Virus record (IMG/VR): IMGVR_UViG_3300019889_000008
Location: 1-64,000 of that record
Length of the DNA stretch: 64,000 nt
Strand: one strand, 5' to 3'
Source of the DNA: a virus
Shown here: in pieces, positions 1 to 64,000 of the stretch
Layout of the letters: each line of letters begins with the position of its first letter
Numbering within the stretch: the first letter of the stretch is position 1
Notes under the pieces: model-generated
What the model was told of the DNA's origin: nothing
What the model saw: only the letters and a program-made list of their open reading frames with translations
Database searches by the model: none
Translations under genes and position numbers: made by a program

Positions 1-275
1 AAGACGCTTTAGACGCCGCAGTAAAATGAGGGGGGCTCAGGTTTGTGCCGCGGCTAAAACGCAATAAAAAGTCGTTTTGTGCGCGACGCACTGAAATTGC
101 AGGGGAATTCCCTTGCATTCACAAGCACAGGCGAAAGCCAAAGTCACCAGCATCACCTCGGGAAAGGCCCGGATCGGTCCTTTCCAGCGCCGGAAAAGGT
201 CCGGATCGGCCCTTCAATGCTTGGCCAGCCGCGATCTGACCCGCCAACAGCCCGATTATAACCCGGATAAAACCC

Positions 276-1637
276 ATGCCGAAGGCCAAGTCGACCCCGC
301 CGCAGCCACTGCTGGAGGCCGATGGCACCCCGGTGCTATGGCCGGCTGACCACGTCGAGCGGTGGCCAATCGACAAACTGGTGCCCTACGCCCGGAATGC
401 GCGGACGCATTCGGACGAACAGATCGCGCAGATCATGGCGTCGATGCGGGAGTGGGGCTGGACGAACCCGGTCCTCATGGACGAGGCCGGCGGCATCATC
501 GCTGGCCACGGCCGGGTCCTGGCCGGCCAGCGGCTCGGGTTCGACACCGTGCCGGTCATGGTGGCCCGCGGCTGGAGCGAGGCGAAGAAGCGGGCTTACA
601 TCCTGGCCGACAACAAACTGGCGCTCAACGCCGGGTGGAACGACGAACTGCTGCGTCTGGAGATCGCCGATCTCGACGCGATGGGCATTGATATCCCGAT
701 GCTCGGCTGGACCGAGAAGGAACTGGACAAGTTGATGGGCGGCGGCAAGGCGGGGCTCACGGACCCCGATGCCGTCCCCGAGGAGCCGCCGGTCCCGGCG
801 ACCCTGCCGGGCGACCTGTGGCAGCTCGGCGGCCATCGCGTGATCTGTGGGGACGCCACCGACAGCGCGACGGTCGGCCGACTGCTGGCCGGGGTGAAGC
901 CGCATCTCATGGTGACCGATCCGCCCTATGGCGTGTCCTACGACCCGGCCTGGCGCAATGGCGTCGACCTCGGGCTCGGCGAGGGCAAGCGGTCCACCGG
1001 CAAGGTCCAGAACGACGATCGGGCCGATTGGTCGCCCGCCTGGGCCCTGTTCCCCGGCGACGTGGCCTATGTCTGGCACGGCGGTGCCCATGCCGACACG
1101 GTGGCCCAGAGCCTCCGGATCGAGGGGTTCCAGATGCGGTCGCAGATCATCTGGGTCAAGCAGCACTTCGTGGTCAGCCGGGGCGACTATCACTGGATGC
1201 ATGAGCCCTGCTGGTACGCGGTCCGCAAGGGCAAGACCGGGCATTACAACGGGGATCGCAAGCAGACCACGGTTTGGGAGATCCGCAACAACAACCCGAT
1301 GGGCGGCGGCTCGACCAAGGAGAAGACCTGGGATCACGGCACGCAGAAGCCGGTCGAGTGCATGCGCAAGCCGATCGAGAACAACTCCTCCGCCGGCCAG
1401 GCCGTTTATGATCCCTTCCTCGGATCGGGCACGACGATCATCGCGGCCGAGATGATGGGCCGCGCCGGCTACGGCTGCGAACTGAGCCCCGGCTATTGCG
1501 ACGTGATCGTCAAGCGGTGGCAGGAGTTCACGGGCGAGGACGCCCGCCTGGACGGGACCGGCGAGACCTACGAGGCCGTCCTGGCCCGGCGGATGCAGAT
1601 GCCGACGCATCCCGAGCTGGCCAAGACGGTCCAGTGA
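276..1637 (+). CDS. ParB/Srx-like N-terminal domain fused to amino (N6A/N4C) DNA methyltransferase
   Basis: N-term LVPYARNARTH..GWTNPVL..IIAGHGR (ParB-like); TDPPY catalytic motif; HGTQKP and DPFLGSGTT SAM-binding motif; position upstream of terminase. Confidence 0.92.
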   Translation: MPKAKSTPPQPLLEADGTPVLWPADHVERWPIDKLVPYARNARTHSDEQIAQIMASMREWGWTNPVLMDEAGGIIAGHGRVLAGQRLGFDTVPVMVARGWSEAKKRAYILADNKLALNAGWNDELLRLEIADLDAMGIDIPMLGWTEKELDKLMGGGKAGLTDPDAVPEEPPVPATLPGDLWQLGGHRVICGDATDSATVGRLLAGVKPHLMVTDPPYGVSYDPAWRNGVDLGLGEGKRSTGKVQNDDRADWSPAWALFPGDVAYVWHGGAHADTVAQSLRIEGFQMRSQIIWVKQHFVVSRGDYHWMHEPCWYAVRKGKTGHYNGDRKQTTVWEIRNNNPMGGGSTKEKTWDHGTQKPVECMRKPIENNSSAGQAVYDPFLGSGTTIIAAEMMGRAGYGCELSPGYCDVIVKRWQEFTGEDARLDGTGETYEAVLARRMQMPTHPELAKTVQ

Positions 1638-1655
1638 CACCGAAAGGGCAATCCC

Positions 1656-1937
1656 ATGAGCTATTCCTTCAGCGTGGCGGCCGACACTAAGGCCGAGGCC
1701 AAGGTCCAGATCGCGGCAGAGTTCGACCGCATCGTCAGCACGCAGCCGATTCACGCCGCGGACCGCGAGGTGGCCCAGGGTGCTGCGGAATCGTTCGTCG
1801 ATCTCGTCAGCGAGCCGGCTGAAAATCAGACGCTCGTTGTCAACGTCCATGGCTCCGTCAGTTGGCTCAACGAGGACGACTTTCAGGGTGCGAACGTGGG
1901 CATCGGCGTGCAGATCGTCGCCAAGGCCCAGGAGTAA
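1656..1937 (+). CDS. hypothetical protein
   Basis: 93 aa ORF with purine-rich leader and operon-like spacing. Confidence 0.7.
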   Translation: MSYSFSVAADTKAEAKVQIAAEFDRIVSTQPIHAADREVAQGAAESFVDLVSEPAENQTLVVNVHGSVSWLNEDDFQGANVGIGVQIVAKAQE

Positions 1938-1945
1938 GTCGTCCT

Positions 1946-2125
1946 ATGATGCTCCGCGCTGATCTGCCGCCCGACTTCGTCGCCGCGGAGTTCGAACGCC
2001 TGGACGTCACCCTCCGCACCATGGCGATGGTGATGGCCGTCGATGCCGCTGCCCTGCGCGCCTACTGCCAAGCCTATGGCCGATGGGCCGAGGCCGAGCG
2101 ATGCAGAGTCGCCGGCTCTCGCTGA
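1946..2125 (+). pseudogene. truncated terminase small subunit-like fragment
   Basis: Encodes AYCQAYGRWAEAER; 2059-2100 matches 2521-2562 inside terS at 40/42 nt. Confidence 0.55.
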
Positions 2126-2508
2126 TCGAAGCCTGCACGTCCACCGCGATCGGGTTCGTCGTCGCCCTGGCCGCGCAGATCGTCGTGTTTCCGCTCTTCG
2201 GGCTCCACGCCAGCATCGGGGACAACGTCCTGATCGGGGCGATCTTCACCGCCGTATCCATCGCCCGATCGTATCTGGTGCGGCGCCTGTTCGAGACCTT
2301 GCATGTCCAAACTCAGATCCTCGGCCAAGCCGACCGCGCTGAAGCTGATCCAGGGCAATCCCGGCAAGCGCCCGATCAACAAGCGGGAGCCGCGGCCGGC
2401 GAACGTGGTCCCCGACCCGCCCGAGGTGCTGTCGACGGCCGCTGCGATCGAATGGATGCGGATCACGCCAGAACTTCATGCCCTTGGGCTGCTGACCGGC
2501 CTCGATAG
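2101..2508 (+). CDS. small membrane protein (two hydrophobic helices); 3' end overlaps terS
   Basis: MQSRRLSLIEA..IGFVVAL..IFTAVSIARSYLVRRLF resembles a common phage family found before terminases. Confidence 0.6.
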   Translation: MQSRRLSLIEACTSTAIGFVVALAAQIVVFPLFGLHASIGDNVLIGAIFTAVSIARSYLVRRLFETLHVQTQILGQADRAEADPGQSRQAPDQQAGAAAGERGPRPARGAVDGRCDRMDADHARTSCPWAADRPR

Positions 2509-2785
2509 GGCCGTGCTCGCCGCCTACTGCCAAGCCTATGGCCGATGGGTCCAGGCCGAGCGCGGCATCGCCGAGATGGCGAAGAAGGACATGCTGACCG
2601 GCGGCCTGATGATCCGCACCAGCAACGGCAACGCCATCCAGAACCCGCTCGTCGGCACCGCCCACAAGGCTGCCGCGGACATGGTCCGGTATGCCTGCGA
2701 ATTCGGCATGAGCCCGGCCGCCCGGTCCCGCATCGCCGCTGGGCCGATCGACGACGGGTCGAAGTTCGACGGGCTGCTTGCCTAA
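2303..2785 (+). CDS. terS: terminase small subunit, P27 family
   Basis: KPTALKLIQGNPGKRPIN, YCQAY, NP, EFGMSPAARSRI; directly upstream of terL. Confidence 0.93.
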   Translation: MSKLRSSAKPTALKLIQGNPGKRPINKREPRPANVVPDPPEVLSTAAAIEWMRITPELHALGLLTGLDRAVLAAYCQAYGRWVQAERGIAEMAKKDMLTGGLMIRTSNGNAIQNPLVGTAHKAAADMVRYACEFGMSPAARSRIAAGPIDDGSKFDGLLA

Positions 2786-4367
2786 GAAGCGGGGCGCGTT
2801 CCCGGAGCGCGCAGAGAGGGTCCGCCGCTTCATCGAGTGCTTGGTCGTCCCGAGCGGTGTCGGCCAGGGCGGCCGGTTCCGGCTGCGGCCCTTTCAGCGG
2901 AAATTCATCAAGGCGATCTATGAGCCCCACACCTTCAAGGGGCGGAACTGGCGCCGGGTGGTGCGGCGGGCGATCCTGTCGATCGGCCGCAAGAATGGCA
3001 AGACCGCGCTGATCGCGGCGCTCGTGCTCGTCCATCTGTGCGGGCCCGAGGCGATCCGGAACGGCGAGATCTACTCGGCCGCCAATGAACGCGAGCAGGC
3101 CGCCCAGGTCTTCAAGGTCTGCCAGCAGATGATCCTGGCCGACCCGGAATTGCGTTCTCGAGCTGGGCTTGAGGTGATCCCGTCGACCAAGACCATCCTC
3201 TGCCGGCGCAACGGCAGCGTGTATCGGGCGATCTCGGCCGAGGCCGGGACCAAGATGGGCTTGAACCCGAGCGTGGTCGTCTATGACGAACTGGCGCAAA
3301 GCAAGAACCGGGCTCTCTACGATGCGCTCGATACCGGCATGGGCGCCCGCGAGGAGCCGCTCTTCATCGTCATCAGCACGCAGAGCAATGACCCGCAGCA
3401 CATCCTCTCGCAACTGATCGATGACGGGCTCCGGGCGGAAGACCCAACGATCGTTTGCCACCTATACGCCGTCCCCGACGATGCCGAGGACGTCTTCGAC
3501 GAAAGCGTCTGGAGCATCGCGAATCCGGCCCTGGACGATTTCCGCAGCCTGGAGGACATGCGGGCGATGGCGGCACGGGCGGCCCGCATGCCTTCGTTCG
3601 AGAGCACCTTCCGCAACCTCTACTTGAACCAACGGGTCGACTCGCAGAGCCCGGTCATCCCGCGGGCCGAATGGGAAGCCTGCCAGGCCGGCGAAACGCT
3701 GAAGCCGGGCGAGCGGATCTATCTCGGGCTCGACCTGTCGGCCACGACCGATCTGTCCGCGCTCGTCGGCTGCTCGGCCGATGACGGCGATCGGGTTTCG
3801 TCGTGGTTCTGGAAGCCCGGTGACTTGCTCCGTGACCACGAGCTGCGGGACCGGGCGCCCTATACCCTCTGGAAAGCGCAGGGGTGGCTCCAGGCGCCGC
3901 CCGGCAAGGCCATCGACTACGGCTACATCGCCGAGCAAATCGCCGCCCTGCAAACCGACTACGACGTTGCGGCCCTCGCCTTCGACCGCTGGCGCATCAA
4001 GGATCTGATGCGGGAGTTCGAACGGATCGGCTTGCAGACCTACGCCGACGACGACAAGCCGATCCCCGGTGCCCTGCGGCTGGTGTCCTGGGGCCAGGGC
4101 TTCCGGGACATGAGCCCGGCGATCGACGCCCTGGAGATCTCCATCTTGCAGCGCCGGTTCGCCCATGACGGCAACCCGGTGCTCAACTTCTGCATTGCCA
4201 ATGCCACGGCGGTTAGCGATCCGGCCGGCAACCGCAAATTGGACAAGTCGGCGACCCGGTTCCGGATCGACGGCGCCGTGGCCTGCGCCATGGCAGTCGG
4301 CCTCAAGGCCCGCGATCTCCAGCGGGTGGTGCAGCCGTCCTATCAGATGCTCTTCGTCGGAGGGTAG
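2778..4367 (+). CDS. terL: terminase large subunit
   Basis: Walker A GRKNGKT, YSAANEREQA, Walker B VVYDELA, nuclease GLDLS..TDL, DRW, RIDGAVA. Confidence 0.96.
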   Translation: MPKKRGAFPERAERVRRFIECLVVPSGVGQGGRFRLRPFQRKFIKAIYEPHTFKGRNWRRVVRRAILSIGRKNGKTALIAALVLVHLCGPEAIRNGEIYSAANEREQAAQVFKVCQQMILADPELRSRAGLEVIPSTKTILCRRNGSVYRAISAEAGTKMGLNPSVVVYDELAQSKNRALYDALDTGMGAREEPLFIVISTQSNDPQHILSQLIDDGLRAEDPTIVCHLYAVPDDAEDVFDESVWSIANPALDDFRSLEDMRAMAARAARMPSFESTFRNLYLNQRVDSQSPVIPRAEWEACQAGETLKPGERIYLGLDLSATTDLSALVGCSADDGDRVSSWFWKPGDLLRDHELRDRAPYTLWKAQGWLQAPPGKAIDYGYIAEQIAALQTDYDVAALAFDRWRIKDLMREFERIGLQTYADDDKPIPGALRLVSWGQGFRDMSPAIDALEISILQRRFAHDGNPVLNFCIANATAVSDPAGNRKLDKSATRFRIDGAVACAMAVGLKARDLQRVVQPSYQMLFVGG

Positions 4368-4545
4368 GCGGCCCGGCGACCGGCTTCGATCTTGGGGAGG
4401 GGCGAAACCACCGGAGAAGCCCCGACCGGAGAAGTCTCCGGGGTAGCAGGGCTAACGGTTTCCGCCGGGCCGATCCGAAGATACGGCACAGATCAGAGAC
4501 CTACAAGGGCGCAGTTGTGCGCCCTTTTGCTTTTGGAGCCTGCCC

Positions 4546-6516
4546 ATGCTCGATCGGGCTTACAGCATCCTGCATATCCGGTCCGTCGATGAAGACGCCC
4601 GAGTGATCGAAGGCATCGCCTCGACCCCGCGGGCGGACCGGATGGGCGACATCGTCGAGCCCATGGGCGCGCAGTTTGCGCTGCCGATGCCCCTCCTGTT
4701 TCAACATGACGCGCGGCAGCCCATCGGCCATGTCGAGTTCGCCAAGCCGACCAAGGACGGCATCCCGTTCCGCGCAGTGATCGCAAAGATCGCCGACGCC
4801 GGCAAACTCCGGGATCGGGTCGATGAAGCGTGGCAGTCGGTCAAGGCCGGCCTCGTTCGCGCCGTGTCGATCGGCTTCCGGGCCATCGACCGTGAATTCA
4901 TGGAAGGCGGCGGCATCCGCTTCAAGACCTGGGAATGGCTCGAACTGAGCGTCGTGACCATCCCGGCCAATGCCGACGCCACCATTACCACCATCCGATC
5001 GATCGACACCGAACTCAGGGCCGCGTCCGGCCAGCGAGTGCGGGTGAACCTGAATCCCCGTGAAGCCACGGGGCCGATCGGCACGTCCACCACTCTGCCC
5101 GGCGCCTCGGGCTCCCTGAAACAGAATGCGAAGAAAGGGGCCAAGGCTATGCCGAGGACCATCGCAGAGCAGATCACTGCTTTTGAGAACAGCCGCGCCG
5201 CCAAGGCGGCCCGGATGGGCGACATCATGAACACCGCCGGCGAGGAAGAGAGCACCCTCGACACCGAGCAGGCGGACGAATACGACGGCCTCCGCGACGA
5301 GGTGCGGGGCATCGATGACCACCTGGCGCGGCTCCGCGAGCAGGAGGCCATCCAGGCCGTTGTCGCCAAGCCGGTCAACGCGGTCGATACCCGCTCGGGC
5401 AGCGACGCCCGCGGCAGTCAGATCGTGATCGTCCGCGACACGAAGCTGCCGCCCGGCATCGAGTTCGCCCGCTACGTCAAGGCGCTCGCCGCGGCGAAGG
5501 GCAACCCGCAGATCGCCTATGAGATCGCGAAGTCGCAGTACCCCGACAACTCGCGCATCCATAGCGTCCTGAAGGCCGCGATCACGGCCGGCACCACGAC
5601 CGACCCGACCTGGGCCGGCCCGCTGGTGGACTATCAGGTTTTCGCCGGGGACTTCATCGAGTTCCTCCGCCCGACGACCATCCTGGGCAAGTTCGGCGCG
5701 AACGGCATCCCGTCGCTCTTCAACGTGCCGTTCAACATCAAGATCCCGGCTCAGACCAGCGGCGGCAACGCCTACTGGGTCGGCGAGGGCAAGCCCAAGC
5801 CCCTGACCAAGTTCGATTTCTCGCAGATCGAACTGCGCTGGGCCAAGATCGCGACCATCGCGGTCCTGACCGAGGAGCTGGTCCGCTTCAGCAACCCGTC
5901 CGCGGACGCGCTCGTCCGTAACGCCCTGGCCGATGCGGTTCGGGCCCGGATGGACATCGACTTCATCGACCCGGCGAAGGCGGCCTCGGCCAATGTCAGC
6001 CCGGCGTCGATCACCAACGGCGTTACCCCGATCGCGTCGACCGGCGACGTCTCCGCCGATCTGGATGCCCTCTACACGGCATTCATCACCGCGAACCTCT
6101 CGACCGCGAACGCCGTGTTCGTGATGAGCGAGATCCTCGCCCAGCAGATCTCGCGGGTGAAGACCCCGCTCGGCGCGGCCGAGTATCCCAACATCGGGCC
6201 GCGTGGCGGCTCCCTGGAGGGCGTGCCGGTCATCACGTCGCAGTATGTCCCGGCCGGGCTGATCATCCTCGTGGCGACCGATCAGGTCTACCTCGCGGAC
6301 GATGGGCAGGTTGTGATCGACGCCTCCCGCGAAGCGTCGCTGGAGATGCTCGACAACCCGACCAATGCCTCGGCGCCGCCGACCGCGACGTCGCTGGTCT
6401 CGCTGTGGCAGACCAATAGCATCGGCATCAAGGCCGAGCGCTTCATCAACTGGCAGAAGCGCCGGGTCGAAGCGGTGGCCTATGTCGAGGACGCCGACTA
6501 CACGCCGACGACCTAA
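4546..6516 (+). CDS. HK97-type prohead protease fused to major capsid protein
   Basis: Protease motifs DRMGDIV, LLFQHD, SIGFR, ELSVVTIPAN, then coiled-coil delta domain and capsid WVGEG, LWQTNSIGIKAERF; possible internal start at 5149. Confidence 0.95.
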   Translation: MLDRAYSILHIRSVDEDARVIEGIASTPRADRMGDIVEPMGAQFALPMPLLFQHDARQPIGHVEFAKPTKDGIPFRAVIAKIADAGKLRDRVDEAWQSVKAGLVRAVSIGFRAIDREFMEGGGIRFKTWEWLELSVVTIPANADATITTIRSIDTELRAASGQRVRVNLNPREATGPIGTSTTLPGASGSLKQNAKKGAKAMPRTIAEQITAFENSRAAKAARMGDIMNTAGEEESTLDTEQADEYDGLRDEVRGIDDHLARLREQEAIQAVVAKPVNAVDTRSGSDARGSQIVIVRDTKLPPGIEFARYVKALAAAKGNPQIAYEIAKSQYPDNSRIHSVLKAAITAGTTTDPTWAGPLVDYQVFAGDFIEFLRPTTILGKFGANGIPSLFNVPFNIKIPAQTSGGNAYWVGEGKPKPLTKFDFSQIELRWAKIATIAVLTEELVRFSNPSADALVRNALADAVRARMDIDFIDPAKAASANVSPASITNGVTPIASTGDVSADLDALYTAFITANLSTANAVFVMSEILAQQISRVKTPLGAAEYPNIGPRGGSLEGVPVITSQYVPAGLIILVATDQVYLADDGQVVIDASREASLEMLDNPTNASAPPTATSLVSLWQTNSIGIKAERFINWQKRRVEAVAYVEDADYTPTT

Positions 6517-6518
6517 GC

Positions 6519-7067
6519 GTGATCTGGCACGCGACGCCCTGGCTCTCGGGCAACATCGGCGGCGGGTTGAACCTGTTCGTCGAGCGGTTGCCCGAGGACG
6601 CCTGGGTCTGCCTCCGCGATGGCGACACTCTCTGGCTCACGTCGGATTGGGGCGCCCTCGTCGAGCGGGTTGTGGCCGAGCACGGTGATCAATATTCCGT
6701 GATCGGCTGCATGACCAATCGGCTCCGGTCGCCCCACCAACTCCATGGCGGCGCGTTCAATCAAGATCCGGACATAGGTCACCATCGGGAGATCGCACTC
6801 GGCCGGTGGGTCACGCATGGCACGGCCATCCAGCCGCTGCCCCGCGGGGTCCTGGCCGGCATGTGCCTGATCTTCCCCAAGCGGGTTTGGGTCGAGCACC
6901 CGTTCGAGGAGCGCTCGATCCACTTCGACAAGACCTTCTGCGAGGCGGTGCGGGCCGGCGGTGGCCGGCTCGGCATCGCCCTGGGGCTCTACCTCTTCCA
7001 TCTCTACCGCTGGGGCGCTCGCAATCCGAGCAATGCCGTGGCGCATCTGGCAGGAGCGGCCGGGTGA
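6519..7067 (+). CDS. glycosyltransferase-like (GT-A) protein
   Basis: WVCLRDGD (DxD), LAGMCLIF, FD..FC, GLYLFH motifs resemble a GT-A fold. Confidence 0.6.
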   Translation: MIWHATPWLSGNIGGGLNLFVERLPEDAWVCLRDGDTLWLTSDWGALVERVVAEHGDQYSVIGCMTNRLRSPHQLHGGAFNQDPDIGHHREIALGRWVTHGTAIQPLPRGVLAGMCLIFPKRVWVEHPFEERSIHFDKTFCEAVRAGGGRLGIALGLYLFHLYRWGARNPSNAVAHLAGAAG

Positions 7068-8446
7068 AAATCGGGATCGGCATCACCACTCACAACCGGC
7101 GCGACACCTTCCTGCGGAGCCTTGCCGAGATCCGGCGGTTCGCCCCGCGGGGAACGACGATTGTCGTCGTTGACGATGCCAGCACCGAGCCGGCGCCAGG
7201 CGCAACCTTCCGGTTCGAGAAGAACGTCGGCATCGCTCAGGCCAAGAACAAATGCCTGGAGTTGCTCGACGACGCCGGCTGCGACGAGATCTTCCTCTTC
7301 GACGACGACACCTATCCGCTCTGCGCGAACTGGTGGCGGCCCTACGTCGAGAGCGCCGAGCCGCATCTGATGTACATCTTCACCGACTTTCGGGACCACC
7401 CGACGCTCCGGGACACGGCCAAGCTTTACGCCGACAGCAAGATCACCGCCTACAGCCATGCCCGCGGCTGCATGCTCTACCTCAACCGGGTTTGCCTGGA
7501 GCGGGCCGGCGGCATGAACCCCGGCTTCGGCCGCTGGGGATGGGAGCACCCGAACCTTTCTGAGCGGATCTACAATCTCGGGTTGACGACCTTCCGCTAC
7601 GCCGACGTCACCGGCAGCGAGCACCTGATCCACAGCGCCGACGAATTCCTGGAGGTGAAGTCGACCGTCCTCGGCGAGGAGCGGCAACGGTGGATCGCCC
7701 GGAACAAGAGCATGCACCTGGGCCTCCTTGGGGATGCCGACTTCGTCCCCTACCGCGCCACCGACGACGTGATCGTCACGTCCTACTTCGCCGGACAGCC
7801 CGACCCCCAGCGCGGGGTCGCGATGACGCCCAACTACGACGATCTTCTGCCGCTGGTGAACAGCATCCGCGGCCAGCGGCTCGTGATCCTGCACGATTGC
7901 CTGGATGCGCCCGACACCGAGCACGTCCAGCACGTCCGCGTCGAGACCAGCATCTCGCCCTATTTCCAACGGTGGATCTCGATCCTGCAATACCTGCGGG
8001 CGAACCCCGAGATCGGGCGCGTTTTCTGCGTCGATGCGACCGACGTTGAACTGTTGAACGATCCGTTCGAGCAGATGGCCGACCATCTCTACGTCGGCGA
8101 CGAGCCCTCGCGGACCGCGTGCCCTTGGATGGTCCAGCAGCACCGGGCCGTCTTCCTGCTGGAGTTCTTCCGCCGCCACGGCAGTCAGCCGCTGCTCAAT
8201 GCTGGCCTCGTCGGCGGCCGGCGGACGCTGGTGGTGCAGTTCCTGCGCCGGCTCATCTCGGTCTATTTCGACTGCCTGGAAGCGGCGGCGATCAAGCGGC
8301 TGCCGGGCCCCGGAAATACCGACATGGGCGTCTTCAACTACACCGCTCGAACCTTCTTCGCCGGCCGGCTCAAGCATGGCCGCGAGGTCAATACCGTCTT
8401 CAAGACCTTCTCGAAGGACGGCCCGAGCTGGTTTCGCCACAAGTAG
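7064..8446 (+). CDS. glycosyltransferase family 2 with second GT-like C-terminal domain
   Basis: GTG overlapping upstream stop; ITTHNR, VVVDDAS, NVGIAQAKN, FLFDDD, GWEH; second domain FCVDATDV..LLNAGLVGG..DMGVFN. Confidence 0.88.
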   Translation: MKIGIGITTHNRRDTFLRSLAEIRRFAPRGTTIVVVDDASTEPAPGATFRFEKNVGIAQAKNKCLELLDDAGCDEIFLFDDDTYPLCANWWRPYVESAEPHLMYIFTDFRDHPTLRDTAKLYADSKITAYSHARGCMLYLNRVCLERAGGMNPGFGRWGWEHPNLSERIYNLGLTTFRYADVTGSEHLIHSADEFLEVKSTVLGEERQRWIARNKSMHLGLLGDADFVPYRATDDVIVTSYFAGQPDPQRGVAMTPNYDDLLPLVNSIRGQRLVILHDCLDAPDTEHVQHVRVETSISPYFQRWISILQYLRANPEIGRVFCVDATDVELLNDPFEQMADHLYVGDEPSRTACPWMVQQHRAVFLLEFFRRHGSQPLLNAGLVGGRRTLVVQFLRRLISVYFDCLEAAAIKRLPGPGNTDMGVFNYTARTFFAGRLKHGREVNTVFKTFSKDGPSWFRHK

Positions 8447-8454
8447 AGGTCGCC

Positions 8455-8757
8455 GTGCCCGAACTGATCTCCCTCACCTCCATGCGCTACCGGCATCGCC
8501 TGCTGCGCCCCGGTGTGCCGTTCATGGTCCCGACCACGGCCGAGGCTGCCCTGCTGAAGCTGGCCCGCAAGGCCCGTGATCCGGAGCCCGAGGCCCCGGC
8601 GCCAGCGCCCAAGCCCAGGGCCATGGAGGCCACGGCCAAGGCCCTGGAGGCCGAGCCCGAGGGCCTGGACGCCGAGGGCGACGACAAACCGGCCAGGCCG
8701 ACCCTGAAGCTGAAGCCGCCCCGCTACCAGCGCCGGGACATGCGCTCCGATGACTGA
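8455..8757 (+). CDS. hypothetical head-associated protein
   Basis: GTG start after GAGG; ends in RYQRRDMR motif typical of genes between capsid and portal. Confidence 0.6.
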   Translation: MPELISLTSMRYRHRLLRPGVPFMVPTTAEAALLKLARKARDPEPEAPAPAPKPRAMEATAKALEAEPEGLDAEGDDKPARPTLKLKPPRYQRRDMRSDD

Positions 8758-9016
8758 GCCCTATGCCGACCTGTGGCCCAAGGAGCCGGCGGCCGAGCCC
8801 GGCGACGAACCGGTGCTCCACGTCCGCGTGCTGGAGGGTGATCTCCAGCGGTTGCGGCTACGCCGGGGCGACAAGATCGTCGTCATGGTCCGCCATCGGA
8901 TCTCGGACAACGAGGCCGAGATGATCAGCCGCCAAACCGAGCGGAAGTTCCCTGGCCACGAGATCATCGTCCTCCCCGCGGGCTATAGCCTCGGGGTCAT
9001 CGAGGCACCGGAATAG
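8750..9016 (+). CDS. hypothetical protein
   Basis: Overlapping start, operon context. Confidence 0.6.
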   Translation: MTEPYADLWPKEPAAEPGDEPVLHVRVLEGDLQRLRLRRGDKIVVMVRHRISDNEAEMISRQTERKFPGHEIIVLPAGYSLGVIEAPE

Positions 9017-9018
9017 CT

Positions 9019-10404
9019 ATGCGCATCTTCGGGCTCTCGATCACCAGGGCGGATGCCACCAAGGCGCTGCCGACCAATCTGCGTCCGCCGAACAATCGTG
9101 GCGGCTGGTGGCCGATCATCCGGGAGCCCTATGCCGGCGCTTGGCAGCAGAACGTCGAGTGGACCACCGACGAGGTGCTGGCGTTCCCCGCGGTCTTCCG
9201 CTGCATCAGCCTGATCAGCAACGACATCGCCAAAATGGCGCTCATGCTGGTCAAGTGGGCAGATGGGATCTGGACCGAGACCGAGAGCCCTTCGTTCTCG
9301 CCGGTCCTGGCCAAGCCCAACGCCTACCAGACCCGCATCCAGTTCTATCAGTCCTGGGTCATCTCCAAGCTGGTCAACGGCAACGCCTACATCCTCAAGG
9401 AGCGGGATCAGCGCGGCGTTGTCGTGGCGCTCTATGTGCTCGACCCGTGGCGGGTCCGCCCGATGATCTCGGATGACGGCTCGGTCTTCTACCAGCTTGC
9501 GGTCGACACCCTCTCCGGGCTCGAAAAGAGCGTCACCGTCCCGGCCCGCGAGATCATCCATGACCGGTGGAACACGCTCTACCACCCGCTCGTCGGCGTC
9601 TCGCCGATCTTCGCTTGCGGCCTGGCGGCGATGCAGGGCCTCAAGATCATGCAGAACTCGGCGACCTTCTTCGCCAACGGATCGCAGCCCGGCGGCATCC
9701 TGACTGCGCCTGGCGCGATCTCCGACGAGACCGCGGGCCGGCTCAAGACACATTGGGATGCCAACTACACCGGCACCAACGTCGGCCGCGTGGCCGTGCT
9801 GGGCGACGGGCTCAAGTATGAGTCCATGGCCCTGTCGGCCACGGATTCGCAACTGATCGAGCAGCTCCGCTGGACCGGCGAGGTGGTGTGCTCGACCTTC
9901 GGCGTTCCCGCGTACATGGCTGGGATCGGGCCGATGCCGGCCTATAACAACATCGAGGCGCTGTCGCAGCAGTATTACTCGCAGTGCCTTCAGATCCTCA
10001 TTGAGAGCATCGAACTCTGCCTCGGCGAGGGGCTGGCGCTGCCGAAGCCCTACGGCGCCCGGTTCTCGATCGACGATCTGCTGCGGATGGACACGGCCAC
10101 CATGGTCAAGGCCGAGGCCGACGCGGTCGGCGCCGGCATCAAGTCGCCGAATGAGAGCCGGCTCCGCCTCAACCTGCCGCCGGTCAAGGGGGGCGGGACC
10201 CCGTATCTCCAGCAGCAGAACTACTCGCTCGCCGCCCTGGACGAGCGCGACAGCAACGACCCGTTCGCGCTGCCGCCGGCCCCGGCGCCCCAGGTTCCGG
10301 CGCCGGCTGATGACCAGGGGGATGACGAGCCGCCGGTCGACGAGGCCGTGGCCGCTTCCTTCGCAGCGCGGCTGACCCGGCGGCTGCTCCAGGCGGCTGC
10401 ATGA
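9019..10404 (+). CDS. portal protein, HK97 family
   Basis: [50 protein letters not shown]. Confidence 0.95.
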
Positions 10405-12047
10405 TCACGGTGGTGATCGGTCCGCCGACCGCGGGGAAGTCGACCTACGTGGCCGAGCACGCCAGGACCGGCGACGTGATCGTCGACTATGACGCCATCG
10501 CCAAGGCGCTCGGCTTCGCGGCCGACCATGATGTCGAGGGCTCGATCCGGCTGGTGACCCGATCCGCGCGGGTCGGCGCCATCAATCGAATTGTCGACGG
10601 CCTCGACGACGACGCTTGGATCATCGCCACGAAGCCGAAGCCGTTCCGGCTCCTTGCCTACGCCAAGGCCGGGGCGGAGTTCGTGATCGTCGACCCCGGC
10701 AGGGAGGAGTGTCTCCGCCGGGCCAAGCTCCAGAGCCGGCCGCCGGGCGTCTTCGCGGCGATCAATGACTGGTACGACGATCCGCCCGTGTTGCCGGGAG
10801 CGGATGGAGGGCCGAAGGCGATGCTCGGAAAAACTGCCGGCGTGGCCGACATGGCCGATGCTGTCTATGACGCGGTCGAGGTCTATGTCGAACGCCAGAT
10901 GCGCCCGATGCGGGGGCTGGCCACCACGAACCGGCAAGACATCGAAGCCTGCACGGCGATGCTGTGCGTGATGGAGACCGAGGTCAAGGATCTGCGCTCG
11001 GTCAATGGCGACCTTGTCGAGCGGCTTGTCGACCTGACAGAACGGCTGTCCATCCTGGAGGCCAGAGAGGCCATTGCCGGCCCGCAGGGGCCCGCTGGGG
11101 CCGATGGGGCGCCTGGAGTGGCCGGTGCCAGGGGCGAACCCGGCGAGGCTGGCCCAGCCGGCCCCCAGGGGCCTCCGGGCCAAGACGGCGTGGCCGGCCT
11201 GGCGGGCGAGTCCGGCCCGAAGGGCGAACCCGGCGAGATGGGCCCCGAGGGGCCGCAGGGTCCGGCTGGCCAAGACGGCCTGGCCGGCGCCGATGGCGCG
11301 CCCGGCGAGATGGGTCCGGCTGGGCCCCAAGGTGACATGGGCCCGGAAGGGCCTGCTGGCCGCGATGGTCTAAACGGGGCGCCCGGCGCCGATGGCGCGC
11401 CCGGCGAGGCGGGTCCGGCTGGCCCGCAAGGGGATATTGGCCCGGCTGGCCCCGCGGGCCTGGACGGGGCCTCTGGCGCCCCTGGCGAGGCCGGGGAGCC
11501 GGGTCCGGCTGGTGCCCAGGGCGAACGGGGCCTGGAGGGGCTACCGGGCGCCCCTGGCCGCGACGGGCGCGATGGCATGGCCGGTGCCCAGGGCGAACGG
11601 GGTCTGCCCGGTCCGCAGGGCGAGGCCGGCCCAGTTGGGCTGCGGGGCGACCGCGGCGAGAAGGGCGACCCCGGCCGCGATGGTGCCAGCGTCGCCGACA
11701 TGGACTTCTCCTCGCCGGATGGCGGCCGGACGTTCGTCTTCAGCATCGAGGGCGGCGATACCGTCCTCACCAACGAAGTCCAGACCCGGAACACGATCTG
11801 GCAGGGCGTCTATCACGAGGGCGAAACCTACCAGCCCGGCGACCTTGTCACTCTCGGCGGCTCCATGTGGCACTGCAACCTGGAGACCACCGAGCGCCCC
11901 GGCGAGGCCAAGGCCGCCTGGACGCTCTGCGTCAAGCGCGGACGCGACGGCAAGGACGGCAAGGACGGCGACCGCGGCGAGCGCGGGCCCGAGGGCAAGG
12001 CCGGTCGTGACCTGACCCAGATCGCTCCAGATGGGACGCGCTACTGA
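10401..12047 (+). CDS. P-loop NTPase-like domain fused to collagen-like head fibre
   Basis: N-term GPPTAGKST; long Gly-X-Y tract about 11080-11685; C-term [21 protein letters not shown]; internal GGAGG+ATG at 10821. Confidence 0.8.
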
Positions 12048-12349
12048 TGGCCACCACCCCGCTCGTGACCTTGGAGATGGTGCGCGCTCGGCTCCGGATT
12101 GATGCGACCGACGACCAAGAGGACGTCGAGCGTCTCATGGCCGAGGGCACCCGCATCATCCTCGGCTATCTGAAGCCGCAGCCGGCGGGCACTGCCCTCG
12201 ACCGCGGCTGGACGATCAGCACCGTGCCCGAGCACATCCAGACCGCGATCCTGCTCGTGATCCGGGCGCTCTACGATGGCGAGGACAACGTGCTGTCGCA
12301 GTCGGTGCTCGACGTCCTCCATCGAGACCGGGACCCGGCGCTCGCATGA
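12047..12349 (+). CDS. head-tail connector (gp6-like)
   Basis: VTLEMVRARLRID, VPEHIQTAILL, RDPALA. Confidence 0.85.
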   Translation: MATTPLVTLEMVRARLRIDATDDQEDVERLMAEGTRIILGYLKPQPAGTALDRGWTISTVPEHIQTAILLVIRALYDGEDNVLSQSVLDVLHRDRDPALA

Positions 12350-12693
12350 GCCGGCAGCCGCTCCGGGCCCGGCGGCTCCGGACCCGTCTCCAGTTCTATC
12401 GTCCGATCGAGAACGTCAGCCCGACCGGCAATGTCGATCTCGGTTGGGTGTTGCACGTGGAACGTTGGGCCGAGATCGCGGAGATGAAAGGGCGGGAGCA
12501 ACTGGAGGCCGGTCGCCTGGAGGCACAGGTGCCGGCGACGGTCCGCGTCCGGTACGACAGCGAGACGGTGCAGATCGACGCCTCCTTCCGGGCCGGTCCG
12601 ACCGGGCCCGACCTTGCGGTCGTGTCGGTCGCGCAGCCGGACCAGATGCGCCGAATGATCGAGATCGTCCTGCTCACGGGGAAGCCCGGCTAG
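12346..12693 (+). CDS. head closure / head-tail adaptor
   Basis: LRTRLQF, WAEI, GRE, VRVRY; position. Confidence 0.82.
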   Translation: MSRQPLRARRLRTRLQFYRPIENVSPTGNVDLGWVLHVERWAEIAEMKGREQLEAGRLEAQVPATVRVRYDSETVQIDASFRAGPTGPDLAVVSVAQPDQMRRMIEIVLLTGKPG

Positions 12694-12697
12694 ACCC

Positions 12698-13162
12698 GTG
12701 GGCACGTTCAAGGTCGATGGCATGGCCAAGCTCGATCAGAAGCTTCGGGAGATGCCCGAGGCTGTCCGAGCGGCGATGTCGGAGGCCATCTCCGATGGGA
12801 TGGATGATCTCACCAACTACCAGCGCCGGCTCGCCCATCGGGTTTGGCGCACGGGCGAGTTGGAACGAAGCATCGGCTGGGGCTGGGTCACGCCGGGCCA
12901 AGCCGGGCTGGAGGGGCTGAAGAAGTTCCGGGCCGTCAACCTCGCGGCCAAGGGGGCGCTCCAACTGGCCGCCAAGGCATATGCCGGCCGGGTCGACGGG
13001 CACGAAGCCTACTACGCCAAGTTCGTTGAGTTCGGCACACGCTTCATGCCGCCGCGGCCCTTCTTCTATCCGGCCTATCGGATCAAGAAGAAGGAGATCA
13101 AGCGCAACATCTCGCTCGCGGCGCGCCGGGCCATCAAGCAGATCGCGAAGGCTGCCGCATGA
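12698..13162 (+). CDS. HK97 gp10-like neck protein
   Basis: TGELERSI, YYAKFVEFGT, PRPFFYPAY. Confidence 0.88.
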   Translation: MGTFKVDGMAKLDQKLREMPEAVRAAMSEAISDGMDDLTNYQRRLAHRVWRTGELERSIGWGWVTPGQAGLEGLKKFRAVNLAAKGALQLAAKAYAGRVDGHEAYYAKFVEFGTRFMPPRPFFYPAYRIKKKEIKRNISLAARRAIKQIAKAAA

Positions 13163-13575
13163 GCCCAGATGCCTCGAACGAACTGCTGGAGGCGGTGCGT
13201 GACCGGCTGCTCGCCGACCCGGCGGTGACCGCCATAGTCGGGACCCGTATCTTTGATCGGCCGGACATGGGCGTCGCCTTCCCCTGGCTCCAGATCGGGG
13301 AGACGCAACTCCTCCCGTTCGAGGCGCACTGCGTCACCGGGACGAGCATCTTCTTCACGCTCCATGGCTGGGGTCGGGACGGTCACGCTGGCGACGCCAT
13401 GCGGGCGCTCGGCGCCGCCGTCTACGGCAGCCTCCATGCCCAGCGCTTCGCCCTGCCGGCGCCCTACGCGCTTCAGACCCTCGAACATCAGAACACGCAG
13501 GTTCTGCGCGATCCGGACGGCACGACCCGCCATCTGGTGACCGAGTACCGCGCCGACACCACGGCCGACATCTAA
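13159..13575 (+). CDS. tail terminator (DUF3168-like)
   Basis: LLADPAVTAIVGTRIFD, FPWLQIG, RDPDGTTRH. Confidence 0.85.
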   Translation: MSPDASNELLEAVRDRLLADPAVTAIVGTRIFDRPDMGVAFPWLQIGETQLLPFEAHCVTGTSIFFTLHGWGRDGHAGDAMRALGAAVYGSLHAQRFALPAPYALQTLEHQNTQVLRDPDGTTRHLVTEYRADTTADI

Positions 13576-13656
13576 CCGGCCTGCCCCGACCCGGCCCTTG
13601 GGCAAGGCTGACCGGCCCGCAGCGATGCGCGCCATTCCCATGATGGAGCCCTTGCC

Positions 13657-14109
13657 ATGGCCCAGCCCGAACTCGTCGGTGCGAGGGAACTGCTGCTGTA
13701 CTTCGAAGATCCCGATACCCCCGACGCTTGGCTCTTCGCCTGCGGCATCAACTCCCGAGCCCTCAACGGCACCCTCAACAACACGGAAACGCCGACCGCG
13801 GATTGCGATGACCCCACGGCGATGCCCGTCCGGCGAGTGACGGCCAACTATTTTGCCGAGGACATCTCGGGCACCGGGATGCTGGCGATGGAGCGCTTCG
13901 ACGACTTCGAGGAGATCTACCAGTCGGCAATCTCGCACCGCTGGCGGATCGGGCTCCTGAACAGGGGCTATTGGCAGGGCCCGTTCCTGATGACCAGCCG
14001 CAACGTGGGTGGCGAGCAGGAAGGGTACGTCACCCTTGAGATCGCCCTCACGAGCGATGGCCCGGTCCCGTACACGGCCGATCCCACCTTCCCCGGAGTG
14101 ACCACCTGA
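13657..14109 (+). CDS. major tail tube protein (GTA-like)
   Basis: CGINSRAL, DCDDP, ISGTG, WQGPF, LTSDG. Confidence 0.85.
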   Translation: MAQPELVGARELLLYFEDPDTPDAWLFACGINSRALNGTLNNTETPTADCDDPTAMPVRRVTANYFAEDISGTGMLAMERFDDFEEIYQSAISHRWRIGLLNRGYWQGPFLMTSRNVGGEQEGYVTLEIALTSDGPVPYTADPTFPGVTT

Positions 14110-14540
14110 TGACCTGGACAGCCCTGATCGAGGTGCCGTTCGCCGATGAACTGCACCGCTTCCGCCTTGGCCTCGGCCAACTGGAAGATCTGGAGACCCG
14201 GTTCCGGGTCGGCACGATCGAATGGGTCGAGCGGTTCCGCGCGAACCAATGGCGCATCGGCGAGATGCGTGCCGTGCTGATCACCGCGCTCGTCGGCGGC
14301 GGCATGGACGCGGCCCAAGCCAAGGAGGTCGTCGACCGCTGCATGATGGCGTGGCCGATGGTCAAGAACGTCAAACTGTTCTGGCTGATCGTCAACGCCG
14401 CAATCCTGGAACCGCCGAGCGGCCTGTCCGCGGGAAAAGATCAAGCGGACGAGGAGGAGGAGGAGATGGTCTCAGCCTCGCCCGCCTTCTCGGCCTCGGC
14501 GGAGCCCTCGGTTACACGGCGGAAGAAGTCTGGCGCATGA
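14109..14540 (+). CDS. tail assembly chaperone (G-like, GTA gp10 family)
   Basis: FRLGLGQLEDLE..LVGGGM; between tail tube and tape measure. Confidence 0.85.
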   Translation: MTWTALIEVPFADELHRFRLGLGQLEDLETRFRVGTIEWVERFRANQWRIGEMRAVLITALVGGGMDAAQAKEVVDRCMMAWPMVKNVKLFWLIVNAAILEPPSGLSAGKDQADEEEEEMVSASPAFSASAEPSVTRRKKSGA

Positions 14541-14665
14541 GCCTGTGGGAGTTGACCGCTCTCGTGGACGGGTTCAACGCCGCTCATGGCAGCGATGGCG
14601 ATAAGCCGGAAGGCATGACGGTGGAACGGTTGAAGCAGATCAACCCGCCGAAGACGCTTCACTGA
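14432..14665 (+). CDS. -1 frameshift extension (GT-like) of tail chaperone; slippery site G GGA AAA at 14432-14438
   Basis: In-frame X XXY YYZ heptamer; -1 frame encodes LGYTAEEVWRMSLWELTALVDGF typical of T domains. Confidence 0.85.
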   Translation, partial: GKRSSGRGGGGDGLSLARLLGLGGALGYTAEEVWRMSLWELTALVDGFNAAHGSDGDKPEGMTVERLKQINPPKTLH

Positions 14666-15044
14666 GCGAGCGCTTCAATTCTTGGGCCCGCGCCTCGTCG
14701 CTTTCCACCTTCGCGGGGTCGCAAGGGCCAGCGGACCGGGCGTTGAAGCGGTCGAAGTAGGCATCGACGATTTGCTTCACCGCTTCACGTGAAAGGCCTG
14801 CCTCTTCGGCAAGGCCGGGCAGCGCAAGGCCGTGTCCGACGATGGCGTTGCTGGCCTTGTAGCGCTCGGCCGCGTCGTCCTTGAGGCAAAAGATCCTGCC
14901 GCCATCGGCGTCGCCCTGGGCTCGTGCCATCTCGACAAACGCTTCAGCCGGGCTCGGCTTGCCCGATCCGAAATCGTGGACGTTGGCGCCGACCACTCCG
15001 CCCATCAGGGCGGCGATCACAATCATCGGGATGTAATGGCTCAC
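14640..15044 (-). CDS. antisense moron-like secreted/membrane protein
   Basis: GTG start after CCCGGAGA leader; hydrophobic N-term; inserted between chaperone and tape measure. Confidence 0.6.
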   Translation of the reverse strand: MSHYIPMIVIAALMGGVVGANVHDFGSGKPSPAEAFVEMARAQGDADGGRIFCLKDDAAERYKASNAIVGHGLALPGLAEEAGLSREAVKQIVDAYFDRFNARSAGPCDPAKVESDEARAQELKRSLSEASSAG

Positions 15045-15098
15045 TGAAATCTCCGGGTTTCTGAGTCGTTCCCGCACGCATACCATGAGGCGGGTTTT

Positions 15099-17621
15099 AT
15101 GGCAAATACAGAGCTTGAGACCCTGCTAGTCACGGTCGAGGCCGATCTCCGCCGCTATTCCAAGCAGATGCAGCAACTCGGTCAGATGACCGATGGCGGA
15201 TTCAAGAAGGCCAGCAAGGCGGCCAACGATGCGTTCGGGAACATCGAGACCCGATCGGTACGGGCCGGCGCCGCCGCCACACGGGCGATGCAGGACGCCC
15301 AACGCTCCTCGCGCCAATTTGGTCAACAACTTCAAAACGTTGGCTACCAAGTCGGTGACTTTTTTGTGCAGTTGGAGGGCGGCCAGGGGGTCGTAAGAGC
15401 CCTCACGCAACAAGGGTCGCAAGTGCTCGGCGCCTTCGGCCCGTGGGGCGCCATCCTCGGCGCCGCCGCTGGTGCGGCAGGCGCCCTGGGCACGGCGCTC
15501 CTGGGCATGGGCGAAGAGGCGAACAAGGCTGCGGCGGCAACCGACTCGTTCAAGGTCGCCCAAACTGCGCTCGGCGGGGTCCTGACCGAAACCCAGGGAA
15601 AAGTCTCCGACACGAAAGACGCTCTGAGCCTCCTCCAGCTCGGATATGCCAGCCTGGCCAAGCTGGCCCTGAGCGACGCGATCAAGAAGAACAACGAGGC
15701 CATCGCCGAGAGCTTCAACGAGATCAAGGATGCCGGCGACTGGGAGTGGGTCGTTACGGTCCTCGACCAATACGATGCAGCCGCGAAACGTGCCGGGCAG
15801 ACCTTTGCCGAAAAGTTCGGGCCGGGGCTGGACAGGTTCCGGCAGTCGCTCGACGAACTCGGCAAGACGGCGACGCCGACGCTCGCGCAGATCGAAGCTT
15901 TCATCGACGAATTGATGGCCCTCCAGGGGACCGTGCCGGGCGCCGAACAGCGCATCCGCGGCCTCCTCGAAGCCGTCGCGCCGCTGATCATGAAGCTGAA
16001 GGATCAAGCGGACCGCACCCGCGCGCTCAACGAGTTGAACGAGGCGTTCGCGCGAAGCGGCGGCAAGGCTACTACCGCTCTTCAGGTACTCGGCTTCGGC
16101 TTCGTGAGCGCCACCACGCAGGCGGCCGATTTCGGCAATGCCGTCCGTGGCGCTGTCGGAGCGATGGACACGCTGTCCAACATGAAGCCGACGTTCCCGA
16201 TGGTCGAGGGCACCGGCAACTTGAGCTTCGGCGGCAAGCCGCGCGGAGTCCAGGGCTTCGGGACGACCGGCCAGACCTTCGGCAAGCTGGACCCGTCGTC
16301 GCTGCTGTCGGAGCCCGCCTGGGTCGACAGCGACGAGATCAATAAGGCGATCAAGCCGCTCAACGTGATGGGGCTCGGCTTCGCCAAGGTCGTCCCCGAG
16401 GCGGTGGAATTCACGGAGTCGCTCAACGGCGCCAGGGGCGCGATCGTTGACCTGTCCAAGGCGCCCAAGACGTTCGCCTTGGGAGGGCAGGGTCTGGCCT
16501 TCGGCGGCGCCATGGCCGATCGTCCCGACCTGTTCGGTGGCACCTTCGGCCAAGACAACCCGGCGTTTTTGGAGTCCAGCAAGTTCTCCGATTACGAAGG
16601 CGGGGTCATCAAGGAGAAGAAGCCGAAAGCCGAAAAGGCCGAGAAGCGGACGCCAGAGGATCGCGCCGAGGACCGGACCCAGGCCCTTAAGGACGAGATC
16701 GCCTACAACGAGCAATTGGCGGCCGTCTACGGCCAAGGAATCGAGGCCCGTAACCGCGTCACGGCCTCGTATGAGGCGCTCAAGGAGGCCCGCAAGACCG
16801 GCCTGGCCGAGGGCTCCAAGGAATTCCAGCAGTTCGTCGACACGCAGACCGCGCAGAACGTGGTCAACCTCGGGCTGGAGCATCGTCTCGACCTGATGAA
16901 GCAAGGTCAGACGCTCACCGAATCCGTGATGACGGATCAAGAGCGACTGAACAAGTTGCTCGCTGAATACAAGGCGATGCTCGACGCGGGCGCGATCGGG
17001 AATGAGGTCTACAAGCGGGCCGTCGAGACTGCCACGAACCAAAATCAAGATCTGATCAGCGCCATCGAAGGCGTCGGCGGCGCGATCGAGTCCGGCATCC
17101 AGGACGCCGAAAGCTTCGCCGATGCGCTGGAAAAGATCGGCCTCCAGCTGCTCCAACTCGTCGGCCAAGGGCTGTTCGGCCAAGGCCCGCTCGGCGGCAT
17201 CATCAACGGCCTCCTCGGCGTCGCGGGTGGCGGCATCCTCGGCACTCCGGCCGGCGCGATCGGCGGCGGCGGGGCGACCGCGGGCGCTACCGTGGGGGGT
17301 TTGTCCGCCGGGCTCGGAACCGGGTTCCGGCGCTCCTTCGCTGCCGGCGGCATGGGCGGGCCGGGCCCAATCCTGACCGGCGAGCAGGGCCCGGAGATCG
17401 TCAACATGCCGGCCCGCGGCTACGTCACCCCGGCCAGCGCCACGCGGCGGCTCTTGGCGCCGGCCAGCAAGGCCCAGCCCATGCACATCACGGTCAGCGG
17501 CGCCAAGGGCAATCAGGAGATCATGCGGATGATCTCGGTCGGGGTGGCCGAAGGGGTGCGCCAGTCCGGCAAGAACGTGCCGGGCATCCAGAACAATTAC
17601 AATCTGCGGTTCGCACCGTGA
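15099..17621 (+). CDS. tape measure protein
   Basis: LLVTVEAD, NVGYQVGDFFVQL..QQGSQ, Ala/Gly-rich helices, C-term GEQGPE. Confidence 0.92.
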   Translation: MANTELETLLVTVEADLRRYSKQMQQLGQMTDGGFKKASKAANDAFGNIETRSVRAGAAATRAMQDAQRSSRQFGQQLQNVGYQVGDFFVQLEGGQGVVRALTQQGSQVLGAFGPWGAILGAAAGAAGALGTALLGMGEEANKAAAATDSFKVAQTALGGVLTETQGKVSDTKDALSLLQLGYASLAKLALSDAIKKNNEAIAESFNEIKDAGDWEWVVTVLDQYDAAAKRAGQTFAEKFGPGLDRFRQSLDELGKTATPTLAQIEAFIDELMALQGTVPGAEQRIRGLLEAVAPLIMKLKDQADRTRALNELNEAFARSGGKATTALQVLGFGFVSATTQAADFGNAVRGAVGAMDTLSNMKPTFPMVEGTGNLSFGGKPRGVQGFGTTGQTFGKLDPSSLLSEPAWVDSDEINKAIKPLNVMGLGFAKVVPEAVEFTESLNGARGAIVDLSKAPKTFALGGQGLAFGGAMADRPDLFGGTFGQDNPAFLESSKFSDYEGGVIKEKKPKAEKAEKRTPEDRAEDRTQALKDEIAYNEQLAAVYGQGIEARNRVTASYEALKEARKTGLAEGSKEFQQFVDTQTAQNVVNLGLEHRLDLMKQGQTLTESVMTDQERLNKLLAEYKAMLDAGAIGNEVYKRAVETATNQNQDLISAIEGVGGAIESGIQDAESFADALEKIGLQLLQLVGQGLFGQGPLGGIINGLLGVAGGGILGTPAGAIGGGGATAGATVGGLSAGLGTGFRRSFAAGGMGGPGPILTGEQGPEIVNMPARGYVTPASATRRLLAPASKAQPMHITVSGAKGNQEIMRMISVGVAEGVRQSGKNVPGIQNNYNLRFAP

Positions 17622-18286
17622 TGCTGCTGATCCCGTTCCCCAGCGTCTTGTCGCCAACGTTGCAGAACTGGTGGCTCGACGCGCGCTCCCGGTCCGGCGG
17701 CGAAACCGTCGCCGGGCGGGAGCAAGTCATCTCATCTGGGCTTCAGCGCTGGCGCGCGTCCATGAGTTTCCCTCTGTTCAACAGGGAAACGATCCTGGCC
17801 TTTCGGTCCTGGATTACGCAGATGGATGGACGTGCCAATCGGACGTTGATCGGTCCCTGCGATTGCTCCAACGGCAACCGCCTCGGCCCGTCCATCGGCG
17901 GCATCCCGCACAGCGATCAGACGATGCACAGCGACGGCGCCGGCTATGCCCAGGGCGCGGTCCCTGGAGAGGTGGCGGCGGCTGCGTCGGTTGGGAGCAA
18001 TCAAGTCCTGATCTACAACGGCTCGACCGAGATGCCGATCCAACTCGGGGCATTCATCGGTCTCGGCGACTATCTCTACGTGATCATCGCGGCGGTGCCG
18101 GGTTCCAACAACGAGACCCTTCTCACCTTGGCCCCCAAGCTTCGGGCGACTGTCCCGATCGATACGCCGATCGACTGGTGCCGCGCCCGCTGTCCGATGC
18201 GGCTCATGGCCGACGACAGCGGCTCTTACGATCTCAGCCTCGGGCGCTACGGCACCGCGACGCTCGACCTTGTCGAGGTGTGGTGA
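17618..18286 (+). CDS. distal tail protein
   Basis: Follows tape measure; PKLRA and LDLVEVW pattern. Confidence 0.7.
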   Translation: MMLLIPFPSVLSPTLQNWWLDARSRSGGETVAGREQVISSGLQRWRASMSFPLFNRETILAFRSWITQMDGRANRTLIGPCDCSNGNRLGPSIGGIPHSDQTMHSDGAGYAQGAVPGEVAAAASVGSNQVLIYNGSTEMPIQLGAFIGLGDYLYVIIAAVPGSNNETLLTLAPKLRATVPIDTPIDWCRARCPMRLMADDSGSYDLSLGRYGTATLDLVEVW

Positions 18287-18891
18287 TGCCATTGTTCCCG
18301 GATGCCGTGCGCGATCAGGCGCAGGGCCTGCACGTCGTTGCAGCGCTCTTCGTCACGTTCGATTTTCTCTCGGGCCCGGTGTTCGTTTGGGAAGGCGACG
18401 GGCCTCTCGATCGTGCTGGCGTCACTTGGCGCGGTCTGGGGTCTCGCGTCGACAACGACGGCAGCCCATTGCAATCGATTGATGGGCTGGAGCAGGCCGT
18501 CAACGGGGTGGCGCCACAGGTGACGCTCACCCTGTCCGGCGTCGACCAAACGGTGGTCGCCGCAGCCCGTGAGGATGTCGCCAACAACGAGATCGAAGGC
18601 CGCGACCTGACCATTCAGATCGGCTTCTTCGACGCCACGCAGCCAGGCTTGGTTCCCTTGGACGATCTTCTCGTCCTCGGCGTCTGGAGCATGCAGAAGC
18701 CCAACTTCACCGCCACTGGGCCGACAGTCAGGACGATCACGTTGCCTTGCGAGACCCTGTTCGCGCAACGCAGCCGGTCGCCGTTTGGCCTGCTGACCGA
18801 CCGTGATCAGCAGCGCCGTTTCCCAGGCGACCTTGGCTGCCAATTCCCGCCGTGGCTCGTCGACAGGGACGTTGCGTGGCCGCGCCACTAG
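18286..18891 (+). CDS. tail hub/baseplate protein
   Basis: WEGDG, WRGLG, LTLSGVD, TDRDQQRRFPGD. Confidence 0.75.
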   Translation: MPLFPDAVRDQAQGLHVVAALFVTFDFLSGPVFVWEGDGPLDRAGVTWRGLGSRVDNDGSPLQSIDGLEQAVNGVAPQVTLTLSGVDQTVVAAAREDVANNEIEGRDLTIQIGFFDATQPGLVPLDDLLVLGVWSMQKPNFTATGPTVRTITLPCETLFAQRSRSPFGLLTDRDQQRRFPGDLGCQFPPWLVDRDVAWPRH

Positions 18892-19301
18892 GCGCCTCCG
18901 GGCCGGCCTTCGACGCCGGCCTGGCCGACCATCTGGCCATCGGCAACGAGACCGCGTTCGAACTGGGCCGGTGCGATTGCTCGCTTTGGGTCGCCGACTG
19001 GGTTCGCAAGCGGGTCGGCGTCGACCTGGCGGCGGACTTCCGCGGCAAGTACCGCACCCGAACCGAGTACCTGCGGCTGCTGATCCCCATGGGCAACCTC
19101 GTGCGGTTGACCGCGCGGAGGCTGGAAACCATCGGCTCGGAGATCATCCCGGAAGCCGAGGCGCAGCCCGGCGACATCGGGATCGTGCCATCGACCGATG
19201 GCCCGGTGCTCGCGATCCGTGGCGATGGCGAGTGGCTCTGCAAGACCGACGACCGGCTGTTGGCCGCCCCACACGCGACGATCGCCTGGAGACTGCCGTA
19301 G
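18876..19301 (+). CDS. NlpC/P60-like tail assembly protein
   Basis: FELGRCDCSLWVADW, FRGKY, AQPGDIG. Confidence 0.8.
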   Translation: MAAPLGASGPAFDAGLADHLAIGNETAFELGRCDCSLWVADWVRKRVGVDLAADFRGKYRTRTEYLRLLIPMGNLVRLTARRLETIGSEIIPEAEAQPGDIGIVPSTDGPVLAIRGDGEWLCKTDDRLLAAPHATIAWRLP

Positions 19302-22300
19302 ATGGCCAAGGCAATCCCGATCGTCCTTGGCGTGGCGGCAATCGCCCTCACTGGTGGCGCGGCTATCCCTGGGGTCGCGGTTGGCCTCGGCATGACCGCG
19401 GGGATGATGTCGGCGATTGGTGTCGGGCTTTCGATCGCCGGCACCCTGGCCGCGACGCTCCTGGCGGAGACGCCGCCCAAGCCGCAGATGCAGGAGGGCG
19501 ACGTCTCGATCCGGCAGGCGATCCCGCCTCGCGTCCGGCTCTACGGCCGGCAGCGGATCGGCGGGACGATGCTGTATTACGACAGCACCAACGACGGCGA
19601 TCTGCTCAACCTGATCTGCCACTGCGCCCACGAGGTCGCCGAGTACGAGGAGGATTGGCTCAACGACGATCGGGTGCAGATCGACGAAAACGGCAACGTC
19701 CTAGATGACCCGTGGTGGCAAGAGGGTTCGTTCGGGGAGGAGGGCAGCAGCACCGTCGTCATCGTCCACAACCTGGGCTCGCCCGACCAAACGATCGGCG
19801 ACCTACCAGATCCGCCGTGGACCGCGGAGCATCGCGGTCGCGGCCTCTGCGCCACGCGGGTCAAATATTCGGATCTGAAAGACGAAGACCAACTCAAGGT
19901 CTTCCCGAGTGGTCCGCCGCCTTATCGAGTGGTGCTGAAGGGCGCCAAGATCTTCGATCCGCGAGACGTTGGCCAGACCGCCGGGATCGAGGCAGGCTAC
20001 CAATGGTCGGACAACGCGGCGCTCGTGGTCCTGGACTATCTGACCCGAACCGAAAGCGGCATCCCGGTCGGGTTCGGCATCCCGTTCGACCGCATCGATC
20101 TCACCAGTTTCACGCTCGCCGCGGACGTGTCCGATCAACTGATCCCTATCAAGATCGAGGGCGAGGTCGTGGGTGTCGAGAAGCGGTGGCGCTCCTGGGG
20201 AGCCTACGAGCTGACCGAGGACCGCAAGGACGTCCTGAAAGATCTTCTCGACGCTTGCGCTGGCCGCCTGATCCAAGGCGGAGACGGCAGGATCGGATTG
20301 TCGGTCGGCTCCGGACGATATCGGGCCGAAGTGCTCGATGAATGGACTGTTCCAGATGGCATCCCCGTGTCGTCGGTGACCCTGGACGAAATGCAACTCT
20401 ACGGGTGGGACCTGACCGAGGGGCGCCCCGCGATCGAGCGGGTGAACGAGGTCCGCGCGACCTACGTGTCCGAGGCTTGGGAATGGGCCGAGACCGAGGC
20501 CGGCATCCAGACCGACGAGGACGGGATCGAGCGGAACGGCACCGAAAGCAGCCAGATCAAGCTTCGGTTCGTCCCGTCCGAGAGCCAGGCGCAGAGGGTG
20601 GCGCGGGAGGTTCTGCGCCGGGGCAATCCGACCTGGACTGGTACGGTCCGCACCACCCTCGCGGGCCTCGACGCCTGGGGTGAGCGCTGGATTACCCTTC
20701 AGATCAGCGAACTCGAAATCGACGGGATCTTTGAGATCACGGGAATCCGGCTCGATCGCGAGACCATGATGGTCGAGATCGGTGTCGCGTCCTATGACGC
20801 GTGGTGGGACTGGACCGCAGAGACCGACGAGAAGGCCCCGGCTGTGCCGCCGCCCCTGATGGACGACGACGCCGAGATCCCGGTCCCCGAAAACGTCGTC
20901 GTCACGATCGCGCATCGTGCGCTGAACAATGGCACCCTTGTGGCAGTCGGCATCATCGCGTGGGACCCGCCGCCGCGCTCGGTCTATGTCGGCAAGGCTC
21001 GGTATCGGCCGGTGTCTCCTGCGAATGGGCCATGGCAGCCGCTCCCGGTGGCGCAGGATAGCAACCAAGTCGAGACGTTCCCGCTGGAAGACGGCATCGC
21101 CTATGAGGCCCAAGTGCGCTTCATCGGATCGCGCGGTTCCGGCAGCGATTGGTCGACCCCGCCAGCGCTGTTCACCGCGATTGCCGATCCGGTAGCCCCG
21201 TCCGCTCCTGTACTCCTGTCCGCCACACCAGCGGGCGCCAACGTCAACCTGTCCGCGACTGCCGCGAACAGCTCGAACCAACGCCTCATTCGGTTCTGGC
21301 GCGATAGCGATGCCACCTTTGCGGGCGCTGTCGACATCAGTGGTGCGATCTGGACCGGCCCGAACGGCATCGCAACCTACACCGATACGCCGGGTCCTGG
21401 GGCTTGGCGATATTGGGCGACCGCTGGCAACTGGAGCGACGTCGACAGCGCACCAATTGGGCCGGAGGCGGTGACGATCACGCCAGCGGCCCCGGTCATC
21501 GTCTCGCCGGCCACGCCCTATCTGACCAGCGACAACACGCCCACTTACAGCGGCACCGGCCCAAACGGCACCACCGTGCATCTCTACGATGGCGCCACCG
21601 ATGTCGGATCCATCGCTGTCGTAGCCGGCGCCTGGAGCATCACCGCGTCGACGCTGGCCGATGGTACGCGCAATGTCACGGCCGAGGCGGTTGCGCCAGG
21701 CCCAATCACCAGCGTCGCCAGCAACGTCGTTGTGACCACGATCGACACGGTGGTGTCGCCGCCGGTCATCACCACGTCGTCGCCGCTGTCGACCACCGAC
21801 ACCACGCCGGACACCAGCGGCACGTCGGAGCCCAGCGCCTCGATCGCCATGTTCCGCGGCGGCTCGACTCCTGCGGGATCTGCCACCGCGGACGGCGCCG
21901 GGGTCTGGACGGCGACGCTCTCGCCGGCACTGGCGGTTGGCAGTTATAGCATCACCGCCAAGCAGACCGACCTGGCAGGGAATACCTCGGGTGCGTCCTC
22001 GGCGCTGATCCTGAACGTAAACCCGCTGGCGCCAGCGATCAGCACCAGCACCGCGACCATTGGCAACACCAACCCCGTCGTCGCCGGCACGTCCACCGCC
22101 TCGGCCAGCATCGGCGTCTATGTCGACGGCGTGCTCAACCAAACCGTGGCGGCCGATGGCTCGGGCGCCTGGACGGCGACCCTATCCGGCCTCACCGCCG
22201 GGGCGCGCAGCATCACGGCTCGGCAAACTGTCGCCGGCTTGACGTCGGCGGACTCGACGGCGATCACGTTGACCGTCGTCTGGTACGACCCAGATGCGAC

Positions 22301-23483
22301 GATTTCGATCGACTATCCGGGGCAGCGCTATCGGCTTAACGGTTCCGAGGTTGACGCCTCGGTGTCCGGCTGGGGTGGCCTGTTCACCACCCTGACCACG
22401 CCTGCCCAGATCGCCCTCGGGTTGGATGGGCAGATGCACTACTGGGCCGCGAACACCCTCCCGATCGTGACCGGTTCCTCGGGCTCGCTGATCCGGCAGC
22501 CCACTCGGACCAACAGGCAGACCAATTTCAACGTCGCCCCGGTCACCAGCGTGACGACCAACCTGACCATCAGCGGCGGAGCCGGCGGCACGCTCACGGC
22601 GGCATCGGATAGCTCTGCCCTGACCAGCGGGATCTTCGACGCCTCCATGGCGGCGATCATGACCACGGGCAACGCCTTCAAGATCGACAGCACCACGGCG
22701 GCCGGCGACGTGCTGGTGACGATCACCGGCACCTGCGGGATCACCACCAACTGCTCGTTCCAGATCTGCATGCGGGGCGATAACTGCTCAATCGAGACCA
22801 GCAACGCCAGCCCGGCCACGCTCGCGACAGTGATCGGCTCGGGCTCGGTCTATCAGCGGATCGCGGTCACATTCGTCCCCGCCGCGATCGGAGATCAGAT
22901 CGTCATTCGGGTGCCGACCGGGCTGGTCGTTTGGTTCATCCTCAACTCGCTCGAACAGGGGACCGGAGTCAGCGGCCCGATCGTAGTTGCGGGCGCGAGC
23001 GCGACCCGCGGCAGCCCCACGGTTCGCCGCACCCTTGGTGCCGAGTGGAACGCCACCGAGGGTTATGTGACTTCGAAGGTGCAGCAGATCGCGAACGCCG
23101 CGAACGCCGGCTACATCGCCGAAGTTCGGGCCGCCGACGCGTCTAATCTGCAACGCCTGAAGGCCGCTTCCGCCAGCTCGTTCAGCGGCACCACGATAGT
23201 TGCGGCAGTCGCCCAAGCCGCCCCGACCATCACCGCGACGGCGGGGGCGACGCACACGATCTGCTATGGCTGGAAGGCCAATGACTATGCCGCCGCCATC
23301 GACGGCGGCGCGGCGTCCATCGATACCAGCGGCTCGGTCCCGACCGGCTCGCCAGCGGTGCTTGAGGCGATGCGGCCCGACGCCTTCGAATTCTTTGGCC
23401 ATCACATGCGGCTGAACCTCGGCGTCACGAAGCCCGCGAACGTGACCATCCAGGCCAAGAGCGGCTGGACGACCCTGACCTAA
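19302..23483 (+). CDS. central tail tip/host-specificity protein with FN3 and Ig-like repeats and C-terminal beta-sandwich
   Basis: YGRQRIGG, KGAKIFDPR, WSDNAAL; three TP..SGT..GAW...L..G..ITA Ig-like repeats about 21480-22280. Confidence 0.88.
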   Translation: MAKAIPIVLGVAAIALTGGAAIPGVAVGLGMTAGMMSAIGVGLSIAGTLAATLLAETPPKPQMQEGDVSIRQAIPPRVRLYGRQRIGGTMLYYDSTNDGDLLNLICHCAHEVAEYEEDWLNDDRVQIDENGNVLDDPWWQEGSFGEEGSSTVVIVHNLGSPDQTIGDLPDPPWTAEHRGRGLCATRVKYSDLKDEDQLKVFPSGPPPYRVVLKGAKIFDPRDVGQTAGIEAGYQWSDNAALVVLDYLTRTESGIPVGFGIPFDRIDLTSFTLAADVSDQLIPIKIEGEVVGVEKRWRSWGAYELTEDRKDVLKDLLDACAGRLIQGGDGRIGLSVGSGRYRAEVLDEWTVPDGIPVSSVTLDEMQLYGWDLTEGRPAIERVNEVRATYVSEAWEWAETEAGIQTDEDGIERNGTESSQIKLRFVPSESQAQRVAREVLRRGNPTWTGTVRTTLAGLDAWGERWITLQISELEIDGIFEITGIRLDRETMMVEIGVASYDAWWDWTAETDEKAPAVPPPLMDDDAEIPVPENVVVTIAHRALNNGTLVAVGIIAWDPPPRSVYVGKARYRPVSPANGPWQPLPVAQDSNQVETFPLEDGIAYEAQVRFIGSRGSGSDWSTPPALFTAIADPVAPSAPVLLSATPAGANVNLSATAANSSNQRLIRFWRDSDATFAGAVDISGAIWTGPNGIATYTDTPGPGAWRYWATAGNWSDVDSAPIGPEAVTITPAAPVIVSPATPYLTSDNTPTYSGTGPNGTTVHLYDGATDVGSIAVVAGAWSITASTLADGTRNVTAEAVAPGPITSVASNVVVTTIDTVVSPPVITTSSPLSTTDTTPDTSGTSEPSASIAMFRGGSTPAGSATADGAGVWTATLSPALAVGSYSITAKQTDLAGNTSGASSALILNVNPLAPAISTSTATIGNTNPVVAGTSTASASIGVYVDGVLNQTVAADGSGAWTATLSGLTAGARSITARQTVAGLTSADSTAITLTVVWYDPDATISIDYPGQRYRLNGSEVDASVSGWGGLFTTLTTPAQIALGLDGQMHYWAANTLPIVTGSSGSLIRQPTRTNRQTNFNVAPVTSVTTNLTISGGAGGTLTAASDSSALTSGIFDASMAAIMTTGNAFKIDSTTAAGDVLVTITGTCGITTNCSFQICMRGDNCSIETSNASPATLATVIGSGSVYQRIAVTFVPAAIGDQIVIRVPTGLVVWFILNSLEQGTGVSGPIVVAGASATRGSPTVRRTLGAEWNATEGYVTSKVQQIANAANAGYIAEVRAADASNLQRLKAASASSFSGTTIVAAVAQAAPTITATAGATHTICYGWKANDYAAAIDGGAASIDTSGSVPTGSPAVLEAMRPDAFEFFGHHMRLNLGVTKPANVTIQAKSGWTTLT

Positions 23484-23544
23484 CGCGCTCGGCGCCGCCC
23501 TGCGTCTTCCGAAATCACGCCAATCCCCACGGAGATGCCCGATT

Positions 23545-25611
23545 ATGGCAATCCCGACTGCTGACCAGATCTGGAAGGATTTCGATCCGGAAGGAAATCC
23601 GCACGAGCCGATCAAGGAGGAGATCCGGCGCTACCTGAATTTCGTGTTCGCGCTCGCCACTGCGGCCGGGATGAAGACGTATCCCACCAAGGCGGCGATG
23701 GATGCGGATACGACCCAACCGGATGGCATGCCGGCTCTGCTCTATGCCGACCCGGTTGCCGCGAACAACTTCCCGACCGTCTGGGTCTGGAATGACGCAT
23801 CAAACATCTGGATCGCAGGTGTCGATCGGATTGCCGAAGTCAAGGCCACGGCGGACGACGCCAGCGCAAAGGTCAACCCGCTCGCCGCGGCAATGACGAT
23901 CGTTCCGACGAACATCGTCAACTTTGTCGCCGGGTTGAACCTCGGCGAGGTCATGCAGCGGCTGATCGCGTCCCCGGTCTACAGTTACTTCGTCAGCAAT
24001 CAGATCGATGGAGTCTTCCACGGCGCGCGGCTCGACGGCGATTACGAGTTCATGGGGCTCAAGTTCCGGGTGGTCCGGTCGCCCTATCCGATCTTCGTCA
24101 CCAACGAGCAAGGCGAGCCGGTCTGGATGCTGGGGGACGATGGCTTCCCGCTCGGCGGCCTCACGCCGGACCAGGAGGCCGAAGTCCAGACGATGATCGA
24201 CGCCTCTGGCGGTGGCGCCTCGGATGCGACGTTGACTCCGGTCTACCTGGACGCGGGCAAGCTCTACGAGGTCGATGCGGACGGCCCGAGCCTCGTGCTC
24301 GACCCGGCGCCGTATGCCTTCAGCCGCAGCGCGGTCAGGGACGCCGATCGGACGGTCACGGTCACGAACCGGCCCTTCATCTCCGCCACCGAGACGGCTG
24401 TCGCGGTCGATCAGGGGCTCGGCCTGGCGGTGCCGGCCTCCCCGAAGATCCTCAACATCTGCCCCGGCACCGGGCAGAGCCTCTTGGTCGGCTTCCAGGG
24501 CAACCCGCTCACGCTGGGCCTGACCAATCCCTATCCCGAGAAGATCCTCAAAGGGCTCGGGCTCGATGTCCGGCTCGGGCTCGCCTCCGACGCCGGGACG
24601 AACCCGGTCTTCAATCCGGCGGTGCTGACCGACTTCGATCCGCTGATCTCGATGACCGGCACCGGCGGTTCCGCCTTCGGGGTGACCGTGTTCGAGGGCA
24701 TGGGCCCCGGCATGCTGGCGCCGCTCGACGAGGCGATCGGCCTCACGCCGCGCCACCTGTTCATGGCGATCGGCCGGGGCGGGCAGCCCTACTCGACGAT
24801 CAGGAAGGGCACGAACTGCTACGCCAACATCATCGCTGCGGCGACCAAAGCCTGCGCCCTGGCCGTGGCGAAGGGATGGGTGCCCTTTATCCCGTTCGTG
24901 ACGATCGTCCACGGCGAGGCCGATGGCGCCAGCCTGACGTATTACGACGATCTCATCGAGTGGCAGGACGACCTCAACACCGACCTGAAGGCCATCACCG
25001 GCCAAGCGGCCGACATCTTCTTCCTCATCAGTCAGCCCTCCGCCTTCAGCGCCGGCAATCACCTATCCGGCCTGGCCATGGTCAAGGCCATGGAGGACTT
25101 CCCGGATCTGTTCACGGTCGCCGCGCCGAACTACCAGTTCCGCACCCTCTACGATGCCGACCTAACCCATCTGACCGGGCCGGGCTACTACGCCCTCGGG
25201 CGCGACTACCTCGCCCGTGCCGCCCTCCAGCAGGCTTACGGCGGCGGGTGGCGTCCGCTCTGGCCGATCCGCGCGGACGCGACCTGGGATGGGACCACGC
25301 TCACCGTGCCGTTCAACGTCCCGGTCGGGCCGCTGGTGCTCGACACGGTCACGCTCCCCGATCCCGGCTCCTACGGATTCAAGGCCGTTGATGGCAGCGG
25401 CGATTTCCCGATCCTGACGGCGGCCCTCGCCGCCGGAAATACCGCGATGGCGTTCACCTTCACCCGCGCCAAGTCAGGCGCCGCCACGCTGCAATATGCC
25501 CTGACCGGTTACGGCATGCCGAAAGTGCTCGCCGATCAGCCGCGCGGGAACCTGCGCGACAGCGCACCCGGCGCCCCGAACTGGTCCCTCCATTTCGACC
25601 TCGCGTTCTAA
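23545..25611 (+). CDS. tail fibre/receptor-binding protein with SGNH (O-acetylesterase-like) domain
   Basis: GTGQSL (Ser), GRGG, HGEAD, DLTHL (DxxH). Confidence 0.75.
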   Translation: MAIPTADQIWKDFDPEGNPHEPIKEEIRRYLNFVFALATAAGMKTYPTKAAMDADTTQPDGMPALLYADPVAANNFPTVWVWNDASNIWIAGVDRIAEVKATADDASAKVNPLAAAMTIVPTNIVNFVAGLNLGEVMQRLIASPVYSYFVSNQIDGVFHGARLDGDYEFMGLKFRVVRSPYPIFVTNEQGEPVWMLGDDGFPLGGLTPDQEAEVQTMIDASGGGASDATLTPVYLDAGKLYEVDADGPSLVLDPAPYAFSRSAVRDADRTVTVTNRPFISATETAVAVDQGLGLAVPASPKILNICPGTGQSLLVGFQGNPLTLGLTNPYPEKILKGLGLDVRLGLASDAGTNPVFNPAVLTDFDPLISMTGTGGSAFGVTVFEGMGPGMLAPLDEAIGLTPRHLFMAIGRGGQPYSTIRKGTNCYANIIAAATKACALAVAKGWVPFIPFVTIVHGEADGASLTYYDDLIEWQDDLNTDLKAITGQAADIFFLISQPSAFSAGNHLSGLAMVKAMEDFPDLFTVAAPNYQFRTLYDADLTHLTGPGYYALGRDYLARAALQQAYGGGWRPLWPIRADATWDGTTLTVPFNVPVGPLVLDTVTLPDPGSYGFKAVDGSGDFPILTAALAAGNTAMAFTFTRAKSGAATLQYALTGYGMPKVLADQPRGNLRDSAPGAPNWSLHFDLAF

Positions 25612-25627
25612 TTAAGGAGCCCCAAGC

Positions 25628-26368
25628 ATGGCGCTGCATCCCCTTGCCTTGCAGATCATTGCCCCGCAGGCGACGCCCCGGCCCGGCCTGCCGTCGCCGT
25701 TCGGCACGAGCGCGCTGACCGGCTTCTCCGGTGCCCTGGCCGTGTTCGACATGCTCTCGGAAGGAGATCTCACTGGGAACGGCTACCGGCTGCTCGGCGA
25801 TTATGAGCTGACCAGTACGGGCCTGCTGCTGCCGGGCGGCGTCTCCGGTCTCAGCATCGGGCTCGTGCCGCCTTCGGGCAGTTACACGATGTGCATCGCG
25901 GCCAAGGCGGCGGCCGATGCTGCCGCGGACGGCTTCTTCGTCTCCTGCCTCGACACCGATGGCAATGTCGGAGCCGGCATCCGCTACGTGATCAGCACCA
26001 CGAATGTGCAGGGCCAAGTGTTGCAGGCCAGCGGCACCGCGCTCACGACCACGACCGCGGTGACCAGGGCACTCGACACGTGGTTTGCAGTGTGCTTCCG
26101 CACCAACTCGGCCCTCGCCCCGCCGAGCAACATCGGCTTCATGCTGTCGAATACCTCTGGCATCTCCGCCACCGCCACGGTCGGCGCCCTCAACACGCCG
26201 ACGAAGAACTTCCGGATCGGTGACGGCTGGACGGCCACCAAGGGCGTCAAGGGCACCCTCGGCATGCTCGCGATCTATGATGGATTGAAGAGCCAAGGCG
26301 ACATGGCGGCGATCATCGCCGCCATGCGCTCAGAGATGGCCACGAAACACGGCGTCACGATCCCTTAA
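25628..26368 (+). CDS. LamG/concanavalin-like virion protein
   Basis: Strong AAGGAG RBS; beta-rich with FRIG..GTLGMLAIYD pattern. Confidence 0.6.
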   Translation: MALHPLALQIIAPQATPRPGLPSPFGTSALTGFSGALAVFDMLSEGDLTGNGYRLLGDYELTSTGLLLPGGVSGLSIGLVPPSGSYTMCIAAKAAADAAADGFFVSCLDTDGNVGAGIRYVISTTNVQGQVLQASGTALTTTTAVTRALDTWFAVCFRTNSALAPPSNIGFMLSNTSGISATATVGALNTPTKNFRIGDGWTATKGVKGTLGMLAIYDGLKSQGDMAAIIAAMRSEMATKHGVTIP

Positions 26369-26668
26369 CCGGGGCGTGGCGCCCGGTCACACCGCCGGGC
26401 AAGAGCCCTCTACTGGCGCCGGGGCGAGGCTCAAGTAAGCGGCGAATTTCTGCTGCTCGCAATCTGTTCCGGTCGATAACCCCCATGCGGTTCCCACGAG
26501 TAGGGCAAGCGCAAAGGCGATGCCGGCGAGTAGAGGGTTCAACGTGATCTCCATCAATGCTTAATCGACTATTCGTGTGGCGCGCCACTAGGCGCGGGTC
26601 TGACAATATGGCCTCCCAAAAGACGAGTCCAGACCAGACCCAAGCGGAAACTCATAAGCGGGTCCAAA

Positions 26669-26977
26669 ATGTCCGACCATGAAGACGGGCCACGCTACTC
26701 TATGCGCCGCGCCAGCGACTTGCCCGAGATCCGTGATCTTGTTCGTGAGGTGCAGGAACTCAGCCGCCGGGTCACGATCATCGAGACCAAGCTGGACCTA
26801 TCGCTTCAGCGGGTGAATGAGGCGCTCGCCGATCTCCGGACCGACGTGGCCGGCTGCGCGACCAAGGAGCAACTCAAGCCCGCGGTCTGGCTCTTGGGGA
26901 TCATCGGGTCGACCGGTGTCGGCGCCTTCGTCCTGACCTTGTGGAATCTGGTGCTCAAGCGGGGCGGTGGCCCATGA
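26669..26977 (+). CDS. coiled-coil + C-terminal TM protein (lysis cassette)
   Basis: RRASD motif, coiled coil, single TM. Confidence 0.65.
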   Translation: MSDHEDGPRYSMRRASDLPEIRDLVREVQELSRRVTIIETKLDLSLQRVNEALADLRTDVAGCATKEQLKPAVWLLGIIGSTGVGAFVLTLWNLVLKRGGGP

Positions 26978-27516
26978 ATGGTCGCGTGTCGGTCCCCTGG
27001 TATCGGCAGCCCCTGTGGTGGCTGACGATCATCGTCGGGCTGCCCATGGCGGCTGCCATGTCCATGATGCTCTGGGCCCTGATCGACCGCGCCCCGCCCG
27101 CGGTCTACAGGGGGCTCAATGCCGGCGCCTACGACCCGGCGACCCGCATCCTGTCGCTGCAATGGATCGTCCATCGATACCGCTACTGCCCAGGGGTGTT
27201 GACCCGCTCGATCGAGGCGGATGTCGGCGGGACGATCAGTTTGCCGTCCGTCGTCATTGATCCGGACGCGATGACACCAGAGGTCCGCGCCGCGCGGATC
27301 GGAACGACCTACATCGGTGGGACCAATCTCATCGAGATCCCCCCCACTGTCGGCGGCACGATCAAACTGACGACAGTCCCCCGGTTTGCCTGCTCGCCGT
27401 TTCAGGTTTTTGCCCCGATCGAGGCGGCGGTGCCCTCGATCGTCTTCACGCTGCCGGACCCTGAGTCCTGGCCTGGCGGCGGCCTGCCTGTTCAGGTAGC
27501 GCCGATCCCGGAGTGA
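26974..27516 (+). CDS. membrane-anchored hypothetical protein
   Basis: N-terminal TM; ATGA overlap. Confidence 0.65.
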   Translation: MNGRVSVPWYRQPLWWLTIIVGLPMAAAMSMMLWALIDRAPPAVYRGLNAGAYDPATRILSLQWIVHRYRYCPGVLTRSIEADVGGTISLPSVVIDPDAMTPEVRAARIGTTYIGGTNLIEIPPTVGGTIKLTTVPRFACSPFQVFAPIEAAVPSIVFTLPDPESWPGGGLPVQVAPIPE

Positions 27517-27902
27517 TCATGGCGACCACACCGCGCGAGACATCGAGCCGAGCCTTCGACCGTGGGCGCGAGGCCGGGGAGATAGCTGGTCAGATCTCGG
27601 CGCGGCTGGAGGGCCACGATCGGCATTTCGAGGCCATCAATGGATCGATCGCGAAGGTGGCGGCCGAACTGCACGTCATCACTCTGACCATGCAGCGGCT
27701 CGCGGATCAGGCGGCGGCGCGGGATGCGACCACTGTCGCGACATCCCAGGCCCGACGAGATGCCGGCGAGGCCCAGCGATACACCGCGGCCGACAACTGG
27801 TCACGGTGGCAGAAGGTCTTCGCCGTCCTGGCCGCGATCGGCGTTGTGGTCGGCGCCGTGGCCGCCCTGTGGGTCTTCGGGACGCCGCGCCCCATCCCAT
27901 AG
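27513..27902 (+). CDS. coiled-coil + C-terminal TM protein
   Basis: HDRHFEAINGSI, C-terminal TM. Confidence 0.65.
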   Translation: MIMATTPRETSSRAFDRGREAGEIAGQISARLEGHDRHFEAINGSIAKVAAELHVITLTMQRLADQAAARDATTVATSQARRDAGEAQRYTAADNWSRWQKVFAVLAAIGVVVGAVAALWVFGTPRPIP

Positions 27903-27914
27903 ATCGAGGCTTAC

Positions 27915-28625
27915 ATGATCTCTGCCGAGATGCTGCGCGCCCTGTGCCCACAGGGCGCGGAGACCGTCATTGCCGGCCTGGCGCGATCGTTCGATCTGCT
28001 GTTGCCGGCCTTCACCCTCTCGACGCCGCTCCGCCAGGCGCACTTCGTGGCCCAGGCCGCGGTCGAGACAGCCTACTTCCGGACCCTGCGCGAGTACGGC
28101 ACCGGCCAGCGCTATGCCCCCTATATCGGCCGCGGGCCGGGCCAACTGACGTGGGAGGCCAACTACGTCGACATGGGCCGCCGCCTGGAACTGCCGCTCA
28201 AGGCGCAGCCCCAGCTGGTCGAGGAGCCCGCGCTCGGCACGCTGGTCTTCCTGATCTACTGGATGCACCACGGCCTCAACCGCTACGCCGACGAGGACGA
28301 TGGCCGGGCGATCTCGCGCGCCATCAACCGCGGTTCCGCGGCTTCCGACAAGCCGGCGAACGCAGAGAGCGAGCGCCTAGCGATGGCCGAGACGGCCAAG
28401 GCCCTGCTCGGCGCCAGCAAGCCAACGCGCACCATCAAGGCCCTCCAGGCGGCGCTCAATCGGCTCGGCGCGCAACCCAAGCTTTCGCTCGATGGTATCG
28501 CCGGCCCAGCGACCGAGGCCGCGGTGCTTTGGTTTCAGGCGGAGCGCGGCTTGGCGGTGGACGGCAACGCCGGGCCGGGGACCTGGGCTGCCATCGACGA
28601 CGCCCTCGCCGAACTCGACGCCTAG
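27915..28625 (+). CDS. endolysin, GH19 + peptidoglycan-binding domain
   Basis: RQAHFVAQAAVET, YIGRGPGQLTWEANY, INRG; LQAALN..DGIAGPAT..FQ..GLAVDG. Confidence 0.92.
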   Translation: MISAEMLRALCPQGAETVIAGLARSFDLLLPAFTLSTPLRQAHFVAQAAVETAYFRTLREYGTGQRYAPYIGRGPGQLTWEANYVDMGRRLELPLKAQPQLVEEPALGTLVFLIYWMHHGLNRYADEDDGRAISRAINRGSAASDKPANAESERLAMAETAKALLGASKPTRTIKALQAALNRLGAQPKLSLDGIAGPATEAAVLWFQAERGLAVDGNAGPGTWAAIDDALAELDA

Positions 28626-28640
28626 GAATGGAGCGCCTCA

Positions 28641-28826
28641 ATGGCCCCTCTCCCGATGCTTGCCAATCTCATAGCGGCGGTGATCGCCGTCGCGCTTTTG
28701 GTGTGGCTTATCAAGCAGATACCGATCGACCAATGGGTCAAGAGCGCTCTCTACGTGCTGCTCGTGGTTCTGCTGCTGCTGTGGCTGCTCTCGATCTTCC
28801 CGATCGTGCAACCCGTCATCCAGTGA
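28641..28826 (+). CDS. small two-TM membrane protein (holin candidate)
   Basis: Two hydrophobic helices after endolysin. Confidence 0.65.
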   Translation: MAPLPMLANLIAAVIAVALLVWLIKQIPIDQWVKSALYVLLVVLLLLWLLSIFPIVQPVIQ

Positions 28827-28834
28827 GGTGATCC

Positions 28835-29023
28835 ATGGACTTCGGCAAGATCTCGAAGGCAATAGCTGGCGCTCTCGCTGCCGGCTTGGGTGGCGCCGGT
28901 ACGACTGCGGTCGTGATCCCCGATGGCGTGGCGATGCCATGGTACGGCTACGTCATTGTCGGAGCGATCAACGCTGTGTTCGGTTTCGTGGTGGTCTACT
29001 TCGCACCGCGGAACACGGCTTGA
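28835..29023 (+). CDS. small two-TM holin-like protein
   Basis: SKAIAGALAA..VYFAPRN; GAGG RBS. Confidence 0.65.
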   Translation: MDFGKISKAIAGALAAGLGGAGTTAVVIPDGVAMPWYGYVIVGAINAVFGFVVVYFAPRNTA

Positions 29024-29024
29024 T

Positions 29025-29261
29025 CTAGCGTTGGATGGGCCGCCGTCTTCCGGATCGTAAGCCCCGTTCGAACTCTCCTAGAGCGGCTTTGCGCTCTGCC
29101 ACCAACTCCCTGAGCCTTGGGACGTTCGATTCGGGCACCTCGCCCAGGACTTTCCACTTGTAGATTGTCCGACGATTGACCCCCAGAGCCCGAGCGGCCG
29201 GAATTATCCAGTTGTCACCGAAAAGGAGCGCCCCAGCCTGCTCAAAGTAATCGAAATCCAT
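29025..29261 (-). CDS. HTH transcriptional regulator (Cro/XRE-like)
   Basis: LLFGDNW..AARALGVNRRTIYKW; GGAG RBS. Confidence 0.8.
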   Translation of the reverse strand: MDFDYFEQAGALLFGDNWIIPAARALGVNRRTIYKWKVLGEVPESNVPRLRELVAERKAALGEFERGLRSGRRRPIQR

Positions 29262-29285
29262 GTGCAACTCCGTTAGAGACGAATC

Positions 29286-29316
29286 GCCCCGGTCTTCTTG
29301 GCCGGGGCTTTTTTTT
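29286..29316 (+). terminator. rho-independent terminator ending late operon
   Basis: GCCCCGG/CCGGGGC hairpin followed by T8. Confidence 0.85.
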
Positions 29317-29381
29317 GCGCGCGTGATCCGGCGGATTCCCAGGTCTTTGGCGCGCTCATGTTTCCGGGATCGAAGTGACAT

Positions 29382-29563
29382 AAGGGGCACCACTATGAGA
29401 CCAAGGGGGCACACTCTCGCGCCCGGCACCTTAGCAAAGAATGTCGCAGGTTTGTACTAGCTTAATGAGCGGGCTTACCCCCCAAGGACTACTAGAGGGG
29501 CACATGGCCGTGCCCCTCCCGTGCTCGAATCTGAGCCCTGCCGCGATATGCCACAGGGCACAC
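29382..29563. promoter_or_regulatory. cluster of GGGCAC-N6-GTGCCC operator-like palindromes
   Basis: GAGGGGCAC-atggcc-GTGCCCCTC (29495-29518), GGGGCAC-actctc-GCGCCCG (29406-29425), half sites at 29384 and 29555, in an AT-richer divergent intergenic region. Confidence 0.7.
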
Positions 29564-30132
29564 TTTTAACAGAAAAACCGCCACATTTAGCAAATGATGG
29601 ACATATGGTGACTCTGGCTCGGAGTCCCTGGGAGTCTCGGCGAATCGATTACCACTATTCCATTGTAGCGAGTTGTTGAGCGTTTCGCCAAAATACTCGA
29701 CTGTATACTTTGTCTAACTCTGAATCTCGTCGAGTCAGTCACCCGTCACTGCCTGTCGTATTGTTGATTCCGCCTTTAGCTTCACTGCGGAGATCTTTAT
29801 TCTTTCCTTATGCGATCGTTCGGCGACTCGCTCGGAGGGGGTTGCAATGGTTCTCGACTCGGGATTAACTTCTCAGAGGGAGGCTCATTCGTGCAATTGA
29901 TCGACCTTTTTCTTGATAACGGCTCGCAGCCCGCGGAACACCGGGCAATAACGGGGCCAGTGCCCCGTGCCGTCTCCCCGCCTATTCTGTGGCTGTCGCA
30001 GGAGGAACCCTGATGGAACGAACGATTGGTCAGCCTTTGTCTAAAATTGTTCCGAATTCTAGTTTCACGATATCCAAACGTCATTTGAGATCCGTTGATT
30101 TCCGTCCCCTGTTGATGCAGGAGGGTCAACGA

Positions 30133-31749
30133 ATGACAGACGACGAGATCCCCGACACGGCCATCGCCCTCGCGCTGAAGCGGGCGGCGGGTGAGAAGCT
30201 CAGGAAGAGGAAGGCGACACGGGCCGAACGCGAGGCCGCCAAGCAGCGCCGCCTGGACAAGGTCAAGAGCAAGGCGCCAGCCGAGGCGCGGCCACCGCGA
30301 CCGATGCCGGCGCCACAGACTGCTGCCCCGCTCCAGGTCTCGGCGCAGCAGCATCTCCAGGACAAGGCCGCCCGCGAGCGCCGCATCCGCGAACTGACCG
30401 CGATCTCCCTGGGCCGCGCCGTGGCAACGGTGGTAGCCCCGCCAGAGCGGCCACCGCCATCACCGCCCACGGGCCCCGATGATCCGCGGATCAGGAATGG
30501 CACCCTCGCGCCATCGCCCAAGGTGGCGGCGATGCTCAGGTCAACTGTCTCCGAAGCAGCGACCGCGGCCTCCGCGCCGAGGCCGCGGGTCGAGCGGAGC
30601 GGCTATCCCGCCGAGTACCTGGAGACCCTCCGATCCGGCACGCCCGAGGCGATCCTCGCCGGGAGGCTCGCCAAGGATCTGAAGGGCACCGACCTCGACG
30701 CCTTCAATCGGGCTCGGAAGCGCGAGTTGGATGCCGTCCTCGCCGGGCGCCGGTTCAACGAGTTGAGCCGGGACGAGCGCAAAGCCTACATGCTCGTCAA
30801 GGCGCGGCACCTGAAACTGATCCTCGATCCCACGCTCCCAAGGGCGCGGCGGAAGGGTGCGGCGCGCGGCCGTGTCGGGACGATCATCGACCGGCTCCGC
30901 CACGAAGCCCGGCTCACGATCAAGCAGGTGGCAGAGCAGGCCGAGGTGCCGGCTTACAGGCTGGCGCACATCGTCGCCGGCAAGCGCCCGGCCAAGGAGG
31001 CAGACGCCAAGCGGCTCGGCAACCTGTTCAACGTCAACCCGGAGACCTTCATGACGACGACCAACACCGCTGCTGCATCACCGCCCGAGCCCCGGCGCTC
31101 CGCGGTGAACGGCATCACCCCGCCGAAGACCAATCCGAACCGGCCGGGCTACAATGAGACGACGGACATCGCCCGCCTCGCGGCCCTGACCGAGCCGCGC
31201 TCCAGCGACACCGCTTTCCAGGCCACCCTTCGCCGGATCATGCGGGAGCGCGGGCTCATGGCCCAGCACGTGGCCAAGGTTTGCGACCTGTCGCTCGACG
31301 TGCCGGGCCGGCTCTTGCGCGTTGGCAGCGTGCCGAGCCCCGCCACCCGCAGGAAGCTTGTCGCCGGCCTCGGCATGAGCGAGGAGTTGTTGTTCGGCAA
31401 GCCCGCGCCGAAGGCCACCAAGCCCGCGCCAGAGGCCCCGCCAGCGGCCGTCGCCGTCCCGCGGCTAGCCCAGCCCCAGGAGGCGCCGGTTTCCGACTTC
31501 GTCGGCCCCACCGTCGCTGTTGAGATGGGCGTCCCCATGCCGCCCATCGTCCTGCGCTCCGATCGCTACCCCTGGGCCATGCCCAAGGGCGGGAGCTTCA
31601 AGGCCGATGCGCCCTTCGGCATGTCGTGGGGAACGTTCCGCAGCCGGTTCGTAAAGATGCTCGACCGGCAGAGCGAGATCCTCGGCCACTGGTACACGTT
31701 CGAGGAGAACGAGCCCGATGGCTCGATCCGGGTCTGGAGGGTCATCTGA
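30133..31749 (+). CDS. large multi-HTH (XRE-like) regulatory protein
   Basis: LRHEARLTIKQVAEQAEV..RLGNLFNV and LRRIMRERGLM..KLVAGLGMSEELLF HTHs; C-term YPWAMPKGGSF..IRVWRV domain. Confidence 0.7.
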   Translation: MTDDEIPDTAIALALKRAAGEKLRKRKATRAEREAAKQRRLDKVKSKAPAEARPPRPMPAPQTAAPLQVSAQQHLQDKAARERRIRELTAISLGRAVATVVAPPERPPPSPPTGPDDPRIRNGTLAPSPKVAAMLRSTVSEAATAASAPRPRVERSGYPAEYLETLRSGTPEAILAGRLAKDLKGTDLDAFNRARKRELDAVLAGRRFNELSRDERKAYMLVKARHLKLILDPTLPRARRKGAARGRVGTIIDRLRHEARLTIKQVAEQAEVPAYRLAHIVAGKRPAKEADAKRLGNLFNVNPETFMTTTNTAAASPPEPRRSAVNGITPPKTNPNRPGYNETTDIARLAALTEPRSSDTAFQATLRRIMRERGLMAQHVAKVCDLSLDVPGRLLRVGSVPSPATRRKLVAGLGMSEELLFGKPAPKATKPAPEAPPAAVAVPRLAQPQEAPVSDFVGPTVAVEMGVPMPPIVLRSDRYPWAMPKGGSFKADAPFGMSWGTFRSRFVKMLDRQSEILGHWYTFEENEPDGSIRVWRVI

Positions 31750-32099
31750 TGCTCAAGGTCGAGGCCGGCGCCCTCTGCCCAAATTGCGGTGCCGAAATCC
31801 AGTATTGCATCATCCAGACCGTTGACGCGCCGCCGGAAGCGATCAAGGCGCTGAAGCGAGCGATGGCGGCGCACGCGGTTGAGCAGCGGCTGGCCCGGCA
31901 CAGCGAGCGATCCCTGATGTGGATTCGGTTCCTCTGGTACGTCGTCGCCTTCATGTCGGCTTGGGCTGGCTTCGCCCGAGCGTTCGGCCCGGAAATGATC
32001 CCGACATGGGCTGCTGTCGTTGCGAACGCCACAACGGCGATGGTGGCGATGACCGCTGCGATGTGGGTCGTCGACCTGAAGCAACGGGCGACCCGCTGA
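31749..32099 (+). CDS. membrane protein with N-terminal CPNC
   Basis: TGATG coupling; two TMs. Confidence 0.55.
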   Translation: MLKVEAGALCPNCGAEIQYCIIQTVDAPPEAIKALKRAMAAHAVEQRLARHSERSLMWIRFLWYVVAFMSAWAGFARAFGPEMIPTWAAVVANATTAMVAMTAAMWVVDLKQRATR

Positions 32100-32608
32100 T
32101 GGCCGAATCTGGCTTAATCCCCGATCAACTCAGGGAACAGATCGTCGCCGGTCTGCCTGCCCATTGCGCCAAGATCTGCGAGCAGATCCTCGTGGAAATG
32201 GGCGAACTCATGTTCGCTTTGGCCATCGTGGTCACGGAGAGTGACGTGCATACGATCATGATCCCGGTCCCGACCCCCGAGACCGAGGCCGCGGTGGCCG
32301 CCGGGATGCGGCGCCATCTGCGGGAGCATGGCGCGGTCGCCTATGCCGTTTGCACCGAGGGCTGGCTTCGATTCACCGGTCGGGATGGCCTGTCGGACGA
32401 GGCGCCCCCCAGCGAGCATCCGGACGGGGTCGAGGCGGTGCTGGTCATGGGCCAGACGCCGGGCGGCCCGTTCCATTCGTTCTTCCGGACGATGCGCGAT
32501 GCCGATGGGAAGATCTTTGCCCTCGGCGAGGATCTTGTGGCCGGGCGCACGCCGCCAACGACCGGGCTCTTCATGGGGCTCCTTGACCCCGCTCCGCAAC
32601 TGCATTGA
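32099..32608 (+). CDS. hypothetical protein (paralog A1)
   Basis: AYAVCTEGWLR..EAVLVMGQT. Confidence 0.7.
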   Translation: MAESGLIPDQLREQIVAGLPAHCAKICEQILVEMGELMFALAIVVTESDVHTIMIPVPTPETEAAVAAGMRRHLREHGAVAYAVCTEGWLRFTGRDGLSDEAPPSEHPDGVEAVLVMGQTPGGPFHSFFRTMRDADGKIFALGEDLVAGRTPPTTGLFMGLLDPAPQLH

Positions 32609-32618
32609 GGGACGAGCC

Positions 32619-33155
32619 ATGGACCTTGGGGAATGGAGCCGGCTGCCTGAGCCGCAGCCCCTCTCGGACGAGCAGCGGACGGTCTTCGAAACCGACATTC
32701 TCGGGATCGGGCTGGACACGTGCGAGACGCTCTTCCAACGGCTTGGCGAGATGCCGGGCGGCCTGCTGGTCATCGTCTCCGCCAAGGGGGCGCGGATCAT
32801 CAGGGTCCCCATGCCGCAGGACTTTGCTGTCCGCACCGCGGTGGCGGAGACGTGCCGGAACCTGATCCTCGCCGATCACGCGACCGCGTACCTTTTCGCC
32901 TTCGAATTCTGGCTGCGGACCGGCTCGGCCGAGGATCTGAAGAAGCCCCAGCCCAACTATGCCGATCTTCCCGACAGCAAGGAGGGCGTCATGATCTGCG
33001 GCCAGACGTCGGAAGGCAGTTTCGGCTCCGCTTTCGACATCGTTCGGTCCAGGCGGGGAGCGTTCAAGAAGCTCCGCCCGCACGATCACGTCGGCGGCTA
33101 CATGCAGTTCACCGGCATCTGGACCGATCTGCTCTACCGCCAGCAGGCGAGTTAA
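32619..33155 (+). CDS. hypothetical protein (paralog A2)
   Basis: AYLFAFEFWLR..EGVMICGQT. Confidence 0.7.
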   Translation: MDLGEWSRLPEPQPLSDEQRTVFETDILGIGLDTCETLFQRLGEMPGGLLVIVSAKGARIIRVPMPQDFAVRTAVAETCRNLILADHATAYLFAFEFWLRTGSAEDLKKPQPNYADLPDSKEGVMICGQTSEGSFGSAFDIVRSRRGAFKKLRPHDHVGGYMQFTGIWTDLLYRQQAS

Positions 33156-33175
33156 CAGCACAAGGGAGGAAGGTC

Positions 33176-33493
33176 ATGGCAATCGAAATGCCGGACGGGA
33201 CGATCGGCCTCACGCCGGAAGAGGGCGCGGCGTTCTACGGGCGAGCGAACGAGGCGCTCATGACCGACATCGCAGCCGCAGCCAAGACCCACGGCCTGCG
33301 CGCGATCAGCGTCGTCGCGTTCACCCGCGACGTCGGTGTCCTCACGTTCTCGACCGGCGCCGACGACGAGTGGCGCGAGATCGCGCGGTCGCTGGCGCTC
33401 AAGATGGGCGTCGATCTCGGCGAGATGTTTGACACCAAGCCGCGGGTCGTCGGGCCGACCAAGGTCCGCAGGATTGGGGAGAGCAAGCGGTGA
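33176..33493 (+). CDS. hypothetical protein
   Basis: GGAGG RBS. Confidence 0.65.
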   Translation: MAIEMPDGTIGLTPEEGAAFYGRANEALMTDIAAAAKTHGLRAISVVAFTRDVGVLTFSTGADDEWREIARSLALKMGVDLGEMFDTKPRVVGPTKVRRIGESKR

Positions 33494-33837
33494 CCCAGGC
33501 GGGCCCAATGTCCGCCAGCGACGCGGCGCTCCTGCACGACGAAGCGGCCAAGGAGGACATTCTCACGATCTGGACGGTGACCACAGGCACCGCCGATTTC
33601 GGATCTCGCTTCGTGGCCCGGCCGCACTTCATCGGCGGCGTGCGCAGGGTCCCCATCGGCCCACTGATCGCCGACACATACGTCTCGTCGCGCTACCTGA
33701 TCGCCGACACATACGTCTCGTCGCGCTACCTGATCGCCGACACGCTGGAGGAGGTTCGGGAGATGTTGCCGCACGGTCTGAGCCGGCTCAATTGAAACGC
33801 TGAAGACGACGCGGTGATCGTCGAGACATGGATCTAG
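33490..33837 (+). pseudogene. hypothetical protein with 33-bp tandem duplication and premature TGA (33793-33795)
   Basis: Reading continues in frame after TGA as NAEDDAVIVETWI*, resembling the C-terminus of a common phage family (DF...FVAR ... ADTLEE.R..LP). Confidence 0.6.
33664..33743 (+). repeat. 33-bp tandem repeat, about 2.4 copies
   Basis: ctgatcgccgacacatacgtctcgtcgcgctac x2 + ctgatcgccgacac. Confidence 0.9.
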
Positions 33838-33846
33838 GAGCACGCG

Positions 33847-34041
33847 ATGGAAAAGCTGATCAGGGTTTCGATGATGATCGACGGCCGGGGCGAGACCATC
33901 ACGGTCGGCAGCCTCTACGATGCCGGGGCCCAGGCCGCGTCCTTCATCCGGCACCTCAATCTGGACGAGCACGTGGACGCCGAGGTTCGGATCGAGGTCG
34001 AGATCAGTGAACTTGCCACGTCCGGCTCTGTGGAGTTCTGA
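33847..34041 (+). CDS. hypothetical protein
   Basis: AGGAG RBS. Confidence 0.6.
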   Translation: MEKLIRVSMMIDGRGETITVGSLYDAGAQAASFIRHLNLDEHVDAEVRIEVEISELATSGSVEF

Positions 34042-34042
34042 C

Positions 34043-34519
34043 ATGGCGGAGGAGTTGATCCGGCGCGCCGCGCCCAAGATCGTTCGGACCTACCACGATA
34101 AGTCGTCCTGGGGTCCCGGCCCCTGGCAGTCGGAGCCCGACGAGGTCCGCTGGAGCGACAGCAGCACCGGCATCCGCTGCGTGCTGATGCGGGCCCGCGG
34201 TCTCGGGGTCTGGATGGGCTCGTGCGGCCTTCCAGGAAATCACCCGTGGGAGCGCCTCAAGGCCGAGGACATTCCGACCGGCGTCCATGGCGGCATCACC
34301 GCCAAGGCCGTCGTCATGGGCGACGGCTCCGGGATGACTTGGATCGGGTTCGGCTGCGCCGGCCCGCGGGATTTCGCGCCGGGTGTGACCGACGTGCCGC
34401 GCGGGCAACGGCTGATCTACCGTGATCAATGGTTCGCCAAGATTCAGGTGCTCCGCCTCGCCGTGGAGATCGTGCTCGCCACCGGGCCCGGCGCTTGGTG
34501 GGAGGGCGCCCATGGCTGA
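34043..34519 (+). CDS. conserved phage hypothetical protein
   Basis: WGPGPWQSEPD, HPW, VHGGIT, WIGFGC, YRD. Confidence 0.72.
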   Translation: MAEELIRRAAPKIVRTYHDKSSWGPGPWQSEPDEVRWSDSSTGIRCVLMRARGLGVWMGSCGLPGNHPWERLKAEDIPTGVHGGITAKAVVMGDGSGMTWIGFGCAGPRDFAPGVTDVPRGQRLIYRDQWFAKIQVLRLAVEIVLATGPGAWWEGAHG

Positions 34520-34745
34520 CTTCTGCAATCAGTGCGCTGCGGAACTCGGGTTCCCGTATGGCGACCTGGACGGCATCACCACCGCGGCCGGCTGGGCAAG
34601 CGGCCTGGCGGCGATCGTCCTCTGCGAAGGATGCGGCCAGACCCAGGTTGACCCCGAGGGCAACTGCATCGCGGACGACTGCCTACGGCAGCACGGCTTA
34701 ACCAAGGGGAGGCAAGGCGATGAAACAGATCCCATTGGACATTGA
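34512..34745 (+). CDS. Cys-rich (zinc-binding) hypothetical protein
   Basis: MADFCNQC..LCEGCG..C...C; GGAGG RBS. Confidence 0.65.
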   Translation: MADFCNQCAAELGFPYGDLDGITTAAGWASGLAAIVLCEGCGQTQVDPEGNCIADDCLRQHGLTKGRQGDETDPIGH

Positions 34746-34998
34746 GATCCCGGAGGACATGGAACGGGCCGCGGAGGCCCTGGGCCCGGAGCGGCTGGTG
34801 GCGATGCTTGACGCCATGTCCGCCGCAGCGGCCTTCCTGCACGAGCACGGCTGGATGAAGTTCGGGGTGGTCATGCAGAAAGGCGATCTGCGCGTCGTCT
34901 TGACGCTTGATGGTCAGATCTCGGTCGGGGGCGACGTGCCGGACTCCGGGGTGCCACCAGAGATCCACCGGCTTGCTGGAGCGCGGAGGCCGAACTGA
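34720..34998 (+). CDS. hypothetical protein
   Basis: GGAGG RBS, coupled. Confidence 0.6.
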   Translation: MKQIPLDIEIPEDMERAAEALGPERLVAMLDAMSAAAAFLHEHGWMKFGVVMQKGDLRVVLTLDGQISVGGDVPDSGVPPEIHRLAGARRPN

Positions 34999-35582
34999 TG
35001 ACCGATAGCAAAGATCTGATGCAGCGGGCCTTGCGGCTGCTCGGCCGAGCCCGCGCGGTCCTGGAGGAAAAGGACGGCGATCTCGTCAACAGGTCGGTCG
35101 AGCATGACCCCTTGATCCTGGTCACCGAGGCCGAAGATCTGTTCGAGGATGTTGCCATGCGGCTCGGCCTCGTTACCCCGCCGCGGACGGTGTCGATGCC
35201 GATGCCGAGCGGGGCGCCGGTCAAGGGCCTCCCGCACCAGGACCGGGCATGGTTCGATGCTGGGCTGGTGCTGGAGTTCCTGAAGCGGTGCCCCCACCAC
35301 GGCGAGGCGCCGCAGCAAGGATGGCTCTCCCTCGTGAGGGAGGCGTGCCATCGCGTCGCCATCCTGGAGGGCACCAACGCAGCGCTCGAAATCTTGGTCG
35401 AGAAGCGGACCCTGACGCCGACGAGCGCGGCGACCGGAACGATGGACGAGTTCGCCCGCACGGTCGGGCTCATGCTCGATCTATTCGTGAGGCTGGGCTT
35501 GATGAAGGACGTCCTCGCCGATGCGCTTCGGTTTGAAGCCGATCGGCTGGATGCCGAGGACGAGGCGGAGGCGGCACCATGA
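34998..35582 (+). CDS. hypothetical protein sharing APQQGW.SLV.EACHR domain with 45965-46192
   Basis: Internal paralogy. Confidence 0.65.
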   Translation: MTDSKDLMQRALRLLGRARAVLEEKDGDLVNRSVEHDPLILVTEAEDLFEDVAMRLGLVTPPRTVSMPMPSGAPVKGLPHQDRAWFDAGLVLEFLKRCPHHGEAPQQGWLSLVREACHRVAILEGTNAALEILVEKRTLTPTSAATGTMDEFARTVGLMLDLFVRLGLMKDVLADALRFEADRLDAEDEAEAAP

Positions 35583-35712
35583 GCGGGATGATCTCAGATT
35601 TCGAGACCAGACTGGAGCAACTGATCGACGAATGGATGGCCCATGGCGGCGAGATGGGCGACGTGGAGGATGAGCACGGCCAGAACCGCAGCGTCGAAAG
35701 CGGGGACGAGCC

Positions 35713-35949
35713 ATGACCGACAAGACGACGTGCCAGAGCTGCGAGATCGGCACCCTGACCGAGACCCTGGAGCAACAGGTCTTCGATCTTCGGGTCGGGC
35801 CTCGGCCGACTGATCTCGTGTCCCTGGTGGCCGAGGACGTCCCGGTGAAGACCTGTGACCATTGCGGCGATCAGACCACCGACTGGCGTGGCGGCCGGGC
35901 CCAGGAGCGCGCGGTCGCCGCCTATCGCGAGCAGGCGCGAGGGGAGTGA
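35713..35949 (+). CDS. zinc-ribbon protein (YgiT/MqsA N-term-like)
   Basis: CQSCEIG..DVPVKTCDHCGD. Confidence 0.65.
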   Translation: MTDKTTCQSCEIGTLTETLEQQVFDLRVGPRPTDLVSLVAEDVPVKTCDHCGDQTTDWRGGRAQERAVAAYREQARGE

Positions 35950-35953
35950 CGCC

Positions 35954-36367
35954 ATGACCGGCTATGTCCATCCGCCGGCCTTTGACCCCCCCAGGGTCTT
36001 GGTCACCGCGGAGCGGCTGGTGTCCGCCATGGCGTACATCGAGACCGCGCGTCCGAAGCGCTTCCTGAATCTCCTGCGCCAGGCCGGCCTCCTGGCCGCT
36101 GGAGTGGCGAAGCTGATCGACGACGGCATCGCGGGTGGTCGCGGCGGATATGTGGATTTCGGCGAGGTCGCTTCAGCCATGGTCCGGGTCGCGTCCTCCC
36201 GCCCCAAGATCGGTCGCACCGGGCTGGAGGCAGGATTGAGCGCGCTGGCCGACTTGGTGCTGATGCACCGCAACGAGGCGGACAAACCGCGGGCCGAGGC
36301 CGAGATGGATGCCCTTGCGGTGGCCTCGCTTGCTGCATTCGATCTGCTGAATGGAGACCAGCCATGA
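35954..36367 (+). CDS. hypothetical protein (paralog B1)
   Basis: MTGYVHPP..AMAYI..ARP..AFDLL. Confidence 0.7.
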   Translation: MTGYVHPPAFDPPRVLVTAERLVSAMAYIETARPKRFLNLLRQAGLLAAGVAKLIDDGIAGGRGGYVDFGEVASAMVRVASSRPKIGRTGLEAGLSALADLVLMHRNEADKPRAEAEMDALAVASLAAFDLLNGDQP

Positions 36368-36552
36368 GCCCATACATCGAAGATCTGCTGCGCCGCATGG
36401 GCGACTACGTCAAGGCCGAGAGCGATCGGCTCGGTCCCGGCCCCCATTACCACGTCATGCACCCCGTGACCTTGATGGCAGAGGCCAGGACCGCGCTGCG
36501 GGCGGCCGAGATGCTCGCCGAGCGCCACGGGCTAGGAGAATACATCCAATGA
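36364..36552 (+). CDS. hypothetical protein
   Basis: ATGA coupling. Confidence 0.55.
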   Translation: MSPYIEDLLRRMGDYVKAESDRLGPGPHYHVMHPVTLMAEARTALRAAEMLAERHGLGEYIQ

Positions 36553-36767
36553 GAGAACCCCCCACGATCGAAGACTTGGTCGACCTCGTCGTCCGGATGG
36601 AGGAGGCCGGCTGGCAGCGCAAGGGCTTCAAGATGGAGCGGGGAGGCCACTGCGCCCTGATCGCACCGGACGGGACCATCAAGGTGACGGGCCCAGGGGA
36701 CGCCCCCTCTGACATCGGCGAGATCCTCTCGCCGCCGGGCGACGGGAAATGGAGGCACGATGCTTGA
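36549..36767 (+). CDS. hypothetical protein
   Basis: AGGAG RBS, ATGA coupling. Confidence 0.55.
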   Translation: MREPPTIEDLVDLVVRMEEAGWQRKGFKMERGGHCALIAPDGTIKVTGPGDAPSDIGEILSPPGDGKWRHDA

Positions 36768-37077
36768 CCGGGTTCTTACCGACCGAGCGGTGGTCGACCG
36801 CGCCTGGCCGATCGTCATCGTCCAGGACCGATACGGCGGCACATACAGCGGCGGCGGCTGGCTGGCCATCGCCAAGGCCGACGAGGTGGAGCCTCACGCC
36901 TACGGCATGAGCCGCATCGCGTGCTGCCTCAACGCGGGCCCGCACGGCAGTGACACCGCCGCCATGGCCTTTTGGCTCTTCCCGCCGGATTGGATCGCCG
37001 CTGGCCGGTCACCGGACGAGGCCGCGGTTGCGCTGCTGGCCAAGTTGACAGGGCTGGAGGAGCGTCCCGATGTTTGA
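36760..37077 (+). CDS. conserved phage hypothetical protein
   Basis: WPIVIVQDRYGGTYSGGGWLA..G.SPDEA. Confidence 0.68.
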   Translation: MLDRVLTDRAVVDRAWPIVIVQDRYGGTYSGGGWLAIAKADEVEPHAYGMSRIACCLNAGPHGSDTAAMAFWLFPPDWIAAGRSPDEAAVALLAKLTGLEERPDV

Positions 37078-37270
37078 GACCACAGAGCACAGCGTCGTCT
37101 TCATGGCCAAGCTCCGCGATCTGGAACGCGGCGGCTTCAAGCTCTGCGGCGTCGTCCTGCAAGACCGGGAACAGCCCGACCAGCTCGTGGTCCTGACCGA
37201 GCAGGGGAAGGTGATTTGCCTGCCGGCAGCGCCACCGCAATCGACCGACGATGGAGGCGGCGATGCTTGA
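37070..37270 (+). CDS. hypothetical protein
   Basis: GGAGG RBS. Confidence 0.55.
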   Translation: MFETTEHSVVFMAKLRDLERGGFKLCGVVLQDREQPDQLVVLTEQGKVICLPAAPPQSTDDGGGDA

Positions 37271-37910
37271 CCCGACGAAGTTGACGGAATGGCCATGGCG
37301 ACCCGCCGGACGGGTGGATCAAGCACTTCAACACGAGCCGGTGCCGCCCGGATGGCGACCCAGCAAAGGAATCAATCGGATGGCCGGAGCCGGCTTCAAC
37401 ATCTCGCAGATAGACCCGGAGGATGCTCGCATTATCCGCGAGGCCGCCGCGGACTCAGTCGTCCCCTGTGGCTCGTGCAACGCTTGCTGCCATAGCCCGG
37501 TCGGTGTGCAGCCCCAGTTCGGCGACGACCCATCGCTCTACGAACTGGCGATCAACGTCGACACGTCGGCGCCGAACGGGCACACGATGGTCACGCTCAA
37601 CCGCAAGCCGGATGGCTCCTGCTACGCCCTGAAGAACGGGCGGTGCTCGATTTGGGAGAAGCGGCCCCAGGTCTGCCGGGCGTTCGACTGCCGGAAGATC
37701 TTCGCCATGCACACCAAGGAGGAGCGCCGGGCCCTCGTCGATCTGAAGTATTTCAAGCAGGCCATCTTCGACGCCGGGCGCAAGCGGTTGTCCACCCTGG
37801 CCAACGCCGAGGCCCTGCGGGACGCCTGCAAGCGGATCGGCTATGGCCGGATGGCCCTCGACTACATGGAGCGCCGCCGCGGCGTGGTGCCGAAGGGGCC
37901 GCGGTCATGA
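37263..37910 (+). CDS. YkgJ-family CxxCxxCC (Fe-S/Zn) protein
   Basis: CGSCNACC..C..L..GRCSIWEKRPQVCRAFDC. Confidence 0.85.
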   Translation: MLDPTKLTEWPWRPAGRVDQALQHEPVPPGWRPSKGINRMAGAGFNISQIDPEDARIIREAAADSVVPCGSCNACCHSPVGVQPQFGDDPSLYELAINVDTSAPNGHTMVTLNRKPDGSCYALKNGRCSIWEKRPQVCRAFDCRKIFAMHTKEERRALVDLKYFKQAIFDAGRKRLSTLANAEALRDACKRIGYGRMALDYMERRRGVVPKGPRS

Positions 37911-38221
37911 GCCGGCCCATCCCACCAGAGGATCTGCGTGACCTCTTCATGCGCGTGCTCGCCGGCTATGCCCACTTTTGGGCGACGCTGCCGGACAAGA
38001 CCCCGCTCGAACGATGCAACGGCCTCGCCTTCTCGTTCCTGGTGATGCTCGACGGGGGCAACATGAGCCTCCCTGTCTTCGATTTGGTCGCTCGTCCGCA
38101 TCCGGACGACAAGGCGTTCCATCAAGGGCGTGGCACAGATTGGGTCGAGGATGGCACGGTCATCAGCGACATCGGCCTTCATGAACTCTGGCATCGATAC
38201 GAGAAGGGCCCCCAGCCATGA
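37907..38221 (+). CDS. conserved phage hypothetical protein
   Basis: ERCNGLAFSFLVMLDG..PHPDDK..LHE. Confidence 0.65.
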   Translation: MSRPIPPEDLRDLFMRVLAGYAHFWATLPDKTPLERCNGLAFSFLVMLDGGNMSLPVFDLVARPHPDDKAFHQGRGTDWVEDGTVISDIGLHELWHRYEKGPQP

Positions 38222-38430
38222 CCATGCACATCGATCGCCCGGTGCCCGGAGAGTTCCGCGCTGCCTGGAAGCCAACGGCACCCGAGGACCCCATCTTCAA
38301 ATGCCGGGCTTGCGGCTCTGCCGATGTCTGGTATCGCCCATGGACGTCAGCCTGCGGCGGCCATGAGGACGTCCTCTATGAGTGCCGGTCGTGCGATCGG
38401 GAATGGTGGGTCGAGGGGCCCGACGCCTGA
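38218..38430 (+). CDS. zinc-ribbon protein
   Basis: CRACGS..YECRSC..WWVEGPDA. Confidence 0.65.
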   Translation: MTMHIDRPVPGEFRAAWKPTAPEDPIFKCRACGSADVWYRPWTSACGGHEDVLYECRSCDREWWVEGPDA

Positions 38431-38684
38431 TGGCCAAGACATTCGGCGAGCTGGGGCTGCGGCCCCGCGAGATGCGAGTGATCAAGGCGTGCCTGTATGC
38501 CCGCACGCTGGTGCCGAATGGGCATTACCTGTGCGCGCTCCATGAGGTGGCATCGGCCAAGCGTTTGATCGCGAGGGGCTTCGTCACCGACGTGACCAGC
38601 GAGGCCGGACTGGCGCCACGCTTGCCGGGTTGGATCGTCGTCAAGATCGACGAAGCGAATATTGAGGCGATGCAGAAGGCGTAA
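38430..38684 (+). CDS. hypothetical protein
   Basis: TGATG coupling. Confidence 0.55.
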   Translation: MAKTFGELGLRPREMRVIKACLYARTLVPNGHYLCALHEVASAKRLIARGFVTDVTSEAGLAPRLPGWIVVKIDEANIEAMQKA

Positions 38685-38688
38685 CGCT

Positions 38689-39120
38689 ATGACCGGCTAC
38701 GTCCATCCGCCCGGCTTCGACTTTCCGATGGTCACCGTGACCGCCGATCAGCTTGAGCGCGCCATGGCGTACATCAAACTTGCCCGTCCCGCGGAGTTCC
38801 GCCCCATCATCAAGCGATCCGGCTTGCTCACCGCCGGGGCGGCAAACCTGATCCGCGATCAGATGGGCGGCGGCCGAGGAGCATTCGTCGCTTTAGGAAC
38901 GATCATGGCCGCGATGGTTAGGGTCGCTGCAAAGCGCCTGGACATTGGGCGCGCCGGCCTCCATGCCTCGCTTCTGGACCTCGGGGACTTGGCCGTGATG
39001 AACGTCAAGGAAGAGCAGCGGGCCACGAAGCGCGATGAAGTGCAACGGATGGCCGAGATGGCGCTGATCGCGTTTGATCTGTTGACGGGGGCAGCCGAAC
39101 GATCTCCTAGGCCATCGTAG
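38689..39120 (+). CDS. hypothetical protein (paralog B2)
   Basis: MTGYVHPP..AMAYI..ARP..AFDLL. Confidence 0.7.
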   Translation: MTGYVHPPGFDFPMVTVTADQLERAMAYIKLARPAEFRPIIKRSGLLTAGAANLIRDQMGGGRGAFVALGTIMAAMVRVAAKRLDIGRAGLHASLLDLGDLAVMNVKEEQRATKRDEVQRMAEMALIAFDLLTGAAERSPRPS

Positions 39121-39277
39121 GCCAGGGAGCGAGCGTGAGGGAGGGCGGGGCCGACAAGGGGTTCCGGGGTCATCTTCACCGTTCGAGGATGTAGACCACC
39201 GAGAGCATTCGGCCCCGCCGAAGAATCTATCAGATCGAGACCACCGGTCAAGGCGGCCTGGCCGCTGATCCCGATGG

Positions 39278-39472
39278 TCAGCCGTTCGGGTCTTCGCCGC
39301 CGGCTTCGCCGATCTGATCCTCGACGAGCGAGAACTCGCCGCAGGTTTCGTCGCCGTCTGAGATCTCCCCTTCGGCCTCGCAGCTCTCGACCCGCTCGGC
39401 AACCGACCGAAGCAGCGCGGCAACCTTGGCCGGCCCTCGGCCGAAGTCATCGATCTCCAGGGTGAATGACAT
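39278..39472 (-). CDS. small acidic hypothetical protein
   Basis: GGAG RBS; FTLEI..LLRSVAERVE..G.I.D...CGEF. Confidence 0.55.
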   Translation of the reverse strand: MSFTLEIDDFGRGPAKVAALLRSVAERVESCEAEGEISDGDETCGEFSLVEDQIGEAGGEDPNG

Positions 39473-39535
39473 CTCGCTCTCCATCTGTGGAAACCCGCGC
39501 CCCGCGGGCGGCGCATCGTTTCCCGTTTTGGAGCC

Positions 39536-39581
39536 AAAAGAAAGACCCCGCCATGTGGATGGAGTCACTCCATGGCGGGGC
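39536..39581 (-). terminator. rho-independent terminator (minus strand)
   Basis: CCCCGCCATG/CATGGCGGGG stem followed by TCTTTCTTTT on minus strand. Confidence 0.65.
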
Positions 39582-39919
39582 CTAGTGTGGCGATCCTGTC
39601 TGCGCTCAACCCGGAGAGGAATAACGCAGCGCGGCGGTGATGCCCGTGTAAACGGCGCCGCTAGGTGCCTGGAAGGACCATAGCGCAACGGGTCGGGCAT
39701 TGCCACCCGGCTCGACCGGAGATGGACACCGGGTCAGGGCTCACATATGATGCCCTCGCTGCAACACGTCACGCACGAACCGTCTTGCCAGCCTCGGGCC
39801 CAACATCGAGCCCCCCTCGTTGCCGGTGCCCGATGCGGCCGGTCCCCTTCCCTGGGCCTGTGGCTTCGATAGCCACAGTAGCTTTGCGGGACCGGCCGCT
39901 CCCTTAGAAAGCCCCAGAT

Positions 39920-40126
39920 ATGACCGCAGGACGCATCCACCCCCCGTGGGACGAGAAGACGATTGCCGGCCTCAACCGGTGGCAGGCGAACGACCGGGTG
40001 CATCCGTTCACGTGTGGCAACGGGCACGATCTGGTGGCGAGGCCCGAGGGATGGTTCTGCCGGGATTGCGACTACACGCAAGATTGGGCTTGGGCCTTCA
40101 TGGCCACCTATCAGCCGCCGCTCTAG
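39920..40126 (+). CDS. small zinc-binding hypothetical protein
   Basis: HPFTCGNGH..GWFCRDCDYTQDWA. Confidence 0.6.
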   Translation: MTAGRIHPPWDEKTIAGLNRWQANDRVHPFTCGNGHDLVARPEGWFCRDCDYTQDWAWAFMATYQPPL

Positions 40127-40376
40127 ACATCGCCCGAGGGCCGGCCTAGATTCTTCGGGCGAATGTTGACCCACACCATCCGCACCGGTCCGGCCCCATC
40201 TTTCCCCTTTTGCGCGGGGGGGTCTGATGCGGGCCGGCCACCTTCCACCACCGTCCATCGCTAGAAGGCCCCGCCGTCGCGCACAGCGCGCCCGTGGCGG
40301 CCGAGGCGCCCCGCCGCTACACCGGGGCGCCTCGGCCTGGCGGGCCTCTGTGCGCGCCCTGTGCGCGGCCGGCCAT

Positions 40377-41966
40377 TTACCGCCGGATGAAGTCGGCGAT
40401 GACCGCGGGCGTATCGGCATCGAACCCCACCACGTCCAGCATGCCGCCATCGTTCGGGTCCGCGATCGTGAACCCGTTCGAAGTCATCGCGACGACCGCC
40501 AGCTTGGCAGCGATGCCGGTCTTGGTCCGGTACAGTTGCAGGGCCTGGACCGGGTGCATCCGGCCCGCATAGGTCTCCGCGTCCGTGTAGATCACGAAGG
40601 CGTCGACCTCCAGGCCGTGCTCCAGCGCATAGAGCATCGGAAGCGAGCAATCGGTGCTCTGGAACCCGAGCGTGCCCATGTAGCGGACCACGTCGCCGAG
40701 CCGCTGGCGGGGCGAGATCGCGAGCGGCATGAAGCCGCGCGAGAAGCCCATCAGGTGATAGTTCTGCTCGGTCGCCGCCGTCACGAGCGCCATCGCCGCC
40801 GCGCCCTCACGAGCGGTCAGCGAGGTGCCGGCGATCTTGTTCCCCTCCATGGAGCCCGAGACGTCGATGCCGAGCAGGAGGCGCTTGCCGGTCGGCTCGA
40901 TGGTCCGGAACGCCGCATAGAAGCCGGCATCGAGCGCATCGACGATGCTCTGCACCGGCGCCCACGTGAGGCTCCCGCGCTCGCCATGGCCGCTCGCATA
41001 GGTCCGCTGCGCCAGCAGCAGGGCGAGCGGATGGACGCGGGCCGCCTTCAGCGCCGCCTCATCCTGCACGGTTCGGCAGACATGCATCGCCGCGTCGCCG
41101 AGCGGCTTCAGCAGCCCCACGGCCGTCATCTTGGCCAGCGACCGGATCATCGCCGTGAGCGGCATGCCCGAGAGCAGCGCAGCCCAGACCTCGACGCTGT
41201 TCAACGCCGGAATCGGCACCGCCTCGCGCGGCAGAGAATACGTCCGCACCAGAGCCGCGATCTCGCGCGACGGCACGCCCTCGACGTTCGCCTCCTCATA
41301 GCCGCGCACGATCGCCGGCAGGGCCTCTGCCGTCTTCTCCCGGCCGCAGATCCAATCGAACAGGGCACGCCGCTCCGCATCGTCGACCGCAGTCAGCGGG
41401 TGCGCGAGCCGCAGCAGATCTCGATGCGCCCAGCCGTCGCGCTGGCGATACTTCACGGCCTGGAGCGCCAGCCTGTCGATCGGCTTGCGGGCATACCAGT
41501 CGGCGAAGGCGCGCTTCGTGCCACGGCCCCAGCCGCCGAAAGCCTGAACAAAGTCGGCGGCGTGGAACAGATGGGTTCCAGTGCGGGCGACCTTGTGGAG
41601 CGCATCGCCGGCCGCGCGGCGGGTCCGGTCATCGCCGAGCTTCATTGCCATGGCGAGCGCGAACAGCGCCGGGTCGTTCTTCGGCGCCCGGCCCTCGACG
41701 CTGATCGCCACGATGGTCTCGACCGCGCGCAGGCCATCTGCCGCGATGCAACGCTCGACGGCGTCCGCGCTCTCACGGGTCAGCTTGCCCTCGTTGATGT
41801 AGAAGGTGCCGCCCTCGGAACCGAGGATCAGGAACCGCTCCAGACGCATCCAGTCGTCGACCGGGAAGGCGTAGCCCCCAGCGGAGTTCGGCACGGTGCC
41901 CGCGATCGGCTCGGTCTGCGGGGTGGCTCCGCCGCGCCCGATGTGCCGGGCGAGGTACGACGTCAT
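40377..41966 (-). CDS. rsr: Ro60/Rsr TROVE-vWA RNA-binding protein
   Basis: NSAGGYAF, RLERFLILGSEGGTFY, RTGTHLFH, GWGRG, KYRQRDGWAHRDLLRLAHP, MIDAS DVSGSM, YTD.ET, DVVGFD. Confidence 0.97.
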   Translation of the reverse strand: MTSYLARHIGRGGATPQTEPIAGTVPNSAGGYAFPVDDWMRLERFLILGSEGGTFYINEGKLTRESADAVERCIAADGLRAVETIVAISVEGRAPKNDPALFALAMAMKLGDDRTRRAAGDALHKVARTGTHLFHAADFVQAFGGWGRGTKRAFADWYARKPIDRLALQAVKYRQRDGWAHRDLLRLAHPLTAVDDAERRALFDWICGREKTAEALPAIVRGYEEANVEGVPSREIAALVRTYSLPREAVPIPALNSVEVWAALLSGMPLTAMIRSLAKMTAVGLLKPLGDAAMHVCRTVQDEAALKAARVHPLALLLAQRTYASGHGERGSLTWAPVQSIVDALDAGFYAAFRTIEPTGKRLLLGIDVSGSMEGNKIAGTSLTAREGAAAMALVTAATEQNYHLMGFSRGFMPLAISPRQRLGDVVRYMGTLGFQSTDCSLPMLYALEHGLEVDAFVIYTDAETYAGRMHPVQALQLYRTKTGIAAKLAVVAMTSNGFTIADPNDGGMLDVVGFDADTPAVIADFIRR

Positions 41967-41994
41967 GATCCGTCCCTCCATGCTGGCGTGGGTG

Positions 41995-42125
41995 GTGCGA
42001 ACGTGTTGTTTGGCAACCGTCGAGGTGCTCTACCACTGAGCTACGGCAGGCTTTCGCCCGACGACGGGATTCGAACCCGCGGCCACCCGCTTACGAGGCG
42101 ATAACGATTACCAGTCGGCTCGCAC
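41995..42125 (-). ncRNA. yrlA: YrlA-type Y RNA
   Basis: Terminal stem GUGCGA/UCGCAC with GAGCCGA..GUUAUC and CAACACG; tRNA-like module with T-arm (GGGUUCGAAUCCC) 5' of D-arm (GCUCAGUGGUAGAGC) and a GAAA-capped acceptor-like stem; adjacent to rsr. Confidence 0.9.
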
Positions 42126-42133
42126 CCTATGGG

Positions 42134-42203
42134 GTGCCCCGAGCGTGTTGCTGGCGGTGGGTGTCATCATGCGAGATAACCCATTGCCTCCGGCTCAGAG
42201 CGC
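42134..42203 (-). ncRNA. second, short Y RNA lacking tRNA-like domain
   Basis: Shares GAGCCG..GG.AAU..GUUAUC and CAACACG.UC stem strands with YrlA; tandem, 8 nt upstream. Confidence 0.75.
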
Positions 42204-42471
42204 GGTCCTGCTACTGCGTTTTGGATTTGGCCGCAATGCTGTTTCGTATTTCAGCCTGGCGTCGGCCTGGCCGGGCGCCTGACAAACCTCTTGCCCCTGC
42301 CCGGCGGCCATTCGGCAACACCTAGCTTCCCGAGGAGCCGCCGTAGGAAGCGATCCTCCCATCGGTCCTGCCAGATCCGATACGCAATCTCGGTCTTGAA
42401 GCCGGGCAGGAACCGGGCAGACCAGCGGTAATGCGCGCCAAAGCGCCGCCGTTTTTGGCTATGACTGGGCA

Positions 42472-42864
42472 TTATCTGGTGACCTCGTTCTTGCCGGCCG
42501 CCTTACGGCGCATCTGGCGCCTCCGGTGATTGGTCCGGTGCGGCTGCGCGGCTTTCTTGGAGATCCGCCTCCAGAGCCGCATGAAGATGTCATGGGGCCG
42601 GCTCCAATAGTTCTCGTTCCCAAGGAAGACCTGCATGGCGATCCAGGCCGCCCTGCGATGGTTCGACCCTTTCCGAACTTCTCTGACCCCGATCTCGACC
42701 GCTGCCGCTTCGCTGACGCCAGCGTTCGCAGGCTGATCCCTCGCAATCCTAAAGCGGCTGCGGTTCCTCCTCCGCCACTCCTTCTCTTCCGGTGTGCGCA
42801 CTGGACCGGACGTGCCGTTCAGGCGCGCGAGCAGCTCGTCGATGGCTCGGTTACGGGTGGACAT
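42472..42864 (-). CDS. basic hypothetical protein
   Basis: ORF in operon orientation. Confidence 0.5.
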   Translation of the reverse strand: MSTRNRAIDELLARLNGTSGPVRTPEEKEWRRRNRSRFRIARDQPANAGVSEAAAVEIGVREVRKGSNHRRAAWIAMQVFLGNENYWSRPHDIFMRLWRRISKKAAQPHRTNHRRRQMRRKAAGKNEVTR

Positions 42865-43087
42865 CGGTCTCGCCCCGCCAATAGGCCAGCGCGGCGCAGC
42901 GGTGGCGCTGTAGGGCCTTGGCGCGCTGGGCCTGGGCCACGGCGGCCCGGCGCTGCGCCTTGGCCTGTAGGGCCTTGCTGCGGCGGCGGGTGCGGTGACG
43001 CTTGGGGTGGCTGCGCTCCTGGCGGTTGTCCAGGAGCGCTTGCCGGGCCTCGTCGCTATTCGGATTGTCGAATGATCGGCGGGTCAT
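42851..43087 (-). CDS. basic hypothetical protein
   Basis: Starts just after tRNA-Met. Confidence 0.45.
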   Translation of the reverse strand: MTRRSFDNPNSDEARQALLDNRQERSHPKRHRTRRRSKALQAKAQRRAAVAQAQRAKALQRHRCAALAYWRGETDVHP

Positions 43088-43096
43088 GACCGGAGA

Positions 43097-43173
43097 TGGA
43101 GGCAGGAAGCGGATTCGAACCGCTGACCTTCAGGTTATGGGCCTGACGAGCTGCCGGGCTGCTCTATCCTGCC
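43097..43173 (-). tRNA. tRNA-Met(CAU), initiator-like body with paired G1-C72, C33 and U73
   Basis: GGCAGGA/UCCUGCC-U-CCA; D GAGCAGCCCGGCAGCUC; UCAGG-CC-CAU-AA-CCUGA; GGUUCGAAUCC. Confidence 0.9.
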
Positions 43174-43218
43174 TGCCGATCATATGCCAATGATGGCCGC
43201 GGCGGCAACAGCCGGGTC

Positions 43219-43761
43219 TCAGGCACCGAACTCGTCGGTATAGTGCAGCAGCATATCGATGTAGGCATCGCCGTTGACCGACGACGGATTGGACCCGAGC
43301 AGCGCATTCTGGATGTCGCCGCGCGTGATGTAGCCGTCCGCATGGGACCAATCGACCCGGCCTGTCGCACGGAGCCGGCGCAGCGTTTCGATCGCCTCGG
43401 ACAGCCTGATGTGCTCGAAAGCGTAGACCCAGCCGCGATTGTCGTAACCGTGGAACAGTTGCTCCGCGCTCCTGCTGTCGAGCCCGAGCCATCGAGCGGC
43501 GACAATCGGGATCGCCCATCTCCCATGAACGTCGCCAGTCCAAAAGCCCACCGGATCTGCCAGCAGGACAGCGTGGCCTGCCATGCAGGCCGGCGTTCCA
43601 CATTCATCCGAGAGGCCGCACCAAGAGCCCATGAAGAACCGCGCTCGATGCCCGGTCACCGGGTCCAGCCACCCGGTCTCGCCCGCAGCTTGGACCTCTT
43701 CCATGTGGGCGATCAGGACGTCAAGATTGGTCGTGGTGATGTTGAACGAACCATCGGGCAT
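43219..43761 (-). CDS. conserved phage hypothetical protein
   Basis: GAGGAG RBS; FFMGSW..CGTPACMAGHA..A.RWLGL..LF. Confidence 0.7.
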   Translation of the reverse strand: MPDGSFNITTTNLDVLIAHMEEVQAAGETGWLDPVTGHRARFFMGSWCGLSDECGTPACMAGHAVLLADPVGFWTGDVHGRWAIPIVAARWLGLDSRSAEQLFHGYDNRGWVYAFEHIRLSEAIETLRRLRATGRVDWSHADGYITRGDIQNALLGSNPSSVNGDAYIDMLLHYTDEFGA

Positions 43762-43784
43762 AGCTGGGCTCCTCTGTGAGCGGG

Positions 43785-44030
43785 CTAGGAGTAGATCCGG
43801 CGCCGCTGGTGATGGAACGGCATGTAGCCATAGAGCGGCCGGCGGGACGGCAGGCCCATGCGAAGGCGCCACCGATGGCGAGCAACGATCTGGGCCTGCT
43901 CCCGCTTTCGAGAGAAGGTCCGCCATTCGTGCGCCAATCGCTCATGGAATGGCGTGTCGAAGTCGAGCAGCCGATCGTCTAGGCGAAACCGCAGCCGGCG
44001 CCTGAAGGGGATCAGCCGAAGGACAACCAT
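43785..44030 (-). CDS. hypothetical protein
   Basis: GAGGGG RBS. Confidence 0.45.
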   Translation of the reverse strand: MVVLRLIPFRRRLRFRLDDRLLDFDTPFHERLAHEWRTFSRKREQAQIVARHRWRLRMGLPSRRPLYGYMPFHHQRRRIYS

Positions 44031-44043
44031 CTTCCCCTCGCGT

Positions 44044-44841
44044 CTATTCCTCGCCGGCCTTCATGGCTTCCACCATGAGCGCGGTCAGATCCCTTTTGCG
44101 GCTCGGCTTGCACTGGACCTTGATCAGGTCGACAGGGCCGCCGGGCACCTCGTCGTTGAACACCCCGACCACGATGCGTCCCGTGAACCATGCGAAGGTG
44201 TCCAGGTCGGTCCGGCCGGCATACAGCATCGGGCCCTCGGCGAACTGGTGATGCCCATGAACGACATGCCTGTCGCCGTGGCCCCGCTCGTCGTCGTCAT
44301 CGTAGAGCTTCCACATGAGCACATGAGGGCTCTGCTCACCGAGCGAGACAGTGGGGTCGACGCCGGCATGGACGAACACCCGATGTTGAGTGACGCAGAT
44401 CATCGGAAGGCCGTCGAGCCAATCGAGGTGCTCGACCGGCACGATCGCCCGGTCGGCTATCTCGCCGACCTTCTGGCCGTATGAGATCAGCGTCGCCCCG
44501 CCGCCGTTGACGATCCACCACCCGAGGTCGGCTTTCCCGGATGCGCATTGGACCATGATGTCCTCGTGGTTCCCCTTGAGGCAGATCCAAGTCCAGCCCG
44601 GCGACGGCCCGGCCATCAGCCGGTCGATGATCTGCTTGCTCTGCGGGCCCCGGTCGACATAGTCGCCCAAGAAGACGATCGTGCCAGGCCGCTTTGCATC
44701 GGCCTCGATGGCGGCCAGCGCCGCCTCCAGGATGTCGAGGCGTCCATGCAGGTCCGCGATGGCATAGGTGTAGCCCCGCGGGGCCTGGAGGCCCGCCAGC
44801 AGCCGGTCGCGCATTTCGTGTGCGGAGATGGTCTTGGGCAT
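44044..44841 (-). CDS. metallophosphoesterase (lambda NinI/PphA-like Ser/Thr phosphatase)
   Basis: DLHG, GDYVDRG, GNHE, FVHAG, VHGH, DT. Confidence 0.92.
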   Translation of the reverse strand: MPKTISAHEMRDRLLAGLQAPRGYTYAIADLHGRLDILEAALAAIEADAKRPGTIVFLGDYVDRGPQSKQIIDRLMAGPSPGWTWICLKGNHEDIMVQCASGKADLGWWIVNGGGATLISYGQKVGEIADRAIVPVEHLDWLDGLPMICVTQHRVFVHAGVDPTVSLGEQSPHVLMWKLYDDDDERGHGDRHVVHGHHQFAEGPMLYAGRTDLDTFAWFTGRIVVGVFNDEVPGGPVDLIKVQCKPSRKRDLTALMVEAMKAGEE

Positions 44842-44863
44842 CGTCTCACCGGTGTGCAAAGAT

Positions 44864-45012
44864 CGCCGCGGGCCGGGCGCTAATCCGGCCTCCCTCTTGA
44901 GCCGACCTGATTCTCTTCGGCCGGGCCCGGCCTCCAAGGATAGGGCTCCCGAACCTGTACAAAGGTGGGGCGCCTGAGACGGCGGCATGTCTGCTTCCCA
45001 CGCTGCCGCGGC
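44864..45012 (-). ncRNA. tRNA-like RNA with about 95-nt insert in place of anticodon arm
   Basis: Acceptor GCCGCGG/CCGCGGC, D-like GCGUG-GGAAGCAGA-CAUGC, T-like GCCGG-AUUAGCGC-CCGGC. Confidence 0.6.
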
Positions 45013-45032
45013 CACGCCATCATATCCGAGAT

Positions 45033-45052
45033 CGGGCACAGATCAATGCCCA
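45033..45052. promoter_or_regulatory. operator-like palindrome
   Basis: CGGGCAC-agatca-ATGCCCA. Confidence 0.55.
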
Positions 45053-45060
45053 TTGCGTGG

Positions 45061-45149
45061 TGGTGGGCGCCCGAGGATTCGAACCTCACGCGGCCGACCC
45101 GTCTCGGATTGCGCGCCGGGTTTACAGCCCGGTGACGGGAAAGGCGCCC
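45061..45149 (-). tRNA. D-armless tRNA-like RNA with GUA (Tyr) anticodon and long variable arm
   Basis: GGGCGCC/GGCGCCC-A-CCA, CCGGG-CU-GUA-AA-CCCGG, canonical T-arm; only 10 nt where the D-arm should be. Confidence 0.8.
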
Positions 45150-45325
45150 CGAGAGGTTTGAGCGGGGAATACACACGGCAGCCCTCCCCGCCCGACACAG
45201 CTACCTCAGACCGCGTCCGGCCCTTGGACCACTGCGGCGCCCCCACCTCGGAGGGACCGCTGCTGAAGCCTACCCATCTGCCGAGAGAAGGCTTCCATCT
45301 CGCACTGCCACCTAGCCCGCATGGG

Positions 45326-45396
45326 ATCGGGCGGCTGGATTCGAACCAACGTTGCAGAGACCAAAGCTCTGTGTCCTACCGCTAGACGACGCCCGA
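45326..45396 (-). tRNA. tRNA-Gln(UUG)
   Basis: U1-A72 acceptor UCGGGCG/CGCCCGA; CAGAG-CU-UUG-GU-CUCUG; GGUUCGAAUCC; CCA not encoded. Confidence 0.88.
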
Positions 45397-45405
45397 GCGG
45401 GAGGA

Positions 45406-45494
45406 TGGCGGAGGGCGGAGGAATCGAACCCCTAGCGCTGTCAACGCTACCCCGGTTTTCGGGACCAGTTGCCGGCCATTCAGCGGCGCCCTCC
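45406..45494 (-). tRNA. tRNA-Ser(CGA), 8/4 (allo-type) fold
   Basis: 8-bp acceptor GGAGGGCG/CGCCCUCC, 4-bp T stem, long variable arm, G73-CCA, loop CC-CGA-AA. Confidence 0.85.
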
Positions 45495-45496
45495 AT

Positions 45497-45585
45497 TGGC
45501 GGAAGGGGAGAGGATCGAACTCTCGCGAGGACTGGCCCCGGCTCCCGGATAGCAACCGGGCGCATTACCGCTCTGCCACCCTTCC
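45497..45585 (-). tRNA. tRNA-Ser(GCU)
   Basis: GGAAGGG/CCCUUCC-G-CCA; CCCGG-UU-GCU-AU-CCGGG; long variable arm; GAGAG-UUCGAUC-CUCUC. Confidence 0.9.
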
Positions 45586-45964
45586 AAAATCAGAAGGATG
45601 ATCGACTCGATTGCTGTCGATATCGCAGGGCGTGGGTCATGTCGGCCATGTAGCACGGCGCCTTCGCGGAGTCTAGATCGGCCAGCAATCAGCCCGCCGG
45701 TCTCGGAGACTAGCGCCCCGCCCAAAAACGGCAATTATGCATTCGTTTTTGGATGCTGTCGTCTTAACCATTCGAGCCAAGAAATTATGAACAATCCCAT
45801 ATACAACATGGGCGGCGAGGTTGGTGGCGATCCGGTTGTCGATCAACTCGCCATCCTGCTACTCGTCGCATTGGTCGTGATCTTCATCGTCGGATATTGC
45901 TGGTGGTCGCGACGACTTTCCAGCCGTGGCGACCGCCCCCCGAAACCATGAGATCTCCGCTGGG

Positions 45965-46192
45965 TTAAGAGGGGGGCAACATTTCGTTGCGGAGCTTCCT
46001 CACGGTCTCCGCGAGCCTGTCTGCGGTCTCGCGGGCGGTGACCATCCGCTCCTCCATCCAGAGCAGCCGGTGGCACGCCTCCTCGACAAGCGAGAACCAT
46101 CCCTGCTGTGGTGCATCGGCGGACGTCCGCACGAAGTCTAGGACCGCTTGCGCGTCGAACGTGTTTCGGTCCTGCTCGGGGAGCGTTCCCAT
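45965..46192 (-). CDS. hypothetical protein (domain shared with 34998-35582)
   Basis: AGGAG RBS; APQQGWFSLVEEACHR. Confidence 0.65.
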   Translation of the reverse strand: MGTLPEQDRNTFDAQAVLDFVRTSADAPQQGWFSLVEEACHRLLWMEERMVTARETADRLAETVRKLRNEMLPPS

Positions 46193-46653
46193 GGTGATCT
46201 CTCCTGGGGCGGCCGGAAGACGATGACTTCAGCGGCCAGCGGGTTGAGGTAACGGAAGATCTCGGCGGCCACCAAGAGCCACGGCAGGCCACCCTTGCCG
46301 CAGCCAAGGGCTGGGACGCCGATGGAATTGATGCCAAGCCGCTCGATCGTTGGGGCCAAGTGGCTCAACCCCCAGCCGATCCATTCGGGCCGGCTGGGCT
46401 TGCGCCACTCCCGCTTCGTCGGGAAATGGATGACCCACCGCGGGTGCGAGCCGGAGCCACGGTCGAATTCGTGCAGGCGCCCCGGCTGCAACTGGCCAAT
46501 GGCGCAGGCGGCCATGTAGGAGCGGCTCGCCTCGGGAAAGCGGTGCCGGAACTCCTTCGCCAGCCCAGCGCCCATCACGCCCTCGCAGTTCACGGGGTTG
46601 ACCAGGGCCTCGGCGCCGCAGGCGAAGATGTCGCCGTCGCTGTATCGGATCAT
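46138..46653 (-). CDS. macrodomain protein (DarG-like ADP-ribosylhydrolase)
   Basis: GDIF, ALVNPVNCEGVMGAGLAKEF, HFPTK..W, PALGCGKGGL.W. Confidence 0.92.
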   Translation of the reverse strand: MIRYSDGDIFACGAEALVNPVNCEGVMGAGLAKEFRHRFPEASRSYMAACAIGQLQPGRLHEFDRGSGSHPRWVIHFPTKREWRKPSRPEWIGWGLSHLAPTIERLGINSIGVPALGCGKGGLPWLLVAAEIFRYLNPLAAEVIVFRPPQERSPWERSPSRTETRSTRKRS

Positions 46654-46654
46654 C

Positions 46655-47206
46655 CTATCGCCTCCTCGGCGCCCGATGCCCGAGCGCCTTATAGAGCGCA
46701 TCGCGGGTCTCGACGTCGTCTGGCCCGTACCGGAGCGAGTTGTTAAAGTGAGCCCCAAGCACCAGAGCAATCGCTCGAACTCCGGGCTCCAAATAGACGT
46801 ACTGGACCCATCCGAAGACGGGCCGACACGGGGTAGGAGGTTTTGGCAACCTCTCTTCCGTGATCCAGGTGGCCACTGCCGTCCCGCTCCGCCCGAGAAG
46901 CTTGGCCAACTCGGGCGGCGTGAACGTGAGCAATGATGCCCATTCGTCGTCGACATTGACCTCACGGACACTGCCGAAATCCATCAAGCGATCAAGTCGC
47001 AGCCGGGGATCATCGACGAACACGCCCGCACGCTCTCGATATGAGTCGCGAGCGCGCTCGGCGGTTCCAGAGCCATAAGCCTTGCGGCGCCGCCGGTTGT
47101 GCTCTTCGCCCCAATAGCGATCCTTCCGCTCTTCAGGCGTCAAGCCGCCGCGCGGGCCTGACCCGATGCCCAAGGATCGCCCGGGATGTTTCCCGTCTCG
47201 TTTCAT
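46655..47206 (-). CDS. hypothetical DNA-binding protein
   Basis: FTPPELAKLLGRSGTAVATW..RLPKP HTH-like. Confidence 0.6.
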   Translation of the reverse strand: MKRDGKHPGRSLGIGSGPRGGLTPEERKDRYWGEEHNRRRRKAYGSGTAERARDSYRERAGVFVDDPRLRLDRLMDFGSVREVNVDDEWASLLTFTPPELAKLLGRSGTAVATWITEERLPKPPTPCRPVFGWVQYVYLEPGVRAIALVLGAHFNNSLRYGPDDVETRDALYKALGHRAPRRR

Positions 47207-47613
47207 CAGCGGGTGCTCAGGGGAACATACCGCTTGCTCGACACGTCGTACCGCATCAGGTCGGGGCACCGCGCTTTGATCTGTGACAGATCATGCGAGG
47301 CTTGGGCATAGGTGACCTCGCCGATCCGAACGATGTCGGCGCGGTTCAATGATCCGGTGCGCATGAGATGTTCAACGGCCTTGGCGAGGCGCACACGGAC
47401 TCCTGGCCGTAGTCCGGCCCATGTCCCGCTCCCATCGCCGTTGTCACCTTCGGACGCCACGGCATCGCGCGACCGCTCCGCCTCGGTCAGGATCGCAAGA
47501 ACGTCGGCGATCTTGAGCGTCGTATAGGTGACGCCAGGGATTGCTGCGTGGCTCTCGACGACCCGACGTATCTCTGCGAGATCGACCATCTCCGGATCAG
47601 TCCCGGCAGCCAT
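47206..47613 (-). CDS. winged-HTH-like protein
   Basis: GSLNRADIV..GEV..QASHDL..MRYD.S.KRY. Confidence 0.65.
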   Translation of the reverse strand: MAAGTDPEMVDLAEIRRVVESHAAIPGVTYTTLKIADVLAILTEAERSRDAVASEGDNGDGSGTWAGLRPGVRVRLAKAVEHLMRTGSLNRADIVRIGEVTYAQASHDLSQIKARCPDLMRYDVSSKRYVPLSTR

Positions 47614-47907
47614 TCAGATGGTCCGCTTGCTCGGCCAATCGCGGGGCATGTTCGTCGCCGCCCCCGGCACCTTGGTCGCCGAGGCGAGGTAGTCCATTCG
47701 GGTCCGGTCGCGACGGCCCTCGGCGTCGCGCTCGTTGTCCGACAGCGCGAGCCAAGCCGTCACCATGGCCCGATACACGTCGCCGAGGGTCTCTGGTGCT
47801 GGCAAGCCCAGCGCCGCCATACGGGCGAAGCAGCCGGGCTCCATGTCACAGGCATGCAGCACCATAATGGCGCCGTGCTGCTCGATCGCTTGTTCAACGG
47901 TAATCAT
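47614..47907 (-). CDS. hypothetical protein
   Basis: CCCGGAGA RBS; operator-like palindrome upstream. Confidence 0.6.
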   Translation of the reverse strand: MITVEQAIEQHGAIMVLHACDMEPGCFARMAALGLPAPETLGDVYRAMVTAWLALSDNERDAEGRRDRTRMDYLASATKVPGAATNMPRDWPSKRTI

Positions 47908-47930
47908 CTGTCTCTCCGGGTTGCCTTATG

Positions 47931-47950
47931 GGGCCACAATACCGTGCCCA
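47931..47950. promoter_or_regulatory. operator-like palindrome
   Basis: GGGCCAC-aatacc-GTGCCCA. Confidence 0.6.
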
Positions 47951-47999
47951 GCCCAAACGTTGAAGGGCCGCCTGGACAATGCCCGGCGGCCCTTTCCAA

Positions 48000-48185
48000 G
48001 CATCGCGGTTTGTAAGTCTCCGTGGAACCCTATGGGCCGCCTTGGTCCCCGCATTTCGGTTTGTAAGGCCCAAGTCGTTGATATCGCTTAATTCAAGGGA
48101 TACTGGAAGTTCTTCTACCCTGCCCTGTGTGCCGCAGAAATCCTGGAGTTTTTGGCAGGTTTGTAAAAGGTTTGTAGAACAGGTC
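48000..48185. other. putative attP
   Basis: Non-coding, AT-richer; four direct GGTTTGTA repeats (48007, 48058, 48158, 48169) flank a central segment; about 1.8 kb downstream of the integrase. Confidence 0.55.
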
Positions 48186-48198
48186 CCGTCCGCCGTTC

Positions 48199-48393
48199 CT
48201 ATTTCGGTCCCTTCTGATCGCGCTGGTGGGGCTCGGCGAATACCCTTTGGCACCACTGCGCGGCATCGAACTCGTCGTCCATGGCCGCCTTCAGCGCCGC
48301 CTCGGCGACCTGGAGATCGTTGCGGGCTCGCTCGACGGCGCGCTTGGCGGTTTCCCATCGCCGCTGCGCCCGGCGCTGCTCCAGCGTGGTCAT
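48199..48393 (-). CDS. small coiled-coil protein
   Basis: ATGA coupling. Confidence 0.55.
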   Translation of the reverse strand: MTTLEQRRAQRRWETAKRAVERARNDLQVAEAALKAAMDDEFDAAQWCQRVFAEPHQRDQKGPK

Positions 48394-48638
48394 CGCTTGC
48401 GCTCCCACGTTCCACCTTTCGCGATGATCCGCCGGGCGCAGTCCAGGCCAAAGGGGAACCATCCCTGCGACCGATCCTCTGGGACATCCTCCCGGTCGTG
48501 ATACGTGTTGTCACGCTGATCCAACTCCAGCCATGCGGCCGGGCCCTTGAGCGGCTCCCCGCATCGGGTGCAGGACCGGTTGCTCGGGTCGATCTCGTCG
48601 GCGCGGCCGATTTGGCGCGGTTTCGGTTTGCCGGTCAC
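48390..48638 (-). CDS. zinc-binding hypothetical protein
   Basis: CTRCGE..WLEL..SQGWFPFGLDCA. Confidence 0.65.
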   Translation of the reverse strand: MTGKPKPRQIGRADEIDPSNRSCTRCGEPLKGPAAWLELDQRDNTYHDREDVPEDRSQGWFPFGLDCARRIIAKGGTWERKR

Positions 48639-49126
48639 TTCAGCGCCTCCTCAATCGCAACCCGCACGGCCTCGGCACGCTCTCGGTCTGCTCGCCGGAT
48701 GGCCACGGTAAGCCGCCGGATTTTCCTGGCGCTGGTCACGGCAAGCACCCGAAGGATCTCATCGTCGGAGCAATGGGCTTCGCGAAGCATGGTCACGACC
48801 ACGGATTTCTCGGCCATGGTCATTGGCCGTTCGCTAGCGGCCTTCAGGAGGCCCTCAATCTCCGCCAAGCGGCGACAGCCGATGGCAGGCATGCTCTCGA
48901 TTTGGTGGACACCAGCGGCGGCAAGGTCCGCGGCCATGGCGGCGCGCTCGACCCTGGTCATCTTGGCGGAGTCAACCGCGGCCCCCGGCTTCAGCAGCGC
49001 GCGGCTGCCGTGGCTCCGATACACGTCCTTGATCTTGCCGGACCCGATGGCCTTGAGATCGGTGTCCTTGATGGCCCGCCGGGCTTGCCGCCGCTGCTGG
49101 GCCCGCGTCGTCGATTTGCCGGTCAT
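48635..49126 (-). CDS. hypothetical protein
   Basis: Coupled ORF. Confidence 0.55.
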   Translation of the reverse strand: MTGKSTTRAQQRRQARRAIKDTDLKAIGSGKIKDVYRSHGSRALLKPGAAVDSAKMTRVERAAMAADLAAAGVHQIESMPAIGCRRLAEIEGLLKAASERPMTMAEKSVVVTMLREAHCSDDEILRVLAVTSARKIRRLTVAIRRADRERAEAVRVAIEEALK

Positions 49127-49347
49127 GATTGTGGTCCCTTGGGCACGGCCTCTCTGCCTGCATCGGTGATGTAATGATCGCCGTGAACGTTGGGGACGAT
49201 CAACCCTGCTGCCTCCAGGCCGGCCAAGGCGACCTTGATCCGGTGCCGATCAAAGCCGGTCCGGCCGCCGCCACGGACGACCCCATCGGGGTGCGCCGCG
49301 CCGTCCTGGAGGAGGCGCACCTTCGTGACGGACAGGCGGACGGTCAT
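49123..49347 (-). CDS. small winged-helix-like protein
   Basis: LEAAGLI..YITDAGREA; GGAGG RBS. Confidence 0.55.
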   Translation of the reverse strand: MTVRLSVTKVRLLQDGAAHPDGVVRGGGRTGFDRHRIKVALAGLEAAGLIVPNVHGDHYITDAGREAVPKGPQS

Positions 49348-49523
49348 CGTGTCACCTCCCGCGCCGCTGGCGCGGCCTTCTGTGCCTGGATGGCCTCCTC
49401 GGCCCAGCGCCGCACCATGGCGGGGTCGGGGCCGTTGAGCAGCGAAGTGATCTGCTCGACGCTGTTGCCGGCCTCGACCATGCGCCTGACCATATTTCTG
49501 GAAACCGAGAGGAAGGAAGTCAT
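49344..49523 (-). CDS. hypothetical protein
   Basis: GGAGG RBS, ATGA coupling. Confidence 0.55.
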   Translation of the reverse strand: MTSFLSVSRNMVRRMVEAGNSVEQITSLLNGPDPAMVRRWAEEAIQAQKAAPAAREVTR

Positions 49524-49714
49524 CCTTGGCCTCCCTTCGGGTCGGCAATCTCCAGATCCTTGCCCCATACGTCGCCGCTGTTGATCAGGTAGACCAGTGC
49601 TCTGGAGATCGTCGGCGTGGTGACCGTGGCGATCACGACCCCGAGCCTGTTCCTGATGGCCAGACCATCGGCCCTGACCGGCGGGAGGACGAGGCTCTTG
49701 GCAGTCTGGGTCAT
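49520..49714 (-). CDS. hypothetical protein
   Basis: GGAGG RBS, ATGA coupling. Confidence 0.55.
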   Translation of the reverse strand: MTQTAKSLVLPPVRADGLAIRNRLGVVIATVTTPTISRALVYLINSGDVWGKDLEIADPKGGQG

Positions 49715-49950
49715 GGCCGGCCTCCCACGGCGGCGCTGGCCGGCGTTGGGCCCTGTGCGGCGTCCAGGCGGCGCACGGTGGCCTCCAGGCGCCGGATATA
49801 GGCCACGGCCAGCGGCAGGGCGTATTCGGGCGCGAGGCCCCGGCCGTCGGCGGCGTCGGTCAGGGCCGCGGACAACTCTTCGTCATCCTTGAAGGTGACG
49901 AAGAGATCATCCAGACGGGGGCGGCGGGCGAGTAGATCGAGCATGTTCAT
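49711..49950 (-). CDS. hypothetical protein
   Basis: GAGGG RBS. Confidence 0.5.
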   Translation of the reverse strand: MNMLDLLARRPRLDDLFVTFKDDEELSAALTDAADGRGLAPEYALPLAVAYIRRLEATVRRLDAAQGPTPASAAVGGRP

Positions 49951-49961
49951 GGCTGCCACCC

Positions 49962-51077
49962 TCACCCGACGTCCCGGAAGCGATCCCGCATCTTGCGCGC
50001 AACGCCCTTTTGCAGGATCGCCTGCTGTGCGGCATCGCAATACCGCTGGACCTCGGAGAGGGTCTTGTGGCCCGTCACGGTCATGATCTCGTGCGGGGTG
50101 CAGCCGGCCTCGGCCAGCCGCCGGGCCGCCGCCTTGCGCAGGCCATGCGACACGCACCGATCGGGAAGCCCGGCGGCATCGAAGTTGTCGGCCATCCAGC
50201 GGCTCAGGGTGGTCGGGGCGAACTTGCGGTGGATGCCGTTGAGGAGAATGTGCTGGTGGATGTCGGTCGGCACCTTCTCCCGCGCGCAGGTTTCCTTCCA
50301 CGCATCGAGCGCCTCGATCAGTTCGGGCTCGCAGTTGATGTTGAGCGTCCGATCGTTCTCGGCGTCGTCGCCCTTCTCCTGCTGCACCGCCATGGTGGCC
50401 CGGCGATGACCCTCCTTGTCGGTCCACCACGTGATCTCGGGCAACTTCATCTTGGCCACGTCGACCACCCGCTGGCCGCTGTAGAGGAACAGGGCGAAGG
50501 CCGTCCGCTCCCGCGTCCCAAGCTTCCACCGCTTCTCGTACTGCGCGATCTCCGCCTCGTTCCAAGTGTGGTGACTGCCGATCTCCAACTTGTCGACGCC
50601 CATGGTCGGGTCGCGGTCGATCCACCCGCGCCGGATCACAAACTTGGTCAGTTGCCGCATCACCTTGAGCAGGTTGTTATGCTGGCCGGGGCGATCGTGG
50701 TAGGTCGCGAGGAACTCCTCGATCTTGGCGACCGGGGTGCCCCGCACCGACCGGTGGCCATGGAGCCGGCAGAAGATGTTGAGCAGCCGGGTGGTCTTCT
50801 TCTTGGCCTCCTCGCCCTGCGCGCCGAGCCCGACCTTGATGAAGTCGGTCTTGGCGGCGTTCCACGTCCGGTCGCCGCTGCTGGTCTTCACGACCTCGGT
50901 CAGCGGCGTCGCCTGGGGCGCGAAGCCGAGCGCCATGGTGTACTGCCCCATGTATTCGGGCGAGCCCGGCTTGCCGATCAGCTTCACCGCCTTCTGCTTG
51001 GGATACCGGAAGTAAGACCGCTCCTTGCCGTGCCGGTCGGTGAAAGTGTTAACGTATTTCAAATTTACGGTTGTCAT
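49962..51077 (-). CDS. int: tyrosine integrase
   Basis: DRHGK.R.YFR arm domain; SGQR..D, HGLRK, TGHK, RY catalytic residues. Confidence 0.95.
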   Translation of the reverse strand: MTTVNLKYVNTFTDRHGKERSYFRYPKQKAVKLIGKPGSPEYMGQYTMALGFAPQATPLTEVVKTSSGDRTWNAAKTDFIKVGLGAQGEEAKKKTTRLLNIFCRLHGHRSVRGTPVAKIEEFLATYHDRPGQHNNLLKVMRQLTKFVIRRGWIDRDPTMGVDKLEIGSHHTWNEAEIAQYEKRWKLGTRERTAFALFLYSGQRVVDVAKMKLPEITWWTDKEGHRRATMAVQQEKGDDAENDRTLNINCEPELIEALDAWKETCAREKVPTDIHQHILLNGIHRKFAPTTLSRWMADNFDAAGLPDRCVSHGLRKAAARRLAEAGCTPHEIMTVTGHKTLSEVQRYCDAAQQAILQKGVARKMRDRFRDVG

Positions 51078-51092
51078 TATGATCTCCGGGTT

Positions 51093-51186
51093 AGGACACG
51101 TATCGGTGCCAGGGCACACATTAGTGCCTTCGCCCGGAGATCGGGAAGGACTATTTTTACAAACCAAGGGCACCGGGGCGTGCCCT
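51093..51186. promoter_or_regulatory. three operator-like palindromes plus one arm-type repeat upstream of int
   Basis: AGGACAC-gtatcg-GTGCCAG, AGGGCAC-acatta-GTGCCTT, AGGGCAC-cggggc-GTGCCCT; TACAAACC at 51158. Confidence 0.72.
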
Positions 51187-51454
51187 AGGCGTCGTCCCAT
51201 GACGTGTCGCGGACCGGCGCCGCCAGATCCCAGACGCCACCGACATGCGGGATGGCCTTGTATGCCGCCCGCAGTTCGTCGGCATCCCAGGTCATGACCC
51301 CGCCTACCAGCCTGGCGGGCGGCATCTTCCGGTCCTTGACCATCCGCTGGAAATTCGACACGCCGATGCCGACATAGGCCGCGGCCTCGTTGATCTGGAG
51401 GCCGAGCAGGCACGGCAGCCGGTCCAGGGCTTCAGCGCGGGCAACCTTCTTCAC
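51185..51454 (-). CDS. excisionase/AlpA-like HTH protein
   Basis: EAAAYVGIG.S.F..MV....MPP..W..DEL; upstream of int. Confidence 0.8.
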   Translation of the reverse strand: MKKVARAEALDRLPCLLGLQINEAAAYVGIGVSNFQRMVKDRKMPPARLVGGVMTWDADELRAAYKAIPHVGGVWDLAAPVRDTSWDDA

Positions 51455-51634
51455 CTAGACCTCCCTGATCACGTAGCCATAGAACTCCGGATCGGCGGCG
51501 ATGAAGTCGAAGACGTCGCCGTAACCCAGCCCCAGCTTTTCATGCACCAGCATCCAGTGCGCGCCCTCGGGGAGATCGAGTTCCCCGACCTCCTCCAGCA
51601 CGTCGCGGACCCGATCCTTGGTCGGCCTGGCCAC
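51455..51634 (-). CDS. small acidic hypothetical protein (59 aa, not in ORF track)
   Basis: GGAGGGG RBS + GTG; ARPTKDRVRDVLEEVGELDLPEGAHW..; abuts xis start. Confidence 0.55.
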   Translation of the reverse strand: MARPTKDRVRDVLEEVGELDLPEGAHWMLVHEKLGLGYGDVFDFIAADPEFYGYVIREV

Positions 51635-51643
51635 GATCCCCTC

Positions 51644-52537
51644 CTAGACCATCTCGGGGAACGTCTCCTTGACCCCACCGCGGGTCCGGAAGACGAAGTT
51701 ATTGGGCCTCTTACCCAAGCGCACGGCATTCCAGGCTTTCCAGAGCACCGCCAATTCGATGATGATTGGTCGCCGCCCGGCATCGGCCGCCGCATTGACG
51801 AAGTACCGGCGGACGGTCATCGCCGGATGATCACTCGACAATCCGACCCCGGTGGCGATCTGCTCGCAGAACGACAGGGCGAGATCTGGGTCTATGCGGG
51901 AAGTCCGCAAATAGAAGAAGCCCCAAGCCGCAACCTTGATCGGCCTGAAAACCCTGTTCCAATCCCGCCCTCGCATGCTCGCGTCGATGATGTCGGGGTT
52001 CGCTTCCACGTGCAGCCGCAGATCCTCGTTCGGGACGATCTCGTTGAATGTCGTGTTCCCGGCGTTCAAGGAGATGTCGAACCGGGCGATGGCGGCGGTG
52101 TTCCGATCCTTCGCCAGATCGTGCCGTTTCAAAGTGTCTTGGCCAGTCCGAACACCGGGTCCATCCATTGTGTCGTATGCATCCGGGTCGATACCGAAGA
52201 TCACGTAGGACACGAATGGTTTGCGGGCCCTTCGGCCGCCGAGCAGTCGGTGCTGGCCATTGGCCAAATTGCCGTCCCAATCGAAGATGATCGCCTCGCC
52301 ATTCAGCCGCCATTTTCGGGCGCTGATGCGACCGGAGTACAGCGTGATGCGCCCCTTGCGGATGGCTCTGTTGTTGACCGGGTTTCGGGCCAGCATCTCC
52401 TCAAAGCCATTCTCGTCGATCTCGATGACGACAACCGCAGCCGTTTGGACGAGATAGTCCAGGAGCCTTGCCCAGCCCGCCCTCGTCTTTGGCGTAACGA
52501 TTCGCGGGACATCAATCACATACGGAAGCTGATCCAT
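51644..52537 (-). CDS. ParB/Srx-like domain protein
   Basis: NR.I..W.LNGEAIIFD..G.LANGQHRL, D....RT..D. Confidence 0.75.
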   Translation of the reverse strand: MDQLPYVIDVPRIVTPKTRAGWARLLDYLVQTAAVVVIEIDENGFEEMLARNPVNNRAIRKGRITLYSGRISARKWRLNGEAIIFDWDGNLANGQHRLLGGRRARKPFVSYVIFGIDPDAYDTMDGPGVRTGQDTLKRHDLAKDRNTAAIARFDISLNAGNTTFNEIVPNEDLRLHVEANPDIIDASMRGRDWNRVFRPIKVAAWGFFYLRTSRIDPDLALSFCEQIATGVGLSSDHPAMTVRRYFVNAAADAGRRPIIIELAVLWKAWNAVRLGKRPNNFVFRTRGGVKETFPEMV

Positions 52538-52546
52538 TCCTCCCCC

Positions 52547-52798
52547 CTATTTGAGCCGCTTGAGACCGATCTCCTTCACCGTCTCGAACTCGATGCGCGA
52601 GCGGCGGAAGACCTCGTCCTTGGCCCAATACAGGACGTGCCAGCACTCGCGGACGTCCTGCATCCCGGCGGCCCGGCCCATCGACTGATAGGTCACGATT
52701 TCGCCGGCTGGCACCTTGAGCAGCAGGGCGACGAGGCCCTTCCGCTGATCGATGCGGGGCCGGCTCGGCCTGCGCATGGTGGCGATGCCCATTTCCAT
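52547..52798 (-). CDS. small DNA-binding hypothetical protein
   Basis: GEIVTYQSM..FETV..IGLKRL; AGGAGG RBS. Confidence 0.55.
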   Translation of the reverse strand: MEMGIATMRRPSRPRIDQRKGLVALLLKVPAGEIVTYQSMGRAAGMQDVRECWHVLYWAKDEVFRRSRIEFETVKEIGLKRLK

Positions 52799-52803
52799 CT
52801 CGG

Positions 52804-53283
52804 TCACCTCCTGTTGAGCGATGCTTCCTGGCTCGCCCGGTCGCGCTGACTGCGGTAGGCGTCGGACAGCCGGGTCCAGATCCCGGCGGCGTCGGGGTTG
52901 CTGTCCAGGTCGCGCCGGCTCTTGCAGCCGCAGATGCGCCGCACCTGCACGGCCGCCGCCTCCTCGCTGTCGACCTTGAGCCAAGCCTGGAATTCGGCGT
53001 CCTTGCACAGGATGCCTGCCTGCTTGACGAACGGGAGCTTCCGCCACGACTGCCGCTCGGGTTCCGGGGCCGGGAGATCTTTGGTCATGCGCACCGCCAG
53101 AACGTCGGGGTCGAGGGTGACGATGGCGCAGGGCCGCGACACCCCTGGCAGCGGGAAGCCGCCGAGCCGGTGGTGGATTCCATCGCCATCCTCGATCGGG
53201 GCCTCGAACAAGATCTGGACGACCCCGCGGCTGGGGATGGCTTTCAGCTGGACGAAGTCGGCGATGATCGGTTGCTCGGTCAT
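52804..53283 (-). CDS. conserved phage hypothetical protein
   Basis: QAGILCKD..FQAWL..RRICGCKSRRDL. Confidence 0.65.
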   Translation of the reverse strand: MTEQPIIADFVQLKAIPSRGVVQILFEAPIEDGDGIHHRLGGFPLPGVSRPCAIVTLDPDVLAVRMTKDLPAPEPERQSWRKLPFVKQAGILCKDAEFQAWLKVDSEEAAAVQVRRICGCKSRRDLDSNPDAAGIWTRLSDAYRSQRDRASQEASLNRR

Positions 53284-53804
53284 GCCGCCGGCTCCGCTGG
53301 CAACGCGAACTTCAGGCCCCACGACCTCCAGGCGGCGCCGACCGCGCCAGTGCCGGGGAACAGGTCGTGGAGATCATCTTCCGGCCTGGCGCCGGCCATC
53401 TCGAACGCCCAATGGCAGACCGCCTCGGGCTTGGCCCCGGTCAACCCGCGCCGCAGGGTGATCGACTCTGCGATCCAATCCCGCATGACGAGCCGCTTCG
53501 ACACGACCGGTTTGCGCGCGGCCTTGACGATGACCGGTTCCCACGCGAAAGCGACCGAGACGTTCCGCTTGAAGGCGGCGAAGCCTTTCACCCATGCCAT
53601 CCAGCGGGCTCCGGTGCCCTCGACCATCGGGGCGAGGAGCGCCATCGAATAGGGGGTCGCGTTGGTGTGCAGGACCCACCCGTCGAACTCGGACTGGAGC
53701 CGATCGATCAGACCGCGGAAGTCGATCTCGCCCGAGTAATCCGGCTGGTCCCGGTAGAGATGGGCGCAGCCGGGATACGGGGGGTCGGCGTAACCGATCC
53801 TCAT
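53280..53804 (-). CDS. minimal amino-DNA methyltransferase (beta-type motif order)
   Basis: YADPPY near N-term; KP and DLFPGTG at C-term. Confidence 0.75.
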   Translation of the reverse strand: MRIGYADPPYPGCAHLYRDQPDYSGEIDFRGLIDRLQSEFDGWVLHTNATPYSMALLAPMVEGTGARWMAWVKGFAAFKRNVSVAFAWEPVIVKAARKPVVSKRLVMRDWIAESITLRRGLTGAKPEAVCHWAFEMAGARPEDDLHDLFPGTGAVGAAWRSWGLKFALPAEPAA

Positions 53805-54007
53805 CACCGGTTCGCCCCTCTCGGAACGATCGTGAAGCCGCGGGCCTCCAGCCTTGCCAGGGCCTCCTCGGCCTCGACCATATAGCCGGACCAATAGCCG
53901 TCGACCATGTCCAGGTCGGCATCGGCCTTGCACGCTTCGAACCGGTCCAGCTTGCCGTCGATGCTGGCCCAGACGGCGGCGAGCGCCTCGATGGCGGACG
54001 TGGTCAT
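53804..54007 (-). CDS. hypothetical protein
   Basis: ATGA/TGATG coupling. Confidence 0.55.
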   Translation of the reverse strand: MTTSAIEALAAVWASIDGKLDRFEACKADADLDMVDGYWSGYMVEAEEALARLEARGFTIVPRGANR

Positions 54008-54858
54008 TGCGGCAACTCCATCGGTTCGGCGGCCAGGGTCTCGGCCTCGGTGATCAGGTCGATGGCCCAGCCACGCTCGGGGTCGGTGGCGGCCCAAGCC
54101 CGGATCGCCTGGACGGCATCCTTGTTCTCCTGGATGTCGATCAGCCGCCGGTTCGTGCCGAGACCCCGGATCAGATTGGTCAGGAAGTCTTTCGCCCCGG
54201 TGCCGTTGGCCGGGAACTTCCGCTCCACGACCCGGCCGGTGAACGTGTCGGGCGGGAATGACAGGACGAAGTGCCGGCCGCCCGTGGCCGCGTCCTGGGG
54301 CCGCTGGGCCGGCACAGGCGGCGATGGCGGGCTGGTGGGGGTGTCGGCCTGGCGTTCGGCCTGGCGGCGCCCCTGGCCACCCTGTGCGCCCTGGCGCTGG
54401 CCGTCGCGTCCGGCGTTGGCCACTCGGTCGCGGACGAAGTTGCCGGCGGCGAGCCCACCATCATCGTCCTCGTCGCCGGTCAGCCCGACCGCGGCGCCGA
54501 AGGCATACCGCTTCGCATAGGTGATCGCGCTGCCCATCTGCTGGGCCGTGTATTCCCGGTCCAGCACCACGGGGATCTCGGTCTCGACCCATTGGCCCGA
54601 GGCGTGCATCAGCAGCGTGGTGACGACGAGCGGCCCCTTCTGGGAATACTCGGGGGCCTGCATCCAGGCGATGGCGTTTTCGCTCAGGGCGGCGCGGGCC
54701 GCGTCGATCAGGGCATCGAAGGTCGCATACTTGAAGGTGTACTTGCCGCCGGTCTTGGTCTGAACCTCGACCGGCCGATCCCGGCCGGGGTTCTTCATCG
54801 CGCCCTGAGCCTTGGCCAGGGCCTCGGCGAACTTGTCGATCTCCATGCTGCGGATCAT
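54004..54858 (-). CDS. erf: ERF-family ssDNA annealing protein
   Basis: ALAKAQ, YA, TLLMHASGQW, QQMGSAITYAKRYA, EDDDG. Confidence 0.92.
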   Translation of the reverse strand: MIRSMEIDKFAEALAKAQGAMKNPGRDRPVEVQTKTGGKYTFKYATFDALIDAARAALSENAIAWMQAPEYSQKGPLVVTTLLMHASGQWVETEIPVVLDREYTAQQMGSAITYAKRYAFGAAVGLTGDEDDDGGLAAGNFVRDRVANAGRDGQRQGAQGGQGRRQAERQADTPTSPPSPPVPAQRPQDAATGGRHFVLSFPPDTFTGRVVERKFPANGTGAKDFLTNLIRGLGTNRRLIDIQENKDAVQAIRAWAATDPERGWAIDLITEAETLAAEPMELPQ

Positions 54859-54860
54859 GG

Positions 54861-55367
54861 TCAGCCCTGCCGGATGGAGATTGTGGGGGCCGGGTTCGAC
54901 AGGGCCGCGCCGGGCACGTCATCGCCAGCATCGAGCGCGGCCTTGATGTCAGCCTTGACCGGCTTCCGGATGATCTTGACGTAGGCGTCGGGCAGCGCCG
55001 CCTCGTCGGTGACGATCACGTGCCGGCTGCCCTTGGTCAGGGTGACGGTCGCCTCGGGGAAATCGAACCGCTTCCGGGCCGCCGCCTCCATGGCCGCCTG
55101 CACCAGGAACTGCTTCCGCATGACGCGGTCCTCCAGCCGGCTTTTCCGGGACGCCATCTTTCTGATCCGCGCGGTCAGCGCCTCCGCCATCGTCTCGTCG
55201 TCCAGCGACGACACGATCAGCGCCCGGCACCGCTCGGGGAAATCCGAGATGCCGTCGAGGGTGTCGGTCAGCGCCGGCTCGTCCTCGGCCAGGGTCGGGA
55301 ACTCGCGCAGCAGAGCTTCGCGCAGGGCCGCATCGGACGCGGCATCGGCCTGGAGGCTTCGATTCAT
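54861..55367 (-). CDS. siphovirus Gp157-family protein
   Basis: DTLDG, PEATV, DEAALPD, K..IK.AL..G.DVPGAAL. Confidence 0.85.
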   Translation of the reverse strand: MNRSLQADAASDAALREALLREFPTLAEDEPALTDTLDGISDFPERCRALIVSSLDDETMAEALTARIRKMASRKSRLEDRVMRKQFLVQAAMEAAARKRFDFPEATVTLTKGSRHVIVTDEAALPDAYVKIIRKPVKADIKAALDAGDDVPGAALSNPAPTISIRQG

Positions 55368-55558
55368 GGCTTCATCCCCAATGCGACATAGGCGGCCGGC
55401 ATGCCCCACAGGATCAGCACCAGACCGGCGGCGAGGATGATCGTGCCGAGCACGGTCTCCGCGGCGCCCGATGTGGTTCGGCAATGGGGCGATGCGACGA
55501 GCGCGGTCCCGTAGATGACGAGGAAGACCGCGGAGATCAGGAGGATCACGCCGGTCAC
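55364..55558 (-). CDS. small two-TM membrane protein
   Basis: GTG start, hydrophobic. Confidence 0.55.
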   Translation of the reverse strand: MTGVILLISAVFLVIYGTALVASPHCRTTSGAAETVLGTIILAAGLVLILWGMPAAYVALGMKP

Positions 55559-55764
55559 AGGATCATCTCCTGGACCAAGCGGGCTCCGATGGCGGCGACC
55601 CAGAACACGGCGTTCATCCCGAGGTAGATGTAGAGAGCCTGCCGGGTTGTCTGCGCCGTCCAGACGATCCGGCCAGCCATGCCTTGGACGATCATCATCG
55701 CGGTCCCGAAACCGGCCGTGAACGCGCACGTGGCCATGAAGGCGGCGAGGAGGGCCCTGGTCAT
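55555..55764 (-). CDS. small two-TM membrane protein (paralog C2)
   Basis: F.AGFG..W..Q..YLG...FWV. Confidence 0.6.
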   Translation of the reverse strand: MTRALLAAFMATCAFTAGFGTAMMIVQGMAGRIVWTAQTTRQALYIYLGMNAVFWVAAIGARLVQEMIL

Positions 55765-55970
55765 GCCGCAGGCCCCTGGAGGATCGCCGAGACGAGGCAG
55801 ATGACCCAAAACAGGGCGATCGTCCCGAGGTAGTAGCAGGCGGCTTCCCGGCGAGCCTGCCGCGTCCAGGCGACGGGGCCATTGAGCTTCTCGGCGATCA
55901 TCAGCATTAGGCCGAAGCCTGCGATGAAGCCGCCGGTCGACATGCAGGCGAGATAGATGGCGTCGATCAC
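55761..55970 (-). CDS. small two-TM membrane protein (paralog C1)
   Basis: F.AGFG..W..Q..YLG...FWV. Confidence 0.6.
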   Translation of the reverse strand: MIDAIYLACMSTGGFIAGFGLMLMIAEKLNGPVAWTRQARREAACYYLGTIALFWVICLVSAILQGPAA

Positions 55971-56266
55971 GGCATCTGCTCCCGCCGGACCTGGGCACGG
56001 ATGCGGTCGCGCTCACGGCCGTCGTCGATCTTGTCCTCGGTCCACCACCGATGATGGGCAACGATGTCGAACGGGGCCCAATGGAGCCGGGGCGTCCCGT
56101 TGCTGGTGACCTCCATGACCTTGGAGCCACCGATCACGTCGTAGCCGGGCTCGCTCTCGTCATAGGCGGAGCAGGCGTCGTCGAGGCGATCGTAGAGCGA
56201 GACCATGTGCTTGTGGTCCAGGACGCTCCACCAGATCAGGACATAGAGGGGGGGCATGGCGCGCAT
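55967..56266 (-). CDS. hypothetical protein, first gene of leftward early operon
   Basis: GGGAGA RBS. Confidence 0.6.
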   Translation of the reverse strand: MRAMPPLYVLIWWSVLDHKHMVSLYDRLDDACSAYDESEPGYDVIGGSKVMEVTSNGTPRLHWAPFDIVAHHRWWTEDKIDDGRERDRIRAQVRREQMP

Positions 56267-56445
56267 ACCGATCTCCCGGTTGCACCTTGCGGCTGGGCTG
56301 TAAGGGGTAGATGTCGAGGGCTCCGATCCGAGCCCGTGTCGATCCATCGATCATGTGATTCGACCGTTTGGCCGTCAAGCACGTTTTCTAAGCGGATCGT
56401 GTCATGCCTGTGGATAAATCTGGGGGTTGTAAGTTCCGGATCTGT

Positions 56446-56475
56446 CATATGGGCCCATATGGGCCCATATGGCCC
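56446..56475. repeat. palindromic 10-bp tandem repeat in divergent promoter region
   Basis: CATATGGGCC x2 + CATATGGCCC. Confidence 0.75.
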
Positions 56476-56547
56476 CAATAGAGTCCCGTACAATAAAAAT
56501 TCAACCGTCCGAGTTCATGAAGTCATCGGCGACAGTTTATGACCTAA

Positions 56548-56877
56548 TTGTATGGCACTCATTTTTACTTTGCTTTTCCAGTTGCCAAGCCGTCCAAAAC
56601 GCGATCTCTTTTGGGCATGCTCTATTGTGATGCAGCCCTGTATCGAGTGCAGCGGTGGATCGAAGACCTCGATCCGAACCTGCGTTCTGCTGTCGTTCTG
56701 GCGGGCCTGACAGGGCTCAGTCTTGGGACCATGCGCCGCTTCTTGGCGCCGGGCGGGGTCGGCAACGCGACCCTCGATACCCTGCGGCGCCTGGAGCGGC
56801 ACGTGCCCGCGGATTTCATGCCGCTGCGCATGCACGCGGAGATCGCGCGGGACGAAAAGTCGGCGAACGCCGCCTGA
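56548..56877 (+). CDS. Cro-like HTH protein (true start probably downstream)
   Basis: LAGLTGLSLGTMRRF..NATLDTLRRLE; first gene of rightward operon. Confidence 0.6.
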   Translation: MYGTHFYFAFPVAKPSKTRSLLGMLYCDAALYRVQRWIEDLDPNLRSAVVLAGLTGLSLGTMRRFLAPGGVGNATLDTLRRLERHVPADFMPLRMHAEIARDEKSANAA

Positions 56878-56917
56878 CCACCAACGGGCCGGCGCGACCG
56901 GCCACGGGAGGCTCCCT

Positions 56918-57229
56918 ATGGTCGATTTCGAGAAGATGGTCGGTTCCGGAGCGCTGAAGAAGCGTCTGGCCACGGCGGTTGAGACGATCGCGGGGTACGA
57001 CCGCGACATCGCCGGGCTCAAGGCCCAGCGGAAGGAGGCCCTGGCCGCCGCCGAGGCCGACGACAAGCTGTCGCCCGGCGCTGTCGCCTATCTGGCCCAT
57101 CTCCACCGCACCGGCAACAGCGATCGGGTCACGTCGGCCATCTGGCCCGTGGTCGAGAAGTATGCCGAGGTGCTGGGCCTGAAACTGCCCGGCAAGGATC
57201 AGCTCGATCTCTTCGACGAGGGCGAATGA
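56918..57229 (+). CDS. GapR/DUF2312-like DNA-binding protein
   Basis: L...VETI....DI..L...RKE....A..Y..VLG; GGAGG RBS. Confidence 0.6.
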   Translation: MVDFEKMVGSGALKKRLATAVETIAGYDRDIAGLKAQRKEALAAAEADDKLSPGAVAYLAHLHRTGNSDRVTSAIWPVVEKYAEVLGLKLPGKDQLDLFDEGE

Positions 57230-57696
57230 TGGTTCGGCCGCCCAGGCCGCCGCCGCTCGGCACGTTGACGCCGTCCCAACTCCGCCGGCACCAGCTCTCG
57301 CTCGTGACAGAGGATGCGGTGCAGGCGGAGATCGTCTCGGTGCTGCGTCGGCTCCCGCCGCCGCCGCTCGGCCCCGCTTGGACGGCGATCAACCCGATCC
57401 CGGCCAAGAGCAAGGCTGTGGCCGGCATGTCGAAGCGGCTCGGGCTCGTGCCCGGCTTCCCGGATCTGCACGTGCTGTGGGGTGGCGTCGCCGCCTATGC
57501 CGAGTGCAAGCGGCCGATCGGTGGACAAGCCGGCTATCAGCAGCCCGAGGTCCAGGCCGCGCTCCGTGAAGCCGGCGGCCGGGTCGCGGTGGTGACCAGC
57601 CTGGACGAGTTCCTGGGCTTCCTCCGGTCGACGTTCCCGGAGCAATGGGCCGCGCTCGGCCTTGCCGCCCCGGTCCTGTGGAAGGCGATGCAATGA
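57226..57696 (+). CDS. VRR-NUC-like nuclease
   Basis: EDAVQ, GLVPGFPDL, ECKRP.G, Q..VQ..L..AG..V.VV.S. Confidence 0.82.
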   Translation: MMVRPPRPPPLGTLTPSQLRRHQLSLVTEDAVQAEIVSVLRRLPPPPLGPAWTAINPIPAKSKAVAGMSKRLGLVPGFPDLHVLWGGVAAYAECKRPIGGQAGYQQPEVQAALREAGGRVAVVTSLDEFLGFLRSTFPEQWAALGLAAPVLWKAMQ

Positions 57697-58004
57697 ACGC
57701 GATGTATTTCGCCGTGAAGGTCGGCCTGGCCGGCAATCCCAAGATCGCCGAGGCGGCCGAAATCTCGGGCACCGACCGGTCGGCCGTGGTGGCGGTGCTG
57801 CTGGCGATGCTGGAGGCGGCGGCGCAGTCGGACCCGCCCGGCGACCTGTCCGCCTTCGATCCGGAGGTGTGCGCCGAGGCTTACGGGATGGAGTGGGTCG
57901 ACATCGCATCGATCGTCGATGCCCTCCGGGCTGCCGGCGTCGTCGGTGTCGGCTTCAAGAACTGGGCCGACTGGGGGCCGCACGACGAGGGGGCCCGCCA
58001 ATGA
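57693..58004 (+). CDS. hypothetical protein resembling N-term of the replication initiator
   Basis: NPK...A..V.AVL..MLE.A.Q...GDL..FD.E parallels 58222 ORF. Confidence 0.6.
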   Translation: MNAMYFAVKVGLAGNPKIAEAAEISGTDRSAVVAVLLAMLEAAAQSDPPGDLSAFDPEVCAEAYGMEWVDIASIVDALRAAGVVGVGFKNWADWGPHDEGARQ

Positions 58005-58219
58005 CCCCGATCGCCGACATCCTCGACCGGGTGCTGTTCGAGATGGCCGAGGCGATGGACTGGCCGCTCGATCCCACGTCGCGGTTCTTCTACCGGCTCG
58101 CCGATCTGCTGCCGGCGGCCACGGTCAAGTCGCTGATCCTGGACGCCTGCCAGGCCGGCATCCTGTCGGTCAATCAGGCCCGCCGGCTGATCGTGGCCCT
58201 GGACCTGGGGGCCGAATAG
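58001..58219 (+). CDS. hypothetical protein
   Basis: ATGA coupling. Confidence 0.55.
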   Translation: MTPIADILDRVLFEMAEAMDWPLDPTSRFFYRLADLLPAATVKSLILDACQAGILSVNQARRLIVALDLGAE

Positions 58220-58221
58220 GG

Positions 58222-59043
58222 ATGGTCGAGAACTGGCTCCGCTGGCACGTCGGGACCGGAACCGATCCGAAATGGAAGGTGGTCGCCCGCCGTTGCCGCC
58301 AGCCGGTCCATGCGGTCCTCGCGGTGTGGGCGCTGATGCTGGAGTGCGCATCGCAGGCTGCCGACCGGGGCACCCTGGAGGGGTGGGACGACGAGGATGC
58401 CGGCGCAGCGCTGGACCTGACCGTCGAGGATGTGGCCGCGATCCGTGAGGCCATGCAGGGCAAGGTGCTCGACGGTGGTCGTCTTGAAGCCTGGAGCCGG
58501 CGGCAACCGAAACGCGAAGACAATTCGGCAGATCGTGTCCGTGCGTTCCGCCAGCGAAAGCGAGCGTCACCGATCGTTACGGATGGCGATGTAACACAGG
58601 GTAACGCTTCGGAAACGCAAAGAAACGCTAGAGGAGAGGAGAGGAGAGTAGAGGAGAAGAGAGAAGAACAAGATCCGGTTTTTTCGCTTCGCTCAAAAAC
58701 CGACGCTCCTCGCGTTTCGGCTGAAGCCGAGCCCGCGGTCGCGTCGCCGATCGAACCGAAGGCCCCGGAAACACCGCAGCAGGCCCCGTCCAGGCCCATC
58801 GGCGACGTGCTGTGGGCGGAGGGGCTGGCGTACCTCAAACGGGCTGGTGTGCCGGAAAAGCAAGCCCGGTCGCTGCTGGGTCGCTGGCGCCGCGACTTCG
58901 GCGACGGCGAGGCCCTGGCCGCCATTGCCGAAGCCGACAAGGCCGCTGCCACGCAGCCGGTCGAATTCGTCACCGCCATCCTCCAGCGCCGCCGGCAGAC
59001 CAGAAGCCGCGATGCGCCGTCGTCCACCCGGTACGCGATCTAG
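58222..59043 (+). CDS. phage replication initiator protein
   Basis: WLRWHVGT.TDPKW, W.RRQPKRED.SA.R..AFRQRK, VT..NA..TQ..EERR linker, ARSLLGRWRRD. Confidence 0.8.
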   Translation: MVENWLRWHVGTGTDPKWKVVARRCRQPVHAVLAVWALMLECASQAADRGTLEGWDDEDAGAALDLTVEDVAAIREAMQGKVLDGGRLEAWSRRQPKREDNSADRVRAFRQRKRASPIVTDGDVTQGNASETQRNARGEERRVEEKREEQDPVFSLRSKTDAPRVSAEAEPAVASPIEPKAPETPQQAPSRPIGDVLWAEGLAYLKRAGVPEKQARSLLGRWRRDFGDGEALAAIAEADKAAATQPVEFVTAILQRRRQTRSRDAPSSTRYAI

Positions 59044-59050
59044 GCCGGCC

Positions 59051-59365
59051 ATGCGGGTCGAGGTCACCAGCGTCCGCCAGGGGCTCGAAGCCCAAGGCTT
59101 CCGGCTCCGCTCCTACAACCCCGGCGAGCACCACTCCGTCTGCCCACGGTGCAGCCCCCAGAGGACGAAGAAAAATGCCCGATGCGTTTCCGTCCGGATC
59201 GAGCCCGATGGGGCCGCATGGCAATGCCACCACTGCGGATGGCGAGACGGCTTCCGGCTACACGGCGATCAGCCGGGCCGCCGAGAAGTGGTTCCACAAG
59301 CGGGGCATCCATCACGGCGCCCTTCGGGTTGGCGGCGTGTATTCGGAGGTTCGGGGCGGCTCTGA
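59051..59365 (+). CDS. primase zinc-binding domain (separate frame)
   Basis: CPRCS..R.KK..C.SV..WQCHHCGW. Confidence 0.75.
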   Translation: MRVEVTSVRQGLEAQGFRLRSYNPGEHHSVCPRCSPQRTKKNARCVSVRIEPDGAAWQCHHCGWRDGFRLHGDQPGRREVVPQAGHPSRRPSGWRRVFGGSGRL

Positions 59366-61727
59366 GGCGATCGTCTTCCCCTACCGGCGTCGCGGCACGA
59401 TCGTGAACCGGAAATATCGAGCCGAGGGCAAGCGGCTCTGGATGGATACCGGCGGCGAGTTGATCCTGTGGAACCTGGACTGCCTGCTGTCGAACCCGGA
59501 TCACGTCTACATCGTCGAGGGCGAGCCGGACGCCCTGGCCTTCATGGAGGCCGGGATCTGGAACGTGGTCTCGGTCCCGAACGGCGCGGCTCCGCCGGTT
59601 GAAGATGGCGACCGGGGGGTGCCCGAGCCCGACCGGGACGATGCCTTCCGCTACCTGTGGAACTGCCGGGACGAGTTGGCCGGCAAGCGCTTCGTCCTGG
59701 CCGGCGACACGGATGCGCCTGGCGTGCATCTCCGCCATTCGCTCGTGGCCCGGCTCGGCCGCGCCAACTGCGACGTCGTCGATTGGCCCGAGGGGGTCAA
59801 GGACGGCAATGACTACCTGATCGAGGTCGGGCCCGAAGCCTTCGCCGAGTACGTGCGGGCCAGCCGCAAGCCGTATCCCATCCGGGGCCTGTGGGCATGG
59901 AACGAGGTCCAGCCGACCCCGCCGATGGAGACCCTCGACATCGGCATCCCGCTGCTGCGCCAGCACGTCCGGCTGGCCCGCGGAACCGTCTCGGTCGTCA
60001 CCGGCATCCCGAACCACGGGAAGGCATTGGACATCGACACGCCGATCCCGACGCCATCGGGCTGGACCACCATGGGCGCGTTGCAACCCGGCGATCAGGT
60101 GTTCGACGAGAAGGGGAAGCCGTGCCGGGTCGTCGCCGCAACGCCGGTCATGCACGACCGACCGTGCCACCGGATGCGGTTCTCGGGCGGCGCCGAGATC
60201 GTGGCCGATGCCGCTCACGAATGGGCGACCGTATCTGAGGCGGCTCGGCGCCGCGCCAGGACCACCAGCACCAATGCTCGGCTGTCGATCTCCACGACCG
60301 CGGAGATCGCGGCGTCGCTGAAATCGCAAGGCAAGAACAACCACCAGATCCCGCTCTGCCGGCCGCTGGAACTCCCGGAGGCGGCGTTGCCGATCGAGCC
60401 CTATGTCCTCGGCGTCTGGCTCGGCAATGGCACCACCGCATCGTCCGGCCTCACGCAGTTCGACCTAGCCGTGATCACGGGCATCCGCGAGGCCGGCTAC
60501 GGCGTGAACGAGCGAGCCCGCGCCGGGAGCTTCTGGATCGTCGGCCTCAACCCGCTGCTGCGTGCCCTGGGCCTGCTCGGCGACAAGCACATCCCGGCGA
60601 TCTATCTCCGGGCCTCGGCTCCGCAGCGGCTGGCTCTGCTGCAAGGTCTGATGGACACGGACGGTTACTGCCATCCGGAGAACGGATGCGAGTTCACGTC
60701 CGTCAAGCGCGCGCTCGCCGAGGGCGCCTATGAACTGGCACTGTCGCTCGGTATCCGGGCTCGCTGGAGCGAGGGCAGAGCAACGATCGACGGCCGGGAT
60801 TGCGGCCCGAAATATCGGGTGCTGTTCTCAACCGACGTCCCGGTGTTCCGCCTGGAGCGGAAACTCGCACGCCAGAAGATCGGTCGGCACACGAAGGTCG
60901 GCGCCTGGACGGTCACCGCCTGCGACCCCGTCGACAGCGTGCCGGTGCGATGCATCCAGGTTGACTCGCCGTCCAGCCTGTTCCTCGCCGGGCGGCAGAT
61001 GATCCCGACGCACAACTCCGCCCTGTGGAAGCAGATCGCCTGCCAGATGATCAAACTCCACGGCTGGAACGTCACCGCCGCCAGTTTCGAGGACCGGGTC
61101 TACGCGAACCTCATGCCCGAGCTGCTCCGGATCATGAGCGGCCTCGGGCCCTCCCTGGAGCCCTGGGTCGTGGCGGCGCGGGCCGAGGCGGCCCTGGTGC
61201 TGGCCAAGCACATGTCCTTCATCGCCGACGAGGGCTATGTCGACGAGCCCATGACCCTGAAGTGGCTGGTCGACATCGCACGGGATGCGAAGATCCGGTA
61301 CGGCACCGCCTTCTTGATCTTCGACCCGTGGAACGAGATCGAGCACCTGTGGGGTCGCGATCAGAACGAGACGCAGTACATCGGCGAGGCGCTCCGGGAT
61401 CTGAGGCGGCTCGCCGTCGAACTGGACATGCACATCATGATCGTCGCGCACCCGACCAAGGTGCTCGATGGTCAGGCGCCAGGGCTCTACCACATTTCCG
61501 GATCGGCCCATTGGGCAAACAAGGTCGACATCGGCCTTGTCGTGCATCAGCCGCACTTCGCCCAAGGCCCAGGCGGCCCGACCGAGATCTACGTCCGCAA
61601 GATCAAGCGCGCCGAACTCGGTCAGCGCGGGATCGTGACCGTCCAGTTCAACCCGGCCACCGCCTCGTTCGAGGCCCCAGCCGGCCGCCCCTTTGATGAT
61701 CCCGACGTGGAAAGGACCGCAGCATGA
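59175..61727 (+). CDS. TOPRIM primase-SF4 helicase (T7 gp4/Twinkle-like) with intein; start uncertain
   Basis: WF..RGI, IVEGEPDAL, SVPNGA, D.D.PG, KDGND; TGIPNHGK/S, DPWNE, VAHPTK, ISGSAHW.NK.D. Confidence 0.9.
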   Translation: MPDAFPSGSSPMGPHGNATTADGETASGYTAISRAAEKWFHKRGIHHGALRVGGVYSEVRGGSEAIVFPYRRRGTIVNRKYRAEGKRLWMDTGGELILWNLDCLLSNPDHVYIVEGEPDALAFMEAGIWNVVSVPNGAAPPVEDGDRGVPEPDRDDAFRYLWNCRDELAGKRFVLAGDTDAPGVHLRHSLVARLGRANCDVVDWPEGVKDGNDYLIEVGPEAFAEYVRASRKPYPIRGLWAWNEVQPTPPMETLDIGIPLLRQHVRLARGTVSVVTGIPNHGKALDIDTPIPTPSGWTTMGALQPGDQVFDEKGKPCRVVAATPVMHDRPCHRMRFSGGAEIVADAAHEWATVSEAARRRARTTSTNARLSISTTAEIAASLKSQGKNNHQIPLCRPLELPEAALPIEPYVLGVWLGNGTTASSGLTQFDLAVITGIREAGYGVNERARAGSFWIVGLNPLLRALGLLGDKHIPAIYLRASAPQRLALLQGLMDTDGYCHPENGCEFTSVKRALAEGAYELALSLGIRARWSEGRATIDGRDCGPKYRVLFSTDVPVFRLERKLARQKIGRHTKVGAWTVTACDPVDSVPVRCIQVDSPSSLFLAGRQMIPTHNSALWKQIACQMIKLHGWNVTAASFEDRVYANLMPELLRIMSGLGPSLEPWVVAARAEAALVLAKHMSFIADEGYVDEPMTLKWLVDIARDAKIRYGTAFLIFDPWNEIEHLWGRDQNETQYIGEALRDLRRLAVELDMHIMIVAHPTKVLDGQAPGLYHISGSAHWANKVDIGLVVHQPHFAQGPGGPTEIYVRKIKRAELGQRGIVTVQFNPATASFEAPAGRPFDDPDVERTAA
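60024..61016 (+). mobile_element. class 3 (Ala1, WCT) intein with LAGLIDADG domain in helicase P-loop
   Basis: GK|ALDIDTPIPTPSGW..HEW..VRCIQV..PTHN|S; LGVWLGNG and LQGLMDTDG. Confidence 0.93.
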
Positions 61728-62014
61728 GCGATGCAATGAACGAGGGCCTGCCCGTGGCCGGCTACCGGCCGCAGACCGACGAGGCCGTCGCTCTCGTCAA
61801 CGAGAACAAGGAACTGGAGGAGCGCGTCCTTCGCCAGATGGATGCGATCCGCGCGCTCGTCAACGAGGGCGAGCCGGACCTGATCGACTTGCGGTGGTTC
61901 GCCATCGCCAGGACGCAGATCGAGCAGGGCTTCATGGCGCTCAACCGGTCGATCTTCAAACCCGGCCGGGTCCGCCTAGCCGACGACGATGCGCCGCCGA
62001 AGGCAGGGCCGTGA
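61724..62014 (+). CDS. Acb2-like cyclic-oligonucleotide sponge (anti-CBASS candidate)
   Basis: GYR..T.E...VN..K..EE ... RW.AIA.TQI.QGFMA..R.I..P matches my recollection of the Acb2 family pattern. Confidence 0.8.
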   Translation: MSDAMNEGLPVAGYRPQTDEAVALVNENKELEERVLRQMDAIRALVNEGEPDLIDLRWFAIARTQIEQGFMALNRSIFKPGRVRLADDDAPPKAGP

Positions 62015-62214
62015 TGGGATGGTTCCTCAATTGGTTTTGGGGGCCTGAGCCCGAGTTCAAGCCGGGCGAGGCCCTGCCGTTCCTCCGCTGGCGCGGCGAC
62101 CGTCTCGTCCGGCCGCGGGTCCCGCCGCCGATCCAGTACATCATCCAGGGCCCCCGGCTCCCGTGGGTCAACGAGCACAAAATGCCGGGCCGCCGTCCGG
62201 AGGATCTCCGCTGA
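62014..62214 (+). CDS. hypothetical protein
   Basis: Coupled ORF. Confidence 0.45.
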   Translation: MGWFLNWFWGPEPEFKPGEALPFLRWRGDRLVRPRVPPPIQYIIQGPRLPWVNEHKMPGRRPEDLR

Positions 62215-63305
62215 TGCTCCGCCTGCTCGATCTCTTCGCCGGCATCGGCGGCATGAGCCTGGGCCTCCAGCGATCGGGCCATTTCCGCCCGGTGGCGTTC
62301 TGCGAGATCGATCCGTTCTGCCAGCACGTCCTCCGCAAGCATTGGCCCGAGGTTCCGATCTATGGCGACGTCCGAACCCTCAACCGAGCCCGCCTCGCCG
62401 CCGATGGAATTGCCGTTGACGCCATCTGCGGCGGCTTCCCCTGCCAGGACATCTCGGCCGCGGGGCGAGGCGCGGGGCTTCATGGCTCCCGTTCCGTTCT
62501 CTGGCGTGAGTTCGCTCGACTGCTTGGCGATCTACGACCCCGATACGCGATCGTGGAAAACGTCGATGCTCTCGCTTTTCGGGGTCTCGGAATCGTTCTT
62601 GGAGACTTGGCCGCGCTCGGGTTCGATGCGGTCTGGCATTGCATACCGGCTGCCGCCGTTGGTGCCCGACACCTGCGCGAGCGGGTCTGGATTGTGGCCT
62701 ACACCGATCGCTCGGGATTGGAAGAGCAGTTCTACCGCCACGCGCCAGAACTCGCGGCCGCTGTCGGAACACATACCTGGGGCTCTGAACCCCCTGTGGG
62801 TCGAATGGCTTATGGGATTTCCCCTTTACTGGTCGGAGGTGGCGTAGATGAAGCGGCCGTGGCGCATCCGGAAGGCGGCGCAGCGCGCCGTCTCGCTGGC
62901 CGGAAAGCAATGCAGCGAGTGCAACGGGACGCACCGGCTCCAGAGACATCATCCGGATTATTCGAAGCCGAGCGAGATCGTCATCCTCTGCCAGCGGTGC
63001 CACGTCGCGGCCGACATAGCAGCAGGCTTCCGGAAGGTGAAGCAGCCGAAGCTCTGCAAGGTGTGCGGAACCGAGTTCCTGCCGAACCACAGCCGGAAGC
63101 ACAGCACGTGCAGCCGGGAGTGCCTCTCGGAGATCGGCCGCCAGAATTCGTTGAAGCGGTGGCGCCGGGTGGCCGAAAACCAAAGGCCCGCAAGCGCAAG
63201 CTGATGAAGAACCGCGTCAACCGCGTTCGCGCGCTCGGCAATTCCGCGGTCCCACAAATCCCGGAAATCATTGGCCGTCTGATCGGCAACCTGGAGGCAG
63301 CGTGA
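62214..63305 (+). CDS. C5 cytosine DNA methyltransferase (alpha chain; motifs I-VIII and X)
   Basis: DLFAGIGG, GGFPCQD, ENV, RERVW, ALGNSAVP. Confidence 0.93.
   Translation: MLRLLDLFAGIGGMSLGLQRSGHFRPVAFCEIDPFCQHVLRKHWPEVPIYGDVRTLNRARLAADGIAVDAICGGFPCQDISAAGRGAGLHGSRSVLWREFARLLGDLRPRYAIVENVDALAFRGLGIVLGDLAALGFDAVWHCIPAAAVGARHLRERVWIVAYTDRSGLEEQFYRHAPELAAAVGTHTWGSEPPVGRMAYGISPLLVGGGVDEAAVAHPEGGAARRLAGRKAMQRVQRDAPAPETSSGLFEAERDRHPLPAVPRRGRHSSRLPEGEAAEALQGVRNRVPAEPQPEAQHVQPGVPLGDRPPEFVEAVAPGGRKPKARKRKLMKNRVNRVRALGNSAVPQIPEIIGRLIGNLEAA
62362..62847 (+). CDS. overprinted methyltransferase beta chain carrying motif IX
   Basis: SWKTS, WPRSG.MRSG, WPTP.ARDWK, LNPLWVEWLMGFP in alternative frame. Confidence 0.75.
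   Translation: MATSEPSTEPASPPMELPLTPSAAASPARTSRPRGEARGFMAPVPFSGVSSLDCLAIYDPDTRSWKTSMLSLFGVSESFLETWPRSGSMRSGIAYRLPPLVPDTCASGSGLWPTPIARDWKSSSTATRQNSRPLSEHIPGALNPLWVEWLMGFPLYWSEVA
62848..63204 (+). CDS. nested HNH-like/zinc-finger protein
   Basis: GGAGG RBS; CSEC..HHPDYSKP..LCQRCH; CKVCG..CSREC. Confidence 0.72.
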   Translation: MKRPWRIRKAAQRAVSLAGKQCSECNGTHRLQRHHPDYSKPSEIVILCQRCHVAADIAAGFRKVKQPKLCKVCGTEFLPNHSRKHSTCSRECLSEIGRQNSLKRWRRVAENQRPASAS

Positions 63306-63982
63306 TCCACTATCACGGGACGCCGATCTCCCCGGTGATCGAACGGCAGAAGATGGCCGGCAAGCACTTCTGCGTCTCGTTCGAGCGGCCGGACGATGCC
63401 GAATGGTGCCTCGCCAACGGGCAGTCGGTGCTGTGGGACAATGGGGCCTATAGCGCCTTCCGCCACGGCAAGCCGCTGGACACCGGCAAGCTTTACGCAT
63501 GGCTTGAGCGGCGTCTGGCGCAGCCCCATTGGGCCATCATCCCAGACCGGATCGGCGGCGACACCGACGAGCAGCGGGCCATGGTTTCGGCCTGGCCGTT
63601 CCCGAGGACCCTCGGAGCGCCGGTCTGGCACATGGCGCTGGCGATCGACTATTTGCTCGAACTGGCCGACGAGTGGCCGAGGATCTGCTTCGGCAGTTCC
63701 GCTCGATACTGGCAGATCGGCAGCCCGATTTGGGAGCGCCGCTGCGACGAGGCGTTCAACGCCCTGGCCAAGCGGCATCCGCGGTTGCCGTGGGTCCACA
63801 TGCTGCGCGGCCTCGCCCTGGCCGGCGACCGGTGGCCCTTCGCCTCGGTCGACAGCGCCAACGTCGGGCGAAACTTCAAGACCCTCAACACGTGTCCCGA
63901 GCGCATGGCCCGCCGGCTCGACGCCATCCAGTGCCCGATCATCTGGACCCCGCGGATGGTGCAGCAGGATCTCGTCGCATGA
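63302..63982 (+). CDS. conserved phage protein, possibly TGT/DpdA-like fold
   Basis: MIHYHGTPI, DNGAYS, PD.IGG, PVWH, HML, SVDS. Confidence 0.6.
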   Translation: MIHYHGTPISPVIERQKMAGKHFCVSFERPDDAEWCLANGQSVLWDNGAYSAFRHGKPLDTGKLYAWLERRLAQPHWAIIPDRIGGDTDEQRAMVSAWPFPRTLGAPVWHMALAIDYLLELADEWPRICFGSSARYWQIGSPIWERRCDEAFNALAKRHPRLPWVHMLRGLALAGDRWPFASVDSANVGRNFKTLNTCPERMARRLDAIQCPIIWTPRMVQQDLVA

Positions 63983-64000
63983 TGCTCCTGGCCCTCTACG
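63979..64000 (+). CDS. start of hydrophobic ORF truncated by window end
   Basis: ATGA overlap; MMLLALY. Confidence 0.4.

Follow-up and report, generated by a model that had tools for sequence, protein, structure and literature searches.

The 64,000-nt window analysed here, that is, the whole stretch of viral DNA covering positions 1 to 64,000 of IMG/VR record IMGVR_UViG_3300019889_000008, carries on its minus strand, at 45149..45061, an 89-nt tRNA-Tyr(GUA)-like gene that has no D hairpin and encodes its own 3' ACCA end. Reading of the sequence and of its relatives indicates that this gene is probably a functional phage tyrosine tRNA belonging to a non-cloverleaf class. The pseudoknot fold of the gene family, in which the short linker at the D-arm position pairs with the loop of the variable arm, is established by comparative sequence analysis. 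The assignment to tyrosine is probable and draws on the helices, their covariation, the conservation of individual nucleotides and the array context that we observed, from which we infer charging and decoding. The complete record is 73.8 kb long, with about 66% G+C. The sequencing runs found to contain the sequence are all soil metagenome DNA, with none of RNA among them, and one of these runs may be its source.

Anatomy of the gene

Read from 5' to 3' on the minus strand, the gene consists of the following elements, with a single U separating the 3' strand of the variable-arm stem from the T arm.

45142..45149, minus strand: acceptor stem 5' strand, GGGCGCCU, 8 nt; the U at its eighth position has G at 45072 as its partner
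45140..45141, minus strand: connector UU, in place of tRNA positions 8-9; the two family columns are U in 71/80 and 76/80 sequences
45134..45139, minus strand: pseudoknot 5' strand CCCGUC, at the D-arm position; partner 45098-45103
45133, minus strand: A after the pseudoknot 5' strand, in place of position 26
45116..45132, minus strand: anticodon arm CCGGG-CUGUAAA-CCCGG, with GUA at 45123-45125
45112..45115, minus strand: variable-arm stem 5' strand CGCG; partner 45089-45092
45104..45111, minus strand: connector CAAUCCGA, 8 nt, from the variable stem to the pseudoknot 3' strand
45098..45103, minus strand: pseudoknot 3' strand GACGGG within the variable-arm loop, exact complement of 45134-45139
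45093..45097, minus strand: connector UCGGC, 5 nt, in which GG (45094-45095) is a candidate equivalent of G18-G19 of the D loop
45089..45092, minus strand: variable-arm stem 3' strand CGCG; partner 45112-45115 (family helix 4)
45073..45087, minus strand: T arm GAGG-UUCGAAU-CCUC, with a 4-bp stem and a canonical T loop (family helix 5)
45065..45072, minus strand: acceptor stem 3' strand GGGCGCCC (family helix 1)
45061..45064, minus strand: discriminator A, at 45064, followed by the encoded CCA

Every helix of the window copy is fully paired and the ACCA end is present. Between the acceptor stem and the anticodon stem lie only 10 nt (UUUCCCGUCA), which have no self-complementarity, and the variable region is 27 nt long. 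The original prediction, made from the letters of the window, had described the GUA anticodon arm, the ACCA end, the 10-nt gap at the D-arm position and the 27-nt variable arm, all of which are present as it gave them. It had also pointed to the complementarity between CCCGUC in the linker and GACGGG in the variable arm (plus-strand 45134-45139 versus 45098-45103), and direct reading of the sequence confirms that the two hexamers are perfectly Watson-Crick complementary. The two strands are 30 nt apart and flank the anticodon arm and one strand of the variable stem, and their duplex has a calculated free energy of -9.5 kcal/mol (ViennaRNA). When the linker and the variable arm were shuffled 200,000 times, a perfect 6-mer complement arose in 1.9% of cases; within the window sequence by itself, the hexamer match is only mildly unlikely by chance and constitutes weak evidence.

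Homologues and the annotation gap

The homologue set comprises 80 distinct sequences, whose sources are contigs of uncultured viruses, tRNA arrays of bacteria and five Pseudomonas phages in culture. IMG/VR was scanned with a pattern that specified only the anticodon loop, the T loop and a long gap, and this returned 113 stretches. A short linker replaces the D arm in 91 of these hits (69 distinct sequences), being exactly 10 nt long in 85 of the 91, and the linker is likewise 10 nt in 64 of the 64 family members aligned with MAFFT. The hits of the same scan with shorter gaps proved to be class II tRNA-Tyr genes of the usual type, in which the D arm is present, and the ordinary Tyr genes retrieved in this way served as controls. 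Given that the retrieval patterns fixed both the CUGUAAA anticodon loop and the T loop, the conservation of these two elements is partly by construction. The covariance model of the family, R1, aligns with the window gene over its full length (model positions 1-89), with 76.1 bits and an E-value of 4e-20. The window gene also has the other features that define the family, namely the 10-nt linker and a 6-nt strand whose complement in the variable-arm loop precedes N-G-G, here CCCGUC/GACGGG and then UCGG.

Using blastn against cultured phages, we identified the gene in Pseudomonas phages SCYZ1, Rembedalsseter and Lyrsu01-03, where it is unannotated, adjoins tRNA-Pro and lies just upstream of the small terminase gene. 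The hexamers of these copies, CCUCAC/GUGAGG and CCUGUC/GACAGG, are unlike that of the window, and their complementarity is kept. These five phages were the only cultured carriers found. The main subfamily gave no match in cultured phages at an E-value of 1e-3 when its consensus-like member L054 was used as the blastn query. The window copy belongs to a subgroup of four nearly identical high-GC sequences, the other three being L010, L058 and L161; the last of these was the one new subgroup member found in a parallel scan of viral contigs with the 19-mer of the window anticodon arm. When the same 19-mer was searched against metagenomes, the matches listed were mostly ordinary bacterial tRNA-Tyr genes. 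Among bacteria, a pattern scan with one genome per species detected 15 contigs, mostly from Planctomycetota, and the gene was found in 5 of 150 other sampled Planctomycetota genomes. The family spans many phages of unrelated hosts and some bacteria.

Neither ARAGORN nor Rfam recovers this gene. ARAGORN did not call the window copy in its default or mitochondrial modes, and Rfam at gathering thresholds gave no match to it. The general tRNA model RF00005 failed to match at the gathering threshold as well as in E-value mode, and in a permissive mode the sole Rfam model that scored was RF01852 (tRNA-Sec), with 28.5 bits against a gathering score of 47. The literature searched covered D-armless tRNAs, phage allo-tRNAs, variable-arm/D-arm pseudoknots and Planctomycetes tRNA arrays, and a tRNA whose D helix is formed by the variable arm was not described in these papers, which lay mostly outside subscription journals. 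The original prediction had not recognised the gene as a described class, and this impression is borne out by the lack of an Rfam family and by its absence from the papers searched. That it is missed by tRNA finders would, if it is a conserved tRNA-Tyr, expose a blind spot of tRNAscan-type annotation.

Covariation of the pseudoknot helix

A covariance model built from nested pairs only, and hence blind to the pseudoknot, was used to re-align the 80 distinct members, including the bacterial ones. In the resulting alignment, the pseudoknot helix (helix 2) is 99.2% paired and five of its six pairs change on both sides. An independent MAFFT alignment of 64 distinct members gives a very similar picture, with 99.7% pairing and two-sided changes in five of the six pairs. 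The extent of this variation is illustrated by one pseudoknot pair, which across the 80 sequences is found as UA (39), CG (26), GC (6), AU (5), GU (2) and UG (1), and the family as a whole contains 33 distinct hexamer pairs. Sliding the 3' partners by a single column lowers whole-structure pairing from 96% to about 47%. Considering the other helices in the same 80 sequences, the acceptor stem (helix 1) is 99.8% paired, with changes on both sides in all eight of its pairs, the anticodon stem (helix 3) is 98% paired, and the outer variable stem (helix 4) is 91% paired, with covariation at 4/4 pairs.

Since the two hexamers covary in homologues, their complementarity amounts to more than a chance match. 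Moreover, across the 80 distinct homologues the covariation of the linker/variable-arm helix is as strong as that of the acceptor stem. The alignments therefore support a selected fold and not decay, in agreement with the original prediction, which had favoured a re-wiring of the tRNA over its decay. Within the window subgroup, L058 carries the hexamers CCCCUC/GAGGGG, a compensatory G-C to C-G swap with respect to the window. The presence of such a swap between relatives that are otherwise nearly identical, together with the covariation across the family, therefore indicates that the helix is real and under selection.

The acceptor/T branch, as read from the alignments, is 8/4 (12 bp) and not 7/5. 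The eighth acceptor pair is formed in 80/80 sequences (GC 60, UG 12, AU 6, CG 1 and UA 1) and corresponds in the window to U8.G78, whereas in the MAFFT alignment 49 of the 64 sequences do not form the alternative fifth pair of the T stem. The T helix (helix 5) has four pairs, the outermost of which is unpaired in 36/80. The acceptor stem, the T arm and the ACCA end given in the original prediction stand, but its 7-bp acceptor stem is corrected to 8 bp, with a T stem of 4 bp.

The single-stranded segments of the variable arm also show regularities. Immediately 3' of the pseudoknot 3' strand, a U-G-G motif is present, its three positions being conserved in 77, 76 and 80 of the 80 sequences, respectively. 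The connector that follows this strand is 5 nt long in 67/80, and the connector that precedes it is 7-8 nt long in 57/80 and A/U-rich in most. The window subgroup departs from this by a one-nucleotide shift of the GG, reading UCGG where the family has UGG. This shift, the frequent lack of the outermost T-stem pair and the competing local stem CCGA/UCGG that the subgroup could form count against the proposed reading.

Tyrosine identity and array context

Several sequence features point to tyrosine. An anticodon-blind scan of the main subfamily recovered GTA in 67 of 67 family-type hits, and two further features lie outside the retrieval patterns altogether, namely A73, found in 80/80 sequences, and G1-C72, found in 76/80 and in the window. 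The 7-nt anticodon loop CUGUAAA, with GUA, U33 and A37, is characteristic of tRNA-Tyr, as is the class II variable arm, here a 27-nt region with a covarying 4-bp stem. The CCA end is encoded in 60/80.

The tRNA arrays in which many family members reside are also informative. Among loci whose arrays contain tRNAs for at least 15 other amino-acid types, 27 of the 29 that bear a family member have no other tRNA-Tyr, and the same applies to 9 of the 11 arrays that hold all 19 other types. In the exceptions, L061 and L087, the extra 'tRNA-Tyr' is an odd class II gene; we rejected these two calls as standard tRNA-Tyr on account of U73 and an irregular anticodon loop. Considering that the window phage has only five tRNA-like genes, this slot-filling argument is necessarily drawn from relatives. 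The tyrosine slot in the large arrays, together with GUA, A73 and G1-C72, lends support to the tyrosine identity that the original prediction had raised as a possibility.

The bacterial contigs include three of megabase scale that are chromosomal, and in two of these the gene sits within an array of 31-36 tRNAs that otherwise lacks Tyr; the chromosomal arrays of Planctomycetota thus have the same gap, which this gene fills. Canonical tRNA-Tyr is encoded elsewhere in four of the five carrier bacterial genomes examined and, because carrier bacteria hold this canonical copy, the fold is never shown as the sole cellular tRNA-Tyr. The bacterial copies look like accessory, array-borne cargo rather than the core tRNA-Tyr.

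In the window, the gene is part of a tRNA cluster whose other members tRNA-Ser(GCU), an 8/4 tRNA-Ser(CGA) and tRNA-Gln share its strand, an arrangement that is conserved in L010 and L058. The 8/4 tRNA-Ser, an ordinary one, is located 260 nt upstream of the gene. The 174-nt spacer between tRNA-Gln and the gene (45150-45323) was also considered as part of the element and dropped, since its folding is no better than that of shuffles (z -0.7) and it is missing in L010.

An alternative that we consider unlikely is that these genes encode a conserved tRNA-like RNA that does not decode, and that acts instead as a decoy or sponge that binds a host factor or a nuclease acting on tRNA-Tyr, a regulatory RNA, a non-ribosomal tyrosine donor or a Y-RNA partner of Ro60. 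Such a reading is compatible with the fact that we infer charging and decoding of this gene from its features, and with the targeting of tRNA-Tyr by host defences (PMC11555353). It also receives some support from the genomic neighbourhood, given that a Ro60 ortholog with TROVE and Ro60 vWA domains is encoded at 40377-41981, 3 kb from the gene. In sequence, this Ro60-like protein is closest to its counterparts in Gordonia, Microbacterium and Mycobacterium phages (about 50% identity). YrlA-type Y RNAs of bacteria and phages mimic tRNA and are bound by Ro60/Rsr (PMC4201824), and the window gene resembles them in that its genome is actinophage-like and encodes a tRNA-like RNA close to a Ro60 ortholog. 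Nevertheless, a search of the window with the YrlA model RF02553 gave no match at 45061-45149, and the best YrlA-like signal was found at 42024-42087, directly upstream of the Ro60 gene, with 31.5 bits, below the gathering score. The Ro60/Y-RNA reading of the gene was set aside on these grounds. YrlA RNAs, besides, are not known to have either the anticodon arm or the CCA acceptor end that the window gene has, and most family members sit in tRNA arrays. Against non-decoding roles in general, the gene replaces tRNA-Tyr, and tRNA-Tyr alone, in arrays covering the other 19 amino acids, and it retains a full anticodon arm, A73, CCA and the 12-bp acceptor branch. The decoy and aminoacyl-donor roles that the original prediction had listed beside a Tyr tRNA are made less likely by this array evidence. 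A decoy role would be compatible with charging of the same RNA.

It is very improbable that this GUA tRNA recodes UAY by accepting a residue other than Tyr, for example Ser or Leu by way of the long variable arm. SerRS and LeuRS both read class II architecture, which would allow such a possibility. In addition, 8/4 allo-tRNAs with mismatched anticodons exist (PMC5389517). On the other hand, A73 is invariant, the anticodon is of the Tyr type, and ordinary genes for tRNA-Ser and tRNA-Leu occur beside the gene in its arrays. No feature seen in the present analysis suggests that these phages recode.

Comparison with known tRNA classes

Compared with canonical class II tRNA-Tyr(GUA), as represented in RF00005, the window gene shares the CUGUAAA anticodon loop, A73, G1-C72, the long variable arm, the T loop and the CCA end and, as with canonical phage and bacterial tRNA-Tyr, it is sited in a tRNA cluster. 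It departs from the canonical form in its lack of a D hairpin, in its 27-nt variable region, in the gap between the acceptor and anticodon stems (10 nt here versus 18-23 nt in the canonical tRNA-Tyr controls), in a D helix that is formed in trans with a strand of the variable-arm loop, and in a branch that is 8/4 instead of 7/5.

The 8/4 tRNAs of bacteria and phages have a 12-bp branch and are used in translation (Mukai et al. 2017, PMC5389517), with tRNA-Ser and tRNA-His as the translationally used phage species (PMC5389517). These tRNAs, together with the allo-tRNAs, resemble the window gene in their 8/4 split, their long variable arm, their presence in phage tRNA clusters and a motif consisting of a 6-nt strand followed by UGG. 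In contrast to the window gene, which lacks a D hairpin, they have one, with a long stem and a tetraloop (PMC5389517), and their identity is Ser or His or their anticodons are varied (PMC5389517), whereas the window gene combines GUA with A73. Neither a Tyr species nor a pseudoknot is mentioned by Mukai et al. 2017 (PMC5389517).

With tRNA-Sec (RF01852), the window gene has in common eight acceptor pairs, a D helix of 6 bp with UGG after it, and the long variable arm; the D arm of the Rfam tRNA-Sec consensus has a 6-nt strand and then UGGU. Unlike tRNA-Sec, the window gene has GUA in place of UCA, a 12-bp in place of a 13-bp branch and a D helix without a hairpin, and its score of 28.5 bits falls below the 47 that this model requires.

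A missing D hairpin and a short connector are also features of the D-armless mitochondrial tRNAs, such as metazoan mt-tRNA-Ser(AGY) and the nematode mt-tRNAs (PMC4013460, PMC7609411). In these molecules, the connector is a flexible replacement without a covarying partner (PMC4013460, PMC7609411), whereas in the present family it forms a conserved 6-bp helix that is 99% paired and covaries. Furthermore, D-armless mt-tRNAs work with adapted organellar factors, while the window RNA is found in bacteria with standard factors.

We consider it highly improbable that the window gene is a D-armless tRNA of the mitochondrial kind, in which there would be no pseudoknot, the linker would be unpaired and flexible, and the variable arm would fold on itself as a hairpin (CGCG..CCGA-loop-UCGG..CGCG). 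The window sequence and those of three close relatives do allow a local hairpin of this form. The nested minimum-free-energy fold likewise contains no pseudoknot, but it pairs the linker and the variable arm in other ways and does not return the cloverleaf-like stems, and nested folding of this type cannot represent pseudoknots. The covariation of five of the six linker/variable-arm pairs would not be expected of an unpaired linker. As for the inner stem CCGA/UCGG, which the original prediction had drawn as closing GACGGG into a hairpin loop, we found it unsupported: it is missing in the other ~76 members, the connector CCGA is invariant only among the high-GC subgroup, and in the four sequences on which the stem could be judged the changes are confined to its 3' side (UCGG, UUGG and CUGG), the CUGG variant producing an A.C mismatch. 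According to H-type pseudoknot geometry, the inner stem probably could not coexist with the full 6-bp pseudoknot either, because it would leave connectors of 0 nt. It is barely credible that the gene is a decayed tRNA-Tyr pseudogene with a deleted D arm and a coincidental hexamer match, since this would fit the 1.9% of shuffles with a perfect 6-mer match and the rejection of the gene by tRNA finders, but not 80 distinct homologues from phages of unrelated hosts and bacterial arrays, nearly all with a 10-nt linker, nor 33 compensating hexamer pairs with all stems intact.

Proposed geometry and function

In the pseudoknotted fold described above, six nucleotides after the acceptor stem pair with six in the variable-arm loop to form the 6-bp pseudoknot helix. 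The 5' strand of this helix is continuous with the anticodon stem through one purine, and we therefore propose that it corresponds to the 3' strand of an ordinary D stem. In this scheme, the strand in the variable arm and the U-G-G that follows it would stand in for the 5' strand of the D stem and the start of the D loop. The D arm would in effect be permuted, its 5' strand and loop start having been relocated to the variable-arm loop. The 6-bp helix is predicted to stack on the anticodon stem, and the GG may meet the T loop in the manner of G18-G19, forming an elbow. With this stacking and this elbow contact, the molecule would keep its L shape. The 2-nt connector has to extend to the far end of the pseudoknot helix, and the additional pair in the acceptor stem may aid it in doing so.

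In functional terms, the RNA would be excised from the transcript of the tRNA cluster and charged by the host tyrosyl-tRNA synthetase through GUA, A73, G1-C72 and the long variable arm. The charged RNA would be carried by EF-Tu, which reads the 12-bp acceptor branch, and would decode UAY codons.

As for the reason why such a fold exists, anti-phage nucleases are known to attack tRNA-Tyr (PMC11555353), which makes immune evasion a testable hypothesis. We suggest, tentatively and with considerable doubt, that the permuted, pseudoknotted D arm is an adaptation to phage-host conflict over tRNA-Tyr, providing phages and mobile arrays with a cleavage-resistant tyrosine tRNA. Such a tRNA would keep the surfaces for RNase P, TyrRS, EF-Tu and the ribosome and would have lost the D-arm and elbow features on which tRNA-directed defence nucleases of the host dock. 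Alternatively, the features removed could be those used by a nuclease of the phage itself that depletes host tRNAs. Should this suggestion hold, no other natural elongator tRNA outside organelles would have been shown earlier to function with a fold other than the cloverleaf.

To our knowledge, all elongator tRNAs of bacteria and phages are taken to adopt the cloverleaf with its D hairpin, and the exceptions that we know of are organellar tRNAs that have lost arms and work with adapted factors. If the tyrosine-tRNA reading is correct, the L shape would be reachable by another strand topology with standard bacterial machinery. It would also explain the apparent tRNA-Tyr gap in many phage and bacterial tRNA arrays. 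The fold might serve as a compact scaffold for orthogonal tRNA engineering and, given that five cultured Pseudomonas phages carry the gene, experiments on it are within reach.

Genomic context of the tRNA cluster

The tRNA cluster that holds the pseudoknotted tRNA-Tyr(GUA)-like gene (the Tyr gene, 45061-45149) has the following features within and around it:

40377-41981 (-), Ro60 ortholog of 534 aa with TROVE and Ro60 vWA domains
42024-42087 (-), sub-threshold match to YrlA (Y RNA-like), directly upstream of the Ro60 gene
44044-45039 (-), calcineurin-like/NinI-like phosphoesterase, one flank of the cluster
45150-45323 (-), 174-nt insertion separating tRNA-Gln from the Tyr gene
45406-45494 (-), irregular tRNA with a CGA (Ser) anticodon, acceptor and T stems of 8 and 4 bp, and a long variable arm
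46138-46971 (-), Macro-domain protein, the other flank of the cluster

The phosphoesterase gene begins 22 nt past the Tyr gene; the close relative L010 has a counterpart with 71% identity. The phosphoesterase, Macro-domain and Ro60 genes form what looks like an RNA-handling neighbourhood. The YrlA match, at 31.5 bits (E = 8e-4), falls short of the model's gathering score of 69 and is likely a divergent phage Y RNA. L010 lacks the 174-nt insertion, and there tRNA-Gln and the Tyr gene abut. The inserted segment folds no better than its shuffles (z = -0.7); a terminator-like hairpin lies within it at 45192-45177.

Like the Tyr gene, the irregular tRNA was not called by ARAGORN in default mode; it obtained 33 bits with the tRNA-Sec model and 26 bits with R1, the covariance model of the Tyr gene family. 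In its anticodon loop, CCCGAAA, position 33 is occupied by C and not by U. Counterparts are kept in L010 and in a second close relative, L058, where the anticodon is UGA and position 33 is U. These characteristics fit the phage (8/4) tRNA-Ser described by Mukai et al. 2017 (PMC5389517).

Variant members of the family

Two kinds of variant were found among the homologues of the Tyr gene:

L150, ~857-950 (+), U-G-G after the pseudoknot strand replaced
L152, ~3393-3490 (+), U-G-G after the pseudoknot strand replaced
L092, 1730-1822 (+), shorter, 8-nt linker
L040, 502-596 (-), shorter, 8-nt linker

In the first kind, AUAG or GUAG takes the place of U-G-G and the T loop reads CGCAAUU or UGCAUAU, not UUCRAUU, which, judged from two related sequences only, may mean that both sides of the proposed elbow contact have changed together. 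In the shorter-linker copies ACGGC pairs with GUCGU over 5 bp and AUUGG comes next; their acceptor branch is apparently 7/5. Both copies share the same strands, so this pairing offers no covariation signal.

tRNA arrays carrying the Tyr gene

Four Planctomycetota contigs (L116, L130, L121 and L129), two of them megabase-scale and chromosomal, have 16-36 tRNA genes packed into 3-5.5 kb, and each array includes a pseudoknotted Tyr gene. Three of the four genomes also have canonical tRNA-Tyr genes outside the array; none was found in a search of the L121 genome. Two other arrays contain, in addition to the pseudoknotted Tyr gene, a class II tRNA that combines a GUA anticodon with U73:

L061, 4399-4486 (-), class II tRNA, GUA anticodon, U73
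L087, 10753-10841 (+), class II tRNA, GUA anticodon, U73

The anticodon loops of these two tRNAs are irregular (AUGUAGA and UCGUAAA).

Follow-up and report, generated by a model that had tools for sequence, protein, structure and literature searches.

A two-frame, two-chain C5 cytosine methyltransferase gene of a soil virus, probably invaded by an out-of-frame HNH nuclease gene of homing type

Introduction

How can a stretch of 1.1 kb in a virus genome hold a C5 cytosine methyltransferase whose main reading frame lacks one of the motifs of its class, a second open frame that carries this motif, and directly behind it a nuclease-like gene across which the first frame stays open? The locus lies in a window of 64,000 nucleotides with 66% GC, the whole stretch of DNA analysed here, which was taken from a virus record of 73.8 kb that was assessed as complete and originates from a soil metagenome. 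Each half of the arrangement has a described counterpart. M.EcoHK31I (E. coli HK31, YGGCCR) is a heterodimeric C5 methyltransferase whose beta chain is encoded wholly inside the alpha gene in another frame, the N-terminal part of beta being needed for association (PMC2836561). The ShiLan domain is an insertion in DNA methylase genes of mycobacteriophages that leaves the host frame free of stops and conceals an HNH gene in another frame (Arsenault, Gosselin and Gogarten 2025, PMC11855218; also PMC9957025). It is patchily distributed, shows no splicing signals and yields a host-frame product predicted to be a loop, and its authors asked how the hidden HNH is translated (PMC11855218).

We consider it probable that the locus presented here is an EcoHK31I-type two-chain C5 methyltransferase that was invaded by such a "hidden" out-of-frame HNH of homing type. 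This explanation is built on direct observations, namely the reading frames and their homologies, alleles free of the insert, the recurrence of the arrangement at other loci and an alpha frame that stays open throughout. While two-frame methyltransferases and hidden HNH genes have each been published already, a full-text literature search returned no paper describing their union in one gene.

Results

The three genes of the locus are all encoded on the plus strand (Table 1), with beta and, after it, the HNH gene overlapping alpha in frame +1. A preliminary description of this DNA had spoken of three overprinted proteins, which holds for the two overlaps within alpha but not beyond them, as no base is read in three frames.

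Table 1. Coordinates of the features of the methyltransferase locus, as positions in the window.
Feature	Position	Strand	Details
GGAGG ahead of alpha	62198..62202	+	11 nt before alpha ATG
Alpha chain, C5 cytosine methyltransferase	62214..63305	+	363 aa, ATG to TGA, open over 363 codons
Beta chain	62362..62847	+	161 aa, frame +1, wholly within alpha; ATG start, TAG stop
Diverged left flank of the insert	62788..62832	+	28/45 nt identical to L006 (62%)
Inserted cassette	62833..63219	+	387 nt, 129 codons; from alignment with L005 and L006, edges uncertain by a few bases
GGAGG, Shine-Dalgarno-like site	62835..62839	+	8 nt before HNH ATG; within the S-E-V codons of beta
HNH and zinc-ribbon endonuclease gene, putative	62848..63204	+	118 aa, in the frame of beta, nested in alpha
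Alpha C-terminal segment with motif X (NRVRALGNSAVPQIPEIIGRLIGNLEAA)	63204..63305	+	in-frame ATG overlaps the HNH stop (TGATG)

Alpha, whose ATG is overlapped by the TGA of the ORF upstream, carries DLFAGIGG, GGFPCQD, ENV and RHLRERVW in one chain, corresponding to C5 motifs I, IV, VI and VIII (the last QxRxR-like). Motifs I−VIII fall within residues 1−170 and constitute the catalytic domain. The Pfam family DNA_methylase (PF00145) matches residues 3−168 with positions 2−166 of its 324-position profile (E 1e-34), and M.HhaI aligns to residues 2−169 (E 8e-16). Motif X (RALGNSAVPQIPEIIGRL) is found within the last 30 residues, with RALGNSAVPQ at the C-terminus, while the part between the catalytic domain and motif X has no family match and motif IX is not found in the alpha frame. 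Motifs IX and X are therefore not both present in the chain that carries I−VIII, X being in alpha and IX only in frame +1. ORF, Pfam match and M.HhaI alignment agree in this respect with the preliminary description, which had assigned motifs I−VIII and X to the main frame, noted the absence of IX and seen the frame run on to motif X; alpha indeed runs through the HNH gene uninterrupted. In the AF2 model of alpha the pLDDT is 75−98 for residues 1−180, below 50 for residues 185−276 and 287−341, and 68−92 for the last 20 residues; the model predicts a disordered, low-confidence linker at about residues 185−341 and an ordered motif X.

The motif missing from alpha is supplied by the alternative frame, where a motif-IX-like ORF had been proposed and is now confirmed by its LNPLWVEWLMGFP and by its matches to relatives in a frame different from that of alpha. 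Beta reads ETWPRSGSMRSGIAYRLPPL, then GLWPTPIARDWK, then LNPLWVEWLMGFPLYWSEVA, with WPRSG and GLWPTP present. Its N-terminal region (ETWPRSGSMRSG) would serve in association and a short part further on (GLWPTPIARDWK) in target recognition, and motif IX (LNPLWVEWLMGFP) follows. In tblastn searches, alpha and beta as queries converged on shared loci, each in a frame of its own, in Synechococcus phage Ssp-JY42 and in several Mycobacterium phages, Nitzel among them, the beta matches having E values of 8e-18 for the Synechococcus phage and 3e-15 for a Mycobacterium phage. In both Ssp-JY42 and Nitzel, the gene annotated as methyltransferase encloses a long ORF in frame +1 that ends in NP.WVEWL(M/Q)G.P..W. 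Beta furthermore matches phrog_1008 'DNA methyltransferase' (6e-19).

The EcoHK31I-like alpha/beta layout suggested for the window is borne out on a broader basis by about 160 related loci that were retrieved from metagenomes and IMG/VR by means of alpha-type queries; in 94 of them neither frame is interrupted between motifs IV and IX. Over motifs IV−VIII the mean pairwise identity is 68% in the alpha frame versus 46% in the beta frame, and at motif IX this is reversed, with 78% in the beta frame versus 64% in the alpha frame. The start codon of beta is conserved as well (M-[TK]-x-S-E-x-S), and the same bases encode RVWIVAY in alpha and GLWPTP in beta. It is this homology and conservation in other loci that support dual coding. 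Openness by itself is weak evidence at 66% GC. Synonymous resampling of the window alone gives P = 0.19 for an open beta frame and P = 0.12 for an alpha frame that is open throughout the HNH gene; neither value is significant, and no claim made here rests on these two tests.

To the extent that structure prediction can speak to the pairing of the two chains, it points to a complex. The alpha-beta model scores 0.89 (0.89−0.90 in three runs) versus 0.01 for the best of 3 controls; 58 of 80 solved complexes attain this mark, as do 2 of 110 mismatched pairs. The runs share at least 59% of contacts, with a partner pLDDT of at least 63. In the model, beta residues 83−92 are placed on alpha residues 138−155, and motif IX of beta (138−153) is placed on motif X of alpha (330−348). 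The high score may partly stem from the likeness to solved single-chain C5 methyltransferases, and the model supports binding of alpha and beta, short of showing it.

Directly behind beta, the preliminary description had placed an HNH/zinc-finger ORF led by a ribosome-binding site, and this reading is corroborated by the junction itself, as the TAG of beta directly abuts the ATG of the HNH gene and is preceded by GGAGG. The residues C22, C25, H34, H35, C48, C51 and H52, which form a CxxC ... HH ... CxxCH zinc-stabilised core, are invariant in 17 HNH homologues together with C70, C73 and C92, and a second CxxC...C ribbon is common to the same 17 proteins. The H-N-H triad, with its central Asn and last metal-binding His, is not complete. 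The window has CHVAAD, with Asp56 at the position of the last metal-binding His, as in close relatives, several relatives having His there; the position of the central Asn varies among the homologues, being E, D, Q or N. With Asp56 and an unconserved Asn, the protein may lack nuclease activity or be restricted to nicking DNA. Similar departures from the triad occur in HNH enzymes, and activity is conceivable.

The assignment of this protein draws on several searches. The ORF matches phrog_2340 'endonuclease' (2e-9), the Pfam search gave no HNH-family match for the core, and the zinc ribbon matches NinG/HNH families weakly. Among GenBank phages, tblastn found only a 46-residue match, covering residues 7−52, to ORFs of Staphylococcus phage K-like phages, several of which are annotated as endonuclease. 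The AF2 model reaches a pLDDT of 86.8. Foldseek found no match for it in the PDB at E ≤ 0.001, and in VIA-align most top matches of residues 1−63 are HNH nucleases with modest Z scores, led by 4h9d (Z 5.0, rmsd 3.0, 60 aligned) and including T5 SciA (4.4), GVE2 (4.3) and McrA (4.2). Residues 66−114 gave a YacG-like ribbon match in the structural scan. A search of genome contigs with a narrower HNH alignment found no relative.

The nearest protein relative of alpha, P0005, comprises 235 aa and is 87% identical. In its DNA and in that of a second allele (L005 and L006) both frames are present and the HNH gene is absent, the gene measuring 705 nt compared to 1092 nt in the window. Homologues free of the insert, against which the preliminary description had suggested a comparison, thus exist and are shorter by exactly 387 nt. 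In flanking DNA the two alleles are about 93% identical to the window at the nucleotide level; for L006, 533 of 574 nt agree upstream of the insert (93%) and 83 of 86 nt downstream (97%), and the C-terminal segment of alpha from RVRALGN onwards is identical to the C-terminus of L006. The cassette comprises the last four codons of beta with its stop, the HNH gene and five codons of alpha. As its 387 nt are a multiple of three, both frames stay in register, and past the insert frame +1 still encodes the old tail of beta (TAFARSAIPRS...). Immediately to the left of the cassette, the diverged 45-nt flank is closer to the family consensus than to L006 and may be a co-conversion tract brought along with the cassette. 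At the edge of the insert in the window, 'NRV NRV' represents a short copy of downstream host sequence, such copies spanning about 12 codons in L085 and L063.

The insert is located between the end of the conserved part of beta (GFP..W) and the start of motif X of alpha (RV.R..ALGN), which agrees with the earlier proposal that it had entered at a spot where the dual-frame layout tolerates it. That neither an intron nor an intein is involved had been part of the same proposal and is upheld. Rfam, searched up to an E value of 1, gave no ribozyme or intron and only a chance snoRNA match, and the Pfam search of alpha (P0001) gave no intein or Hint family. Contigs from the source soil sample all bear the insert and show no differences from the window, and the insert-free joint 62832/63220 was not seen among them; in this sample the cassette gives no hint of being mobile at present. 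Other soil sequencing runs contained short pieces of related methyltransferases only, and no RNA run was listed as containing the stretch.

The arrangement is not restricted to the window. Five further loci (L085, L087, L167, L168 and L170) carry a gene of this HNH family at the junction seen in the window, and an unrelated, larger HNH is found at nearly the same site in three loci (L063/L064, L127 and L152). Of about 165 related loci, 9 contain an HNH gene of one or the other family, which is a patchy distribution. The HNH is also found in L172, where it separates motif IX from motif X of an enzyme that is split in another way, and a free-standing relative of the HNH occurs in L171. The junction W[T/S]E..stop-ATG recurs in the loci with the HNH family of the window: among these six loci, the T/S-E codons provide GGAG in five (L170 has GGAT), and the stop abuts the HNH ATG in all five unfused loci. 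In L087, GAT takes the place of the stop of beta and creates a single beta-HNH ORF.

In each of the nine loci that combine this layout with an HNH gene, the alpha frame passes through the latter free of stops, with the qualification that the loci were gathered via alpha homologues, which possibly biases them towards an open alpha, tblastn being a search that would also recover interrupted ones. Resampling of the synonymous codons of the HNH gene, computed for six of these nine loci, yields a chance of an open alpha frame of 0.117 for the window and of 0.002, 0.004, 0.005, 0.001 and 0.012 for the five others, while the third frame contains 1−6 stops across the HNH gene. Inside the insert, identity is 47−67% in the HNH frame versus 22−48% in the alpha frame. 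The HNH frame, being better conserved, is therefore the selected reading in this part, and alpha need only stay open.

Discussion

From these observations we infer that three proteins are produced, that alpha and beta bind each other, and that the HNH protein cuts DNA and spreads by homing. Beta would be translated from frame +1 within the alpha gene, contribute the WPTP target-recognition part and motif IX, and bind alpha to form the complete enzyme. The cassette would provide beta with a new stop and put the HNH start right behind it with a GGAGG of its own, and since the start abuts the stop of beta and has its own GGAGG, the HNH gene is probably translated from there or via coupling to beta. 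Because the length of the cassette divides by three and the alpha frame meets no stop within it, alpha would be translated through the cassette and gain a disordered loop of about 129 residues ahead of motif X. The putative nuclease is most likely a homing-type enzyme targeting alleles with the insert-free junction; it would cut these at the strongly conserved, doubly coded junction and be copied in by repair.

The frame changes could also be thought to hide an ordinary single-chain methyltransferase whose frames were disrupted by sequencing error, programmed frameshift or a spliced intron, particularly as there are single-chain relatives, such as Starcevich gp69, in which one frame holds TRD, IX and X. 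We regard this as highly improbable. RVWIVAY and GLWPTP are coded by the same bases, so that no single path through the frames carries both, and these conserved motifs in both frames led us to reject a frameshift or sequencing error. The layout is moreover seen in 94 independent loci, the contig from the source sample is identical to the window, and there is no Rfam intron. Somewhat less improbable, though still quite unlikely, is that the insert is a decaying relic, with an inactive HNH, an alpha chain perhaps disabled by 129 extra residues and frames that are open by chance in GC-rich DNA. The alpha frame of the window could indeed be open across the HNH gene by chance (P = 0.12), Asp replaces the last His, and the source sample shows no polymorphism. 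This is opposed by an intact HNH ORF with all invariant Cys and His residues and a confident model, by an alpha frame that is open in nine of nine loci at chances of 0.001−0.012 in the others tested, and by a motif X of alpha identical to that of the insert-free L006.

An unlikely alternative of a different kind sees the HNH as a working partner and not merely as a selfish element, that is, as the nuclease arm of the methyltransferase, for example in a restriction-like or methylation-guarded cutter. In its favour, the HNH is always in the frame of beta and directly behind its stop, a sense codon in place of the stop gives one beta-HNH ORF in L087, and M.EcoHK31I is itself part of a restriction-modification system (PMC2836561). 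The nearest alleles L005 and L006 and most of the about 160 related loci, however, do without an HNH, two unrelated HNH families occupy the site, and a relative is free-standing in L171; patchy presence, two families and a free-standing relative are the marks of a mobile, dispensable element. The invasion of a two-chain methyltransferase by a homing-type HNH thus remains our preferred reading. It could be extended to a doubtful proposal, according to which the junction of beta motif IX and alpha motif X, hyper-conserved under the constraint of two frames, would be a general landing site for unrelated nucleases. The HNH may then be more than a parasite: expressed through coupling to beta and, in lineages such as L087, fused with it, it could ride on the alpha/beta complex, with the recognition or methylation by the enzyme guiding or guarding the cut.

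Judged by its published layout, M.EcoHK31I resembles the phage enzyme in having beta wholly inside alpha, in another frame and with motif IX (PMC2836561). The association through the N-terminal part of its beta may have a counterpart in the phage model, where beta 83−92 is predicted to touch alpha 138−155. The two differ in that the paper places the TRD of M.EcoHK31I in alpha, whereas the WPTP target-recognition part of the phage enzyme is in beta (PMC2836561). The phage enzyme furthermore is an orphan with no restriction gene seen beside it, and it has an HNH gene nested in it as well.

The likeness to the ShiLan domain extends over most features of the insertion. Both are alternative-frame HNH genes in a phage methylase gene, the insertion being stop-free and starting and ending between host codons. 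Both lack intron or intein features, are patchy among close relatives, have a host-frame product predicted to be a disordered loop and show a short copy of downstream host sequence at the insert edge. Close alleles without the insert, a length that is a multiple of three, an open host frame and a patchy distribution, all typical of the ShiLan type, are found for the phage locus. The host gene, in contrast, belongs to another enzyme class. We had considered that the ShiLan host methylase might be of the same family and rejected this, as Starcevich gp66 is an amino-methyltransferase with the motif DPFAGSGTT and gp69 a single-chain C5 enzyme; the text of PMC11855218 mentions neither 'cytosine' nor 'subunit'. 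The nucleases differ too: the ShiLan HNH comprises 195 aa and starts with GTG in the third frame, with no detectable ribosome-binding site, whereas the phage HNH comprises 118 aa, lies in frame +1, starts with ATG preceded by GGAGG and directly adjoins the stop codon of beta, which is itself an overlapped gene. This abutment, seen in five of six loci with a fusion in L087, suggests how the HNH is translated and gives a concrete answer to the question raised for the ShiLan domain.

The locus joins a two-frame, two-subunit methyltransferase with an out-of-frame homing-type nuclease that the methylase reads through. Free-standing homing endonucleases are known to split or invade phage genes in an intron-free manner, as mobE does in nrdA of Aeromonas phage Aeh1. 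The phage locus shares with this type a nuclease in a conserved gene, the lack of an intron or intein and a retained host function, but endonucleases of the mobE type leave their host gene coding for two separate polypeptides, whereas here the host frame is kept open and read through. With both insert-free and insert-bearing alleles at hand, the locus offers a simple system for studying homing and the tolerance of a methyltransferase to an unstructured insertion.

Standard annotation misses two of the three genes. It follows that odd 'linker' or 'insert' sequences in database methyltransferases are the shadows of other genes. Called proteins of this HNH family amount to only 15 among 5.8 billion protein clusters, as expected if gene callers skip the gene.

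Arrangement of the HNH and methyltransferase frames

In many of the alleles that bear the HNH insert, about 12–25 junction codons are present twice, flanking the HNH gene, with the upstream copy keeping the motif IX of the beta chain and the downstream copy keeping the W..EPD.PRVA.GV..RVDRL of the alpha chain. This duplication is similar to a repeat of 11 residues described in the ShiLan domain, a hidden out-of-frame HNH in a mycobacteriophage methylase insertion (PMC11855218). In the window, the duplication is confined to 'NRV NRV'. At locus L087, one of the six with the HNH family of the window, the stop codon of the other five (TAG or TAA) is replaced by GAT, and beta and HNH form a single ORF.

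A different layout is found in L172, where motifs I–VIII occupy one frame that is closed by a stop, and another frame carries on with the target-recognition part (TRD), motif IX, the HNH gene shadow and motif X. This looks similar to the split of M.AquI, with the HNH hidden between motifs IX and X. In the single-chain enzyme gene of Mycobacterium phage Starcevich, frame +1 is still open with a beta-like N-terminal reading YDPDTRSWK...ETWPKTG...LPTP.

The target-recognition region of beta comprises one to several WPTP units, varying among loci, with a linker of 27–162 codons. The alpha linkers of many loci (e.g. L087 2900–3200) contain repeated 'DVADA'/'LADA' motifs in the annotated alpha proteins, and these are the frame-0 shadow of the repeated (M/L)WPTP units of beta.

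A match to the second HNH family, that of L063, falls within an annotated 'DNA-cytosine methyltransferase' of the cultured Staphylococcus phage CUB-EPI_14, whose gene may contain a hidden HNH; if so, this isolate would be amenable to bench testing.

Coordinates of the features discussed
Feature	Locus	Position	Strand	Remarks
96-aa ORF	window	61724-62014	+	Acb2/Tad1 hairpin domain PF24729, E 4.8e-18
Long ORF	window	58812-61727	+	Toprim match weak, below threshold; LAGLIDADG PF14528 at residues 605-655
Single-chain C5 methyltransferase, Starcevich gp69	L166	2501-3604		TRD, IX, X in frame
Apparently split methyltransferase with HNH shadow	L172	about 800-2700		lower-GC phage
Duplicated junction codons	L085; L063	3590-3706; 3043-3177		also in proteins P0006-P0012
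L063-type HNH match (H103)	CUB-EPI_14	37788-38147		E 9e-11
Single beta + HNH ORF	L087	3180-3618		fusion junction WTEVD-MPKK...

Upstream genes

The long upstream ORF reads like a helicase and is broken up by its LAGLIDADG-containing segment, which is probably an intein and would then represent a second mobile nuclease 500 bp away from the HNH. Just 5' of the methyltransferase locus sits the Acb2/Tad1-type ORF, its product being a candidate anti-CBASS/anti-Thoeris nucleotide sponge.
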